Of a DNA stretch of 64,000 bases, positions 1 to 64,000 are shown piece after piece. The stretch covers positions 33,982,224 through 34,046,223 of the forward strand of contig NC_090405.1 in assembly GCF_036365525.1 (NCBI RefSeq), in the 5' to 3' direction. The notes under the pieces are model-generated. The model saw only the letters and a list, made by a program, of their open reading frames with translations, was not told the DNA's origin and ran no database searches. How positions within the stretch are numbered: position 1 is the stretch's first letter; each line of letters starts with the position of its first letter. Source of the stretch: Heterodontus francisci. Lineage: Eukaryota. Both the position numbers and the translations under genes were made by a program.

Positions 1-545
1 GATCAAAGGTCGGGCTTCAAAGGTTGAGTTTTTCTGCGGTATCCAAATGAACTGTGGCAATGTTTTTGAACATACTGTTCTCTATAGAGCTGTGGACCCT
101 TCTCACGTATCTTTGGAAGTTGTACCTCCTGGAGTACTTGAAATTAGTGCTGGAGGTTCCCAGTGCGCTGTGCTCGCCTGGAATGTTTTTTAGATGGGGT
201 TTTTCCATCTTGAGTTGTACACAGTTATTAATTATTCAATCTGTGAATCACATTAAAGAAGACTGCTCACAGGTTTCTGGGAGGAGAGAAGTGGGAGAGT
301 GTTTATGTTGTATAAAAGACTGGCATCAACAGTCGGGGTGGGGTGGTGTTGGCACAAAGAAAGATCACGGGTAGTCTGCATTTATATAATGCAACATTAA
401 TCCTATCAAGCCAAATGAAGTGTCTTTTGAAGTGTAGTCTCTGTTGCAGTGTAGAGTATGAATAATATAATGCAGAGAGATCTAAAAGCTAATGAAGGCC
501 CTCAGGTGGGTATCCCTGATTAAGTAGTTTTTAAGTATAGTTGTT

Positions 546-791
546 TCAGACATTGAAGAACTCAGCAGGGTCCTGTTTATTTGGCACCGTGATTGTTGTC
601 CTTAAAGAACATTTGGGCATGCCAAATGTAACAGCTGTCAAACCTGACAACACAGCAATTGAAGTAACTTCTAATGCACATACTAACACAGATATTAACC
701 CAATTGGGAGAAGATTGTAGTAAATGACAACAGCTGCTACCAGGGCAGTTAATAGAGCAGTGATTAGACCAGCAAAATAGGAACATAGGAA
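546..791 (-). CDS. Possible terminal exon of an unidentified membrane protein (two hydrophobic helices)
   Basis: Minus-strand acceptor tcttttttctgtttcgcag, then 81 open codons (FLCSYFAGLITALLTALVAAVVIYY...LISVLVCALEVTSIAVLSGLTAVTFG...) to TGA. No upstream exon identified. Confidence 0.3.
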   Translation of the reverse strand, partial: FLCSYFAGLITALLTALVAAVVIYYNLLPIGLISVLVCALEVTSIAVLSGLTAVTFGMPKCSLRTTITVPNKQDPAEFFNV

Positions 792-999
792 CTGCGAAAC
801 AGAAAAAAGACCAAAATCCATCTAGTTTCCCTTCCACCATCCTGCATGAAATTGGAGTTGTTGACTAATCACAGCGATCGATTTTTATCAATGAGTCTAC
901 AACAGATCCTGTCATGAGTTGAGGAACACTCCAGTGATCCAAAGTTACTTATTCCTCCCAGACCATGTGACACTTAACCACATGGCAGCTTTCAAATTA

Positions 1000-1600
1000 A
1001 TCAGTATTATCTGATTCCACATTCTCCCCAGGGAGCCTGTTCCATAGATTGAGCACTTGCTCACTGAATTCATATTTCCACAGCTGAGTTTTGAATTTAC
1101 CCTCTTCAAGCACAGGCTGTGTTCTCTGGTTCTACAATTCTAGATAAGGTGAAACAGCTCAGTTGACATTATCTAACCCCTTTAGAATCTAAGAAACAGC
1201 AATGATATTGCCTCGCAATTTCCTCTTTTCTAGTGAGAATGTGAATCACTCCTCTTAATCCAATCCTTCCATTTCCTCAGTCGTCTAGTTGCTCCATTCT
1301 GTATCTTTTCAATCATTGCAATATCCTCGTTGTACTCCAACGACCAAAACTGTCCACATTATTCTAAGTGCAGTCGCACCAATGATTTATAAAGTGGCAG
1401 GAATACCTCACTATTTTGGTTCAGTACTGAGCTTTTAATGTGTTCAACATCTGATTTGCTTTACTCACTTCCATTGAGTATTGTTGTGATAATTTATTGT
1501 CAGTCAGAACCCCCAAATTGTTTTAATTTTCCTTGCACTTTATTTTCTTTCCATTTAAGTAAAATCCCTTCCTGGATTCTGAGTCTTTGCATTTCTCCAG
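1000..1600 (-). mobile_element. Old CR1-type LINE 3' fragment
   Basis: Degenerate match to the 3' ORF2/UTR of the better-preserved CR1 copies at 24300 and 54400-55000. Confidence 0.5.
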
Positions 1601-3724
1601 ATGAATTTATTTACCACTTGTCTGCCCCATTCCCAAGTCCACGCAGACCTTCTCCAGCAGCGGTTACTGGAGAACAATCACAAGTGTGAACCCCAGTCAG
1701 TTGTCATAACCAAAGAGCCCATAGTTGACTCAAAACCAGGTCATCCCACCCGCCACTCCTCCAAGCTTCTGTGCTGCCTTCCTGTTCAACTTCCACTCAC
1801 ATCCTCCCATGCACTCCCTTCTTCTCAACTCTGGCCTTCCACAAGGCCTTTTCCCAGTTGGGACCTGTTCAGCCACTTCTAAGAGTGGCTATATTCAGAT
1901 ATGAGGCAGAAATTCTTTGCCTCTCAATTCCCTCACTTTAAACATGCTGTGTTACTGCACACAAGCCATTCTTCTCATTGCTTAAGTGCCAGTCGCTCTC
2001 AGTTAATACCCAATATCCCCCTTTCTCAGTATTACATAAAATTTGCAGTACAGACTATTCAGCTCATCTGATTTATGCTGTATGCCCTACTTCATCTAAC
2101 CCTTTCAGTATGTTCCAAAAATATTTAGCTTAATCTCTGTCCTCATCAGAGTTCAGCTGTGCAGCATGCTGAACTGTACTTCATACTCCCCTTTTCATGT
2201 CACATAATATGTTTCAACTGATTCAGAGTGGTCCCTGAACTCTCAATTGTGTGCTTCTTCACCCCTACTCCAGGCATACATATTCCCAGGTATGTCTGTT
2301 TTTCCATTTTTTCCATCCTTCTGTGCTGTCCCTCATTCTGTGGGCATAATGTTGGCCGTGGTGACACTGATATTGGGCCGCCACTTCTTTAGTATCTAGT
2401 TCCTTGCTCATCGTACTGGCAGCACCAAAAATGTAACGTGTGTTGTATTCGGGTCCTTTATCAGCTTCCGGTCTATCCATACACATCCATTAGGCTCACT
2501 ATTTTCCATGTCTCCACTTACACTGCCATCATGAGCAAGGCAATGGAATCAATTGGGACTGCAGCTCTGATGGACTTCTGTCTATGTTTGAGCCATTCTG
2601 ACACTTCTCCTTTGCTCCTGACATAAGCGCAAGTAAAATAGCTGCCTTGTTAGCCTACGTATCAACAATCGCTGCATTTCAAAACTAATTTGTCTTTTGT
2701 GAAGCATTTTGAGACTTGCTCGTCTGATCTGCAATATAAAATGCAAGTCAGTCTTTCCTTGTGCAACTCTTTTAAGAAATCTGGTAATATTTCCAGTTAA
2801 TTCCACAACTCCCACCGACCATCTTTATAGGGTGGGAACCGTGGCCCATATTTATAGAATCATAGAATAAAACAGTACAGAAGGAGGCTATTTGGCCCAT
2901 TGTGTCTGTGCTAGCCTGTTGAAAAGCTTTTTTTCTGCCTTGCTTGAGCACTATTTGTAATACCCCTGCACAATGGTGACTGAGATCAGCTATCTCAACA
3001 TTAGGGATCAAAAATCTGATCTTCCTGGGCTACCACAAACATTACGCAGTGCGTTTGTTTGTAGACCCATCAGGGTGGCCTCTAACTTGTATGCTGGGTG
3101 ACGCCCATCCCATTTGTAGCCTTATGGCCGCAAAATAAAATCTTGAATGTGGCAAATGCACAGATGTATCTTGGCGGTACTTCATAGCATCTAATCTGTA
3201 CTCATTTCATTTCTCTCTGATGGCTTCTTGCTCTATGCAGCTCATGAGATTTAGTTATCTGTATTATGTATCCTGTGTTCACAGCTGAGCAGTGATCAGA
3301 AAAATAAATGAATTGTTTTTAAATTGCTGAGATTTAGTTTCAGCACTTCATTCCTCAATAAAGTAGTGTTATGCTCATTTAGCTGCACATTGGTGCAGAC
3401 TTAATGAGAAGCCTAATTAGAGCTTACAGCTGCTAATGTATTTATACACTATAAAGTCCTTTAAAGCATGAACAGAATGGGAAAGAGAGCAGGAGGGTGA
3501 ATCACTTTGGTTTGCTAGGCAGCTCGGCTGTTTTAAGCACAAATGGAATTGAATGCTTGCTTTTTGTGTTGTTCAAAGCCCGCGTAGTTTCAGCATGTTG
3601 GGCAGGTGTTTTGTAGCAATTTCCAGTGCTCTGCGCCCATAGTTTCTTAGTGTCATTTCAACTGAAGTGGATATTTTTGGCAAACAACTGAATGATGAGG
3701 GGGTTGTAAATACTGCTTAGACAG

Positions 3725-3970
3725 AAAGAAAGGCTTGCATTTATATAGTGCTCATCACAACCTGAGGACATATCAAAGTGCTTTACAGCCAATGAAGTAC
3801 TTTTGAAGTGCAGTCCCTGTTATAATGTAGAAAATGTGAAAGCCAATTTGCACACGGCAAGCTCCCACAAACAGCAGTGCAATAAGAACCATCTGTTTTA
3901 ATACTGTTGATTGAGAAATAAACGTGGGCCTGGTCATAGTGCTGTGGGATCTTTTACATCCACCCAACAG
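3725..3970 (-). mobile_element. Deu-domain SINE (SacSINE1/AmnSINE1-like), 3' half
   Basis: Reverse complement of the gtgggagcttgctgtgtgcaaattggc...gtaaagcactttg tail seen in the + copies. Confidence 0.65.
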
Positions 3971-4629
3971 GGCAGAAATCTTGTACACTTTCTCTTTTGG
4001 AGGGTTTTTCTTGCTTTGCAGCAGGATGCCTTTAAATGGGAGATGTTTGGTGGCAGCAGCAAGCAGGACCCGAGTAACATGGCATTAAAAGCAGCCTAAT
4101 TGGAGGTAGTACTTCCATTTGAAATGTTGTCAGAGCTGTCTGGCGTAGCTGGGGATGTTTCTGTCCTCTCGCGTTCCCCCTTAGTCTACTTTTTTAAAAA
4201 AAAAAGCCTAACAATGCAGTACTGAACGTGTTTCAACCAGTGTTTTTGAGAAAGATTGATTTGCTTTCATTTCTGTTGCAAGTGGCGGGGGAGGGCCAAG
4301 CTTTAAATGTTACTTTTTTTTTTGTTACTGCTGGAGTTTACAGTCTGGATTAAAATGATCAGGCCTGCCCACATATTGGTTTTGGAATACACATGGCTCA
4401 GTCATGTTCCGCCATTGTCTTGTACCAGTTAATACCTACACTGAGACAGGGATTTGAATCCAGCTCAAATAAAGATAAGTTGCACTAAATTTGGAAACCC
4501 TATTGACGCCAGGAAAATAATAGCCCCTGAGGTTGGCGTTGAGGTTTCTCGGGTGAAGCTTTGTTCCAATTATTAAGTAGCATTTTCAATGTTGCTACAT
4601 GTTGTGACGAGTCCCACTCTAGAAACTTC

Positions 4630-4980
4630 AGTTGAAACTCCAGTACAGTACTGAGGGGGTGCTGCACAATTAGAGGTGCCTTCTTTCGGGTGAGATTTTA
4701 AACACAGGTCCCATCTCCCCGTTGGGTGGATGTAAAAGATCCCACAACACTGTTTTGAATTAGAGCAGGGGAGTTCTTCCCCCTCCCCAGTGCTCTGTCC
4801 AAATATTTATCCCTGAGCCACCATCACTTAACAGGTTATCTGGTGCTTTTCACATTGTTATTTGTGGAACTTGGCTCTGAGCAAATTAGCATTATAACAG
4901 TGATTGCACTTCATTGGCTGTAAAGCACTTTGGGACATCCTGAGTTGGGGAAGGTGCTATATGAATACAAATCTTTTTAG
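4630..4980 (+). mobile_element. Deu-domain SINE
   Basis: Core cagtactgagggggtgctgcac...gaggtgcc plus the shared tail. Confidence 0.7.
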
Positions 4981-6691
4981 CTGCCTCTGAATTACTGCAG
5001 CTCATTACAACATGTTATTACCTTGATAATGGATGTTCAACTTTGCAGCCTTTTCCCCACATCAGTATAATGAGGAATGTAACAGTGATGTGGGTTGTGC
5101 AAATTCATAACCTTCTCCCACTCCTTCAATTTTAACATAATTTCTTCCAAGAAATATTCACACAATAGTGACTGAGGTACCAGTCACTATCATTTTCTCG
5201 CCTGCAGAACCTGCATAACTGGATAGGTCATGGTACATGTAAAATCCGATGTCATTCACGTACCATCAGGTGCCTAGATTTTAGCTGCAGTCAGGTAGTA
5301 TAATGCATTGGCAGGATTGGGGTTGTTCTTGTCAGGTGGATGTCAGGTAGCTAAACTGGGGGAGGCTGGAACAGGGCACGGAATTTTGTTGGAGGGTTGG
5401 TGTTTCTCTGTCACTGTTAACCTTCCTGGGATAGAAGGTTGACAGAGTGTTTGGGAGTCCATCATATAAATTGGTGTATTTATAAAATAAATTCAGGGGA
5501 ATTTCTTTAAGCCGAGAGCAATGAGACTATAGAACTTTCAACCACATAGTGGTTGAAACAGTATTGTGACATTTTAAGGTGAGGCTTGATTCACATAAGA
5601 TAGAGGAACAGAAAAATATGGGGACAGAATGGGAAGAGGTAGTTAGTGGCAGGAGGCTCATGTGGAGCCTCAACACCGGCATATACCAGTTGGGCCAAAT
5701 GCCCTATTTCGGTGCTGTAGATTCTATGAGATTTAATCCTTGTGTTGCCGTTTGTCCATTTTAGTAATGTCTATTTTTGTGGGCATCAACATATTTCTCT
5801 CTATCGATCATCTGTAACAGATCTTTCTCAATATTAAAGGTTTTTTAAATTTATGAAAGCATGTTGCTCTCTGATCTTAATGGATCTAATGTCTTATTAT
5901 TGAAGTACGTTTTGCCGTGGATTTTCAGATCTCTGGTTGTACCGAATTCCTGGAAAGCCCTGGAGCTAGAAATGTAATCATTCAACAAAGAATCCTGAGC
6001 CCTTAACAAAATTGGATTCAGAAATGGATTTCATTTTAGAAATGTAATTTACACTTAACATGAATTCCACAAAGGTCTTCACGACCAACTAGCGCACGCC
6101 TGAGAGTTCTGGTTTGCCGCTATCGAGGAATTGAATAAGGTGGGGTAGCAAAAACGTGCAGCTTTGAAACATCTCAAATCACTCCGTCGGGCAGTCTGTG
6201 CTGCAGTCAGGGATGTCGCAGCAGTGCCACCTTCAGTTTGGAAAGAGCAGCTAGTGATTTAAACCTCCAGTTGTCTCCCCTGCTTTAGAGAATTTTAACA
6301 TCAGAAATAGAGAAATCACAGTGGCAAAATCTGCATTCTTCACCTTCCATTTTTGGGAGATTATATTTAAAAAGAAAAATATTTTTTGCTATTGTAGATC
6401 CCTTGCACTCCTGTGAAAATCTACAGAGCCTCAATTTAGCGGGAAACCTAATCAGCAGGTAAATGTACAAATTTCTTCTATATAGTGTGTGAAAGTTCTA
6501 CACAGCCCCATATTTAGTAAAAGGTGCTACGTTTAGGTGTTGCAGCATTAGGTGATGGATTGCTTTTAAATACCTGCACTATCCTCTAGTGTTGATGCTC
6601 TTCGTTCACTCTCTGAGTTGAAGATTCTGGAGACGATTCGATTGAAAGATGCCATTTGCAACTTCAGTAATCCAGGTAACTTAATTTCCTG

Positions 6692-7155
6692 TCAGCCATG
6701 GTTCAGTTTGTAGCACTCTTGCCTTTGATTTAGAAGGTTGTGGGTTCAAGCAGCACTTTAGAGACCCGAGCACAAAATCCGGGCTGACATTGCCAGTGCA
6801 GTGCTGAGGGAGTGCTGCATTGTCAGATGTTCGGTCTTTCAGATGTGACATTAAACTGAACATTAAACCATCTGCTCTCTCAGGCAGGCCTTTAAGATCC
6901 TGTGGCACTTTTGTGAAGAAGCGCCTTATCCCTCATCGTCCTGGTCAAGATTTATCCCTCAACTAACATCACAAAAACAGATTATCTGGTCATTATCACA
7001 TTGCTGTTTGTGGGACCTTGCTGTGTGCAAATTGTCTGCCGCGTTTTCATACATTACAACAGTGACTACACTTAAACAAAAAATACTTCTTTGGCTGTAA
7101 AGTGCTTTGGGAGGTCCTGAGGTCATGAAAGATGCTATATAAATATAAGTCTTTG
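6692..7155 (+). mobile_element. Deu-domain SINE, near full length
   Basis: tRNA-like head (ggttcagtttgtagc...ggttcaagc), Deu core gtgcagtgctgagggagtgctgcattgtcag, shared tail. Confidence 0.75.
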
Positions 7156-8677
7156 AAAGCAATAAAATAATTGGACAAGAATCTAGTTAATTCTTTTCCT
7201 CTTATGTTTTCTCACCTGTGTAAGTGGCATGATTGCATCAGTAGAAAGGCAGGAGATGAATCCTCAGCCTTCCATTATTTATGATAACTTGGCTGCAAGT
7301 AATGATGCAAGGTTAAAGAAAGGGTGACTCCATTTAAAGCTACTTAGTCACCATGTAATGGTGCCTGTAGAGGCGTAATGCAGCACATATTTTATGTGAG
7401 GTGTTAAAATGCTTTTAAATGACAGAATAATTGTTGCTTCCATGTTAACACCTGTCCACACTGTAAAGCAGTAAGGATGCCCGAGTGAATGCAAATGGTT
7501 TTGATGCACGAACTATTGTTTTGATAGAAAGATGTAACTGTGAAGTCCTTTGTTTACAGTTTGTATGAATACTTCATATCAGAGTGCAATACTGGAAATC
7601 TTTCCAAAAATAAAGGTATTGGATGGTGAGTAATTTTGTCACTGCATTAGCGTTTTCAAACTAGTTCAAATTTTTTTTTAAAGGACTTGAATTGAAATAG
7701 TTTTATAAATTTTCGCAGGATTTAGGCCGGCTATTACTTGGATGCTTTAAATTTTTGTCTACACACAGATATAGGGCTATGGTACTGTCATGGTTATGAT
7801 GCGGATTAGCAACCTGGAGGTCATGACATCAATCCCACTGTGACAGTCTGTAAATTTGACTTTAGATTGTCATTAAAAATGTAACTCATGAAGTGTCCAT
7901 CAGGCAACCTGTCACATCTGTCCAAATTGACCTGCACGCGACTGTGTGATTGACTATTATTGCCCTCTGAAGTGGCCTACCAAGTTAAAGGGCAAAAAGA
8001 GAGTGTTCCAAGAGTTTTTTTTTACATGCAATTATTTTCTGTCCTCAGTGCCCTGTTCTTCCTGGTCCATAAACGGTGTGTTAACAGCATGAGGGGGTAA
8101 TGTGTTTCCAGGTTGCTGCCAGAAGCACAGCAGTAGATTATTCCCTCCCCAGCTGTTTTCCTTTCACTGTCCCTCCCCTTCCCTCCCAGGGGACGAGGGC
8201 AGGCTGCTTGCTCCTTGTCTTCCTGCAAGCAATATGATTGGGTCTGGAATCTGGTGGTTGAAAACCTGGATCCCAACACTGAGCTGGTATTCCAGTGAGT
8301 TTATTGGAAATAGATTCTGGTTCAGTAAAATGTAATTACAGACCTTTCAGTGCACACCTGCCTTTATTTACCGCTGATGGAATCTGTCAATCTAGGGAGT
8401 GATCATTTTTTTTCTCAAAGTAATTGCATGGAAATGTGAGAACCTCTATCTTAATCAGAGAGTTGTTTCTGGTAAAACTTCTAATTTCGCTCTGTGCCCC
8501 CACAGTTATCATTTGTTATGGTGATATTCAAAGCCCCATTTTCTATTCCTTGATTTAAAATAATTCAAACTGTATATTGAATTCATTTGATTCTTTCCAT
8601 TTAATTAAAAATGAAAGTGTCGGGATACTCATCAACTGTGGCTCAAAAAATACTTACTTTTTTTGTTTCATCTGCAG

Positions 8678-8746
8678 GGGAAAGGATGTCGGGCAGGGGC
8701 AGTGATTTGTACCAGCTCTGCAAAGATATGGATGCTTCTTTGAAAG
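8678..8746 (+). CDS. Exon of unidentified gene (ERMSGRGSDLYQLCKDMDASLK); possible start ATG at 8686
   Basis: Acceptor ttttttgtttcatctgcag, donor AAG|gtttgg, phase 1-1, joins in frame to the exon at 16725. Confidence 0.6.
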
Positions 8747-9399
8747 GTTTGGTACCTTTCTATTGTAATATTGCTGTGATCGTAAAATGAACACATGCTT
8801 TCACTGTGTACCTGAGTGAGCGCACACAGTGAAACATGGACAGGACTGAACTCTTAAAGTTAAGTGCTCTTTGTTGCTGGGGTCCTGATTGGGGTTTTCC
8901 CCATGTCGTCCCAATGATGCATAATCTAGTTTGTTTCTACAGCGCCCTGCTATCATGCATTTTCTGTATTTTCAGACGTGTGATCTTGTTTTGTGTTTAA
9001 CATAGCATCACTGCCAGCTGACGCTGCAGAAACCTTTGCTTTAATCCTTTGAGAGATGAGAGACTATTTCCGTTGTTTTTCCAGTCCATGTTTTGATTTT
9101 TTTTCTCTTGTCTTCCACAATTCTAATATGTGAGCAGATATTCTAAGACGTTGCTCACAGTGAGTCAACAAACAGACTTTTTAATAACGGGTGTTATTAA
9201 TAAAGTGTGATGGGGACAGTGTTGCAGGGAATGTGTGTAACATTTACAAGAAGTGCTTGCTATGTGCAAGGCTGTCTACATAATCAAGTTAATGTAGGAA
9301 GAGCTTCTTATAGAATGCTACAGCACAGAAGGTGACCATATAGCCCATCATGACTGTGCCTTGTTTATAACTTCCTATAGTTCTCTCACCTACACTGTT

Positions 9400-10540
9400 T
9401 GGGATCATCTTCTCATTGCTGCTCTCGTATATGTTCAAGTCTTCAGAAGAAGGAATTTTCCTCGACACAAGATCAGATGGCAGGTTGTTCCACCTTGCCC
9501 ATCTTAGAGCGAAGACCTAGGTACGGAAAGTCCTCATCAGGGAACTCCTCTTTGCTGACGATGCTGCTCTAACATCTCACACTGAAGAGTGTCTGCAGAG
9601 ACTCGGCGACAGGATTGCAGCTGCCTGCAACGAATTTGGCCTAATCATCAGCCTCAAGAAAACGAACATCATGGGACAGGACGTCAGAAATGCTCCATCC
9701 ATCAATATCGGCGACCAGGCTCTGGAAATGGTTCAAGAGTTCATCTACCTAGGCTCAACTATCACCAGTAACCTGTCTCTCGATGCAGAAATCAACAAGC
9801 GCATGGGAAAGGCATCTGCTGCTATGTCCAGACTGGCCAAGAGGGTGTAGGAAAATGGCGCACTGACACAGAACACAAAAATCCGAGTGTTTCAAGCCTG
9901 TGTCCTCAGTACCTTGCTCTACGGCAGCGAGGCCTGGGCAACGTATGACAGCCAAGAGCGACGTCTCAACTCATTCCATCTTCGCTGCCTCCGGAGAATT
10001 CTTGGCATCAGGCGGCAGGACCGTATCTCCAACGCAGAAGTCTTCGAGGCGGCCAACACCCCCAGCATATACACCCTACTGAGCCAGCGGCGCTTGAGAT
10101 GTCTTGGTCATGTGAGCCGCATGGAAGATGGCAGGATCCCCAAGGACGCATTGTACAGCGAGCTCGTCACTGGTATCAGACCCACTGGCCGTCTGTGTCT
10201 CCGCTTTAAAGATGTCTGCAAATGCGACATGAAGTCCTGTGACATTGACCACAAGTTGTGGGAGTCAGTTGCCAGTGATTGCCAGAGCTGGCGGGCAGCC
10301 ATAAAGGCGGGGCTAAAGAGTGGCGAGTCGAAGAGAGTTGGGAGTTGGCAGGAAAAGAGAAGTGCAAGGAGAGAGCCAACTGTGTAACAGCCCTGACAAC
10401 CAATTTTATCTGCAGCGCTTGTGGAAGAGTTTGTCACTCTAGAATTGGCCTTTATAGCCACTCCAGGCGCTGCTCCACAAACCACTGACCACCTCTAGGC
10501 GCTTACCCATTGTCTCTCGAGACAAGGAGGCCAAAGAAGA
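9400..10540 (+). mobile_element. RTE-clade LINE, 5'-truncated (RT to 3' end)
   Basis: LLFADDAAL, GLIISLKKT, YLGS, QACVLSTLLYGSEAW and C-terminal CSACGRVCHSRIGLYSHSRRC; a few stops and a frameshift. Confidence 0.9.
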
Positions 10541-13149
10541 TATTTCAACTGATTGTCAGATCCTGATCACAACACAGGAATCCATTCACAAGTGCTTATC
10601 GTACAATAAGCTCGTCCATTTCCCCCTATATTTTGGCTACACTATTACAGCACTGTTGACTATCTTTCCATATCTAACTGGGGATTAGCTGGTCTTTGTT
10701 TAAGATCAATGTGTTTGTTCTGCTGCTTTTAATATATGGCCCCATTTTCCTGACATTGCTATCTTTCTCCCAATCCCCTGTTATTGACAAGTAGGCATAT
10801 TCAATCTTACCATATTTGTGGGCAGGTTTTCTCAGTGTTATTGATTATTCTCCTTTGCCTGCAGTGACAACTCTTTCAATGTTTTGACAACACTGCAGAA
10901 ACAGAACTGTACCAAAACACGGAGAGACACTTGAAGCTCTCCAGTACTGAAGGAATGTAAAGAGCAGGAATGTCATAGAAAAATTATTCTACTGGTTTTA
11001 CAAGTGCCAGTGACATGTGACAGTGTCCAATCACCTAGTAAATTTAAATCCTTAACACTAAGATTTGTACTTTCAACCTAGTGCAGAACAAAATTAATAA
11101 AATTACATGTGCAATCAGGAGAATCATTTGGAAATGTTAGCGATTGACTTTAGTTATAAAGTAAAAATTAGAAAACAAACCAGTCAAAATATATAGTGTA
11201 ACATGAGGAAAAGATGCAAGTATCTTATTTTAGGAGCAAAATATACCAACAGTACAATTTCGACTCACTATCTTGTGCCAATTAATATTTTGTGCAAAGT
11301 AATCTGGAGGTAGCTGGTCAATGCTTGGAAGGGCATTCTAACGAGAGTAACGTTCTGCAATGTGTCTTTGGGTAATCTCTGTATAAGACATATGTGATGT
11401 ACCACAAAAAGTACAGAATGGTTTTTGGGAATATGAAGAATGTGTGGTGTAAAGTATCATATTCCAGTGTTGGTGGATTTACAAAATAATATTTTAAAAG
11501 CCCCTGCCTTGTTGGAGAAATTACAATATTGCAGTAAATGTTTCACTTTTGCACTCCTACCACAGAACAGCACATGTTGAAATATCAGTCAGGGATGTTA
11601 GTGGGCCTGGAATGCAGCTTACCTTATTTTCCGACCATTTAAATTATTAAATGTAAAATTAGGTGAGGGGTGTTATGGGCGCCCAGTATTCCTGTATGCG
11701 CGTAGTCATGGATCTCGAGTGCTTACAGAAATTGCCCCCATTGTCCTTGTAGCTTCCTGGAGAAACGTCATTCTTAGATCCGTCAGGAAAAGTGAATAAA
11801 CTTGGGCGACAAGTTGTTTTTAGGAACTATTTCCTACTAGTTAGGATTGTTGCCCTATGGTGTAGCATTTATTTTTTTTCTGCTCTTCTCTAACAGAGTT
11901 CTTTGCTTCAGTCTTCTCTGTTATTTCTAATGGACAGTGCTGCCAAACTTGTTTTCCTCACCCTCTTTTGATTTGTTCTTTTCTCCCTGCCTGCTCTGCA
12001 ACACCACCTGTCAGTAAGGGAAGACAACTGTGCGTGTGGCTATCTCTACCGCCAGAGTACGAGTGGTATCTAGTGTTAGTGCGGATCTTTTACTGGTGTC
12101 ATAGAAGGGAAAAAGTAGACCAGTAAGGAATGGAGGCATTGTCATAGAATCTTACAGCATAGGAGGGGACCATTCACCCCATTGAGTCCATTGTTTAGGA
12201 TTGTGGAAGGATCCATTGATCGTATCTTGGTATTCCTTTAAATATTGATGGCACAATTGAGTGCTGAAAGATAATTGTGTTGTGGCAACTTCCAGAATAT
12301 CTGTGGTCATGTACATCCTGGACATTACTTGAGTGGAAACCCCTTCCTATTCATGAAAGTCATGGCAGTGTTGAAAGGAGCCCCCATGTGGCCATAAGTT
12401 CCATCAGCGAGGTCCTGCTTTCTTGTGCTATCTATTAAAAGTGCATAGCCCTTTCCTGCTGCTGGTATATTTCCCTCAGGAAGGTGATGGTCATTTTCTT
12501 GGCTAACAAGCCATCAGTGACTTGACGTAGACTGTAGACCGGCTGATCTGATGTCACCCAAGGCAGCTTAAAAAGTTTTGTTGAAGACAGTGGTGACTTT
12601 GACTGTCACAGGCAGAGTCCAACCAGGGTGAAGTTTACAGATCAGACTGCATGCAGGAGGTGCACAATTCAGAGACCGTTCTCTGATGAAATGTAAATGG
12701 TAAAGTAAGTGGCGGGCTCTGTAGCCATTTCCTTGGGTAACGACCTGCTAATTCACACTACCTTTAATGTTCTCTCCCTTTAACTGTGGTTGCATTCCTT
12801 TTTTTATATTTACCATCATGAGCTTTATATAACATTTTAAGTTTATGCACAAGATCAAAACCAGCAACAATAACATTTTACAACATCATAACATACCCTT
12901 TACTTTAGATCAACTTGTGAAAATGCAGTAGGTCCTTATCACTAAGTGGCAACACCAACCTCTTTGTCCATCCTTTATGTTACTTAGGATGGTTTGCAAA
13001 CAATTTGAGTGTCTCGTCATTTTGCTCCTTAAAACATAGGACAAGGTTACCTTGAACAGTTCTTGCAAACAGGATTCAGGCTGAGGCAACTGGACTGTCA
13101 CTAACCAGTCTCACAGTTATGAATTGAGTTGTATGGCGGTACTGCTTCT

Positions 13150-14731
13150 CCTCACTGTCTCATGTTGTCGGAGCCAGTGACGTTTGCTGTATCCAGCCCG
13201 CTCAGCCATTTCTTGATATCAAGAGGAGTGAATCGAATTGACTGAAGACTGGCATCTGTGATGGTGAAAATCTCTTGCAGAGGCCAAGATGGATTATTCA
13301 CTTGACACTTCTGGTTTAAGGTGCTTGCAAACATTTGAGCCCTTTTTTTTTTTGCCCACCATCATTGAGGATAAGGATGTTCATGGAGCCTCCTCCTACC
13401 GATAGTTTTTAAATTTTCCACCACCATTCACAACTGGATGTGACAGGACTGCAAAGCTTTGATCTGATCCATTGGTTGTGGGATTGCTTAACTCTGTCTC
13501 TCTAGCATGTTGCTTCCGCTGTTTAGCAGGCATATAGTCCAATGTTGCAACTTCAGGTTGGCACTTCATTTTTAGGTATACCTGACACTGCTCCTAGCAT
13601 GCTCTCTCACATTCCTCATTGAACCAGGGTTGGTCACCTGGCTTGATGGTAATGGTCGAGTGAGAGGTATGTTAGGCTGTGACACTACAGATTGTGGTGG
13701 AATACAATTCTGCTGCTCATGGAGTTTTGAGCTGCTAGATCTGTTCAAAATCTATCTCATTTAGCATGGTGGTAGTGCCACACATCATGATGAAGGTGTC
13801 TTCAGTGTGAGGACAGGACATCATCTCCACAAGAACTGCGTGGTCACTTCTATCAATATTGTCATGGACAGATGCATCTGTAACAGGTAGATAGGTGAGG
13901 ACGAGGTCAAATAGGTTTCCCCTCCTTGTTAGTTCTCTCACCACCTGACTTGGCCAGCTTGGTCAGTAATGGTGCTACTGAGCCACTCTTGGTGATGGAA
14001 ATTGAAGTCCCGCACCCAGAGTACATTCTGTACCCTTGCTACTCTCAATACTTTTTTCAAATGGTGTTCAACATTGATTCATCAGCTGAGGGAGGGTGGT
14101 AGATGGTAATCAGCAGGAGGTTTTGCCTGTGTTTGGCCTGATGTCAGGGCCACTCCGTCCTGACTGTATACTATTTTGCCGCAACTTCTGTTGCGTCTGA
14201 CCTAGCGGTGGGACAGGGCATACCCAGGGATAGTGATTCTGAGAGTATGACTATGTCAGACTGTTGTTTGACAAGTCTGTGGGACCCCGTCCCAATTTTT
14301 CACAAGTGTCCAGATATTAGTGAGGAGGACTTTGCAGGGTTGCTTAGGCTGCATGTGAGTTTGTCATTTCCAGTGCCTTGGTTGATGCTCAGTCATCTGT
14401 CCAGCTTCATTCTTCTTCACATTTTCTGTAGCAGTTTGATACAACTTGCCATGTCATTTCAGAGGACATTGAAGAGTCAACTACATTTGGTCTGGGGTCA
14501 CATGTGGGCCACACCAGGTAAGGATGGCAGATTTCCTTTCCTGAAGGGCATTAGGAAGTTGGATAGGTTTTTATGACAATCTGGTAGTTTCACAATCTAG
14601 ATTTGCTTTTTATTCCAGATTCATTTAATTGAATTTAAATTGCCCTGGCTGCAGTGATGAGATTTGAACTCATGTCTCCAGAGCTGTAGTTACTCTGGGT
14701 TACTAACCCACTAACATTACCACTGTGCTAC
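13150..14731 (-). mobile_element. CR1-group (L2/Crack/Daphne-like) LINE 5' part with tRNA-like head
   Basis: APE remnants (NLFDLVLT, DRSDHAVL) and pre-RT remnants (FTPLDIKKWLSGLDT); A/B-box-like head at about 14650-14731. Confidence 0.7.
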
Positions 14732-14957
14732 TTTCTTCAGCCCCATGCCTATGCTGTCACTTTTCCTTTATTTCCAACACCAGCCCAAGTCTTTATGTAC
14801 CTTTATGTGGGTTCTTATGCTTAACGTGTTGCCATTTGCATCTAATTTATTTTCATGTTAAACATCAATTGTTCTGTTTGGTCTGAAAGTGTTACTTGTC
14901 CCCCTTCTGCTGCCAGAAATTGTTACAGTTTGGGCTCTCTTTTTCTCTCTCTCCTTT

Positions 14958-14986
14958 CCCCCCCCCCCCCCCCCCCCCCCCCCCCC
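14958..14986. repeat. Poly-C tract (29 nt)
   Basis: Directly visible homopolymer. Confidence 0.95.
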
Positions 14987-15829
14987 ACCCAACATCAACA
15001 CCTTTAATTAACATGTCTCCCTTCCTCTAACACATCTCCTATGAGCTGAAGCCTCGGCTGCATTTTAATTACAATAGATCACTTTTCACATCATCCTATG
15101 GCCCAGGTTTTTTGGTTGTAATATTTACAGTGGTGCTGAAATCCTAAATCTAGGAATTCTGCAATAACCAAATTTAATTGCACAAATAGTAGTTTGGGAG
15201 AATGGCTGGAGCTGGATTTCGAGGAGGCACTATACCATATTCCTAACAAAAACAGGTAGGTGGTAGAACTGTAGTTATCTATGTATTTGTTAAAAATCTT
15301 ATGTCTGCATTAACTTACCACCATGGAATTCCTTGGTGAAAGAGAATAACTGAAGTTTGAAAGGCAGATCCTATTCTAAATGTAAGCATAGGAATTTATA
15401 GTGAAAATATAAAAATGTTGGAAACTAGGACTTCAAAATAGGGACTGGATTATGTTTGCATGTTCTGGTCCACTTAGCCTCCATCCTTTAACCTTGCTTC
15501 ACCTGAGCACTACATATGGATCGTGACTCCGTGTGTAATACCACAGGCAATGGACTTGTATTAAAAGTCTTGTTTGATAACTCTCTCTTGTAAAGTGTCT
15601 TGGGATGTTTTACTGCATTAAAGGTGCTATGCAAATGCACATTGTTACTCTTGTGTGAGCTCAGTTCCTGTCCACAAACTTCACTTCCTGTTGTCATAAG
15701 TTTTGGTCATACTTTTTACGTCAAAAATGCCTACACACTTGGTTATAATGGGAATTCCGTATGTAGAGATAGACCTGGTAACACCTGTAGTTGGTGGTTG
15801 TAACCAGCTGGCTCCACTGTATCCTTTAA

Positions 15830-16207
15830 TAGTATGTGGGCATCGCGAGCAAGGCCAGCATTTGTTGCCCATCCCTGATTTTCCTTGAACTGAGTGGCTT
15901 GCTAAGCCATTTCAGATGGCAGTTAAGAGTCAACCACATTACTGTGGGTCTGGAGTCACATGTAGGCCAGACCAGGTAAGGAAGGCAGATTTAGTTCCAT
16001 AAAGGACATTAGTGAACCACGTGCATTTTTACAACAATCGATGATAGTTTCATGGCACCATTACTGACAGTATAATTCAGTTCCAGATTTTTAAAATCAA
16101 TTTATTAAAAAATTGAATTTAAATTCTACCAACTGCCATGAAGGGATTTAAACCCATGTCTCCAGGGCATTAGCCTACTAGCTCAGTGAGATTACCACTA
16201 CACCACC
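15830..16207 (-). mobile_element. tRNA-headed SINE sharing head and tail with the CR1-group LINE
   Basis: A box tggtgtagtgg, B box ggtttaaatcc, tail gggatgggcaacaaatgctggcc...gcccacat. Confidence 0.8.
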
Positions 16208-16292
16208 ATCTCCCCATATAATTTTATCCTTGAACACACTGAGCAATTGCATAGGAGATCAACTAAACAAAAAAATAATTGCTTAACCATTA

Positions 16293-16705
16293 TTAGCTGT
16301 GGCTCGGAGGATAGCACTCTCACCTCACAGTCAGAAGGTTGTGGGTTCAATTCCCACTCCAGAGTATAAAATCCAGGCTGGTAATTCAATGCAGTACTGA
16401 GGCAGTGCTGCACTGTCAGAAATGCTGTCTTATTGAAGAGCATTAAGTCAGTCCTGTCTTCCTCCTCAAGTGGGTGTGAAAGATCCCATGACACCCCTCA
16501 AAGAACAGCAAGGGAATTCTCCTGTTGTCGTGGCCACGATTTATCAAATGATCTGGTCATTGATGTTTTTAGGAGCTTGCTGTTTGCAAATTGGCTGCCA
16601 TGTTTCCTATATTACAACAGTGACTACATTTCAAAAATACTTTATTGACTATAAAGTGGTTTGGGACATCATAAGGTTGTGAAGGGTACTTTAGAAATGC
16701 ACGTT
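16293..16705 (+). mobile_element. Deu-domain SINE
   Basis: Head ggctcggaggatagc...ggttcaattccc, Deu core and tail; ends just before the exon acceptor. Confidence 0.75.
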
Positions 16706-16724
16706 TGTTCTTCCTTATTTTCAG

Positions 16725-16847
16725 AAATGCGCAGCAGTGGTTCTGTTGGTGAATGGCCTGGTACTAAGAAATGGGTTGAGGACGGTTACTGGGAGCTCAA
16801 ACCAAAGCGGAAAACTCAGTCTGATGAAGCTGTTGAGCAGTTTTACA
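16725..16847 (+). CDS. Exon of unidentified gene (EMRSSGSVGEWPGTKKWVEDGYWELKPKRKTQSDEAVEQFY)
   Basis: Acceptor ttcttccttattttcag, donor gtaagt, 123 nt, phase 1-1, open frame. Confidence 0.7.
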
Positions 16848-17002
16848 GTAAGTGAAATTTGTTTGACCTAATCTACGATTTAATGTTGCAGCACCCGATT
16901 CCATTTTAAGTGTAGTTCAGCACAGTTGTTTTTTTAAACTTCAATTATTTTGTTGAATGTCAATGATTCCGACTGGTTCTTTTCCTTATTTTTAATACTC
17001 AG

Positions 17003-17088
17003 ATATTGTGAAGGAATGCAGAGAGCTCAACAGTAAGGCTGCTGACATCATTGCAAAAACAGAAAGGACACTATGCACTATTAAGTAA
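17003..17088 (+). CDS. Terminal coding exon of unidentified gene (NIVKECRELNSKAADIIAKTERTLCTIK*)
   Basis: Acceptor ccttatttttaatactcag, in frame with the previous exon, TAA at 17086-17088, AATAAA at 17183. Confidence 0.7.
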
Positions 17089-17182
17089 ACTGAGCATCAC
17101 AGACAATAGGCACAGTTATCTACAGATACTCGAGGAATACTGCAACTGAAGCCTAGCCAGCAACGCCCACATCCCATGAATG

Positions 17183-17188
17183 AATAAA
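17183..17188 (+). terminator. Candidate poly(A) signal inside a LINE/SINE tail remnant
   Basis: AATAAA within gccagcaacgcccacatcccatgaatgaataaa, about 95 nt after the stop. Confidence 0.45.
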
Positions 17189-17774
17189 TTTTTAAAAACT
17201 TCTCTTACTAAAATGGATTTTTTTAAATTAGAAAATCTCTAATGAAACCAAAGAAAGGGACGATCCCTTTAACTGCAGGTTGTTTTCTGTACAAATCTTT
17301 GGGTGGGATATTTACCTGCCCAAAGACATGAAAATAGAAGAATCGTGTAAACCAAGGAAGATGTCTAAACTGCATGCATTGAAATGTTTCTCTACCTCAC
17401 TTTCAGCAGACAGGATTGCCTCCTGTTAGTTTTACACTTTCTAGACCCTTGTACTGTTAATTCACCTCTTTTAAGTCATTGAGTCCTGTAAAACCCAAAC
17501 ATGTTTTTTATTATGCCCCACATTTTTAAGATTGACAATTTATCTGAATTGAACCATTCACGTTTATATCTGTTGCGACTAAATAAACAGCAGTTTATAG
17601 CTGTTTGCCTCTGTTGTGGTGTATTTTAAAATACTACACCCATATTAAGCTGTGTATCCATGATTAGATGACTGCAATACTAAACCATTAAAATGCGCAT
17701 TTATTTCCCAAAGGGTGCTGCGGAAAACAAATCTCCATTATGGGACCTTTAAAGCCAATTTACTCAAATTATAC

Positions 17775-18385
17775 CAAAGCAAAAATACTGAAGTCTGAAA
17801 TAAAAACAGAAAATGCTAGAAATACTCAGCAGGTCTGGCAGTATCTGTGGAGAGAGAGAGAGTTAACAATTGAAGTCAATGACCTTTTTGTCCTAACTGT
17901 TCTAATAAGTCAAGCAAAAACCAACAATATCTGAGCATGACGGGCCCCCCCTTTTTTATTTTGTTGTTTTTTCTTTTTTATGTGTTTGTTTTATTTCAAT
18001 TTGTTTCTACTGTGCCTACCCACTGTTTGTTTCATGTTTGTGCTTGGGGACAGGCTGTTCAGTTTTCTGTCAATTAATATCCTCTCTGTACTAATGCTTT
18101 GTCTTTCACCATACCGTTTGCCTTTGCTCCTTGACCACCTGGTCAGTTATCCTCTGTGACCTTGTCCTATCAACACCTCTTTTGTTATCTCTTGCTCCAC
18201 CCCTGCTTTACTTGCTTAAAACCTATTGCATTTCTTGCTCTGCCAGTTCTGATGAAGGGCCACTGACCTGAAACATTAACTCTGCTTCTCTCTCCACAGA
18301 TGCTGCCGGACCTGCTGAGTATTTCCAGCATTTCTTGTTTTTATTTCAGATTTCCAGCATCTGCAGTATTTTGCTTTTATTTTAA
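17775..18385. mobile_element. Penelope-like element terminal repeats in inverted arrangement
   Basis: 17775-17900 is the reverse complement of 18244-18380; same tail as the GIY-YIG element ending at 50330. Confidence 0.75.
18244..18284 (+). ncRNA. Minimal hammerhead ribozyme motif in PLE repeat (degenerate)
   Basis: cagtt-CTGATGA-agggc cact gacct-GAAAC-att-a-act: catalytic core boxes flanking a stem II. Confidence 0.6.
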
Positions 18386-19164
18386 TATCAAAAAGCTGGT
18401 GAGCTTCCTAAATCCCACTTTGCGATTTAGGGCTAATTGAAGGCAGTTGCTTCATTGATGGATCAAATGATGTCTTAAATCAGAAGGACAAAGTTTTGTT
18501 GGCTTATAACCATTATCTGATCTCCAAGAAGATATGCTTTCAGTGCCTTTTCTAACCTTCTTAGAATTATTTTGACCCTCAATCACTCTCATGGGTTAGT
18601 CACAGCTCCCTAAATTTTCAAGAGATTCAATTCTTGTTTTGAGGTCCAGCTAAGCTTTCAGTAGAGTGTCTGAGCAGAAAAGTAAAGTGCAAACTATGTT
18701 TGGCAAGTGCTTTTGACTATTGGACATGTGCCTCTAAAAGATCCAGTATTCGAAAGCAGTCGAGCTTTTTGTTTGGCTGTGTTTTAAGTTTAAGATACTA
18801 GGTAAGTATTTTACAAAAGATGACAAGTGCATAAGTAACAGTCACGTTCTATATTTATAGTAGACAACCTTCCACCTAACTCGAGGGGATAAAATAAAGA
18901 GCTTGGATAACTCTATATAAAAATAACTTGTAAACTGTTCCCTTAACTTGAGTTTTTTTTTAACCACCGTCAGAGACTAATTAAATTATTTTGTGGAAAT
19001 TCATCATGATTTTTTCTCACTGGGGTTTCAAAGTGTTGATTCTTTGCAAACTGACTCAAACAGACTCATCATTTTAAACACCTGATTAGCTCATCCATCA
19101 ATCTTTTATACAAGTGACGACAAGCCAGGTTTATGCAATTTATCCTCAATTTAACCCTTTAATT

Positions 19165-19192
19165 CCCCCCCCCCCCCCCCCCCCCCCCCCCC
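19165..19192. repeat. Poly-C tract (28 nt)
   Basis: Directly visible, within a CR1 fragment. Confidence 0.95.
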
Positions 19193-19194
19193 GC

Positions 19195-19650
19195 AACCTG
19201 CACCTCCGAGTATAATTCTGGTGAATCTGCACTGTATCTCTTCCAAGGCCAATATGTCTTTTCTGAGGTTCAGTGTCCAGAATTGAACACAGTACTCCAG
19301 ATGGGGTCTAACCAAGGCTCCATACAATTGAGATATCACTTCCTCTTCTTTGTATTCAGCTTCCTTCAGATAAAGGTCAATGTTCCATTAGCCTTTGATT
19401 ACATTTTGTACATGTCTACTACCTTTAAAGAATTTGTGTACTTTGACTTCCAAATTCCTTTGCTTCTCCAGTTTGTGGTCTCTCACCATTTTAAAATTAT
19501 TCTGAATTGTCTTGAATGCAAAGTGGATGACCTTTGCACTTCCCCATTTTCAACTGTTTTGCCCACTTAATTAATCTGTCTATGTCCCTTTGTAACTTCC
19601 TGCTGCCATCAGCGCAACTTACTCTGTTTCCTAACTTCTTGTCTTAGTTC
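19195..19650 (-). mobile_element. CR1 LINE fragment
   Basis: [17 protein letters not shown] motif. Confidence 0.85.
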
Positions 19651-20534
19651 AATTACATTTAACAGAAACGTAGAAAGATTTATGGCACAGAAGGAGGCCA
19701 TTCAGTCCATTGTCTATGCGCTGGAATGTATAGGCTGTGATGTGTTTATTATTAAATCTGTAATGTCTATTTTGTTCAAATTAGAACAACAATTTTTGGT
19801 GATTGCACTACCTGTTAGTTTTTTGGGTTTTAAATGTTAGACATTCTCCTTGGCTTCAACATTACTGAGTGTTGCCTTGGGTAAACCTCCCCTTTGCTGC
19901 CTAATATCTAGGTAAACATAGTGATCCCAGAGGTTTCACAGAGTACCCTTTACCATTACACTCCAGTTTATTCAATTATATCATATGTTGCCATGTGATC
20001 TCCTTGACTTCAGAAAGTGGAAGAATGTATAGCCTATCAGACTGGCTCTGCCTATAGACCAGCAGACAAAATTTATTTAACGTTAAACATGTGCATAAAC
20101 AGGTCTCCGTTCAAACAGGATATTTATAGTCACAACCTTTACTATTCTTGAAATGTCAGAACAACACTTTTTCTGTGCTAACTGTTGACATTAAACTGAC
20201 CCTTAAAGCAAATATTTAACTAGCTTTTGTGCCACAGATAGATATTAATTCATTGGCCTCCCAGACTATATTTTCTCCACACCTTGCAGAAACAGCTACC
20301 AGTAACGATTTAAACACTTTGTGGTCTATGCAGGAAAGAATCTAATAACTAATACATCGTAAACAAAGATAGCTTTTGTTTTTGTCCAGCTAAATATTGG
20401 TGATTCTATTGCCTCTGCCACCAAGAATGTAATACTGCTCGTCCAAAATTTCACACATATAATTTATTAATGGCGCAGTTGGTAATTAATGAGGAAAATT
20501 ACTTTGTCAGCATTTTTTTTAAGGAAAGGAAATG

Positions 20535-20835
20535 GGGAAGGAGGATCAGTGACCAGAGAACACTGATTTAAGATAAATGACAAAAGAACCAGAGGGGAGA
20601 TGAAAATTGTTTTTACGCAGCCTGTTGTTATAATCTGGAATGTGGTGCTTGAAAAGGTGGTGGAAGCAGATATGATAGTAACTTTCAATGGGGAATTGGA
20701 TAAATACTTGAATGGAAGAATTTGCAGGGTTATGGAGAAAGTGCAGCGGACTGGGACTAATTGTTAGCTCTTTTAGGGAACCTGCGTAGTCACAATGGGC
20801 TGAATGGCCTCCTCCTGTGCTGTATGATTCTATGA
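20535..20835 (+). mobile_element. CR1 LINE 3' tail
   Basis: Ends gggctgaatggcctcctcctgtgctgtatgattctatga. Confidence 0.7.
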
Positions 20836-21994
20836 AATTTCAATTGTAACACTGGTGAGTGCTTAATCTGAGTATATGATAGGGAGGGAGAATCCTCGTC
20901 CACTGGGAGCACATGCTGGAAAATCACCGCCATCAGATTGCAAGAAACGAGTGGTGTGCCACAGTTTCCCAGCTTGTACTGGTGATGGTGCCCTGCCACC
21001 AGCATAAAGATGTTGCCCCCAGTGGCCCTCTGTAATGGGGAGTTGCTTCAAAAAATTGCTAAAAAATTAAGCCCATCAGTCTGATAGAGGTCTCCCGGTC
21101 CCTCCTCTGGCCCACCTGGCTTCGAACCAGTGGATTCCACTGTTTATGCTGCAGTGTGTAATATAAAAGCTCATGGAATAACTGGCCCTGGTGCTGAATG
21201 AAATGATTTCCCCAGGATGTTGTCACCACTTCTTACATTATTACACTGTAAATATCTCTTGGATGTGGTTGGTGTTAGTGTCAGGGCTTTTATTCTAGAT
21301 ATTCCACTTAGTTAAGCATCCCCTATGAACCAGAGCGTGTCTTTACTCTCCCAATATTTGGGTAAATTTAGTGAGGCCTTAGATACTGTTCTACTGTTCA
21401 TCAGCTAATGGAATATACTATATGACTCCATATGATCGAGTCTTGGGAAGGTGGAAGGATACACACTCAGACCCAGGCTCTGCAGTTACTACCTTTATTA
21501 TTCATCTTTGATAGCTTGATTCATTGATCTGTACCAATTACTTATGGTGACCTGTTAGGCCTCAATCCCAGCATTATGTGAACAAACAAACCAAGGCTTT
21601 ACTAAACTACACTTGTTTCTGCATTGCCCTGAGGTCCAAATATTAGCCAGACTATAATGTAAATTCCCTGCAATCTGCAGAATCAGTTAGCAGATCTTAA
21701 CTCTGCATGCATTGTGGCAGACAATTAGAAATTCAACATATAATGAAGCCAAACATACTTCACTTTTTGACACAGGTACAATTAGGTAAACGTACCCGAG
21801 GGAACATCAAAACTCTCCGTACCATTAAAACTCTGACATCAGAGCACAGATTGTGGATGCTCTACCACTGTCTATGTCACTGAGTAAGCAGAGGATTGTA
21901 GTGATCAAGGTCATTTTCTGTGCAGACTGCAAATAAGAGAGAAATCATGCCCTGCGCCCAAATGTGATATTAATTGTTCCCATCAACTGTGGAA

Positions 21995-22505
21995 AAGCTT
22001 GAACAGGCTGGGGTTCTTCTCTCTTGAAAAGGGAAGAAGTGATAGAGGTCTTTAAGATATGTAAAGGGTTTGATAGGGTAGAGAGATGTTTCCACTTGAG
22101 GGGGAGATAGAGGAACAGGAGGAGGTCATTTAACTCCTCAAGCCTGTTCGGCTGTTCAATGAAATCATGGCTAATCTGCGACCTAACTCCTTATATGGCC
22201 TTTGTCCCATATCCCTTAATACCTTTGGCCAACAAAAATGTATCCATTTCAGTTTTAAAATGGACAATTGGTCAATTGCCGTTTATGGAAAAGTGTTTCA
22301 AGCTACTACCGCTGTTGGTGTGAAGAAGCATTTCCTAATTTCATTCCTGAAAGGTCTGGCTCTAATTTTTAGAGGAGCCACCCCCACCCCCACCCCGTTC
22401 TAGACTCAAGTCGTGGCAATAGTTTCTCCCAATCTACCCTCTGTTCCCCTTAATATCAAGAAAATTTCAATCAAATCACCCCCAAACCTTCTAAGTTCCA
22501 GCTTG
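21995..22505. mobile_element. CR1 3' fragments in both orientations
   Basis: + fragment at about 21995-22105; - tail at about 22105-22505. Confidence 0.6.
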
Positions 22506-22814
22506 CTTAACACAAAAGATTACACAGAGAGGGTGAGATGAAGAGGGGTGGGAGCAGGCTCATGTGCAGCATAAAACATTGGTATAGACCAGGTGGCTAA
22601 ATTGCCACTTTGTATTGTAAATACTATTGTAATCAGACACTCTAACAGCATGCCACAACATGCAGTTATTTCTGGAAAGTCCATTTGTTTCGATCAGCTG
22701 TGTCCAATTTTCCAGCTCTGAACTTAATAATGGAAATCCTGTAAGGGGGTGGCAGAGGGCAGGTGCAGAGAGAGCTGAGTTATATTAAACTATGTTGATG
22801 CATAATTGGTGCTT

Positions 22815-23470
22815 GTCAGTTCAACATTTTTTATTGACTTCGTAGCGTTTAGGTACAACAGAGTGGCTTGCTAGGCCATTTTAGAGGGCATGTAAGAGTT
22901 AACTACATTGCTGTGGGTCTGGAGTCACATGTAGGCCAGACCAGGTAAGGAGAGCAGATTTCCTTCCCTAAAGGCCATTAGTGAACCAGATGGGTTTTTA
23001 CAACAATCAACAACAGTTTCATTTCCATCATTAGACTAGCTTTTAATTCCAGATTTATTAATTAAATTCAAATTCCACCTTCTGCTGTGGTGGGATTCTA
23101 ACCCATGTCTCCAGATCAATACCCTGGGTCTCTGGGTTACTAGTCCAGTGATAATGCCACCGCACCAAGGCTCCTTAGATAGCACCTTCCAAACCTGCGA
23201 CCTCTACCACCTCGGAGGACAAGAGCAGCAGATGCAAGTTCCCCTTCAATCCACACACCATCCTGACTTGGAACTATATCGCTGTTCCTTCACTGTTGCT
23301 GGGTCAAATCCTGGAATTCCCTTCCTAACAGCACTATGGGTGTACCTACCTCACATGGACTGCAGCGGTTGAAGAAGGCAGCTCACCACCACCTTCTCAA
23401 GGGTAATTAGGGATGGGCAATAAATGCTGGCCTGGCCAGCGACACCCACATCCCATGAATGAGTTTTTTA
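22815..23470. mobile_element. CR1-group element with inverted 5' head (22815-23162, -) joined to 3' tail (23163-23470, +)
   Basis: Left part matches 14410-14731; right part matches the tails at 36740-37055 and 50465-50790. Confidence 0.75.
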
Positions 23471-23494
23471 AAAATCTTCTGCTGCTACCTTGAC

Positions 23495-23723
23495 TTGAAA
23501 GGGGGCGGGACCAGGTGGCTCTGATTGATGGGATGGGGCTTACGTAGTGGTGTCTGATTGGCAGGAGCTAAGGCCTATGGGATCAAAGGATGCCTTTCAT
23601 TGGCAGGAGCCTAATCCTATTATAGCAAAGGGGCGGGACAAAGTCGGAAGCGTGTCTTTGATTGGTAGAAGTCTGGTTCTATAGTAACGGCGGCGGGGCG
23701 AGGTTGGGTCGTGTAGGGTGAAG
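23495..23723 (+). promoter_or_regulatory. IDH3A: IDH3A TATA-less CpG-rich promoter and 5' UTR
   Basis: GC boxes (ggggcggga) near 23502 and 23630, ATTGG boxes at 23557, 23599 and 23661, ETS-type cggaag at 23645, YY1-like aagatggc over the ATG; CpG-rich through intron 1. Confidence 0.75.
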
Positions 23724-23750
23724 ATGGCTGTTGGTTTGTGGCGAATAACG
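23724..23750 (+). CDS. IDH3A: IDH3A exon 1 (MAVGLWRIT)
   Basis: ATG in context aagATGg, 27 nt, donor gtgaga; start of a mitochondrial presequence. Confidence 0.88.
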
Positions 23751-23999
23751 GTGAGAGGAGCCGGGGCCTGGGGCTTTCCCGCGGTTGAGCTGTGCTGTGA
23801 GGCGGGTGGCCGGGGTGATGCCGGCTCCGCATGGGCGCCGGTGCGGGCGGAAGAGAAGCTGCCGCGTGCTAATTGCGGAAGGTGGGCGGGGAGTGTTGGT
23901 AGCAGGCCTGTCCTGGGGCCTAATTATGCATGTGGGGTCGAGGGATGGGTCGGGGGCTGGTGAAGTCAAGCTGACTTTTCTCCCGTTCTGTTTCCACAG

Positions 24000-24059
24000 G
24001 TTTCCCGTCTGTTGGGAGCGGTGAAGAGCCACAGCCCAGTCTCCAGGAGTCTGTCTGAT
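24000..24059 (+). CDS. IDH3A: IDH3A exon 2 (VSRLLGAVKSHSPVSRSLSD)
   Basis: VSRLLGA matches vertebrate IDH3A; acceptor ttccacag, donor gttagt (alternative in-frame donor after 24071). Confidence 0.85.
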
Positions 24060-24294
24060 GTTAGTATCCAGGTCACGGTGACCTCCTCACACATCCCCCT
24101 TGCGGCTGCTGTATGGTTTATACGGTGTGATATTCTCTCTAATGGTGATATATTCACCAGCACGTTGTATTAACCTGCTACTGGTCCCCAGCTACCCTTT
24201 CAAAGCAGCAGGTAGTCCAGGCCCTTCTATGCTTTGCAGACCTGACTGCAAAGAAAATCATGGCAGTGTTTTAAGCCTGTGTGCCAGTTCTTTA

Positions 24295-25330
24295 TAGAAA
24301 CATGGAAAGCAGGAGTAGGCCTTTAGGGCCTGCTCTTCCACTCAAAAAAGATCATGGCTGATTGTCTAATTTAGTACCCCGTTCCTGCTTTCTCCCCATA
24401 TCCCTTTGGTGTTAAAAAATATATCTGTCTCCTTCTTAAATATATTTAATGACTTGTCCTCCACTGCCTTCTGTGGTAGTGAATTCCACAGGTTCACCAC
24501 CCTCTGAGTGAAGAAATTTCTCCTCATCTCTGTTCTAAATGACATACCCTGTATCCTGAGATTGTGACCCCTGGTTCTGGAGTCCCCAGCCATCGGGAAC
24601 ATCCTCCTTGCATCTAGCCTGTCTAGTCCTGTTAGAATTTTGTAGGTTTCTATGAGATCCCGTCTCATCTGAACTCTAGTGACTATAGGCCTAGTCGACC
24701 CAATCTCTCCCCATATGCCAATCCCGCCATCCCAGGAATCAGCCTAGTAAATCATCTTTGTACTCCTGCAAGAACATCCTTCCTCAGATGAGGAGACCAA
24801 AACTGCACACAATACTCCAGATGTGGTCTCACCAAGGCCCTGTATAACTGCAGTAAGACATCCTTGCTCCTGTACTCGAGCTTTCAGCGACTGGTGTACA
24901 AAGACACCCAGGTCTCGTTGCACCTCCCCCTTTCCCAATCTATCACCATTCAGATAATCTGCCTTTCTGTTTTTACAACCAAAGTGGATAACCTCGCATT
25001 TATCCACGTTATACTGCATCTGCCATGCATATGCCCGCTCACGCAACTTGTCCAAATTGTATTGGAGCCGCTTTGCATCCTCCTCACAGCTCACATTCCC
25101 TCCCCACCCCGACTTTGTGTCATCTGCAACATTGGTTTCCTCACCCGTCATTAATATATATTGTGAATAGCTGGGGCCCAAGCACTGATCCCTGCAGTGT
25201 CCACTAGTCACACCTGAAAAAAGACCTGTTTATTCCTACTCTCTGTTTCCTGTCTGTCAACCAATTCTCAATTCATGCCTGTATATTACTCCCAATCCCA
25301 TGTACTTTAATTTTGCCCTCTTATGTGGGA
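24295..25330 (-). mobile_element. CR1 (HER1-like) LINE 3' portion
   Basis: ADDTK, WQMQYNVDKCEVIHFG, RRNFFTQRVVNLWNSLP. Confidence 0.9.
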
Positions 25331-26633
25331 CCTTGCATACACAATGCAGGGTATGTTTTTTAAACAGTTGTTCTCTGGATGTGGGCATCATTGGCAAGGT
25401 GACATTTATTGCCCATCCTCAGTTTCCCTTGAGAATGTGTTGTTTCCTCTTCAGCCCTTGAAGTCCATGTGGTGAAGGAGCTCCCACAGTGCTACTATGT
25501 ATAGTTCCAAGATTTTGACTCGTCTACTGTGGAGGAACATGGGGAGGACTTGTTATATGAATGCTTTTGGTTAAAGTTTAATTTAAATCTGAAGCATTCC
25601 TCAATGACTCAAGCAGAGACTGAGTTGATTGCTGTTGACTTTAGCATTTGCATCAGATAAAAGCTCTGGAGAGATAACATCTGGAGTGGTGTGTCTATTT
25701 TGGTCACTTTACATCTACACAGGTGTGATGTTAATGGAGAAGGTTTGAGTGTGGACTACAAGTTTATTGCTAATATTTAAAGGTAAATGGGAGATTTAAT
25801 GCAACTTATTTTAGATTATGAAGGGTTTTGACCAACTGGAGCCTGTTTCTCTGCTGTATAGAGAATTCCAGAACCAGGGGGCATGCAGTCAAAATCTAAA
25901 TTGACAATTCATCCAATATGTATTTAGCAAGAGGGTGATAAACATGTGGGACAAATAGGACATTTGATTTTTTTTTTAAATGTAAGAATTCATAAATTCC
26001 TGTCATCTGAAAGGGCGTACACTCAATATGAAATAAAAGATGTGACAGGAAAGAAATGGTGTGCTAGATAGAGTAGTACTCTTTACCTGTAATATATTAT
26101 TGTAATGATGCCACTGGGTAATATTTCCTGTGTTAAATGGTTATGAAATAATGGGATGTGGACAAGCCTAAAAACTCACTTTGTGTTGAAGGATTGTGAA
26201 CAAGCCTAATAACTCCTGGGTACTTATAACAAAAAAAACACAGCTGCGTGCATGCTGATGCTGGATGCCAGTAATATCCCTCATATATTTCTATATATGG
26301 GATTAGGAGAGTTATCTGCAGTACTTGTTAAGTACTGTATTTGGTAACTGTCAAGAATTTGTTGACACACAGTCTGCTTGCACTTCCAGGTACAAGACCA
26401 GTTGTTACTTGTTTCCAAGCACCATCTTTATATTCCACGCATTCCGAAACTCTCCTGTTCTAAATAGGACGTTTAAACTACAAGCTATAGCAACTGAGCA
26501 ACCAGCTGCTATGACAGAATCACTGCACAAAGCAGTGCTATAAATATAAACTTCAGATTTTAAATAATGCTTTCAGCAAAATTCAATGCTTAACGGAGCC
26601 CCTCATAACCTGTATATTTATCTTTTTGTTCAG

Positions 26634-26717
26634 GTACGGACTGTAACGTTAATCCCAGGTGATGGCATTGGCCCAGAGATATCTGATGCTGTAATGAAGA
26701 TCTTTGATGTTGCTGAA
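26634..26717 (+). CDS. IDH3A: IDH3A exon 3
   Basis: [28 protein letters not shown]; AG/GT boundaries. Confidence 0.96.
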
Positions 26718-26984
26718 GTAAATGCCTTTTACGTTCTTGCTAGCAGGCTGATTGTCTAATGTAGATTTTGAATTTGTGTTTTTTAATCGAATTATTTTTA
26801 TTTTACGGTTATAAATTTGCAACTTTGCAATGGGTTTTTAACTTTTATGTAATTGCTTTGCTTTATAACATTAACTGTAATTTTCCACTGTTGAATGCAA
26901 TAGAAGCATGTTACTGTCTTGTGCTTTTACTTCAGGTTTCAAATTTTATTTTGACATCTGCAAAGGGACTATTACAATATCAAT

Positions 26985-27390
26985 CATGGCTCAGTGGGTC
27001 AGAAGGTTGTGTGTTCAAATTCCACTCCGGAGACTTGAGTGCATAATCCAGGCTGACACCCCAGTGCAGTATTGAGGGAGTGCTACACTATCAGAGGTGC
27101 TGTCTTTCAAAGGAGACATTAAACCAAGGCCTCATGAGGACCCCTGCCCCCTCAGGTGGACATAAAAAAATTCCGTGGCATTATTCAAAGAGCTGGGGAG
27201 TTCTCCAGGTGTCCTAGCCAATGTTTATCCCTCAATAAAATAGTATATCTGGCCACTTAGTTCGTTATTATGAGAGTTTGCTGTGTGCAAATTGACTACC
27301 ATGTTTCCCTCATTTCAAAAGTATTTCACTGGCTGTAAAGCGCTTTGGCGTGTCCTAAGGTCATGAAAAGAGCTATATACATGCCTCTTG
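26985..27390 (+). mobile_element. Deu-domain SINE
   Basis: Head, Deu core and tail as in the other copies. Confidence 0.75.
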
Positions 27391-27977
27391 CCCTCTTTAT
27401 TAAGGGGTTGTCCAATTTCAAAAAAAAGTGTTTACAAATGACTGTTGGAGTTGTCACTAGGAGTTTGGTAGGAAGCACTTCCCAGCATGTGCAATTGGCC
27501 TAGCTCTATGAGTCATTTTAAAAAAAAAAAATAGAATTTGCTTAGTTTTGATCCCAAATCAGTTTAACCATCCAGAAAAATACTACACACTACCCCAGTC
27601 GTCTTGTAATGAAGCAGCTACCAATTAGCTGCTTGGGGGGGGGCTTAAATTTGAGATTGTTTCATGTACGTTTGCTCCAGTAACTTGATTTCAGTCTTTT
27701 CACATTAATTCTGCACAGTAACTTGTAGCCAACAGGGAGCGCACACTTGGCGTTTGACAAGCCTGCACTGCATTCAAACTCTACAGCACCACCCACTCTC
27801 CCATAATACAGTTTATATCTTGGATTGGGCAGGTCCTTACCTCTGGGTTAATGGGCTGTCAATAATGACCACAACTCCCTGACAGTCTTTCCGTAAATTG
27901 GTAAATGAAGTTAGTGTAAATTTTAATAGGAGCTGCATTGATAAAGGGGATTGATAGCACTGTGACAATTTACAATA

Positions 27978-28143
27978 CTTTCTTTTGGGCCTCCTTATCT
28001 CGAGAGACAATGGATACGCTCCTGGAGGTGGTCAGTGGTTTGTGAAGCAGCGCCTGGAGTGGCTATAAAGGCCAATTCTAGAGTGACAGGCTTTTCCACA
28101 GTTGCTGCAGAGAAATTTGTTTGTCGGGGCTGTTGCACAGTCG
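27978..28143 (-). mobile_element. RTE LINE 3'-end fragment
   Basis: Reverse complement of about 10380-10540. Confidence 0.85.
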
Positions 28144-28411
28144 GCAGTTTGCTAATTGTTACGGCATCTCCATTATTGCATTTTTAAAGTGGTTGGAGAT
28201 GTAATTGTGTGTACTACAAAGCACTTGTGTGGTGTTCAGTATTGCAACTCCTGTAGCAGCTGTTAGCTAGTGTTATCTTGTTTTCTGCAGTTTTTAAGGT
28301 GACAAATTGCCTCATTTCACCCCAAGGGCACTTAGAGCAATTAATGTTGCAGCTGCAGGATTAAATAGAGGATGATGGCACTTGTTTTCACAATCTCTTT
28401 GCCTTTTAAAG

Positions 28412-28526
28412 GTTCCCATTCGTTGGGAGGAGAGGACTGTTACAGCCATCCAAGCACCGAATGGAAAATGGATCATTCCTCCAGAGGCTAAAGAATCCAT
28501 GGATGCAAACAAGATCGGATTGAAAG
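28412..28526 (+). CDS. IDH3A: IDH3A exon 4
   Basis: [38 protein letters not shown]; 115 nt. Confidence 0.96.
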
Positions 28527-29424
28527 GTATATAGCAGGTGCTGAAGTTAGACAATGCTCGGTGATTGATCTTTGTATTCAGTAACCGATTCGAATGCTGT
28601 GGTTTTACAGACATAGAGTTATACAGCACAGAAACAGGCCCTTTGGCCCATCGTGTCTGTGCCAGCCATTAAGCACCTATCTATTCTAATCCCATTTTCC
28701 AGCACCTGTCCGATAGCCTTGTATGCTATGGTGTTTCAAGTGCTCATCTAAATACTTCCCTTTAAATAGTATTAGTTGTGGGGCAGGGGGGTTTGGGGGG
28801 GGCGAGGGGCATGGTCCTTCCTGGTGCTGAACGAGTGTTCTGTGCTCCAAAATAGTGGCACTGGCATCAAATCAGTGTTACGTTGCCTACCAAATGCATG
28901 GCTGGTAGTAGGGTGGGGGAGGAGAAGGCCCTGCTTCTCTTGTCTTTGCACTTTGTAGAAGGTGGTGATCTCCTAGGCCTGTATCTGTACCACCATGAAC
29001 CAGCTGCTGGGAGGCATGAGGCATCTCTTGTTACCCTCCCTCTCTCAGTGCAGAAGCTCCTCACTCTTGCCCAATGCTCTCCTTTCTTTCCACACCCCTA
29101 ACAACCCGCCCTCTATTGATTTGGCCTGTAGATTGGGGCTCCGGCATGCCGTTGCAGCAGTCTTTGCTTTTTGTTGATCACGATATGTGCATGACCTTCC
29201 ACCCACATAAATACCTCTGCAATGCACACATTTCTGTTTTGATTGGGTTGCCGTTTTGCATTTAAAATATTCAGATTGGTTTGTCAAGTAATTGTGTAGC
29301 AGATTATGGTTTGATAGCTTCAAATTATATGTAAAGTAGATGAGTAACTTAGTTTAGAATATTATAGTCCTGGAGCTTTGCCATAATCACAACTTGCTCG
29401 AATAAAGACTTTTTTTAATCCACT

Positions 29425-29720
29425 GATAATGTAGTGGTTATGTTTCTGGACTAGTAATCGAGAGCCTGGACTACTGGTCTGGAGGCATGAGTGCAGATCA
29501 TACTACGGCAGCTAGGGGAATTTAAATTCAATTAAGAAATAAATCTGGAATAAAATGTATTAGTAATGGTGATCTCGAAACGAACTGGATTATCGTGACT
29601 CCAGACCCATAGCAATGTATTTGACTCTGAACCTCCCTCTGAAATGGCCTAACAAGCCACTCAGGTTAGGGATGGACAGTAAATGCTGCCTACATCCCAT
29701 AAATGAACTTTAAAAAATGA
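29425..29720 (+). mobile_element. tRNA-headed SINE (same family as 15830-16207), degraded
   Basis: gtagtggttatgtttctggactagtaatc head; tail ttagggatggacagtaaatgctg...catcccat. Confidence 0.65.
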
Positions 29721-30019
29721 AATTGGTTTGAATTATGTTGCAGCTTCTAGTTCTTAAAATCAATATCTCTTGTCAGAAATGGCTGTTGTATTTTCCCTCC
29801 TTCAGTCTGGGCTGTGGCTCAGCTTGCTCACCTTAGTTTCCTCTGTTACAGTGAGGTATATGTCACTAGTGCCGTGTGCTGTCTTACCATCTGACAACAC
29901 ATTCCACTGTGACATCGTGAACTCTTGATGCAGTTTTAGTTAATCTGTTCCCAAGTTGCCTTTAACCAGCAGTTTTAAGCATGAACCAAAAGGCAGAGGA
30001 GACAAATAAACATGTGGAT

Positions 30020-30376
30020 TTAAAAGCAAAATACTGCGGATGCTGGAAATCTGAAATAAAAACAAGAAATGCTGGAACCACTCAGCAGGTCTGGCAGCAT
30101 CTGTGAAAAGAGAAGCAGAGTTAACGTTTCGGGTCAGTGACCCTTCTTCGGAACTGACAAATATTAGAAAAGTCACAGGTTATAAGCAAGTGAGGTGGGG
30201 GTGGGGCAAGAGATAACAAAGGAGGTCTAGATTGGACCAGGCCACATAGCTGACCAAAAGGTCACGGAGCAAAGGCAAACAATATGTTAATGGTGTGTTG
30301 AAAGACAAAGCATTAGTACAGATTAGGTGTTAATATACTGAATATTGAACAGCAGCAAGTGCAAACCTGAAAAAAA
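30020..30376 (-). mobile_element. Penelope-like element terminal repeat with hammerhead motif
   Basis: Minus strand cagttCCGAAGAagggtcactgacccGAAACgttaact; same tail as 18244-18380. Confidence 0.75.
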
Positions 30377-30501
30377 CATGTGGATTTATCTCTGTTTCAT
30401 ATTAGAATTCTCTTATAAGTCTGCAGTTTCCTCTTGATGTATAATTAATCACTGCCGATATGACAGTGACAAATGTTTAATGGGCAGTTCTGGACTTTCA
30501 G

Positions 30502-30689
30502 GGCCCTTGAAGACTCCTATTGCAGCTGGGCATCCGTCGATGAACTTGCTACTTCGCAAGACCTTTGACCTTTATGCAAATGTGCGTCCATGTGTATCTA
30601 TTGAAGGTTTTAAGACTCCATATAGTGGTGTGGATCTTGTTACAATTAGAGAAAACACGGAAGGAGAGTACAGTGGCATAGAACATGTG
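30502..30689 (+). CDS. IDH3A: IDH3A exon 5
   Basis: [30 protein letters not shown]...[15 protein letters not shown]; 188 nt. Confidence 0.97.
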
Positions 30690-30750
30690 GTGAGTTACTG
30701 TCTATAGTGAATGATACTGTGATTTCATTATGTTTATTTGTTTTTGGAAT

Positions 30751-31068
30751 TTTTTTTTTTAGAGATACAGCACTGAAATAGGCCCTTTGGCCCACCGAGT
30801 CTGTGCCGGCCATCAACCACCCATTTATACTAATCCCACATTAATTCCATATCCCTACCACCTACCTATACTAGGGGCAATTTATAATGGCCAATTTACC
30901 TATCAACCTGCAAGTCTTTGGCATGTGGGAGGAAACCGGAGCACCCGGAGGAAACCCAAGCAGACACAGGGAGAACTTGCAAACTCCACACAGGCGGTAT
31001 CCAGAATTGAACCCGGGTCGCTGGAGCTGTGAGGCTGCGGTGCTAACCACTGCGCCACTGTGCCGCCC
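30751..31068 (-). mobile_element. HE1-type V-SINE
   Basis: tRNA head ggcacagtggcgcagtggttagc, V-domain ccgggtgctccggtttcctcccac, CR1-like tail. Confidence 0.9.
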
Positions 31069-31074
31069 ACTGTG

Positions 31075-32240
31075 CTGGCAAAGCCACATTTATTGTCCAT
31101 CTCTTGTTGCCCTGAGAATGTGGGCCTTCTCATTAAACCACTACAGTCCTCGTGCTGTTGTTGCTCCCACAATATGGTTAGGGAGAAAATTACAGGATAA
31201 TGACCCAGCAACAATGAAGGAATGGTGATGTATATCCAAGTCAGATTGGAGGTGAACTTGGGGGTGATGGTGTTCACATAACATTGCTGCTTTTGGTGGT
31301 GGTCACAGAAGAGGGAGATGCTGTAAAAGTTACTTTGGTTGAGTTGTAGCACATTCTGTAGATCTTGCATACTGCAGAGACACTGCTGGTGGTTCAGGGG
31401 GTGGCTATTCAGAAACTAGTGATGGGCACCAATCAATCAAATTGCTCTGTACTGCATAGGGTAAAGCTTCTTGAATGTTGTGGCTGCACCCATCCAGGCA
31501 AGTGGTGTGAATTCCATCATACTCCTAACTTGAGCCTGCTGGATAATGGAGAGGCCTTGAGAAGTCAGGAGTCTAAGTGCCCAGCTTTTGTCTTTTGTAG
31601 ACACCATGTTGATGTGGCTGGTCCAGTTCATCTGATGAATAGTGACACCTCGCGCCCTTCCTTTCCCCGAGATGTTGATATTGTTGTATTCTGCTGTGGT
31701 GATGCTTTTGAAGGTCATGGGGAGATGACTGGACTTTCTCTTGTCTGAGAGGGTCGTTACCTGGCACCTACCTGCCAGTTTTCAGCCCAGGCCTGCATGT
31801 TTTCTAGGTCCTGCTGTAGGCTGGTTTGGGCTGATTCGTTACCAAAGGAATTGCAAATGAAGTTGAACACTGCAGTCATGAACAGTTCCATTCCAGTACC
31901 CCTGGACTCTGATGGCGAAAAGATCATTGCTGAAACACCTGAAGTTGGTTAATCCGAGGATGCTGCCCTGAGGAACTCGGGCAGTGATAACCTGATACTT
32001 TAATGACTGGCCTGCAATAATCACACTCGACTTGCTTTGCATCAGGTGTGATTCCAGTCACTGAAAGGGTTTCCCTTTGCCTCTCTTCTAACTTCAATTT
32101 TGCTCGGGTTGTTTGATGCCATATGTGGTGCAGTGCTGCCTTGATGTTGCGGGCAGCTCCTCTAGTCTTTTCTCTACCATTCAGTCTGGATTAAGGTCTG
32201 ATCTTGTCTGTGAGCAAGTATCCATTGCCTTCATGAAGGC
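31075..32240 (-). mobile_element. CR1-group (L2/Crack-like) LINE RT to 3' end, degraded
   Basis: VPQGSILG, AQVRSMMEFTPLAWMGAA. Confidence 0.8.
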
Positions 32241-34454
32241 AAACACCAAGGTAGTTCGCACTATGACGTTTGGAATATTTCAATCCTAACGGGACCTCGG
32301 TGGGGGGGGGGGTGGGGTGTGGTGAAGAATGGTGCCTGAGTGAGAAACCTGATATAGAAGTGTCTCTTAAGAGAGCAGAATGATTGCTAAATGAGCTGTG
32401 ACATGCAAACTGGCACAGTCCTCTGAGGAGATGCTTTCTCCTCATGCACCAGATGGATCTTTCCTCTCAGTAAACAGGATGAGATGGTTGCAGGATATGC
32501 CAATTGGAACAAATAAAATACAGGTGACTGCTGGAGGTCTTGGAACCAATCTGGCCCCTTCCTCCAAACCCCCCCCTCCCCCCCCCCCCCCCCCCCAAAC
32601 GCTTCTCTGTCTGCCTCTCATTCCGCCTCTTACTCTAAAACTAGGTAAGAACAGCAATCTAGAACCTCCTGCCATACCTTTCCTCTTTTTAGTTTGACTA
32701 GCCTGGGACTATAGTTGCTGGAGTTGTCCTAATCTCTACTCTCAATTCTGTTGCAATGTGTTTTTACGAGCATTTTGTAAACCACTTATACTGTGAGGTA
32801 ATTGTATATGGTTCCAAGGCTAATTTTATAAAGTTGGCATAAAATTCAATCTCCTGTGCACAAAGCAAGATTTAGGACACAGATAAAATGTTGCATAAGT
32901 AGAACCACAAAATCAAACTTGTAGAGGTGAGTTATGATCTGAATCCTGACTTGCCCAGTGTTCTAAATGCCGTTGCTTATTCCACACATAATGAAGCTTG
33001 AATTTATTGGCCGTTATGGAGGTTCTTTTACTAGTGTTACTGTCTGGTTCTGCTGTCTCAGGAGTTGAGACATTTTATATATAACAATGATTTGACGAAA
33101 TCTCAATGGATTGTTATCATGCAGTCTCGTGAACTTTGTTCCATTGATTGATTAGTGCATACTAAATGTGCTGCTGATGTGGCAATAATACGAGCTGTAA
33201 TATGACAACTGGCCTCCCGCTCTATGCAGCATGTCCAAGTGCTAGGCAAAGAACCCATCCATGGGCTCTCTGCTGGAGGTGCTATTTCTGGGTGCTGGAG
33301 AGTAGCCTGCAGAGCTTGAGTTACATGGGAGTTTGTTAGCCTATCTCCCAGCCTGGGACAGCGTGTGGGAGAGTAGAGGTTTCAGTGGTTGGTTGTTACT
33401 GCTCTACTATCAGTGCTATTTGTAATTCCCTTTGGAAAGTTGTTTCAGATTAAAGGAGCTCTCAAGGATATGTTCATTACTTCCCCTCAGGTGTATTTCT
33501 CTGAATTAGATAGGGGAGTTTATTTATCAAATGCTCACCATAAAATGGCAGATAGTATGGATTGTTGGACTACCAGCCGGCACCAGGTCGTTGGTCTCTG
33601 CTGTCAGGGAGAAAATGCATTGCGTGGAGGCTCAGCTGCCTGGCTAAAGAGGCGGAGAGAAAATGGGCATTTGCTTTGGTGCATTCCATCTCGGGTGAAG
33701 CCGCGGCAGCAGATCAGCCTTCTGGCGACCTGGCTACTGATGTGAGGGGCAAGAAGATCCAGTTGAGAAGAAAGATGTAAAGGCGAGTTTAGCTCTAGCT
33801 TAAAGTTAGCTGATCTCCCAAGTAGAGCTGTCACCTTTGCTGTGCTTCCACCAGCAGGGCATAATAATCAGCTCTTGGTATTCATCGCTGTTGGTCATCC
33901 TCAGTGGAGTGCTGAAGAGCATATTGGATACTAAATGTAGATTATTGAATGTCATATTCGTGTACTGAACAGAAGTAGCTCCTTAAGATAGCTCAGTGGA
34001 TAAATGAAGTGCATTGTATCTTCCTAAACCATACAGCGAAGGTTTAATTTCTAGTCAATGCTCAGTTGATTTTGAAAAGGGAAGCCATTGAAGCAGCAAA
34101 ATTGGCCTCCGCATCTTGTATTTAGAGAGAGGGAATGCTCGTGATTACTGTCTAGTGTATGTATATCGGTGTCAGGAGAGTACAGGATCAAGCTTGGGTG
34201 TTAAACCCCCTAGAGTCAAATAGCTTTCTGAGCGAATATTTACTGAACCAGGTTGTAGAAATTTGAAGAATGGTTTCTGACGTTTCATGTGGATGTGATT
34301 TGTGGATCGCGGATGTTAAGATACTATTACTGGTGCAGCTGCTATTTTGTCTTTTCTTGAAATTAACTGTCCTTCAGTTTTTGATTCGAAAGTGTTTCCC
34401 TGTTAATGTGGGTGATTTGTAAGCTTTGCCTGACTGTCTGTGCCCGTGTTGCAG

Positions 34455-34588
34455 ATTGTTGATGGGGTGGTGCAGAGTATTAAGCTGATCACAGAGGACG
34501 CCAGCAGGCGCGTCGCAGAGTTTGCATTTGAGTATGCGAGGAACAATCAGAGGAGCATGGTTACAGCTGTGCACAAAGCCAACATCAT
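34455..34588 (+). CDS. IDH3A: IDH3A exon 6
   Basis: [45 protein letters not shown]; 134 nt. Confidence 0.97.
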
Positions 34589-34699
34589 GTAAGTGGAATT
34601 GGATCACTATTTTATTGGCAAAGGCTCCAGCTTACTTGGGAATTACTTGTATTTAGTCCTTTTCAGAGTTGCCATGTATGAAAGCCCAGCTGGCAATGT

Positions 34700-35640
34700 C
34701 TTGTATAGCAGCAGAGGAAACCTGTTGGCAGTTGTGATGGCGGATCAGAAGAGCTAGGGAGCCACAGCCACAGGGTCCCATCCATGACATTGATCAAAGG
34801 TGGTCTCAGTTCTGTGGGTGGGGCAGAAACACCATTGGTGGGGCCTTGATTAGGGAGAAGTGGGAATGAAGCAAGAAGACTTGAGAGGAAAGGAAGCTTG
34901 GAGATAGGATAGTGGTCAAGAGAATACAGTGATGGTGGTTTTGAAGCTGCTGAGCGACAGAGACCTACTGTTGGCAGGCATGGAGAATGTAGGTGAAATT
35001 GGGGATTCAGAAACTGGGATAGGAAGGGGTTTAGAGTGCAGATGGTGGGCTTTGTAGACAAGCTGAGTGATTTAAAGACTGGGGGATATGGTGAGAAACT
35101 GCAAAGCGGGACAGGGGCTGATGGAGTAAGGTGGATTGGGCAGTCAGTGGGGGGCAACAGCTGCAATGCAGATGGCTTTGATTTTAGGTTCACAATGCAA
35201 GGAACTCCTGGGATGCTTTGTTCTTGAGTTTAGGGGCAACAGTGGAGAGCGAGGAAGTATTTAGTAAAGGAATTTGAAATAGGTTTTCCAGGATGATAAA
35301 ATACTCTCTTTTTGAGGGACAGAGGGAAATGAGGTGAGGGAGACATAACTACCTGGGGGCAAGCAACTCGGGCGAACATCGAGTGTGAAGGAGTTCTTGA
35401 CCTAATTTGAGGTGGCATTGTCATATTGGGGAGCGATGAAAGTCGGAAACCAAATGCGCAGCACTGGGGAGCGGGAAGGGTCCAGCAGAGGAATTGGGGG
35501 TAGGCAAGGGATGGGTATAGGGATTGGCAGTGAAGTGAGTGGGATAGTCTGGTCAGCATTGGAGATCATTGGGGTGTTATCAAGTGTGATAAACCAGATC
35601 AAGGGAATGAACATATATATTGGTGCATGAGTTTGTGTGG
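34700..35640 (-). mobile_element. Old L2-like LINE fragments
   Basis: YPISKLPFLS RT-entry motif; similar remnants at 39600-40600. Confidence 0.5.
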
Positions 35641-35769
35641 TGGGTGAGGTTGAGCAGGGCATTGAATGTGGTGGATGAAAGAAAGGGTGAGTTCAAACAA
35701 AAGATTAAATTTGCCAAGGATGAGGAGTTATTTGGTGTAGTCGCTAATGGTAGACACAAGGAGATTTGG

Positions 35770-37060
35770 AAGGTGTTGTCAACAGTGCTATCAAGTGGCA
35801 CTTACTCACCTGCTCACTGATGCTCAATATGGATTCCACCAGACTTCAGACCTCATTACAGCCTTGGTCCAAACATGGACAAAAGAGCTGAATACTAGAG
35901 GTGAAGTGAGAGTGATTGCCCTTGACATCAAGGCAGCATTTAACCAAGTGGCATCAAGGAGCCCTACTCAAACTGAAGCCAGTGGGAATTGGGGAAAATT
36001 CTCCACTGGTTGGAGTCATATGTAGCACAAAAGAAGATGGTTGTGGTTGTTGGAGGCCAATCATTTCAGCCCCAAGAGTTCCTCAGGGTAGCGTCCTAGG
36101 CCCAACCATCCTCGGCTGCTTTCTCAATGACCTTCCCTCCATCATAAGGTCTGAAGTGGGAATGTCTGCTGATGATTGCAGCGTTCAGTACCATTCACAA
36201 TTTGTCAGATACTGAAGCAGTCCGTGCCTGCGTGCTGCAAGAACTAGACAATATTCAGGCTAGAGCTGATAAGTAGCAAGTCATTGGCACCACACAAGTG
36301 CCAGGCACTGGCTATCTCCAATGAGAGAGAATCTGACCATCTCCTTGATGTTCAACGGCATTACTATTGATGAATCCCCCACCATCAGCATCCAGGGGCG
36401 GGGGGGTGGGGTCACCTTGACCAGAAACTTAATTGGACCAGCCGTATAAATACTGTAGCTCCAAGAGCCGGTCAGAGACTGGGAATTCTGTAGTAAGTAA
36501 CTCATCATCTGCTTATCTATCATCTACAAGGCACAAGTTAGGAGTGTGATGGAATACTCTACACTTGCCTGAATGAGTGAAGCTCCAACAACACTCAAGA
36601 AGCTCAACATTATCCAGGACAAAGCAGCCCACTTGATTTGCACCCCATCCACCACCTTCAACATTCACTCCCTCCACCACCAACACACAATGGCAGCAGT
36701 GTGTACCATCTACAAGATGCACTGCAGAAACTTGCCTTCAACAAGACTCCTTCGACAACACCTTCCAAAACCTTGACTCTACCACCTAGAAGGACAAGTG
36801 CAGCAGATGCATGGGAACACCACCACCTGCAAGTTCCCCTCCAAGTCACACACCGTCCTGACTTGAAAGTATTTCAACTGTTCCTTCATTGTCATTTGGT
36901 CGAAATCTTAGAACTTTCTCACTAACTGTGGGAGTATCTTCACCACATGGACTACAGCATTAAGGAGGCGGGTCACCACCACCTTCTCCAGGGCAATTAG
37001 GAAGGGCACTAAATTCTGGCCTTGCCAGCAACACCCACATCCCATGAATGAGTAAAGAAA
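35770..37060 (+). mobile_element. CR1-group (L2/Crack-like) LINE RT to 3' end
   Basis: VRVIALDIKAAFNQV, VPQGSVLGPT, MSADDC, SLHHQHTMAAVCTIYKMHC, tail ccacatcccatgaatgag. Confidence 0.85.
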
Positions 37061-37399
37061 CAATTCAGTAGTGTATTGCAAATGTTGCACCCTGAGACTT
37101 TAATATGTATTTTATTTTCTGATAGCGTTTGTAGATTTCATGTTTTGAAATTATGAATTCCCCTGTATGGTTTTCACCTCCAGTAAGAAGCAGATGAATG
37201 TGAGCAATGTGTCAGCGAGACTGAGTCACTTGACTGCGTACATGTGAAGGGCTGCATTCTTGCACTGTTAAAACTAATCCCAGGCTTTTGACAGTAGTCT
37301 CTGTTCAGCTCTGGATATCTGGCACAATAAGTAGGAACTGCCACTTATTAATTCTGTAGATAGTCTTGCATTTTAATACTTTGTAAATGTGTGTTTCAG

Positions 37400-37502
37400 G
37401 CGAATGTCAGATGGACTTTTCCTGAGGAAATGCAGGGAAGCAGCAGAAAACTCTAAAGATATCAAGTTTACAGAAATGTATTTGGATACAGTGTGTCTTA
37501 AT
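37400..37502 (+). CDS. IDH3A: IDH3A exon 7
   Basis: [34 protein letters not shown]; 103 nt. Confidence 0.97.
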
Positions 37503-37546
37503 GTAAGCGTCAGGACTATGAAGTTGTCTATTTTATAGCTTGTTGA

Positions 37547-37825
<279 letters not shown>

Positions 37826-37959
37826 TGACAGTCTCTGGTGTAGTTTGCTGTCGTTGCACTGCACAAGGTCCATGTACTAACGCCATATATCATTTGCAAT
37901 TTCAATTAAAAATTTGAGAAAGGCAAGGGAAAAACCATTTACTCACACAAATAGTTGGT

Positions 37960-38745
37960 TCAAAAGAAAGACTTGCAATTATGTCGTGCCTTTTACAGCC
38001 ACGGGACATCCCAAATAGCTTTACAGCCAAATAAAGGCTTTTAAAGTAGTAATGGTAACATAGGAAATGCAGCCAATATTGTGCGCAGCAAAGTCCCACA
38101 AACAGCAATGAGATAATGGCCAGATAGACTATTTTAGTAATGTTAGTTGAGGGATAAATATTGGCCACACTGGGGAGCAGTTGTTTTAATTGTTTTGTTT
38201 TAGAGATACAGCACTGAAACAGGCCCTTCGGCCCACCGAGTCTGTGCCGACCATCAACCACCCATTTATACTAATCCCATAATCCTACCGCATCCCCACC
38301 TGTCCCTATATTTCCCTACCACCCACCTTTACTAGGGGCAATTTATAATGGCCAATTTACATACCATCCTGCAAGTCTTTTGGCTGTGGGAGGAAACCGG
38401 AGCACCCGGAGAAAACCCACGCAGACACAGGGAGAACTTGCAAACTCCACACAGGCAGTACCCAGAATTGAACCCGGGTCGCTGGAGCTGTGAGGCTGCG
38501 GTGCTAACCAATGCGCCACTGTGCCGCCCTGCTGCTTTTGAAATAGTGTGATAGGATCTTTTTACATTCACCTGAGGACAGAATGCCTGGTTTTTAATGT
38601 CACATCTGAATGATGGCATCCTTGACAGTGCAGGATTGCCCTGAAGCCTCAGCCTAGATTTTTGTGCTTAAGTCTTTGGAGAGGGACTGAACCCACATCT
38701 TCTGACTCGAAGACAAAAGTGCTACCCGCTGAGATACAGCTGCTT
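37960..38745 (-). mobile_element. Deu-domain SINE interrupted by an HE1 SINE
   Basis: SINE halves at about 37960-38185 and 38530-38745 flank the HE1 copy. Confidence 0.7.
38197..38529 (-). mobile_element. HE1-type V-SINE
   Basis: Near-identical to 30751-31068. Confidence 0.9.
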
Positions 38746-38982
38746 CACTTAATGGAAATAATAAGTCTTGAGCTCGCTTAAACTGATGGAAACTAGTAGA
38801 GTATTAGATAATGCTAAACGTCAGTTCACTTTTTACAGGGATTATCAACTCGTTGGCAATAACTGTGCTTGTGATTTTCTAGTGTTCGTGTATGCAGTTG
38901 CTGGGCGGTCGCGAGCTTGCATGCAATTGCTGGGCTCCTCTACTTTCTATATGTTACCTTGTATTTATTTTCTCTGTTTCAG

Positions 38983-39067
38983 TGATCTTTGTGCTGGGTT
39001 GATTGGAGGACTGGGAGTTACACCAAGTGGGAACATTGGAGAAAATGGAGTCGCAATCTTTGAGTCT
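38983..39067 (+). CDS. IDH3A: IDH3A exon 9
   Basis: [28 protein letters not shown]; 85 nt. Confidence 0.97.
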
Positions 39068-39599
39068 GTAAGATGACAGCAAAACTGAAATGATTTTGAA
39101 AAGTATTTTTCACAATGAATTAATGAAATATGCTCAATACTGTAAATCTCACAGGGAATTCTGTACTTAGAGGGCTCGACAAGGCCTGTTTTCCTTTCTC
39201 TCTTCCCTGCTGTCCAGCTTTGGCCCTACTCGGGTGGATCACCCCCAGATCTAGCCTTAATTTCCAGGTTTGGGCCATTGTAATTGGGCCAGTGATTTCC
39301 CCCAGCATGTACATTCTGTGACTGGGGCTGGCACCTGGATACAGGGATGGGAATCCTATTGCTGCTACAGGCCTGAGGGACTCCAGGACCTCCTGGCTCC
39401 TGTCCACAAACCACAGCCAAACAGCCTCAGCACTGATAACTGCTGGTTTAGGGGCAGGGTTTAGAATTGGAGGCCATCCTTCCCTTTTATAGTCTCCCTG
39501 CCCTTACTCCTGGCCCCACTCAGTTCCTCCATCTCTCATCAGCTGGAAGCAACAACTGAGGCCCACTAAATGTGGGCGATCGTGAGCAAGATGAGCTCA

Positions 39600-40600
39600 G
39601 TGAAGGCATGAGGAGAGAAACAAGGGAACAATGTGAGTTCAAGGCTATGGCGGGGGGTGGGGGGGAAGCTTTAGAGGAACTTTGAACCAGTTGACTAGGG
39701 GAAGGAAGGGAAGTGGCAGAGGCAGCTGTTGGGTGGTCTCAATCTTAGTGACAGAAGTCAGTGGAGGTGAAGGAAACAAGGGAGAGGGCTTTAAGAAGAT
39801 GGTTTGCAGTAGAAAAAGGAAACCGCAGCTTGCATTCATTAGCGCTTTATGTGGTCCAGCTAGATCTGGCGGTGGATTGCTAAACCAGTTGTCCACCATA
39901 TCCTTTTGAAGTCTGTGTCCCTTGGACATAAAGGAGTGCAGATGAGGACCGTACCAGGGGGAATGGCTAGGGTGAGAGAGAGTAATAGTTTTACTGGGGA
40001 CTAGGGCATAAAAGGTGAAGGTGAGGCTGAGCAAATCAGTAGCTGCAGAAATGTTGTGGCAAACAGAAGATCAGAGGCTAGTGAATTGGGATTTTGAAAT
40101 TGCAGTTGTAATTGGGAAAGAGTTTTGTTCCAGGATCAGATAACAGAAGGAGGTAGGTTTGGAGGGGGAAGGGGTATTTGGGTGGAGAGAGATGCAGGGA
40201 AGTGATTAGAGATGGCCTTATCTGTGATTGATAACGATGGGTGTAGTGAGGCCATATGAGATGACAAGGTCAAGTGGGTGGTCATGATTATGACTTAGTG
40301 AGTTTACATGTAGAGGGAGATTAAGGAAGGATAGGAGGGCAATGAAATCTGGAGCGAGAGCATGAAGAGTTGAGATGGAGGTTGAAATCACTGAGGATGA
40401 GAAGTCATTCAGTTTAGAAGCTGAGGGAGGAAAACAGTGAAGATATCTGAGAAAATTTGCAAGGCACTTGGGTGGACATTAGGGAATGAAGATTTTAAAT
40501 GAGAGGTGAGAAGGTGGAACAAGGTGATCAAAGGAGGAAAAGTTACCAGAGGAGTAAGGACACAAAGCAAGGTGTGATCTGGTGATACTGCTACCGTGAC
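39600..40600 (-). mobile_element. Old L2-like LINE (endonuclease region)
   Basis: Degenerate ILSDFN-like and DLVIS APE motifs; SPWYGPHL. Confidence 0.55.
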
Positions 40601-41039
40601 GTTCTGGGTGAGACGTAGAGTGTTGGCAGGTAAATGGAGTTGAGGTACAGATCAATCATGATCTAACAGAATGGAGAAGCAGGCACAGGGGGCTGAATGG
40701 CCTGCACCTTTTCCCATGTGTACTGCTCAGTAGGAATTACTGGTTAAATATTGGTTCAGGAGTCCTGACCTGCCGAGACCAATCATTGATCAGCTAACTC
40801 CGTGCAGGCCAGGAATTGAACCTTTGACCTTCTGGGATATATAGCTTGCTATACCAGGCACTGCCTGTGCCCGCCATCGGGAGAGCTATGCTCAGCCTCA
40901 CTGTGGATATATTCAGTGTGACTAGACAAGTTTCCTCCAGTTTGTAAAGAATGAGAGAAGTTTGTGTAAATACATGAATCTACTGCACCAGAATTGTATG
41001 TAGCTTGCTGATTGCCCTGTGCTCTTTTCCCCTGCTCAG

Positions 41040-41192
41040 GTTCATGGTACAGCACCAGACATTGCTGGGATGGACTTGGCAAATCCCACAGCCCTCCTGT
41101 TAAGTGCTGTAATGATGTTGCAACACATGGAACTCCATGGTCATGCTAAAAGAATAGAGACTGCCTGCTTTGAAACAATTAAGGATGGAAAG
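41040..41192 (+). CDS. IDH3A: IDH3A exon 10
   Basis: [30 protein letters not shown]...[13 protein letters not shown]; 153 nt. Confidence 0.97.
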
Positions 41193-41329
41193 GTAGACAC
41201 TGTAATATTTTGGAAATAAATCAGGATTTCAGGAGTTCCTGATGCTTTTTCGACAGCTGAGCACCTTGAAAACTTGATTTACGTCCCATTTCACAACCCA
41301 TTTTCACTCCACTAGGTTCTCAAATCTGA

Positions 41330-41700
41330 CAGCCACACTTGAGTTTTGCACTTGAGTGGTTGCCTTCAGTGCAGTACTGAGGGAGCGCTGTATTGTCTGA
41401 GATGCCGTCTTTCAGATGAGGCGTTAAACTGAGGCCCTGTCTGAATATAAAAGTTCCATGGCACTATTTAAAAGAGGAGCAGGGGAGTTTTCCCCCAGTG
41501 TCGTGGCCAAGATTTATTCCATCAATCAACATGACTAAAAACAGATCACATTGCTGTTTGTGGGAGCTTTCTGTGTGCAAATTGGCTGCTGCTTTTCCTA
41601 CATTACAACAGTGACTACACTTCAAAAGTACTTTGTTGACTGCAAAGCGCTTTAGGACATCCTGAGGTTGTGAAAAGTTCTATACAAGTGCAAGTCTTTT
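41330..41700 (+). mobile_element. Deu-domain SINE
   Basis: gtgcagtactgagggagcgctgtattgtctgagatgccgtctttcagatgag core plus tail. Confidence 0.75.
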
Positions 41701-42439
41701 TCCAGAAGCTGTAACAGAGAATCATAGAATTGAATCATAAAATGATCCAGCATTGAAGGAGGCCATTCCGCCTGTGCTAGCTCTTTGAAAGAGCAATCCA
41801 ATTAGTCCCAGTCCCCTGCTGTTTCCCCAAAGCCCAGCAAAATTTTCCCCTTCAGGTATTTATCCAACTCTCATTTGAAAGTTATTATTGAAGTTGCTTC
41901 TGTCACCTTTGCAGGCAGTGCATTCCAGATCATCAGAACTCTGTCTAAATATATTTTTCTCATGCCACTTCTGATTTCTTCTTTTAATCACCTGAAATCT
42001 ATACCCTCTGGTTACTGACTGTCCTGCCACTGGAAACATTACAAGAAAAATCTTTAGTTGTACTAGTAAATGATTCTGGCTGGATCTTAAAGGTTCTTCA
42101 GCAGCTTAGATTTGCCAGTGATGGGGATGAGTATCTCTGCTAACTGTGTAGGGCTTCTAGGTGAGATATGTTGGTCAGTCTTGCCTCTAAGTTCTGATGA
42201 CACAGGCCCACACCTTGTTTGAAATTGATATTGTGTGGAGCTGAGATGCCACAAGGTCGACTTGGGTGAAAAGTGCTAAAGATCGTAGGAGGGTCTTATT
42301 TGAGATGAAAAGAATGTTGCTGTATGGAGTAGAAGAAGCTTTGCTCTGTATCTGGCTACGGCATTTCTGACTAAGAGTGTTTGAGACCGACCCTTAGTTC
42401 TGAACTCCCCAGCCAGGGAAAACCACCACCAAGCCCCAA

Positions 42440-42806
42440 TTAAGGGGTTTGATCAGGTAGATGGTGGGGTGTTGTTCCCTCCCTCCCTACCCCCCTCCTG
42501 GGCTGGAGAGTCTAGAACTAGGGGGTCACATTCTCAGAATAAGGGGATGACCATTTAGGACTGAAATGAGACATTTTTTTTCACTCAAAGGGTTGTAGAT
42601 CTTTGGAATGCTCTATTCCAGAGGGCTGTGGATGCTCAGTTGTTGAGTATATTCAAGACAGAGATCGATAGATTTTGGCTATTAAGGGATATGGGTAGTG
42701 CGAGAAGGTGGAGATGAGGTAAAAGATCAGCCCCGATCTTAATGAATGGCAGAGCAGGCTTGAAGGGCTGAATGGCCTACCCCGCTCCTATTTCTTATGT
42801 TCTTAC
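42440..42806 (+). mobile_element. CR1 LINE 3' tail
   Basis: Ends gaatggcctaccccgctcctatttcttatgttctta. Confidence 0.8.
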
Positions 42807-44659
42807 AACCCTCAAATGCTTTCTATTTCCAACTACAGACTTGACCTGATACTTTTTCTGCTTTTCTCAAATATATCTTTAGCTTGAAAATTCAAGCCTT
42901 GTTGGGTTGCTTACACTCATTTGGGTGGATATTATAGAGTCATAATATTGTGCCCCTCTATTTTTATAGTTTCCCTCCACCCAACCAACTCAAATACTTT
43001 ATCCCATCCCTCCCATTTTATACTAAGGTACATTGGGGAGCAGTTCCGTGAGGACTGGTAACCCTTTGTAATCTCACCTCCAGGCCATTCTTTACATGTC
43101 AACCTAGAGGCAGAAGGTCATCGGGCTATTCCAACTTCACTTGCATTATAGCTGAGCGTTATTCCTGTTCTCCATCAGCCTAAGGCCAGTGGTGCTGAGA
43201 CCACCTGTAGCACTCTTGTCCTGGCTGAGAGCTGAGAGAGAGGCCACTGTGCATTTTACTTTTATATCCACTTCGGTTCGGAATGAAAGCAGGGCTATAA
43301 TTGACTGATGTTCCATGTGTTAGAATGTTGGAAAGTGAAGAAATATGTGACATGGTTGCAGTTTATTTTTACTCGAGTTTAAGTAGGCTGCTTTGTATTT
43401 GGTTTAGTTGATGTGGGGTGTATCACACACTGAGTGAAGAGGGATGAAAGGCAGGGGATAATTGGACTAAGATGCACAGTTGTAATTTTAAAATTGTACA
43501 TTCTGTCCTTTTAAGTTGGTAAGAATAGGTAAATAGTAAAACTCAGGATGGTTTGAAAGGCAAGGCAGAAGAATTGGAGCATAGAAATTTCTCTGCAGGG
43601 CAGACCAGGGCACTGAGACACATGAGTGCTGTAGCAACCCTTACAGCAGGAGCTGTAATTACAGTGTAACCCATTATGTGGGCCGTTTCCAGATAGGCAC
43701 AATGGGATCTATAATGTAATGCTTACAGACTTGAAATTTATATATCTGAAATGATTGTAGGAAGTGTCGAGGGACTTGTTTAGGTTTTCTTACTATGTCA
43801 TAGTGAGGTATCTGTGGTGACGGACGCAGAATGTTCTACATTTGGCTCAAATTCCATGCAGGGTGTTTCTCAGGCAGTTTCCATCCATCCCTATTGCCCA
43901 CAGCAGAATTTGTCTTCCCTTCCAAAAATAAAGTAGCAATCAGAAAAGAAGTGTTCTATTTATCCAGCATAACCCTGTTTTTCCTATACGATATGCCATT
44001 TAATAAAGATAACCTCTTCAGAAGCCCGAAACTTCAGATTTCTCTGAAACCCTCAGTTTACTGTTCAACCACCTGCAATGCTGCCTTGTTCCATGCGTTG
44101 GTCATAAAAAGAAACTTGTCCTAATGGCCCAATGTTAGTTTACCTCGCCTTGTCCTGGCTGTAGAATTTTATATCTGGTGGAAAAGCTCATCAAAGCTTA
44201 TTCAACTTATCAAACCTCTCCATGATGAGCTTCTGTCAAATCTCCTTTGTTATGGCTTTTCAAGAGAAAAGAGAAAATTCCCAGGGTGTACTACTCTTTA
44301 CAGCACTGTTGTCTGGGTTCTGGAGTTGATCTGTAAAGGATAATTGGTGTAAGAAAGTCCCACACTGCAATAGGGGATGTTCTGCAGAAGTTGGATCCAA
44401 AACATTGCTGGAACAGAATAGAGGGGGCTTCACTTTATCCTTACAATGGGTGTACATTCCTTTTCTCAGCTCCAGTTCCTCATAGAGCATGATTCACCAG
44501 CAATATAATTATATTGCAGTCTTACAGAATTGCACCGATTACCCTTTGTAGATACTGATGAGAATATCATTACTTTTAAGCATCTGTTCCGAATATTGTG
44601 AAGTCATCCTACTGCATTTCTCTGATTGGCCAAGAGGAAATCTATGTATGTTTCATCAC

Positions 44660-45450
44660 TGTAAACTGATTACCCAGCTTCCCGTCCTGGCCCCCTTGTT
44701 AGCTGTTATTGTAAATGGTTCTCTCTTTTCAATACTGTCTCTCTTCCTTTCAAATCTGCTCTCATCACCTTTGCCTCAAAAAGACTCACTTTGACCCCTC
44801 TGTCCTTGCAAATTAATACCTCATCTTCACCCTCCCTTGCCTCTACAAAATTGTTAAATGTGTTGTTCTCTGTTCAGCTTTACTGCACTCTCATGTTTGA
44901 ACCTCATCAATCTGGGTTCCACTCCTGCTATAGCCCTGGAATGTCCTTATCAAAATCACCAATGACATCCTCTGTGACTACGACCATGGAAACTATTCTC
45001 ATCCTCCTTGACCTGTCGGTAGCTGTTGACATGGTTGACTATATCCTGATATTCCAATGCCTCTCTTCCATTGTCCAACTGAGTATGACTGGCCTTGCCT
45101 GATTCCTCTCTTAGCTATCTAGTTGTGGTCTAAGGGTCTCCTGCACTGTCCCCTGAAGTCCTCCAGTGATCTACCATTGCCCCCTCCGATTTCTCATCTA
45201 GATGCTACGCCCCACACCCCTGGCAACATCATCCCAAGCACAGCTCCAGGTTCTACATGTATACTGACAAAACCCACTTCTACCGCCTCTGTCAGATTAC
45301 TGGACATCTGACTTCAAATCTTCCAGTTAACCACTGGGGAGACCAAAACCATTGTCTTCAGTCCCTATCACAAATGCTGTTCCCAAGTCACCATTGTCTC
45401 GAGCTGAACCAGACTGTTTGCAATCTCTACAACCTGTTTGACCCCGAGTT
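44660..45450 (+). mobile_element. Old L2-like LINE RT fragment
   Basis: FEPHQSGFHSCYS and ILLDLSVAVDMVD. Confidence 0.7.
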
Positions 45451-45813
45451 CTGTGAAACACCTTGGAACATCTTGCTATGTTAAAGGCATTATATACAAT
45501 ACAATTTGTTTTCCACATTAAAGCCTGCAGGATTTTAGCTTTGGTTGATTTGACCAAAACCCCTCTTAGTTGGAGGTTGTGGTTGACCATGGTGACTACC
45601 ACAGTATTTCATAAATTTGTCTGGCATCAACTGATGTCCTTATCAAATCTAATTTGTCAGATTTCCCATTGAAAGTAAAATCTGGTTATTCTACAAGTTT
45701 AATGTCATGGTAGGATGGCAGATATTGTACATTACTGGCAACATCAGGTCCCAACGATCTTTCCCATTTAATTCATTCATTCTGATAACTAAACCAAATT
45801 TATCTTTTTACAG

Positions 45814-45897
45814 GTGCTTACCAAAGATCTCGGAGGCAATTTTAAGTGCTCCGAGTTTACCAATGAAATCTGCCGAAGAGTGAGGGATCAAGATTGA
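45814..45897 (+). CDS. IDH3A: IDH3A exon 11 (terminal)
   Basis: [27 protein letters not shown]; the spliced CDS totals 1098 nt (365 aa plus stop). Confidence 0.96.
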
Positions 45898-46277
45898 GTC
45901 ACCATCCTGTTTGCTATCTGACCTGTAGCTCACGGGTTTTCTTGCAAGACCAACTCCAGCATACAGAATCGATCCATAACTCCTGTGTAAAACAACTGCT
46001 GTAAATTGTCATTGAAATGTCCTGCTATTTTGCATCATAACATTTGGTTGAAATCTATAATGTGCTGTCTTTAGTGGCATTCCAATTTGTTTTCTATTTA
46101 TTGGTATTGAGTATTTTTGTCCAGACCGACAGAGTATTGTCTTTTTTTATTGAAAGCTGCTAGTATGATTGGGCATGAGATTTCATTGTTCACTGCCATT
46201 CCATTTAATTAAAACTGATTTCAAAATAGCTTCTTCCATTTTGCTAGCTCCTTGAAAGGCTGTTTAAATGTCTTTAA

Positions 46278-46695
46278 AATAAAGATCTAAAGCTACTTCT
46301 ATTCTGCTGTTGGAAGATGGGAGTTTCATTGCAAATGGAGCTTCTGCAATCTTTTGTGCTAGTTTAAGAAAACATTGCACTGGAAGCTGGTCCCACCCAC
46401 AAGTGGCGACACCTCACCATGGTGAGTTTCTGCTAATTGCGCTTGCTGTGCACCTTTTGAGCAGATTCTTCTAATTAAGCTATTTTTTTTAGTTGCAAAG
46501 GCACATTTAAAAAGCTTTTAAATATTTTTTAATTTACTAAGAAACTGACTACTGTATGCCAGTGAAACTAGTCTGAAGTGTTCTGTATAGCTTTGAGTCA
46601 TTATTTAAAATCGAGTTACTCAGCGTGGTGGGCTGAACACTGATTAAAAATGTTTATTTTTTGTGATGAACACCATTTTCAGCTGTATTAATAAA
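46278..46695 (+). terminator. IDH3A: IDH3A candidate poly(A) signals
   Basis: AATAAA at 46278-46283 and 46690-46695 in a repeat-free AT-rich 3' UTR. Confidence 0.5.
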
Positions 46696-47409
46696 GCTGC
46701 ATACACCAAGTTACCACTCTTAAATCTATCAAGGAATATTTTTAATGAATTTTAAGAAATTATTATGGTCTGAAACTGCCTGATTTTACTGGGTTTGTGG
46801 TAGATCTTACATTTGGTGATATGCAGATGAGTTTGAGCAGAAACCTGAGCAAAAAGAATTCACTTTGCAAAATTATCATAATTGGAATGTACTGCCTGAG
46901 AGTATGGTGGAGGCAGGTTCAACTGAAGCATTCGAAAGTGAATTAGATTTGTCGGAAAAGGAATAATGTTCAGGCTGTCGGGGAGAAGGCAGAGGAGTGG
47001 CATTCAATGAATTTGGTGCAGATGTGATGGCCGAATGGCCTCCTCTGCTGTAACAATTCTGTGATTTTGTGCCAGGATTGCCAATTGCACCCAAAGTGGA
47101 AACTCGACCAATAGTGCTTAACTTGAGTTTCAAATATCTGAAGTGCAATCATGGCAATGTTAGCAAAGTTTGTGTGGTTCCAGTCCCTGAGGAAAAATTA
47201 GGAAATCAGCTTGGGCATCTCAAACTAAAAGTTGTTTGGGAACTTTTTTTTCTCTCTCCCATAGATGGGCAATGCAGTATTGGAGAAATCGGCTGAGAGA
47301 CTAACATTCACTGTAAGTGCACTGACTCCCACAACTATTTTGACTACACTTCCTCACGCCCCTCTCCCTGTAAGTACTATTCCATTCTCTGTTTCTCCAC
47401 TGTTCAGAT

Positions 47410-49140
47410 GATGCATAAGGGAGAATACAGAGAGATTCGGAGAGAAGTGAAAAAAAACTAGGAAGGCAACAAGGAGCTATGAAATTAAATGATCAAAAAA
47501 CATAAAATTGTCAAATATTTTACAGGCGCACAATTTTTTTTTTAAAAAGGAAGGCTGAGATGGGAATAGGGCCATTAAGGATAGACAGGATAATAACACA
47601 GGGAATGACAGATGGCAGAAATGTTGGATAATTATTTTGCTTCAGTATTTACCATAGAATGATGAGTTAAGAGAAAAATGCAGATAAAGTAAAAAGGGGA
47701 TGTATTAAACTAATACTTTAGGATAAAACCCTCGGTCTGGATGGATTGCACCCATGCATTTTAAAAGAATTTAGGGAGGGGATAGCAGAGGCATTACTAC
47801 TCTAATTAATTAGAAAAAGGTGTAGTGCCTGAGGACTAATACCTATATTTAAGAAGGGGGTAGAACATGTCCAGGGAATTATAGACCAGTCAGCTTTCAT
47901 TGATAATAGAAAACTAATGAAATCCCTCTAATGGACAGAATAGAAGAACATTTAGAAAAGAAAAATAGTTGGTATAGATTTCAAAAGGGAAAATCTTGCT
48001 TGCCCCATCTTATTGAATTTTTTCAGAAGGTAACCAGTAATTTATCTGGAAATTCAAAAGACGTTTGATAAGGTACCCCATAATAGATTAATGAATGAGG
48101 TCAGAGAATGCAGAGTCAGAATGAATTGCTAGCTGGCTTCAAGACAGCAGAGAGTGGGAGTAAAGGGTAGTGGAGAGTGGGTTGTGATGTTCCACAAGGA
48201 TCAGTGCTGGGACAACTGCTGTCCACAATTTACATTAACAATTTGTACTTTGGAATCAAAAGCACAATTTCTAATTTTGTGGATGGTGCCAAAATGGGCT
48301 AGTCCACATTGAGGAGGACTGCAACAAATTACAGGAGGACATTAATAAACTTGCAGAATGGGCAAATAATTTGCAAATGAAGTTCAACACATAAATGTGA
48401 GGGGAGTGCATTTTGCTAGGATGAATAGAGAGGTCATCTACTGGAAGGTACGGGTTGAGGTGGGGTAGTGGAACAACGGGGTCTCGGAGTACATATATAT
48501 TAATCACTAAAAGTTGCGCCACAGGTTAGGAAGGACATTTTTTAAAAAAAGCAAACTAAGCTTTATTTCTAGAGAGACAGAATTGAATAGTAGGGAAGTT
48601 ATAGTAAACCTGTATGGAACCTTGGTTAAAGAGTACTACGTGCAATTCTGGTTGCCATTTTGTAAAAAGGATAGAGAGACTGCAGAGAAGATTTACAAGG
48701 ATGATACCAGAAATGCGAGGGTATACATATGAGGAAAGGATTAAAAAGCTGAGTCTCTTTTAACTTTTCTTGAAAAAAGGCTGATGGGTCACCTAATTGA
48801 GGTATTTAAAATTATGAACGGTTTTGATAGAGTGGATACAGAGAGAATGTTTCCACTTGTGGGAAAGAGCATAACTAGAGGCTATCGAAAAATCCAATAG
48901 GGAATTCAGAAGAAACTTCTTTACCCAAAGTGCAGTGAGAATGTGGAACTTGCTGCCACTAGGAGTGTTTAGATGCGTTTAAGGGGAAGCTAGACAAGTA
49001 TATGAGGGAAAAGGGAGTAGAGGGTTACACAGATTTATATGAGGAAAGATGGGAGAAGGCTCAAGTGAAGCATAAATGCTGGCAAGGACTGGTTGGGCAG
49101 AATGGCCTGTTCCTGTGCTGTATATCCTATGTAAGTCTAT
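47410..49140 (+). mobile_element. CR1 LINE ORF2 3' portion, degraded
   Basis: PGNYRPVS, VPQGSVLG, FVDGAK (FADDTK-like), EYYVQFW, CR1 tail. Confidence 0.85.
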
Positions 49141-49144
49141 GTAA

Positions 49145-50330
49145 CCTTCCATACTAGCGCTTTCGATATGTCGTCCTCTTTCCTCAACTGAGGATTCTCC
49201 CCCACTGTGGTTGACAGCCCTCGATAGTGTACATTCTATTTCACCCATTTCTGCTGTCACCCACCTGTCTTCTTAGAACTATAATAGGGTTCCCCTTGAC
49301 CTCACCTTCCACCCCACCAGCCTTTGTATTCAACAGGTCATCCTCCACCACTTCTAACGTGATGCCGCGACCTATTGCATCTTCCCCTCGCCTCCCCTTG
49401 CAGCATTCCGAAGGAAGTGGTCCGCTCCTCAGTCATCCCCCCCCCTCCCCCACCAAACCCCCTCCCCTTACTACAGCACCTTTCCATGCAAGCGCAGGAG
49501 ATGCAACACCTGCCCTCTCACCTCCTCCCTTCTCACCATCCCAAGGCCCCAACACTCCTTCCAGGCAAAACAGTGATTTACTTGAACTTCTTTCAGCTTA
49601 GTGTACTGCATTCACTGCCCATGTTGTGATCTACTCTACATTGGGAAGACCAACTGCAGACTGGGTGATTGCTTTGCAGCACACCTCCATTCAGTCTGGA
49701 AGCGTGACCTCGAGCTTCCAGTCTCCTGTCATTTTAATTCTCCAGCTTGCTCCACTCTGACCTTTCTGCTCCCGACTTCCTGCAATGTTCCAATGAAGCT
49801 CAATGCAAGCTTGATGAACACCACATCATCTTTCAACTGGTCGCTTTACAGCCTTCTAGACTCAACACTGAGTTCAACAATTTTAGGTCATAACTCCCGC
49901 CCCCATTTTGTTTCCTACTTCTTTGCTGGCTTTGTTTTTTTTCTCTTTAGTTTTGCTTTCATTTCCTTTATTTTAGCTTTTGGATGGCAGCTATTTACGA
50001 TCCTGCCATTCACACCTACTCTAGACACATATTTTGTTTCTTTACTTTCCCCACCAGCACACCCTTTTGTCTTGCATCATCAGCCTTTTTATCACGTAGA
50101 TCATTCCTGTCCTCCACCCTATCACAGAACTTTTCTTTTGTTCTTTTTCCCATCCTCCCCCCTTTTACTTGCTCAAAACCTACTGCATTCCTAACTTTTC
50201 CCAGTTCGATGAAAGGTCACAGACCTGAAATGTTAACTCAGTTTCTCTCTCCACTAATGCTGCTAGACCTGCTCAATATTTCCAGTATTTTCTGTTTTAA
50301 TTTTAGATTTCCTGCAGTACTTTGCTTTTG
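49145..50330 (+). mobile_element. Penelope-like element (GIY-YIG endonuclease remnant plus terminal repeat)
   Basis: YCIHCPCCDLLYIGKTNCRLGDCFAAH; hammerhead-like motif near 50203-50240. Confidence 0.85.
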
Positions 50331-50458
50331 AGTTATCCCCAGTGTTCTGTACAATATTTGTCCCTCAAAAAGACAGATTATCTGGTCATTACCACATTGC
50401 TGTTTGTGGAAGCTTGCTGTGTGCAAATTGGCTGCCATGTTTCCTACATTCCAACAGT

Positions 50459-51060
50459 TTTTTAAAAATTCATTCATGGGATGTGGGCGTCGCTGGCCAG
50501 GCCAGCATTTGTTGCCCATTCCTTACTGCCCTTGAGAAGGTGGTGGTGAGCTGCCTTCTTGAACCACTGCAGACCATTTGGGGTAGGTGTACCCACAGTA
50601 CTGTTAGGAAGGGAGTTCCGGGATTTTGACCCAGCGACAGTGAAGGAACGGCGATATAGTTCCAAGTCAGGATGGTGTGTGACTTGGAGGGGTACTTGCA
50701 GGTGTTCCCATGTATTTGCTGCCCTTGTCCTTCTAGTTGGTAGAGGTCACGGGTTTGAAAGGTGCTGTCTAAGGAGCCTTGGTGCATTGCTGCAGTGCAT
50801 CTTGTAGATGGTACACACTGCTGCCACTGTGTGTCGGTGGTGGAGGGAGTGAATGTTTGTAGATGGGGTGCCAATCAAGCGGGCTGCTTTGTCCTGGATG
50901 GTGTCGAGCTTCTTGAGTGTTGTTGGAGCTGCACCCATCCAGGCAAGTGGAGAGTATTCCATCACATTCCTGACCTGTGCCTTGTAGATGGTGGACAGGC
51001 TTTGGGGAGTCAGGAGGTGAGTTACTCGCCTCAGGATTCCTGGCCTCTGACCTATGTGTG
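50459..51060 (-). mobile_element. CR1-group LINE 3' end, well preserved, nested in a Deu-SINE with aacagt TSD
   Basis: TIYKAQVRNVMEYSPLAWMGAAP; aacagt at 50453-50458 and 51061-51066; the SINE resumes afterwards. Confidence 0.85.
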
Positions 51061-51856
51061 AACAGTGACTATACTTCAAAAAGTACTTCATAGAGCCATA
51101 GACTCATTTATGGCACAGAAGGCCATTCGGCCCATCAAGTCCATGCCAGCTCTCTGTGGAGCTATCCAGTCAGTCCCATTCCCCCTACTCGATCCCCTTT
51201 TATTTCCTTCAAGCGCCCATCCTATTCCCTTTTGAAATCATTGATTGTTTCTGCTTCTACCATCCTCGTTGGTGTAAAGCACCTTGGGACATGCTGAGGT
51301 TGTGAAAGGTGCTGTATAAATGCAAGTTTTTTTTCTTTTAAACTTCAAGCTGGGTAACTAACTAATTAAAATCAAAAAGCTGTATTAACAAGCAAAAATA
51401 ATTCACTGTATGAAGTGCTTGGAGACCGAGACATAGAAGATGAAAAATAATTGCAACTGTTATCAACTAAGTGCATACAAAAAAAGACTCAGGGTGCATC
51501 TTTTGCCACCTCAGAACTTCCTAAAGTGCTTTGCAGCCAATGAAATAGTTTTATAAATGTAGTCACTGTTGTCAATATAGGAAACACAGCAACCAATTTG
51601 CGCACAGCAACCTCCCACACACAGCATTGTGAATCTGTTTACAGTAGTTACCTTGGCTTTGATTGGAGGCAATGTATCAAGTTCCATTGTTTGTCTTGGA
51701 CTCAGTTTCAACTTGGCCGGAATTACTGTCGTGACTATTTGCGCGTCGAGTTGAAAACCTCCCCGTCTTACCTTGAAGGAAGTAAAGTTCCCTTATTCAC
51801 AGTGCGACGGCTTCGTGTGCTTTGGAGTATGGGACCGGATTAAATTTGCCACCAAA

Positions 51857-52003
51857 ATGCAGTCGAATGCAATACAGTGGACGGCAAGAGACTACAGTCT
51901 GAAGGAGTTTGCGAGAAAATTTCGAACATCGTTGCCTAAAATTGTTAAAATCACCGAGGGCTTCCTGGGTCGGCAAGAAGTGGATACGATCAGTGCCAGC
52001 ACC
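51857..52003 (+). CDS. First coding exon of a CABIT-domain-like (THEMIS/GAREM family-like) protein
   Basis: gccaccaaaATG, 49 codons MQSNAIQWTARDYSLKEFARKFRTSLPKIVKITEGFLGRQEVDTISAST, donor gtaagc, local CpG enrichment; the W...SL.EF.....LP.IV.I..G pattern resembles CABIT N-termini. Confidence 0.7.
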
Positions 52004-52538
52004 GTAAGCAGCTCACTGCCCGCGGCTTTTGTGTCCACCATTCGGGGTCGGGTTTTTATTTTATACCCGAGTCAGATTTTACCTGTGAGATTCTAGGAGA
52101 TTCCTTAATATGGGGAGGAATTTCTCAGCAGGGAAAATGCCATCTAAAGTTTGTAATGTATATTTTTATTGGATCATATGCAGGATTTCTCTTGATTACA
52201 GGTTATTTCTTGAACTTTTAAATTTCAGATTTAATTTTATTTCCAATAGTAAACAATGTAAAGTCGAACAATATTTCTGTGTACTTTCAATTCGGGCTGA
52301 ATTTAATATTTACAAAAGGATTCTTGACTCTATTGGCGAGCCCTCCGAGGTGGAAAGGAGTTGCTATCGAGATCATACCTGCCGCAACCTGTCAAACCTC
52401 TTCTTGCACCTTTCAGCTTGAAAATGTTTTGCTGGAACTGCGAGCTGAAAACGGCGCAGTGAGGGCAAAGGGGCTTTGGGCAAATTCGGAACAAACAGTT
52501 TGAGAGAGGAGAGGGTCAAAGACTAGTATTTTAAATAA

Positions 52539-52888
52539 GGGTGGCACAGTGGCGCAGCGGTTAGCACCGCAGCCTCACAGCTCCAGGGACCTGGGTTCGA
52601 TTCCGGGTACTGTCTGTGTGGAGTTTGCAAGTTCTCCCTGTGTCTGCGTGGGTTTTCTCCGGGTGCCTCCGGTTTCCTCCCACAAGCCAAAAGACTTGCA
52701 GGTTGATAGGTAAATTGGCCATTATAAATTGTCACTAGTATAGGTAGGTGGTAGGGAAATATAGGGACAGGTGGGGATGTTTGGTAGGAATATGGGATTA
52801 GTGTAGGATTAGTATAAATGGGTGGTTGATGTTCGGCACAGACTCGGTGGGCCGAAGGGCCTGTTTCAGTGCTGTATCTCTAAAAAAA
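52539..52888 (+). mobile_element. HE1-type V-SINE with TSD
   Basis: Full head, V-domain and tail; taaataaggg duplicated at 52532-52541 and 52889-52898. Confidence 0.92.
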
Positions 52889-55025
52889 TAAATAAGGGCA
52901 ATTATGAGGGCATGAAAGCAGAGCTAGCTAAAGTGAACTGGCAAATTTGGTTAAGGGATAGGTCAATAGAGATGAAGCGGCAGATGTTTAAGTGGATATT
53001 TCAGAATACACAATAGATACATTCCAATGAGAAAGCAAAATTCCAAGTGGAGGACCCACCATCCGAAGTTAGTTAAAGATAGTATCAAAATTAAAGAAAA
53101 CACATATAATTGCACAAAGATGGGTGGCAGGTCAGAAGTTTGGACAGAATATAAAAAACAGCAGAGAATGACTAAAAGATTAATAAGGAAGGAAAGATTA
53201 AAGTACAAGAGAAAGCTAGCTAGAAATATAAAATCAGATAGTAAGAGTTTCTACATGTATTTAAAAAAGAGTTAACAAAGTGCAGATCGGTCCTATAGAA
53301 AGTGAGTCTGGGAATTAATAATGGAATATAAGGAGATGGCATATGAATTGAACAGGTATTTTGCATCAGTCTTCACTATAGAGGATAGAATTAACATTCC
53401 AGAAATAGCTATAGATCAAGAAATGGAAGGGAGGAACTCAAGAAAATTACAATCACCTGGGAAGTAGTACTGAGAAGTTATTGGAGTTGCAGGCTGACAA
53501 GTTCTGGGTCTTAATAGAAGTGACTAGTGAGATAGCTGATGCGTTGATTTTAATTTTCCAAAAATTCCCTAGATTCTGGGAAGATTCCGTTAGATTGTAA
53601 AATAGCCGATGTAACTCCTTTATTCAAAAAGGGAGACAGAAAGCAGGAAACTACAGGCCAGTTAGCATAACATCTGTCATAGGGAAAATGTTAGAAGCTA
53701 TTATTAAAGACATTGTAGCAGGGCACTTAGAAAAATTCAGTGTAATCAGGCAGAGTCAACATGGTTTTGTGAAAGGGAAATCATGTTTAAATGTCTTAAC
53801 AATTTATTGGATTTCTTTGAAGAAGTATCATGTGCTGTGGATAAAGGGGAACTGGCGGACGTACTGTACTTAGATTTCCAGAAGGCATTTGATAAGGTGC
53901 CACGTCAAAGGTTATTGTGGAAAATAAAAGCTCACGGTGTAGGGTAACATATTGGCATGGACCGAAGATTGCCTAACTAATAGGAAACAGACAGTAGGCA
54001 TAAATGGGTCGTTTTCTGGTTGGCAAGATGTAACAAGTGTTGTGCCACAGGGTTCAGTGCTGGGGCACTGAAATTTTACAATTTATACAAATGACTTGGA
54101 TGAAGGGACCAAAGGTATTTTTACTAAATTTGCTGATGACACAAAGATAGGTAGGGAAGTAAGTTGTGAAGGGGACATAAGAAGGTGACAAAGGGATATA
54201 GACAGGTTCAGTGAATTAAACATCTGGCAAATGGAGTATAATGTGGGAAAATGTGAAATTGTCCATTTTGGCAGGAAGAATAGAAAAGAAGCATATTATC
54301 TAAATGGTGAGAGATTGCAGAGCTCTGAGATGCAGATTGATTTGGGTGTCTTAGCGCATGAATTACAAAAGGTTGGTATGCAAGTACAGCAAGTAATTAG
54401 GAAAGCTAATAGAATGTTATCATTTATTGCGAGGGGAATTGAATACAAAAGTGGGGAGATTATGCTTCAGCTGTCCAGAGCATTGGTGAGACCACTTCTG
54501 GAGTACTATGTACAGTATTAGTTTCCTTCTTTAAGGAAGGATGCAAATGCGTTGGAAGCAGTTCAGAGAAGGTTTACTAGAGTAATACCTGGAATGGGCA
54601 GGTTGTCCTAGGAGGAAAGATTGGACAGGCAAGTCTTGTATCCACTGGAGTTTAGAAGAGTAAGAGGTGACTTGATTGAAACATACAAGATCCTGAGGGG
54701 TCTTGACAGGGTGGATGTGGAAAGGATGTTTCCTTTTGTAGGAGAATCTAGAACTAGGGGTCACATTTAAAAATAAGGGGTCGCCCATTTAAGACAGAGA
54801 TGAGGCGAAATTATTTCTCTCAGAGGGTCGTGAGTCTTTGGAACTCTCTTCCTCAAAAGGCAGCGGAAGCAGACTCTTTGAATATTTTTAAGGCTGAAGA
54901 AGATAGATTCTTGTTATGCAAGGGGGTGAAAGTTTATCGGTGGTAGGCAGGAATGTGAAGTTGAGGTTACAATCAGATCAGCCATGATCTTGAATGACGG
55001 AGAAGGCTCGAGGGATCGAATGGCC

Positions 55026-55640
55026 TGTTGTGCCTAACACGCACTTACTCTTAAAGAATCCACTGAATCCGATTGGTGAAAGGTATATCAATATTTTATT
55101 CACACACTGAATCATCAAGTACAAGCTCTCACTACTTGCACAGTATACTACCCGTCAAGACACGAGGTGATCAGTCTCGGACTTGCGGCTGCTCTTGTTC
55201 TCTGAGCCCCTGGCTTAGGGTATCTTCTCGAGTGTTCTTCCCCGGGGTTCTTGTACCTTCCTCAGTTTCAGTCAGGGGTTAAATCTTGTTTCTAAGACTC
55301 TCCCCTCTTACTTACTCATAGGGGTCTGGTATACTGACAATGATATTTCCTTATTTGGCTCAGTGAGAACCTGTTCAAAACTTCACAGTTTCCCATTGTC
55401 TATTATGAGTTTTATCATATCTGGTGTCCATGACGACTCCTAGTTTCTGGGATCCTCCTCAATACCTTTTCTATCATCATATCTACAACTCCTTGGCCAT
55501 CTGTATGCTGTGGCCTCTTTTACCCATCCTCCCTTCAACACACTGTTCATTGTTGTGTTACTGGCCCCTTTGTTTTAATTAAGTTCTTATGTGTTTTTGC
55601 TATATGTGTTTTTACTGTATATGTTTTTACTGGGTATATA
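55026..55640 (-). mobile_element. Probable solo LTR
   Basis: 615-bp insert splitting the CR1 tail; GGCC TSD (55022-55025, 55641-55644); + strand termini TG...TA; AATAAA on the - strand near 55095-55100. Confidence 0.65.
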
Positions 55641-56205
55641 GGCCTACTTCTCCTAATTCAGATGTTCCCTCTCCCCATAGCTCTGCACACCAGACATGCA
55701 CCAGCCTTCCTTGCATCCAGTATTACTCTGGGTCAAATACTGTATGGCTATCATTTACATGGCTTTTAAATATCCTTGTCCATATTAGGATGCATGTCAC
55801 CCATTACTCCTGGAGGAAATTTCCATGAGTGGCAGGGTCTGTACAGAGTCGGTACAAATGGCTCCCACCTGCTTTTCTGTCCCTGCCTACTGCATTACAT
55901 AGGGAAGTCAGCATAATACCAGGACAGGATCTAGCTCATAGACAGTGAAAATGTTTTAAAATCCACCTTTTCCATTTGCCTACTTTGCATTACTTCCTCC
56001 TCAGACCAAGTGCCATGTCACAGCTGAGAAAGCAACCTGCTTCCGCTTTCTGCAAATGGGTGTACTTAACAGGCTCCAACAGGGAAATAGAAACTCCTCC
56101 CTATTTTTCTCCTTCCTAAAATGGTGCAACTGAGGTCAGTACCAGGTACCTCGACAAATTGTTATTGCAAATTAGATACTACCGATCATATTCGTGACCT
56201 AAAGG

Positions 56206-58644
56206 AGGAGTGGGGTATGGGCCAGACTTGCACCACATACAGCAACAACGTGAGCGCCTCGCACCTGATGGCCAGGTTCTTACCCACAATGGAGAAAGAT
56301 CGCTGCTCCCACATGCTCAGTTTATGGTGTACCCTGGCTACTCGCTCCTTCCAGGTTTTGGTGCACAACCCGGCCCTTCCGAACCATATCGCCAGCATCT
56401 TCAGGTAGTCTGACCTGACGGTGAAGGGGACAAAGGAACAGTCAGCCCCGTTCCCAAAGAACATCGCCTCGCTCTTGCCGTGGTTAACGTTGGCTCCCAA
56501 GGCCAGTTCAAACTGGTCACAGATGCTGATCAATCTGCAAACCGACAACAGATCCGAGCAGAAGATAGCGACGTCATCCATGTACAGGGAGGTTTTAACC
56601 TGAGTGCCTCCGCTGCCTGGGATTGTCACCCCTCTTATGCCCGCATCCTTCCTATAAACTCAGCAAAGGGTTCAATACAGCAAACAAACAAGACAGGGGA
56701 GAGAGGGCAGCCCTGTCTGACTCCAGATTGGATCGGGAAACTTTCTGATTCCCAACCATTGATTGAGACTGCACTACTGATGTTTGTGTAGAGCAGTTTG
56801 ATCCAATTGCAGATTCCCTCCCCAAACCCCATTTTGGAGAGCATGTCCATCATGTAGGTGTGCGATATCCTGCCAAAAGCCTTCTCCTGGTCCAAGCTGA
56901 TGAGGCAGGTGTCCACCCTCTCATCCCGTACATAGGCGATCGTATCTCTGAGTAGCGCAAGACTATCAGAGATCTTCCTGCCGGGCACAGTGCAGGTCTG
57001 ATCAGGGTGAATCACCAACACCAGAGCAGACTTGACTTGACTGGCGATGACTTTGGACAGAATCTTGTAGTCAACATTAAGCAGTGAGATGGGCCGCCAA
57101 TTTCTGATTTCTGCCCTCTCCCCCTTCCGCTTGTAGATGAGGTGATGATGCCTTTCCTCATGGATTCTGACATGCTGCCGGCCAGGAGCATACTCTCGTA
57201 TACTTCCAGCAGGTCTCGGCCGACCCAGTCCCACAGGGCCGAATACAACTCAACCGGTAAGACATCGCTTCCGGGAGTTTTACTTGTCTCGAAGGACCTG
57301 ACGGCGTTTGTCAGCTCATCCAGAGTTAGCGGCTTGTCCAGTCTCTCCCTCATGGTGTCATCTAAGACCTCTGTGATAGATGACAGGAAGGATTGGGAGG
57401 CTCTGCTGTCTGTGGGCTTCACGTCGTACAGCCCAGCATAGAATGATTTGTTGATCCTTAGTATGTCGGACTGCGAAGACGTTACCGAGCCATCCTCTTC
57501 CTTCAGGCTGCTGATCAGAGCTCTCTCTGTGTACCTTTTGGAAGAAGTAACATGAGCACGTCACATCCTGCTCAACGGAGCGGACTCTGGACCGGAAGAT
57601 GATCTTGGAGGTCTCCGTGGCAAAGAGCGAGGTCTGCTGGCTCTTCACCTCCTTGACCTCGACCCCCATCGACTGCAGCCGGAGCAGATTTTGCATAATT
57701 TTCTGGAGTTGGGATATTTCCCTCTGTCTCTCTCTCGCCCTCTGAATACCTTTGAAGATAAAGAACCTCTTGATGTTCTCCTTGATTGTCTCCCACCAGT
57801 GAACTGGAGACTCAAAGAGGGGTTTCACGGTTCTCCAACCTGTGTAATCCCTTTTGAGTTCCTCAACGTTCTCTGGGGTTAGCATTGTAGCATTGAGCTT
57901 CCATGTCCCCCTGTCAACCCGCTGGTCATCCGGTAAGTGACAGTCGGCCAGTAAGAGGCAGTGGTTGGAGAAGGACACCGGCTTGACGTCGGTGGATCTG
58001 ACCGTGACAGCACGGGACACAAACAGGAAGTCAATCCGGGAACGGGCAGACCCGTCCGATCTTGACCATGTGTATCTGCGCTGCGCTCCGTCTGCAGGTT
58101 TGCTGAAGACATCGTGCAGTTTGGCATCTTTTGCTGTTTCCATTAGGAATCTGGACGTAGCATCCAGTTTGCTGTCGTCTCTGCCGGATCGTCCAGCTGC
58201 ATCAATGATGCAGTTGAAGTCACTGCCTAGAATGACCGGCCTGGACGTCGCCAGCAGCAGTGGGAGCTGCTGGAAGACGGTCAGCCGCTCGCTGCATTGA
58301 ACCGGGGCATACATGTTGATCAACCGGAGTGGAGCATTGTTGTACATTACATCTGCTACGAGGAGGCGACCGCCCACCACCTCCTTAACTTGGGAGATGG
58401 TGAAGTTACCTCCCCGCAGCAGAATACCCAGGCCGGAGGAACGGGAATCATTACCCCTTGACCAGATCGATGGCCCGTGGGACCACCATCACAACCATTG
58501 CTTGTAGGTGCTGAGATGTGGTATTCCACACTCCTGCAGCAACAGTAGGTCGGCTTTGATCTTGGCGAGGTAATCCAAGGTTGAAACACATCGTGTAGTG
58601 GATTTAACGCTACTCATGTTAATTGAAGCAATCTTTATACCCAT
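56206..58644 (-). mobile_element. Tx1-clade retrotransposon copy C, ORF2 (APE + RT), frameshifted, 3' end missing
   Basis: MGIKIASIN, LLLQECG, ILGSDFNCI, SRIDFLFVS, NWRPISLLNVDYKILSK, GVRQGCPLSP, LYMDDV; homology to copy A stops at 56206. Confidence 0.93.
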
Positions 58645-58649
58645 TTTTA

Positions 58650-60345
58650 AGTTAGTTGTTGCTTCGCACACCATTTGTCCTTGCTAGTCCCAGTCCTTCG
58701 GTATCTTTCCCCTTGAAAACATCACTGCTCCCAGCTTCCCGGAGCTGGAGTGCGCCCGACGCTTCTCCGGTGTCCCGGAGCTGGGATGTGCTGGGCATGT
58801 CGCTAGGTCCAACGCTTTGGGTTTGGGGTGCGGGGCCCATCACAGCTTCCAATGCCCCAGAGCTGGGGGGGCTTTATCTTCCAGCTCCTTTGAGTTCTGC
58901 CGCTTCTTTTGGGGGTGCCGTTGTTCCGGCCCTTCCTCGTCCAGTGAGGAGGAGCTGCTGTAGTCTGTCTCAGACGGTAGCCTCCTCTTTCCAATGGTTT
59001 GGGTGGTGGCCTGTCCTTTTTTGGAGGTTTTTTCTTTGTGGTTTTCCTTTGTACCACCTGCCACTGACCAGTTTATCCATCTGCTGCCTCCTCCTCCATT
59101 GATTCTGTCTGTAAAGGAGGGATTTCCGGGTGCAGGGTAGGTGTTGGGTCACTGGTTTCAGCTGCCTCCCCTTTCTTCTCCTTCTTAGGTAGACTTTCCT
59201 AGCTGCGGGGAGGGTTGCTTGTCTCCTTCCCAGTACCAGACGTGTTCACCGTTCCTTCTCCCAGCCTTTCCTTAGACCTTGCCGCCTCAGCATAACTGAG
59301 GCAGGTTTTGTAGAGGTGGCCTGCCTCACCGCACAAGTTGCAGCACTTACTCTGCTTACAGTCCCTGGTCTGGCCTTCCTTCTTGCAAACAACTGTGCTG
59401 CAGTTAGCTGCCACGTGACTAGATTTGCCACAGGTGCGACAAACTCTGGGTTGCCCTGCATAGGCCAAGAAGCCTTGATTTCCCCTGATAGTGAAGCTGG
59501 AGGGAGGATGGATGATTGCTCTGTTGGCTTCGACCTTCAGGGTCACCTTGACCTGCTGCTTGCTGATCCAAATCCCAAAGGGGTCCTTGACATCAGTGCT
59601 GCTGCCGGCCACCTCGACGTACCTGGTGAGGAAAGTGAGTATATCCACGACAGGAACAGGGGGGTTATAGAGGTGAATTGTCACCACCTAGATTCATAGA
59701 GAGATACAGCACTGAAACAGGCCCTTCAGCCCACCAAGTCTGTGCCGACCAACAACCACCCATTTATACTAATCCTACATTAATCCTATATTCCCTACCA
59801 CATCCCCACCATTCTCCGACCACCTACCTACACTAGGGGCAATTTACAATGGCCAATTTACCTATCAACCTGCCAATCTTTGGCTGTGGGAGGAAACCGG
59901 AGCACCCGGCAGAAACCCATGCGGTCACAGGGAGAACTTGCAAACTCCACACAGGCAGTACCCAGAACTGAACCCGGGTCGCTGGAGCTGTGAGGCTGCA
60001 GTGCTAAACACTGCGCCACTGTGCCACCCACCCGGTCACATTGCGATGGCAGTGTGAAGAGTGGCTCCACTGTGAGGATCGACAGTGGCACCTGGTTTGC
60101 CTTCTCCTTGAACACCTTCAGGAACTTGATGCATCCCGCCACATTCTTGAAAGTCACGTCGAAATATCCACTGCTGGGGAAGTCCTGCAGGCAGAAGATG
60201 TCCGCAGCTTGGAATCCACAACAATGAGGATTTTATTGATGAAGAAGGTACAGTCAACCGGTGCATCTCCATCCTTATCCTTCACCACCACCTGAACGGT
60301 GTTACGCACTCCCTGGCTTGAAGCTCTAGAATTGGTTACAGTCAT
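58650..60345 (-). mobile_element. Tx1 copy C, ORF1 (ZCCHC3-like, CCHC knuckles), disrupted
   Basis: ATG at 60345; IFCLQDFPSSGYFDVTF, YAGQPRVCRTCGKSSHVAANC, CNLCGEAGHLYKTC. Confidence 0.9.
59689..60027 (-). mobile_element. HE1-type V-SINE nested in Tx1 ORF1
   Basis: Splits ...PSQCDR|VVTIHLYN...; short ccacc duplication at both ends. Confidence 0.9.
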
Positions 60346-60383
60346 TTTACTCAAAACCTACCTGGAACAGGAGCAAAGGCCAC

Positions 60384-60415
60384 TGATCATGGTCTCTCCC
60401 CTGCCAGGTAAGTAT
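60384..60415 (-). ncRNA. RNU1: U1 snRNA 5' fragment (nt 1-32), not a complete gene
   Basis: ATACTTACCTGGCAGGGGAGAGACCATGATCA, 31/32 identical to the canonical vertebrate U1 5' end, starting exactly at U1 +1. Confidence 0.92.
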
Positions 60416-60432
60416 CAAGTAGCAAATGGACA

Positions 60433-60829
60433 TGTTGGGGTTGTTTTTCAGTCCATTGTGCAGTTTTACTTGGAGCTGGTGTACTTGGTCACTGCCTTTG
60501 CCCCTTCCGACACGGCGTGCTTGGCCAGCTCCCCGGGCAGCAGCAGGCGCACGGCGGTCTGGATCTCCCGGGAGCTGATGGTGCTGCGCTTGTTGTAATG
60601 GGCCAGGCGGGAAGCCTCACCCATGATGCGCTCGAAAATATCGTTCACAAATGAGTTCATGATGCTCATGGCCTTGGAGGAGATGCCGGTGTCGGGGTGA
60701 ACCTGCTTCATCACTTTGTAGATGTAGATGGAGAAACTCTCCTTCCTCGTCTTTCTCCGCTTCTTGCCGCCCTTTGCTGAAGGTTTACTCACAACTTTCT
60801 TGGCACCCTTCTTAGCAGCTGCTTTCTAC
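60433..60829 (-). pseudogene. H2B: Histone H2B pseudogene (no ATG, no 3' stem-loop)
   Basis: [53 protein letters not shown]...AVTKYTSSK*; preceded by an in-frame TAG and the Tx1 poly(A); substitutions at normally invariant sites (ESF, ERIMG, EGAK). Confidence 0.93.
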
Positions 60830-61983
60830 TTTTTTTTTTATTTCCAAAATATGCTTTATTCATAAAAATCTGTAAAAATTACATTCCCAAACAGTTTAAA
60901 CCAGCATCAAGTCAAAAAATACAAACAGTGCAAAGGTGAACAGTTTCCTTCTATACAATCATGAGTTGCCTCACAACCCTTCCATTTCATTGTCATGCCA
61001 TATACATTTTTACATTTACAGCACACAAAATTTTCCCGATACAGTTCGAGGGGTTTCCCCTGGATCCAGCTCCTCAGTTCAGCTTGGTGGGGGGACCTTA
61101 CACTGTGGTCTTTCCCCATTGAGCCTTTGCTGCGGCTGCCCCAAACTTTAGTGCGTCCCTCAGCACGTAGTCCTGGACCTTGGAATGTGCCAGTCTGCAA
61201 CATTCGGTGGTGGACAACTCTTTGCGCTGGAAGACCAGCAAGTTTCGGGCAGACCAAAGGGCATCTTTCACCGAATTTATAGTCCTCCAGCAGCAGTTGA
61301 TGTTTGTCTCGGTGTGCGTTCCTGGGAACAGCCCGTAGAGCACAGACTCCTGTGTTACAGAGCTGCTTGGGATGAACCTCGACAAAAACCACTGCATCTC
61401 TTTCCACACCTGCTTTGCAAAGACACATTCCAGGAGGAGGTGGGCGACCGTCTCTTCCCCACCACAGCCAACGCGGGGGCACTGTGCGGAGGGGGCAAGA
61501 CTTCGGGTGTGCATGAAGGATCTGACGAGAAGGGCCCTTCTCACCACCAGCCAAGCTACGTCTTGGTGTTTGTTTGAAAGTTCTGGTGATGAGGCATTCC
61601 GCCAAATGACTTTGACGGTCTGCTCGGGGAACCATCCGACAGCATCCACTGTCTCCTTTTCCCGTAGGGCCTTGAGGACATTCCGTGCAGACCACTGCCT
61701 GATGGACCGGTGGTCAAAGGTGTTTTCCCGCAGAAACTGCTCCACGAAGGATAGGTGGTACGGCACGGCCCAACTGCTTGGAGCATTCCGCGGCAATGTG
61801 GCCAAGCCCATCCTTCGCAACACCGGGGACAGATGGAACCTCAGCACGTAGTGACACTTGGAGTTTGCGTACTGGAGGTCTACACACAGCTTGATGCAGC
61901 CACACACGAAGGTGGTCATCAGGATGAGGGCCACGTTGGGTCCATTTTTCCCGCTCTTATCCAGAGATTTGAACATCGTGTCC
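60830..61983 (-). mobile_element. Tx1 copy B: 3' part of ORF2, 3' UTR and poly(A)
   Basis: Open frame DTMFKSLDK...CPRVGCGGEETVAHLLLEC...WGKTTV* (stop at 61098), AATAAA at 60860-60855, A10 at 60839-60830. Confidence 0.95.
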
Positions 61984-64000
61984 TTTTTTTTTATTTCCAA
62001 AATATACTTTATTCATAAACATCTGTAAAAATTACATTGCCAAACAGTTTCCAAACAGCACCAAAAAATACAAACATTGATCGGGAGATCAGTTTCCTTC
62101 AATACTGTCATGAGTTTCTTCCCAACCCTTCCGTTTCACAATTGTCATGTCAATTACAGTTTTACATTTACAGCAATTGAGAATATTAAGGATACAGTTC
62201 AAGGGGTTTCCCATTGATCCAGCCCCTCAGTCTAGCTTGGTGGGGGAACCTTACACTGTGGTCTTTCCCCATTGAGCCTTTGCTGCGGCTGCCCCAAACT
62301 TTAGTGCGTCCCTCAGCACGTAGTCCTGGACCTTGGAATGTGCCAGTCTGCAACATTCGGTGGTGGACAACTCTTTGCGCTGGAAGACCAGCAAGTTTCG
62401 GGCAGACAAAAGGGCGTCTTTCACCGAATTGATAGTCCTCCAGCAGCAGTTGATGTTTGTCTCGGTGTGCGTCCCTGGGAACAGCCCGTAGAGCACAGAC
62501 TCCTGTGTTACAGAGCTGCTTGGGATGAACCTTGACAAAAACCACTGCATCTCTTTCCACACCTGCTTTGCAAAGGCACATTCCAGGAGGAGGTGGGCGA
62601 CCGTCTCTTCCCCACCACAGCCAACGCGGGGGCACTGTGCGGAGGGGGCGAGACTTCGGGTGTGCATGAAGGATCTGACGGGGAGGGCCCTTCTCACCAC
62701 CAGCCAAGCTACGTCTTGGTGCTTGTTTGAAAGTTCTGGTGATGAGGCATTCCGCCAAATGACTTTGACGGTCTGCTCGGGGAACCATCCGACAGGATCC
62801 ACCGTTTCCTTTTCCCGTAGGGCCTTGAGGACATTCCGTGCAGACCACTGCCTGATGGACCGGTGGTCAAAGGTGTTTTCCCGCAGAAACTGTTCCACGA
62901 AGGATAGGTGGTACGGCACCGCCCAACTACACGGAGCGTTCCGCGGCAATGTGACCAGGCCCATCCTTCGCAACACCGGGGACAGATAGAACCTCAGCAC
63001 GTAGTGACACTTGGAGTTTGCGTACTGGGGATCTACACACAGCTTGATGCAGCCGCACACGAAGGTGGTCATCAGGGTGAGGGCCCCGTTGGGTACATTT
63101 TTCCCGCCCTTGTCCAGAGATTTGAACATCGTGTCCCTCCGGACCCGGTCCATTTTAGATCCCCAGACGAAGCGGAAAATGGCTCGGGTGACTGCCACGG
63201 CGCAGGAGTGGGGTATGGGCCAGACCTGCACCACGTAGAGCAACAACGTGAGCGCCTCGCACCTGATGACCAGGTTCTTACCCACAATGGAGAGAGATCG
63301 CTGCCCCCACATGCCCAACTTTTGTCGTACCTTGGCTACTCGCTCCTCCCATATTTTGGTGCACGCCCCGGCCCTTCCGAACCATATCCCCAGCACCTTC
63401 AGGTAATCTGACCTGACGGTGAAGGGGACAAAGGATCGGTCAGCCCAGTTGCCAAAGAACATGGCCTCGCTCTTGCCGTGGTTAACTTTGGCTCCCGAGG
63501 CCAGTTCGAACTGGTCGCAGATGCTCATCAGTCTGCGCACGGACAGCGGATCCAAGCAGAAGACGGCGACGTCATCCATGTACAGGGAGGTTTTGACCTG
63601 AGTACCTCCGCTGCCTGGGATTGTCACCCCTCTTATGCTCGCATCCTTCCTAATAGACTCAGCAAAGGGTTCAATACAGCAAAAAAACAAGACCGGGGAC
63701 AGAGGACAGCCCTGTCTGACTCCAGATTTGATCGGGAAACTTTCAGATTCCCACCCGTTGATTGAGACTGCGCTACTGATGTTTGTGTAGAGCAGTTGGA
63801 TCCAATTGCAGATTCCCTCCCCAAACCCCATTTTGGAAAGCACGTCCATCATGTAGGTGTGCGATATCCTGTCAAAAGCCTTCTCCTGGTCCAGGCTGAT
63901 GAGGCAGGTGTCCACCCTCCTGTCCCGTACGTAGGCGATCGTATCCCTGAGTAGCGCGAGACTATCAGAGATCTTCCTGCCGGGTACAGTACAGGTCTGA
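61984..64000 (-). mobile_element. Tx1 copy A: uninterrupted ORF2 (RT + C-terminal zinc finger), 3' UTR and poly(A); continues beyond the window
   Basis: Frame open from 63999 to the stop at 62251 with LDQEKAFDRISH, GVRQGCPLSP, LYMDDV; AATAAA at 62013-62008; A9 at 61992-61984. Confidence 0.96.

Follow-up and report, generated by a model that had tools for sequence, protein, structure and literature searches.

Tx1-type LINEs that carry U1-derived sequence at their 5' ends have been described in crocodilians. Three families there (Tx1-2_Crp, Tx1-2B_Crp, Tx1-4_AMi) carry U1 heads, as does SINEU (Kojima 2015, PMC4494074). The accessible portions of that report describe repeated 5' additions of U1 sequence to Tx1 and SINEU, tandem insertions around one TSD, and insertions that lack a TSD or a target change. 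The same portions ascribe the U1 heads to template switching and give no cause for the choice of U1. Two other kinds of retrotransposition product are relevant here. Double-jump chimeric retrocopies are documented in the available text of PMC2104539, and that of PMC4476161 states that such structures may equally arise from two successive insertions. Retrocopies of histone mRNA also occur, and 51 tailless examples are reported for human (PMC5322556).

We analyzed a 64,000-nucleotide stretch of the Heterodontus francisci genome (NC_090405.1, positions 33,982,224 to 34,046,223), called the window below. An earlier note had described a five-part same-strand chain at the end of this window. All five parts were found where that note had placed them, all on the minus strand, and are given here in their 5' to 3' order with the subfeatures that we could distinguish.

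64000-61984, minus strand: LINE copy A, its start cut by the window edge
61983-60830, minus strand: LINE copy B
60829 to about 60434, minus strand: H2B copy without start codon and without stem-loop
60433-60416, minus strand: linker of about 18 nt
60415-60384, minus strand: U1 snRNA-like 32-mer that begins at U1 +1; 5' arm of the putative head hairpin of C
60383-60356, minus strand: 3' arm of the putative head hairpin of C
60383-56206, minus strand: LINE copy C, a 5'-complete Tx1-type LINE
59700..60029, minus strand: SINE that inserted in C's ORF1, accompanied by a direct repeat of 4-5 nt

We examined how the parts are joined. The 9-nt A run of copy A (61992-61984) directly abuts the truncated start of B at 61983, and the 10-nt A run of B (60839-60830) directly abuts the H2B copy at 60829, which reproduces the junctions read previously at 61984/61983 and 60830/60829. 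The broader claim that all parts are joined at poly(A) tails holds for these two of the four joints and fails for the other two. The gap between the H2B UTR and U1 +1, put at about 17 nt in the earlier note, is real and measures about 18 nt, with an uncertain left edge. Within the window, words common to an internal joint and the flank after C reach at most 7 nt, and those common to two joints reach at most 5 nt once the shared A/B tail is set aside. This word comparison yielded no TSD-sized match, in agreement with the reported absence of TSDs at internal junctions. Inside the window, no layer has a TSD around it; A's 5' end lies beyond the window edge, and the 3' end of C is lost. Words from part of 55900-62200 also occur in 20 of the 24 sequencing runs listed (best share 0.53), an observation that carries no evidence for the joints.

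The three LINE copies are members of one family. Copy A retains the last 582 codons of ORF2 as an open frame (RT and zinc finger; Pfam RVT_1 and zf-RVT), followed by a 3' UTR and a 9-nt poly(A). Copy B has 294 open codons with a zinc finger (Pfam), a 3' UTR and a 10-nt poly(A), and is 5'-truncated at the position equivalent to A 63136. Copy C contains ORF1 (ATG 60345) with two ZCCHC3-type RNA-binding domains and ORF2 (ATG 58644) with endonuclease and RT (all Pfam); it is interrupted by stops and frameshifts, and its 3' end is gone after the position equivalent to A 63204. Between them, the copies display the architecture of the Tx1 clade: an ORF1, an ORF2 with APE endonuclease, RT and C-terminal zinc finger, and a poly(A) tail. 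We follow the earlier note in taking A, B and C to be Tx1 elements, on the strength of this architecture. No named Tx1 reference was among the 18 clusters looked up, and a literature search on ZCCHC3 and Tx1 gave no result. Among named relatives, those nearest to A's ORF2 belong to Heterodontus (88%) and Rhincodon (67-77%).

The alignment of A with B spans 1158 columns at 93% identity, and that of A with C spans 797 columns at 92%; B and C do not overlap. The differences between A and B are mostly synonymous (pS 0.086, pN 0.018), and their 3' UTRs agree in only 214 of 263 columns (81%). A and B therefore derive from different masters. The window holds no further copy of the family. In searches for additional copies with flanks, a protein scan of metagenome contigs confirmed 0 of 15 candidate stretches, a DNA pattern scan of the same material returned 0, and 0 of 2 candidates were confirmed in viral contigs. 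Gene models that run through co-oriented Tx1 neighbors account for 5 of 157 related proteins, which come from distant relatives in teleosts and others; six had been flagged, one of which proved to be an internal repeat, and such models give no distance between neighbors. Of 30 close shark-like relatives, 0 show the stacked order in their gene models.

C matches the pattern of the U1-headed Tx1 elements of crocodilians, a match that leads us to read the U1 piece as C's own head. The 32-mer aligns to positions 1-32 of the RF00003 consensus with 10.3 bits at a relaxed threshold (the gathering score is 69.5); at the gathering level, Rfam reports no match in the whole window. A functional U1 gene was considered and rejected given the 32-nt length of the fragment, its low score and the H2B UTR that occupies the place of the would-be promoter. 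The 32-mer and the next 28 nt are predicted to fold into a 24-pair hairpin (20 Watson-Crick and 4 G-U pairs; -31.6 kcal/mol, z=-4.4). This stability was reached by 2 of 1000 shuffles and, among 967 stretches of equal size taken along the chain, by 7, with the hairpin itself counted. The hairpin ends 11 nt upstream of the ORF1 ATG at 60345. Its outer 10 pairs join the normally single-stranded 5' end of U1 to a splice-donor-like word: the final 10 nt of the 3' arm look like a 5' splice site and are paired with positions 3-12 of U1. Rfam aligns the inner part to stem-loop I, and this part may therefore be the stem-loop of U1 itself.

In copy C, a full-length element, the U1-derived sequence, albeit a sub-threshold match, occupies the 5' end directly ahead of the UTR and ORF1. 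The earlier note had treated U1 as an independently captured RNA. The head hairpin and the crocodilian precedent point instead to a head of element C, and this appears to be a better reading than a fifth passenger. Extending the U1 head to a trait of the family would be an extrapolation from one copy, whose 5' end is the single one in the window.

The resemblance to the crocodilian Tx1-Mar elements, as far as the accessible text of PMC4494074 describes them, includes a Tx1-type element, a U1-derived 5' end, co-oriented piles, and joints with or without a TSD. A junction that contains CAGGT is placed there at SINEU-2 positions 53-58, and the same 5-mer lies at positions 52-56 of the C head. Unlike Tx1-Mar, the elements studied here reside in a cartilaginous fish, and no Mariner-N4 target is apparent for the shark stack. 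The shark stack also has a histone passenger and a head hairpin, neither of which features in the available portions of the crocodilian report.

We compared the ages of the copies by counting private amino-acid changes, polarized against 16 relatives. C carries 22 in 265 positions and B 6 in 294 (B versus C, p=0.0008); A carries 5 in 294 and 5 in 265, with 1 and 3 positions unresolved. CpG loss gave the same order, with 16 of 38 sites lost in C and 6 of 45 in B (p=0.005), and 1 of 40 and 1 of 27 in A. ORF2 of C has three frame changes and one stop, and its ORF1 is broken. The SINE within C, a putative HE1-like element, is more diverged than the other three full copies in the window, with 16 private changes in 307 columns. 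Non-synonymous decay drops along the chain, from 3.6% in C through 4 of 218 sites in H2B to 0.9% in B and 0.7% in A. These results show that C is the oldest Tx1 part of the chain, that A is the youngest or joint youngest part, and that the stack was built in at least two time layers, with C older than A and B. The earlier note had seen frameshifts and a SINE in C and open frames in A and B, all of which we confirm, and had favored at least partial layering over time, which is now quantified by the private changes, CpG loss, frameshifts and SINE.

The age gap between C and the A/B pair leaves a single five-part event unsupported and contradicts the first model of the earlier note, one serial-jump event that yielded all five parts. 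That model calls for four template jumps. Every part is co-oriented, internal TSDs are absent and multi-jump chimeras are known, all of which fit it. However, the decay of C is about fourfold that of A and B, C contains an old SINE, and it would already have been dead when it was needed as a template. We find the model scarcely credible. Equal age, as expected for all parts of a single-event chimera, was found only for A and B and is violated by C versus B. A and B themselves differ too little to be ordered in time (CpG loss, p=0.11), which makes a jump and a re-insertion indistinguishable for this pair; serial jumping within the young layer (A and B, perhaps with H2B) is possible.

The start of B and the end of C lie only 68 nt apart in family coordinates, a proximity with a chance of about 0.027. 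It would be expected if B and C were halves of one circularly permuted element. This arrangement is disfavored by the age difference, B and C being unequally decayed (p=0.0008). An assembly artefact could also produce such a chain, but A, B and C are distinct sequences and not collapsed duplicates. We consider either explanation highly improbable.

The histone part of the chain has the features of a decayed retrocopy. Its frame matches Histone PF00125 (Pfam) but has no ATG, and it contains an in-frame stop at 60828-60826 ahead of the stop codon at 60468-60466. About 32 nt of 3' UTR follow, with no histone stem-loop and no poly(A). Three changes fall at positions that are constant among the three PDB H2B alignments listed. 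Three further differences from the PDB proteins are presumably normal for sharks, and our age estimate assumes this. The copy then has 4 base changes in 218 non-synonymous sites, against 1.9 predicted for an age like B's and 7.8 for one like C's. The probability of 4 changes is 0.085 if the copy is B-like and 0.062 if it is C-like, with a non-shark H2B as reference, and its age would therefore be compatible with either layer. Dating by CpG half-sites gave a ratio of about 3 toward the young layer, which is too weak to choose. We also considered whether the window contains a histone cluster and rejected this idea: there is one H2B match and no second, no histone stem-loop motif, and no histone-like frame among those of at least 110 aa, a cut-off above the length of shorter histones such as H4.

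The H2B copy resembles the tailless histone retropseudogenes of PMC5322556 in its truncated 5' end, its lack of poly(A), a 3' end that falls before the mature end, and its decayed coding sequence. The longest word common to its two ends is 5 nt, and no flanking TSD is visible. The copies in PMC5322556, as presented in its accessible part, are L1 products from therian mammals that were chosen by their TSDs, whereas the H2B copy here is wedged between Tx1 elements. LINE template-switch chimeras offer a second comparison (PMC2104539, PMC4476161, bioRxiv 2025.02.02.635956; each available in part). Like them, the shark stack joins cellular RNA and LINE pieces directly and on the same strand. Those chimeras have one TSD around the whole and one age, whereas the shark stack has no visible TSD and parts of different ages. 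The stack further differs from the chimeras in having its cellular mRNA downstream of the poly(A) of a LINE.

The position of H2B raises the question of whether Tx1 elements were aimed at it. The family could target H2B genes, with B-H2B (and A) being a read-through copy, or 3' transduction, from an element in an H2B gene that ended near the stem-loop. Tx1-clade elements often target multicopy sequences, H2B starts right at the tail of B and stops just before the stem-loop, and its age is compatible with B. Nevertheless, the tail of A precedes Tx1 and not H2B, H2B sequence occurred in 0 of 165 related proteins (a weak test), and we found no paper connecting Tx1 with histone genes. We judge this explanation very unlikely.

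A linker of about 18 nt separates H2B from the head of C. It could be filler DNA or a leftover of C's target site. Within the linker lies an inverted, imperfect match to the H2B 3' UTR, which we found post hoc; its score was reached in 229 of 5000 shuffles and in 41 of 2160 18-mers from the genome. Because some shuffled and genomic sequences score equally well, the match does no more than hint that synthesis filled in a DNA end. It suits a joint made by DNA end-joining better than a target remnant.

We considered whether the stack could have formed by nested DNA insertions. Here, H2B would already have been present when B inserted near its start and A inserted into the body of B, both at purine-rich sites. 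H2B could then be C's partner in an old chimera, or C could have inserted into the 3' UTR of an H2B retrocopy. The age order (C older than B, and B at least as old as A) agrees with nesting, both poly(A) tails precede or cut into purine-rich words, and the linker can be read as fold-back fill from the H2B DNA end. Two successive insertions are also offered as the alternative to double jumps in the accessible text of PMC4476161. For nesting, however, a target measuring between a few hundred and a few thousand bases must have been hit twice more, both times in the same orientation, and H2B shows 4 changes against the 7.8 predicted for an age like C's (P=0.11). We regard nesting as rather unlikely, although it is the chief rival of the model that follows.

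We lean instead toward a model in which an old U1-headed Tx1 was later extended in the 5' direction by a copy of H2B mRNA and two younger Tx1 copies, through jumps or re-insertion. A full-length C with a U1-derived 5' head, observably the older part, would have inserted first, in antisense orientation within a probable intron. It would then have decayed, received the SINE and lost its 3' end. Later, target-primed reverse transcription probably took place at the 5' boundary of C, carried out by the RT of one Tx1-type LINE family. A copy of the non-polyadenylated H2B mRNA would have been added by priming just before the stem-loop. The younger B and A would have been added as well, with each poly(A) end directly joined to the downstream piece where that piece is 5'-truncated. 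This young layer may have arisen by template jumps in one event or from re-insertions that followed each other closely at one and the same boundary. The 5 gene models that run through co-oriented neighbors speak for such a stack; the 30 close relatives without the stacked order, the lack of a visible TSD and the linker's better fit to end-joining speak against it. Each ingredient of the stack has a precedent, and we conclude that it is an unusual variant of known events and not a new mechanism. The stack is inert DNA, one dead locus without a shown function.

A literature search with Repbase and most subscription papers outside its coverage found no U1-headed Tx1 in sharks, no Tx1-histone chimera and no head hairpin. 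The hairpin allows a bolder proposal, which we think is quite unlikely. The anti-U1 arm ahead of ORF1, composed of the splice-donor-like decamer and the complement of stem-loop I, might dock U1 snRNA and so cause repeated head capture from sharks to crocodilians. The 5' boundary would then be a reusable landing site at which RNAs, histone mRNA included, are added in age order.

On our reading of this locus, cartilaginous fishes would join crocodilians as hosts of U1-headed Tx1 elements, and histone mRNA would be a further RNA on which the Tx1 machinery acts. If the head hairpin is a trait of the family, the question of why U1 heads are repeatedly gained by Tx1 and SINEU elements would have an answer that can be put to the test.

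On the scale of copy A, which we used as common family coordinates, copy B starts at A 63136 and copy C ends at A 63204. The 5' truncation of B (61983) and the 3' end of C (56206) are separated by 68 nt in these coordinates, and divergence from A peaks adjoining both breakpoints.

The SINE inserted in C has three additional full copies within the window, with similarities of 84-90%:

30761-31070, full SINE copy
38202-38529, full SINE copy
52539-52881, full SINE copy

The long frames also included decayed LINE-like fragments of other elements, which we take to be RTE-, CR1- and Penelope-like:

9851-10384, decayed LINE-like fragment
24369-25229, decayed LINE-like fragment
49586-50191, decayed LINE-like fragment
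52976-54900, decayed LINE-like fragment

In teleosts, the gene models P0160, P0158 and P0021 (proteins related to Tx1-type ORF2) contain related elements arranged in head-to-tail runs. The P0160 run begins with an RT from a different family. Related teleost elements were found under neighbouring locus tags as well.

One feature beside the chain may belong to the host:

51700-52060 (+), stretch rich in CpG, in which an ATG in Kozak-like context lies at 51857 and position 52003 is followed by a donor-like GT

A host gene probably has its first coding exon here, encoding 49 aa, and the chain would then sit antisense within an intron of that gene. The putative product, which may be CABIT-like in appearance, had no match in Pfam or Atlas.

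The short UTR of C (60383-60345, -) can also be taken for a pyrimidine tract followed by AG, a possible splice acceptor immediately upstream of ORF1. If the acceptor is real, element C could become joined to upstream transcripts.

What the first reader, a model, noticed from the sequence alone, without database searches (positions are those of the whole stretch)
60343..60415. Tx1 retrotransposon whose 5' end is the first 32 nt of U1 snRNA
Seen: on the - strand, U1 nt 1-32 (31/32 match, starting at +1) is followed by only 38 nt and then the ORF1 ATG of Tx1 copy C. Known: some Tx1-clade families are sequence-specific (Keno targets U2 snRNA), U6-L1 chimeras form by template switching, and U1-headed SINEs exist in crocodilians. 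Inference: this is either a shark Tx1 lineage whose source copy sits in a U1 gene or has adopted a U1 head, possibly transcribed from the U1 promoter, or a one-off U1-LINE chimera. Copies A and B are not followed by U1 nt 33 onward, which argues against strict U1 targeting at this locus.
Basis: partly seen in the sequence, partly recalled or inferred. Interest (0 to 1): 0.85.

Follow-up and report, generated by a model that had tools for sequence, protein, structure and literature searches.

The report
U1-headed shark retrotransposon with hairpin leader
A broken jumping gene, probably from a shark, starts with the first 32 letters of the splicing RNA U1, and its next 38 letters are shaped to pair back with that piece, which suggests how such elements pick up splicing-RNA heads, a habit already described in crocodiles.

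Summary
Observation confirmed. Minus strand 60415-60384 is U1 nt 1-32 (31/32 to printed mammalian U1), then 38 nt, then the true ORF1 ATG. U1-headed Tx1 families are already published for crocodilians (Kojima 2015), so the kind is known.

Three additions. (1) The 38-nt leader is antisense to the head: a 24-pair hairpin (-31.6 kcal/mol, z -4.3) built around a 5'-splice-site-like motif that pairs U1 nt 3-12. (2) The head looks recurrent. Directly before ORF1, a basking-shark gene model translates through U2 nt 2-34 and two U1 pieces, an unnamed relative carries U2 nt 2-34, and a horn-shark model keeps the leader. This evidence is from proteins only. (3) Upstream lies a tailless histone H2B fragment and two younger copies, not a U1 gene, so U1 targeting is unsupported here.

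Best reading: a shark lineage of snRNA-headed Tx1-type elements. The leader may bind U1 snRNA and guide the polymerase onto it (inferred, untested). An inherited head, a source copy in a U1 gene, or a one-off chimera remain possible. No shark DNA could be searched.

The parts
60384..60415 (-). U1 snRNA nt 1-32 (head); nt 22 is G, not the T of mammalian U1
   Evidence: Rfam U1 model 1-32, E 2.8e-5; 31/32 by eye against printed U1
60346..60383 (-). 38-nt leader, antisense to the head. Its first bases (GTGG) may be a relic of the U1 stem-loop I 3' strand after loss of loop nt 33-37
   Evidence: Fold and pair table; weak Rfam alignment, E 0.096, places them as that strand; leader register kept in P0010
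60356..60365 (-). CCAGGTAGGT, a 5'-splice-site-like motif pairing U1 nt 3-12 (9 Watson-Crick pairs, 1 G-U)
   Evidence: 3 such 10-mers on both strands of the window: this one, the head's own complement, and one at 18798
60358..60390 (-). Upstream ORF of 10 codons from the U1-derived ATG (U1 nt 26-28), in frame with ORF1, stopping 12 nt before the ORF1 ATG
   Evidence: Frame from 60468
60416..60435 (-). 20-nt linker. 60421-60416 continue the hairpin in register; 60431-60422 are complementary to the H2B 3' UTR at about 60461-60451. Probably junction filler made by snap-back synthesis
   Evidence: p about 0.004-0.03, modest
60436..60830 (-). Histone H2B fragment: no start codon or first few codons, several amino-acid changes, ends where the 3' stem-loop would begin
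   Evidence: Pfam Histone E 3.7e-23; H2B chains match from their residue 6-14; stem-loop motif 0 matches in the window
58652..60345 (-). ORF1 of copy C, broken by frameshifts, stops and a SINE; family has two RNA-binding domains and CCHC knuckles
59700..60031 (-). SINE of about 330 bp inside ORF1 (HE1-like is a recalled label)
   Evidence: Three further near-full copies and one partial copy in the window, 80-87% identical
56206..58644 (-). ORF2 of copy C: endonuclease and RT, broken, ending abruptly at about 56206 with no 3' UTR or poly(A)
   Evidence: Pfam Exo_endo_phos and RVT_1; similarity to copy A stops at 56206
60831..61983 (-). Copy B: 5'-truncated, ORF2 end open, 3' UTR, poly(A) joined directly to the H2B fragment
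61984..64000 (-). Copy A: youngest, ORF2 open for 582 aa to the window edge, poly(A) joined directly to copy B

Best explanation
[quoted passage not shown] SHOWN: U1 1-32 sits 38 nt before ORF1; the leader is complementary to U1 nt 3-27; relatives carry snRNA pieces or the same leader at the same place (seen in protein translations). INFERRED: the leader's splice-site-like motif binds U1 snRNA on the element RNA. In that antiparallel duplex U1 nt 27-32, in the loop of stem-loop I, lies next to the first base of the leader. When reverse transcriptase reaches the end of the element RNA it jumps to the tethered U1 and copies it to nt 1. In a headed element the head folds back on the leader, which would mask the splice-site-binding end of U1. 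About 0.8 for 'recurrent snRNA-headed lineage', about 0.4 for the tether-guided jump as the way heads are added.
For: Hairpin: -31.6 kcal/mol, z -4.30, 0 of 200 shuffles as stable; 24 pairs between head and leader, kept (mean pair probability 0.92-0.97 for nt 3-12) when 73-300 nt are folded. With the linker, only the hairpin's own window reaches -42.8 among 621 GC-matched 106-nt windows. 12 of 18,276 window 38-mers do as well as the leader when joined to the head. The one difference from mammalian U1 (G22) forms a G-C pair. Recurrence: P0002 (Cetorhinus maximus) has CRGDTM (U1 nt 11-28) and VLPRQGRD (U1 nt 1-24, with G22) just before its ORF1 core, each the only such fit among 69,559 and 69,239 positions at its register. 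P0084 and P0002 carry SLLGLLAKIKC / SLLGLLANIKC there, the hand translation of U2 nt 2-34 as printed; next best 5/11 among 160 proteins. P0010 (Heterodontus francisci) fits the leader in register, 7 of 69,079 positions. [quoted passage not shown] Truncations of retrocopied small RNAs fall in loops.
Against: No second copy was seen as DNA: both genome-contig scans were empty and the cluster look-up could not be made. Of 38 relatives with more than 5 aa before ORF1, only 2 show snRNA peptides and 1 the leader; a search centred on the P0002 head found only P0002. Gene models can be spliced, so adjacency in P0002 and P0010 is not proven. P0002 does not fit the leader after its second U1 piece. The U1 part of P0010 is only suggestive (1,859 of 69,399, p 0.027), and the 16-aa window length was picked after seeing five lengths. 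The head is purine-rich: stretches at 33574-33623 and 42393-42439 pair with it as strongly as the leader does (-33.4 to -32.6 against -32.5). The inner stem may simply be U1's own stem-loop I. Pairing beyond U1 nt 12 would have to open stem-loop I of a mature snRNP, which favours folding in cis over capture in trans. There are no covariation data and no RNA data.
Confidence: 0.55

Rival explanations
1. Inherited head, no ongoing capture. One ancient event fixed a modified U1 nt 1-47 (loop nt 33-37 lost) at the 5' end of the master element. The hairpin is stem-loop I plus an added anti-U1 arm that works only in cis, as a structural or translation-control element.
For: GTGG follows nt 32 as U1 38-41 would after a 5-nt loss. 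G22 is shared with the proximal U1 piece of P0002 and pairs in the stem. P0010 keeps the register across head and leader. Crocodilian consensus families have fixed heads.
Against: The head is 31/32 to mammalian U1 while the 3' UTRs of A and B match at only 225 of 274 columns, so a long-inherited head would need strong selection or refreshing. P0002 stacks U2 and a second, canonical U1 piece, which points to repeated addition. The Rfam support for the relic is weak (E 0.096).
Confidence: 0.2
2. U1-targeted family. Source copies sit at nt 32/33 of U1 genes and are transcribed from the U1 promoter, as R2 is with 28S rDNA. Copy C is a dispersed daughter that carries target nt 1-32, and the leader evolved to mask that piece.
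For: The head begins exactly at +1. The related Keno family targets U2 about 37 nt from its 5' end, and the U2 pieces in P0002 and P0084 end at nt 34, near that site. Extended pairing makes most sense in a co-transcript. Copy C's 3' flank is lost, so its target is unknown.
Against: No U1 nt 33+ motif, no U2 3'-target motif above chance and no snRNA gene by Rfam in the window. H2B sequence lies about 60 bp upstream, where the core promoter would be. The younger copies A and B (CpG losses 1, 6 and 16 for A, B and C) went in upstream of the head, not at nt 32/33. The 2015 Utopia paper lists only Keno and Utopia (U2) and the DNA transposons Dada-U1 and Dada-U6 as snRNA-targeting.
Confidence: 0.15
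3. One-off chimera. A single template switch joined U1 1-32 to a full-length RNA. The leader merely holds an ordinary strong 5' splice site, and the rest of the pairing is chance.
For: snRNA-LINE chimeras are common in mammals. The adjacent tailless H2B fragment shows that this site collects cellular RNA copies; 51 such histone copies were reported in human. Only one DNA instance was seen.
Against: U1 and U2 pieces at the same place in P0002 and P0084. Pairing runs to U1 nt 27 and ends at the junction. Precedent in crocodilian Tx1.
Confidence: 0.1

Closest known systems
Crocodilian U1/U2-headed Tx1-Mar families Tx1-2_Crp, Tx1-2B_Crp, Tx1-4_AMi, Tx1-11_Crp (Kojima 2015, PMC4494074)
   Same: Autonomous Tx1-type element with a U1-derived 5' head; relatives with U2 heads; tandem insertions at one site are described for the partner SINEU-3.
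   Different: Chondrichthyan, not crocodilian. No Mariner-N4_AMi target was tested. The text read reports no anti-U1 leader or head-leader hairpin; Fig. 1B and the supplements were not visible, so head length and folding could not be compared.
SINEU-1, -2, -3 (same paper)
   Same: Repeated, stacked 5' additions of U1 and U2 pieces, as in P0002; how they are transcribed is left open there.
   Different: SINEUs are short and non-coding; copy C has ORF1 and ORF2.
Keno (Tx1 clade, U2-targeting) and Utopia
   Same: An snRNA 5' piece directly upstream of the element. P0084, and perhaps P0002, could be Keno-like insertions.
   Different: The head here is U1. A and B are not followed by the U2 target.
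U6/L1 and other snRNA/LINE-1 chimeras; tailless retropseudogenes
   Same: Sense-oriented snRNA 5' piece fused to a LINE; break in a loop; histone copies without a tail.
   Different: Those are single events on mostly 5'-truncated L1s. Here the piece abuts a complete ORF1 leader that is complementary to it.

Membership tests
Tx1 clade non-LTR retrotransposon | Apurinic-like endonuclease plus RT in ORF2, poly(A) tail | tested here: met
   Pfam Exo_endo_phos, RVT_1, zf-RVT; best solved relative L1 ORF2p, E 2e-39; poly(A) on A and B. Shared with the L1 clade, so not diagnostic.
Tx1 clade non-LTR retrotransposon | ORF1 with RNA-binding domains and CCHC knuckles | tested here: met
   RBD_ZCCHC3 and zf-CCHC. 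That this marks Tx1 rather than mammalian-type L1 is recalled.
Tx1 clade non-LTR retrotransposon | RT phylogeny inside the Tx1 clade | not testable with these tools
   No classified reference RTs were available; the Atlas clusters are unnamed.
snRNA-headed Tx1 (Tx1-Mar type) | U1- or U2-derived 5' head | tested here: met
snRNA-headed Tx1 (Tx1-Mar type) | Head present across copies of the family | tested here: inconclusive
   Protein-level support in 2 of 38 relatives with upstream residues, leader in 1 more; no DNA
snRNA-headed Tx1 (Tx1-Mar type) | Clusters with Keno; prefers Mariner-N4_AMi | not testable with these tools
   No reference sequences; C's 3' flank and A's 5' flank are unavailable
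Keno | 3' flank is the U2 target sequence | tested here: not met
   A is followed by B and B by H2B; the U2 target motif has 1 match at 3 mismatches, 0.97 expected by chance. Not testable for C.
U1-gene-targeting element | U1 promoter upstream and U1 nt 33-164 downstream | tested here: not met
   H2B upstream; 0 matches for U1 nt 33+. Holds for this locus only.
SINEU | Short, non-coding, snRNA head and poly(A) | tested here: not met
   Copy C carries ORF1 and ORF2 over about 4.1 kb
Single snRNA/LINE chimera | Junction unique to one locus, flanked by a target-site duplication | not testable with these tools
   No genome-wide copies; both ends of C are disturbed

The most novel reading that the evidence does not exclude
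Programmed snRNA-head capture. A Tx1 lineage has evolved an antisense leader that recruits U1 snRNA and steers reverse transcriptase onto it at a set position, so that new full-length copies regularly regain a fresh U1 (or stacked U2 + U1) 5' end and then fold it away. This would be a built-in step of the life cycle, shared from sharks to crocodilians, and would explain the repeated births of SINEU heads.
Probability: 0.2. Interest if true: 0.85.

Novelty: new variant of a known kind. Interest (0 to 1): 0.58.

Why it matters
Kojima 2015 documented repeated U1/U2 additions to SINEU and Tx1 5' ends and left open how such elements are transcribed; the additions were put down to template switching, with nothing on what draws these RNAs. 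A leader that pairs with U1 up to the junction gives a concrete, mutable cause, and shark instances would widen the phenomenon from one reptile order to jawed vertebrates. If pairing steers the switch, it is a rule for which RNA a LINE polymerase jumps to. If it is only an inherited head, it is a modest addition to transposon catalogues.

Tried and rejected
Whole-window and regional Rfam scans found no complete snRNA gene; their miRNA, lncRNA and plastid hits are below gathering scores and were set aside. Genome-contig scans with the ORF1 alignment (44 pattern hits, 0 confirmed) and with ORF2 of A (13 hits, 0 confirmed) were empty, as expected for a bacterial and archaeal collection. The cluster look-up could not be made. 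The region search on the P0002 head gave only itself among 27 candidates. The Atlas search named no clade. ARAGORN found 0 tRNA genes.

The linker as the native U1 upstream flank could not be tested (no shark U1 gene); it is disfavoured because both halves have local inverted templates. The linker as a conserved extension of the hairpin: only modest support (315 of 11,634 window 20-mers and 90 of 3,000 shuffles do as well), and a rival pairing with the H2B UTR folds better. The G at -1 as a copied cap was considered (recalled mechanism) and not relied on, since it also fits CpG decay on both arms. An H2B-targeting family was considered: one paper search found nothing, and the missing stem-loop argues against an intact gene, but A's 5' flank is outside the window. 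P0071's good fit to the head lies inside the ORF1 core and is read as chance; it shows that one fit of this size can arise among 160 proteins. The last line (splice-site match count) was out of register and is not used. No fold or complex prediction was run, since neither bears on the question.

Full report
OBSERVATION. On the minus strand, 60415-60384 matches Rfam U1 model positions 1-32 (E 2.8e-5 on a 57-nt stretch). By eye it is 31/32 to the human and mouse U1 printed in 10.1101/2021.08.01.454689; nt 22, the bulged base of stem-loop I in the Rfam structure, is G instead of T. Chance is negligible (about 7e-13). Thirty-eight bases follow, then an ATG at 60345 that aligns with Met1 of the best ORF1 relative, P0001 from Heterodontus francisci (32 of 40 identical). 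Of 16 ORF1 relatives, 11 are named as sharks or rays, 1 as a newt and 4 carry no species name.

SURROUNDINGS. Read 5' to 3' on the minus strand: copy A (runs off the window, ORF2 open for 582 aa, poly(A)); copy B (5'-truncated, ORF2 end open, poly(A)); an H2B fragment (60830 to about 60436); a 20-nt linker; the U1 head; the leader; copy C, which is broken, holds a SINE in ORF1 and ends abruptly at about 56206. A and B are 856 of 886 identical in ORF2; A and C 730 of 797. CpG losses against A are 6 of 30 mismatches in B and 16 of 66 in C, with 1 in A in each comparison, so the order of age is A, B, C, and newer copies piled up on the 5' side of the older ones. No duplicated target is visible at the A/B junction. 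The H2B piece lacks its first codons and the 3' stem-loop (0 motif matches), like the 51 5'-truncated tailless histone copies reported in human (PMC5322556). The window holds no U1 nt 33+, no U2 target above chance and no snRNA gene. This locus is therefore not a U1 gene with an insertion.

THE LEADER PAIRS WITH THE HEAD. Head plus leader fold into one hairpin, -31.6 kcal/mol, z -4.30, with 0 of 200 shuffles as stable; each half alone is unremarkable (z 0.86 and -0.10). U1 nt 3-12 pair with CCAGGTAGGT (60365-60356), a 5'-splice-site-like motif; only 3 such 10-mers exist on both strands, one being the head's own complement. Pairing continues to U1 nt 27 and closes on a loop of nt 28-32, so the junction lies at the tip. 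G22 forms a G-C pair. With the linker the stem has 41 pairs (35 Watson-Crick, 6 G-U); it is the only one of 621 GC-matched windows to reach -42.8, and 5 other windows of 1,598, all richer in GC, reach it too. Controls that weaken this: 12 of 18,276 window 38-mers do as well as the leader, and two other stretches pair with the purine-rich head as strongly; the outer stem alone is matched by 170 of 42,652 24-mers; Rfam weakly reads the first leader bases as the 3' strand of U1 stem-loop I after a 5-nt loop loss (E 0.096), so the inner stem may be inherited from U1 itself. The linker is ambiguous. Its 6 bases next to +1 continue the stem in register (557 of 127,988 6-mers could) and its middle is complementary to the H2B 3' UTR (226 of 25,588). 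I read it as snap-back filler from both sides of the junction (inference).

RECURRENCE, SEEN THROUGH PROTEINS. No shark DNA could be searched (empty; not available), so I looked at gene models that run upstream of ORF1. Three searches gave 160 proteins, 38 with more than 5 aa before the inferred ORF1 start. P0002 (Cetorhinus maximus, 55% identical to the query) reads SLLGLLANIKC-CRGDTM-VLPRQGRD just before its ORF1 core. Scored by least nucleotide mismatch against the window's head, CRGDTM fits nt 11-28 (2 mismatches) and VLPRQGRD fits nt 1-24 (3 mismatches), each the only fit that good among 69,559 and 69,239 positions at that register. With the register free, 39 of 69,559 and 2 of 69,239 positions fit as well. 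RGDTM is the exact hand translation of canonical U1, whereas QGRD needs G22 as in the window. SLLGLLAKIKC is the hand translation of U2 nt 2-34 as printed: 11/11 in the unnamed P0084, 10/11 in P0002, next best 5/11. P0010 (H. francisci) has a 16-aa stretch before its ORF1 Met that is the best of 67,959 positions against head plus leader (length chosen after seeing five); the leader part carries the signal (7 of 69,079) and the U1 part is suggestive (1,859 of 69,399). Against: the other 35 of 38 show nothing (most are long native N-termini or chimeric models), one search found no further case, P0002 does not fit the leader, and gene models may be spliced.

HOW IT MOST LIKELY WORKS. Shown: anatomy, complementarity, recurrence at protein level. 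Inferred: the leader binds U1 snRNA by its splice-site-like motif. The duplex places U1 nt 27-32 beside the leader's first base, so a polymerase finishing the element RNA would land in that loop and copy U1 to nt 1, which gives the observed junction. Breaks in retrocopied small RNAs are reported to fall in loops. Once attached, the head folds on the leader and hides the part of U1 that recognises splice sites; it also adds a 10-codon upstream ORF in frame with ORF1. I put 0.8 on a recurrent snRNA-headed lineage and 0.4 on tether-guided capture. Rivals: an inherited, loop-deleted head acting in cis; a source copy in a U1 gene driven by its promoter; a one-off chimera.

WHAT IS KNOWN. Kojima 2015 (PMC4494074; parts 1-4 of 5 of the text read; figures and supplements not visible) reports U1 heads on Tx1-2_Crp, Tx1-2B_Crp and Tx1-4_AMi, a U2 head on Tx1-11_Crp, repeated additions in SINEU, no SINEU outside crocodilians, and names SINEU transcription as an open question. 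A U1-headed Tx1 is thus known. Other papers seen: PMC4640811 (passages and section 6); passages only of PMC8869645, PMC5322556, 10.1101/2025.02.02.635956 (37), PMC2064619, 10.1101/2021.08.01.454689 (50), PMC5753468, PMC6136364, 10.64898/2026.06.26.734816 (72), PMC4476161 and PMC5381603. Kojima and Fujiwara 2004 was seen only as cited by these. Nine topic searches listed no paper on shark snRNA-headed Tx1 or on an anti-U1 leader; searches showed 25 of 42 hits. The library lacks most subscription journals and Repbase, and the unseen Fig. 1B and supplements of Kojima 2015 may bear on head length and pairing. Recalled and untested: the HE1 name of the SINE, the ORF1 layout as a Tx1 mark, cap copying by reverse transcriptases.

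VERDICT. Real feature, new variant of a known kind. The U1 head is known from crocodilians; the complementary leader and the shark instances with stacked U2 and U1 pieces were not found in the searches named. The evidence rests on one DNA locus and three protein models. Metagenome and viral collections stayed unchecked and are unlikely to bear on it. Interest 0.58; 0.85 if capture is programmed (probability about 0.2).

Noticed in passing
window 60436-60830 (-): Tailless, 5'-truncated histone H2B copy wedged between copy B's poly(A) and the U1 head; either a separate trans-mobilised insertion at the same site or a further template jump of the event that made copy C.
   Followed up: partly
window 56206-64000 (-): Four pieces stacked head to tail (A, B, H2B, C) with age rising towards the 3' side and no visible duplication at A/B: suggests a preferred insertion site set by sequence beyond 64000.
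   Followed up: partly
window about 58335-58440 (-): Very stable hairpin (-53.5 kcal/mol per 106 nt, the strongest of 1,598 windows) inside the endonuclease-coding part of copy C; it draws weak Rfam miRNA hits.
   Followed up: no
window about 55040-56205 (-): Unrelated 1.2-kb stretch that replaces the 3' end of copy C; it has an AATAAA near its end and a 15-nt tandem repeat and could be a solo LTR (impression only).
   Followed up: partly
window 18798-18809: A second near-match to U1 nt 1-12 on the minus strand; on the plus strand it reads as a consensus 5' splice site, perhaps of a host exon.
   Followed up: partly
P0084 residues 54-64: Unnamed ORF1 relative (35% to P0001) with an exact translation of U2 nt 2-34 about 26 residues before its apparent ORF1 start; possibly a Keno-like insertion.
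   Followed up: partly
P0009, P0010: Horn-shark cadherin-family gene models that include ORF1 or ORF2 pieces of this element, probably annotation chimeras.
   Followed up: no
window 60416-60417 and 60352-60353: Both arms have TG where a self-complementary CG would pair; consistent with CpG decay on both arms of an older, better-paired stem (inference).
   Followed up: partly
window 28612-28692, 30749-31070, 38195-38530, 52538-52893, 59700-60031: Five copies (one partial) of the same SINE of about 330 bp, 80-90% identical.
   Followed up: no

Follow-up and report, generated by a model that had tools for sequence, protein, structure and literature searches.

A Tx1-family retrotransposon in a shark genome with U1 and U2 snRNA heads and leaders predicted to fold over them

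The window, a stretch of 64,000 nucleotides of Heterodontus francisci DNA, contains a dead copy of the 5' end of a Tx1/Keno-like LINE that begins with a piece of U1 snRNA, and its leader is predicted to fold back over this head. The family later exchanged the U1 head for a U2 head, and its leader then gained predicted pairing with U2. The explanation to which we lean, as somewhat probable, is that source copies reside in snRNA genes and that the leader has been selected to fold over the head, hiding an arm active in splicing. With the masking and stability readings taken together, selection of leader-head pairing at the RNA level is probable. This explanation is drawn from one lineage in one genome, and all structures are predicted.

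The window copy lies on the minus strand. Its head (60384..60415, read from 60415 to 60384) is followed by a 38-nt leader and by a decayed ORF1 (58650..60345, end approximate) whose ATG is at 60345-60343. ORF2 (56206..58644, minus strand) is also decayed and is 3'-truncated; it was assigned to an APE endonuclease and a reverse transcriptase by Pfam on an intact copy and by Tx1-labelled relatives. A later insertion of ~340 bp, a dispersed repeat, interrupts ORF1 (59689..60027, minus strand). Its sequence is repeated elsewhere in the genome and is missing from other family copies, where element position 388 is followed directly by 728; it may be SINE-like. Just upstream of the head, in the flank outside the element, is a histone H2B reading frame without its start (60466..60825, minus strand), and this flank, which is not a U1 promoter, rules out the window copy as an insertion in a U1 gene. 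Farther upstream are two tandem 3' ends of the same Tx1 family (60830..64000, minus strand), one 5'-truncated (60830-61983) and one the tail of an upstream duplicate (61984-64000). At 60825-60840 a Tx1 poly(A) tail adjoins the H2B frame, a few codons past the missing start. The window copy and its upstream twin (L074) are 7028 bp apart and have identical heads and H2B flanks; we counted them as one insertion. The twin is a mosaic with an old ORF1 and a young ORF2, which suggests unequal crossing-over between Tx1 copies.

The family element is 5.3 kb long, has two ORFs and encodes its own proteins. In an intact relative (L073), ORF1 encodes 508 aa, with zinc knuckles and RNA-binding domains of the ZCCHC3 type (Pfam), and ORF2 encodes 1135 aa, with APE and reverse transcriptase domains, an organization that agrees with LINEs of the Tx1 clade. 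Among named proteins, those closest to ORF1 (88-97%) carry the label Heterodontus francisci, and relatives occur in other sharks and in rays. Matches to ORF2 include one labelled transposon TX1 protein (39%), and none of the protein matches bears the name Keno. Copies have poly(A) tails; of the 12 young copies whose tail was located, 8 have target duplications. The length and coding capacity separate the family from SINEU, which is short and non-coding.

The 32-nt head corresponds to U1 nt 1-32 and ends within the loop of U1 stem-loop I. It agrees with the U1 genes of this genome at 32/32 positions in 11 of the 12 genes examined and at 31/32 in the twelfth. An Rfam scan of the window at the gathering score gave no match, and with only nt 1-32 present the head is neither a U1 gene nor a U1 pseudogene. 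The 76-nt piece 60340-60415 (minus strand) is predicted to form a single long hairpin from 60413 to 60356 (-31.6 kcal/mol, z -4.09), a stability reached by 0/200 shuffles of this piece. When only the leader was shuffled and the U1 head was kept fixed, 0/300 sequences reached the energy of the window and 2/300 paired the arm equally well. A hairpin between leader and U1 head had been proposed here by a sequence-only reading, and these results bear it out; the pairing stands at the position given, but a predicted U-G closing pair leaves a loop of 5 nt instead of 7. Three arms of the leader, all on the minus strand, take part in the fold. The inner arm (60375..60383) has U1 nt 19-27 as its predicted partner and the middle arm (60368..60373) U1 nt 13-18, both assigned from the fold and from an alignment of the O, B and A leaders described below. 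The outer arm CCAGGTAGGT (60356..60365), which resembles a splice donor, lies in the predicted fold opposite U1 nt 3-12, the arm that binds 5' splice sites.

The middle helix (CAGGGG with CTCCTG), also claimed in that reading, is present in the window, but the C that perfects it is a minority state in the subfamily: by hand count of 100 listed among 216 matches, this site is GAT in 83/100 and GCT, the window state, in 3/100. Because of this minority C, the hairpin of the subfamily (A1) consensus is slightly weaker than that of the window (-29.7 kcal/mol, reached by 4/300 head-fixed shuffles). The head also supplies an ATG at U1 nt 26 (window 60373-60390, minus strand), at which a 5-codon upstream ORF begins in the consensus leaders of B, A and the U2-headed copies. 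This ORF could tune ORF1 translation; the minority C of the window abolishes its stop.

A DNA search for the family gave 2377 candidates, of which 40 were scored. Exact matches to U1 nt 1-21 numbered 132; 100 of them were listed, and the 84 dispersed ones were read. Dispersed copies start at U1 nt 1 and have unrelated flanks, so the U1 head belongs to the family. Alignment of family copies placed the arm in the consensus as well, which refutes the alternative of a private fold-back or snap-back at the window insertion. At position -1, these 84 U1-headed copies show an excess of C, the base that precedes U1 genes, and of G (chi-square p 1e-4). At L071, L145, L148, L160, L167 and L181 the head is U1-like but differs in stem-loop I, and in some cases it is stacked on a second head; this variant may come from a variant U1 gene or from another family. 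In contigs of public runs over 60030-60380, an interval that leaves the head outside, family sequence was present in 4/4 runs (three presumed RNA), and no joint was seen at the donor-like site; transcript starts, strand and absence are not readable from such contigs.

Together with loci from the DNA search and from the youngest subfamily, the locus set comprised 116 loci, with an ORF1 start in 111 and 108 distinct (L049, L135, L145, L163 and L167 were dropped). These 108 fall into O (n=6) and B (n=16), both with long leaders, A1 (n=52, the type of the window), A2 (n=12), A3 (n=7), A4 (n=10), one U2-headed young type and 4 unplaced loci, two of which were later treated as B. A1 is over-sampled because the first 30 loci were picked by likeness to the window. 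Subfamilies were ordered by consensus distances, a 270-nt tree being too weak, and ORF1 distances give the order O, B, A1, A2, A3, S1-S6 and active. The ORF1 consensus distance from B is 0.044 for A1, 0.052 for A2, 0.062 for A3 and 0.079 for the young type, and within-group divergence down this order is 0.091, 0.054, 0.041, 0.036, 0.031 and 0; A4, at 0.042, is a side branch. Since the order runs from A1 to A3, complementarity rising from A3 to A1 is ruled out.

The leader had initially been taken as a direct antisense copy of U1. The alignments point elsewhere: it derives from sense U1 and an older leader via deletion and substitutions. In O the head continues as U1 to ~nt 45, with a rewritten stem-loop I loop that is able to pair with the head; for the first 46 nt, predicted arm pairing is 0.79, versus 0.35 for true U1. 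In B a fresh U1 1-32 was placed before the older sense U1 head, and this older head is the decayed raw material of the arm, modified by deletion and point changes. Loss of ~130 nt from B, at a CCTG microhomology, then gave rise to A and joined the far end of the leader to the head; in the deletion product arm pairing is already predicted at 0.70. Between B and A1, three outer-arm changes, all stabilizing (-4.5, -1.0 and -1.1 kcal/mol), raise it from 0.70 to 0.95, and four further changes within the first 66 nt are close to neutral. The outer arm of the window consists of the far end of the long B leader with these three substitutions. Its middle arm traces to the rewritten loop of the older sense U1 head and contains the CCTG of the deletion, and its inner arm is the junction plus a remnant of the older U1 head. 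A short leader made by splicing of the long one is ruled out, as the joint retains bases that splicing removes and sits at the CCTG microhomology.

Predicted arm pairing above 0.8 was found per copy in 38/41 A1, 1/12 A2, 0/7 A3, 1/10 A4, 2/18 B and 2/6 O sequences. In the full-length O and B consensus leaders, arm pairing is not significant (matched by 54/100 and 10/100 shuffles, respectively). A2, A3 and A4 lost outer pairs; their predicted arm probabilities are 0.78, 0.72 and 0.63, and 40/300, 116/300 and 87/300 head-fixed shuffles fold as well. On these models, the window type (A1) is the peak state, and later U1-headed subfamilies retained only the helix core, which weakens the case for a strict need for the full hairpin. 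The loss of outer pairs notwithstanding, the lineage still thrived.

The youngest subfamily carries U2 1-53 at its 5' end, and its copies are 99-100% identical over the queried 281 nt. A pattern admitting only states between U1 and the young type found 256 junctions of U2 with the old U1 piece, of which 100 were listed and 50 read. They define multi-copy stages S1-S6, with ORF1 distances to active of 0.030, 0.022, 0.020, 0.017, 0.010 and 0.008; each stage consensus is based on 4-14 copies, and S0 is a hypothetical stage. Along these stages the old U1 piece changed at nt 9, 16, 18, 22, 3, 13, 14, 12 and 8. Seven of the nine substitutions stabilize the duplex with the U2 head, versus ~26% of possible single changes (binomial p 0.0016). 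In 1500 trials, 0.4% (S6) to 3% (active) of equally large random sets match this, and shuffled heads match in 3/600 cases by energy and 24-38/600 by pair count. In the 20-pair U2 helix, where 16 pairs were present before any change, mismatches fell from 4 to 0; none of the nine changes creates a mismatch, and the last substitution weakens the duplex by 2.3 kcal/mol. Since S1 the old U1 segment has 7 changes in 16 nt versus 12 in 110 fourfold sites (p 0.0009), the tested 23-nt segment having been chosen after the fold was known.

From S1 to active, predicted head-leader pairs rise from 11.9 to 19.4; the ensemble energy of the whole leader goes from -39.0 to -38.3 over 126 nt. The predicted share of U2 head bases paired to anything increases only from 0.59 to 0.66. 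The predicted duplex spans U2 nt 2-10 and 25-37, which include the parts that pair with U6 and recognize the branch site. Rewriting of the distal arm to pair with the U2 5' end is ruled out, since such pairing has a probability of 0.00-0.01 when the full head is folded. The anti-U1 arm decayed once the family had acquired its U2 head: donor-like sites are present in B and up to S5a, and S5b, S6 and the youngest lineage no longer have the GT. On the question whether copies without the U1 head keep the antisense arm, the lineage that lost the intact U1 arm lost the anti-U1 arm too, in agreement with the sequence-only reading. In three older-type copies (L030, L157 and L179) U2 sequence directly precedes an intact U1 head; these are apparent head captures that founded no large subfamilies, unlike S1, in which nt 9 is changed.

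Copies inside snRNA genes are candidates for the source of both heads. In the U2 array, the five copies examined all have the structure U2 1-53, element, poly(A) and then U2 from nt 35-38, and they lie behind the same upstream sequence as intact U2 genes. Two young copies stand in tandem in a promoter-bearing U1 gene in which U1 nt 38-52 are duplicated, and both ORFs of the first copy are intact. A second U1 gene holds a truncated copy, and an older insertion in this U1 site recurs at four loci. Among 30 loci read, 3 were intact U2 genes, 5 were copies in U2 genes, 2 were copies in a U1 gene and 20 were dispersed. Twenty dispersed young copies, taken from the best matches, all start within U2 nt 1-4, 13 of them at nt 1. 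None of 36 near-identical promoters was found to belong to a U1 gene with an A-type leader. Young copies, both full-length and truncated, are densely inserted in the U2 array (L130-L134; G000:C41), and the intact U2 genes between them are ~577 bp apart; flanks of several intact U1 genes (L031-L042) contain older pieces of the Tx1 family, 65-80% identical. With intact copies located behind U2 and U1 promoters, a co-transcript, as first suggested from the window alone, is plausible. Insertions in U2 genes keep a single head and the U1-gene insertion keeps both, which is consistent with cDNA annealing to target sequence upstream, the mechanism proposed for R2 (PMC3774820); we infer both steps of this route to a new head.

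In the explanation we lean to, source copies inside U1 and U2 genes are likely transcribed from the snRNA promoter, with transcription beginning at the snRNA start, and the host gene would renew the head at each insertion. Because of this renewal, the head would hardly drift and only the leader would adapt. A copy landing in another snRNA gene would acquire a new head. Masking of the splicing arms would be the purpose of the fold, and the benefit would be an mRNA that neither pairs with splice or branch sites nor is handled as an snRNA. Life behind an snRNA promoter would have a testable cost, an mRNA that starts with a splicing-active arm. Masking is favored because head-leader pairs rise while whole-leader stability does not, and because the old U1 arm took on mutations after it had ceased to be the renewed 5' end. 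Selection at the RNA level is probable because G-U pairs were tolerated and the pairing gained is specific to the head now carried. Counting against the explanation are the weak folds of A2, A3 and A4 and of the full-length O and B leaders, the 16 U2 pairs and the 0.70 arm pairing that preceded the substitutions, the weakening by the last substitution, the small rise in paired U2 head bases, the choice of the segment after the fold was known and the lack of an A-type leader among the promoter-bearing U1 genes read. Pairing was gained in three episodes, in O, from B to A1 and after U2 capture. A bolder form, that a cis antisense mask over an unmutable snRNA head re-evolved three times and that the U1 arm was rewritten as anti-U2 last, is tentative; that the old U1 head, the short-leader U1 head and the U2 head each had such a mask is likewise possible, somewhat short of probable. 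If true, the genome keeps each step of the mask as a dated subfamily.

Other readings account for parts of these data. The selected fold could be a generic structured 5' end that protects the RNA or aids the 5' junction and hides no arm; a stable 5' fold raises the insertion efficiency of R2 templates, according to the consulted portion of PMC11331408, and the predicted pairing covers most of the head, not functional arms only. We regard this as unlikely, given that the ensemble energy barely moves from S1 to active while head-leader pairs rise (11.9 to 19.4), and that three changes fall in the old U1 splice-site arm, two of which weaken or do not help the duplex. Selection would be dispensable altogether if template-switch (quasi-palindrome) mutation in replication or reverse transcription had perfected an imperfect inverted repeat. 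Such mutation is able to create and repair RNA stems (PMC8794818, in the sections seen), six of the nine post-U2 changes make Watson-Crick pairs, and two adjacent changes arose almost together. A perfectly complementary outer-arm variant also exists, a candidate for the oldest short leader, with ancestral states counted at 12/108 versus 90/1143 (L045 and L242 being one locus). Templating would not, however, yield the three of nine changes that make G-U pairs, two of them from Watson-Crick pairs, and the changes were fixed in separate steps. Nor do mutations in dead copies favor the perfecting site strongly: among the 100 matches listed, where most positions are fixed by the search pattern, C-to-T changes number 8 at the perfecting site and 5 at the neighboring one, and the three changes at a mismatched A number 3, 3 and 3. 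We consider this origin improbable.

Binding of U1 in trans had also been proposed, and the donor-like site might bind the U1 snRNP, helping long transcription from the snRNA promoter or drawing U1 RNA near for template jumps. The site fits a 5' splice site, perfectly so in a minority of copies, persists from B up to S5a, and heads were added repeatedly (L060, L160 and L181). Against this, the A1 site is predicted to be occupied in cis (0.95), the GT is absent in S5b, S6 and the youngest lineage, and U1-gene insertion accounts for new heads by itself. Trans binding is at least not required, because the youngest lineage lost this GT, and we hold such a role to be quite improbable. A last reading is that layered snRNA fragments are partly self-complementary by inheritance and that chance and drift did the rest. 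The high starting complementarity, the weak folds in O, A3 and A4 and the post hoc choice of the tested region agree with it; yet the rate is raised only in the U2-pairing segment (7/16, with 13/63 for the whole post-U2 leader), no mismatch arises from any of the nine changes, and the gain depends on the real base order of U2. Chance and inheritance alone are therefore very improbable.

Selection for a leader that covers the head can be set beside several known systems, and the subfamily ladder offers a rare stepwise record of an RNA helix tuned to a new partner. Keno, of the Tx1 clade, was reportedly described by Kojima and Fujiwara in 2004 as U2-specific. Its target site lies 37 nt into U2 (PMC6136364 and PMC4640811, consulted in part). 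Like Keno, the shark family is an APE-RT LINE, and its 3' flank in U2 genes is the published Keno target (PMC6136364, same portion): the five youngest-subfamily copies in U2 genes and truncated copies all have this 3' junction. Unlike Keno, it also enters U1 genes, is mostly dispersed and carries snRNA heads to new sites; with 20 of 30 loci read dispersed and 2 in a U1 gene, it lacks the U2-gene specificity of Keno. The consulted parts of both Keno texts describe no leader-head pairing. The shark family works like Keno, and we do not claim strict membership.

In R2, upstream 28S sequence forms part of the P1 stem of a ribozyme. R2 and the shark family, as interpreted here, have in common co-transcription with the target gene, 5' sequence taken from the target and paired with element sequence, seamless junctions formed by annealing and duplicated target pieces that decay with compensatory change (PMC3774820, in the parts seen, for R2). 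The R2 pairing builds a self-cleaving HDV-like ribozyme (same source and extent), whereas the predicted shark fold is a simple hairpin; an Rfam scan gave no match to an HDV-like 5' ribozyme. Unlike that of R2, the RNA of the shark element would start at the snRNA cap site.

Crocodilian Tx1-Mar families with U1 and U2 heads, and SINEU, form a further parallel (PMC4494074, here and below from the portion consulted). Tx1-Mar co-clusters with Keno and, like the shark family, is a Tx1 LINE with U1- or U2-derived 5' ends and recurrent head addition. Its heads were ascribed to template switching. The text seen does not contain the terms stem, secondary structure or complementary, and Fig. 1B and the supplements may hold similar leaders. 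In the literature covered, with subscription papers and Repbase entries outside its scope and sources seen in part, we found no fold-back pairing in such elements. The transcription of snRNA-headed retroposons was left open in PMC4494074, and here the shark family offers intact source copies in U2 and U1 genes. It differs from the crocodilian families in these source copies and in a leader that tracks the head.
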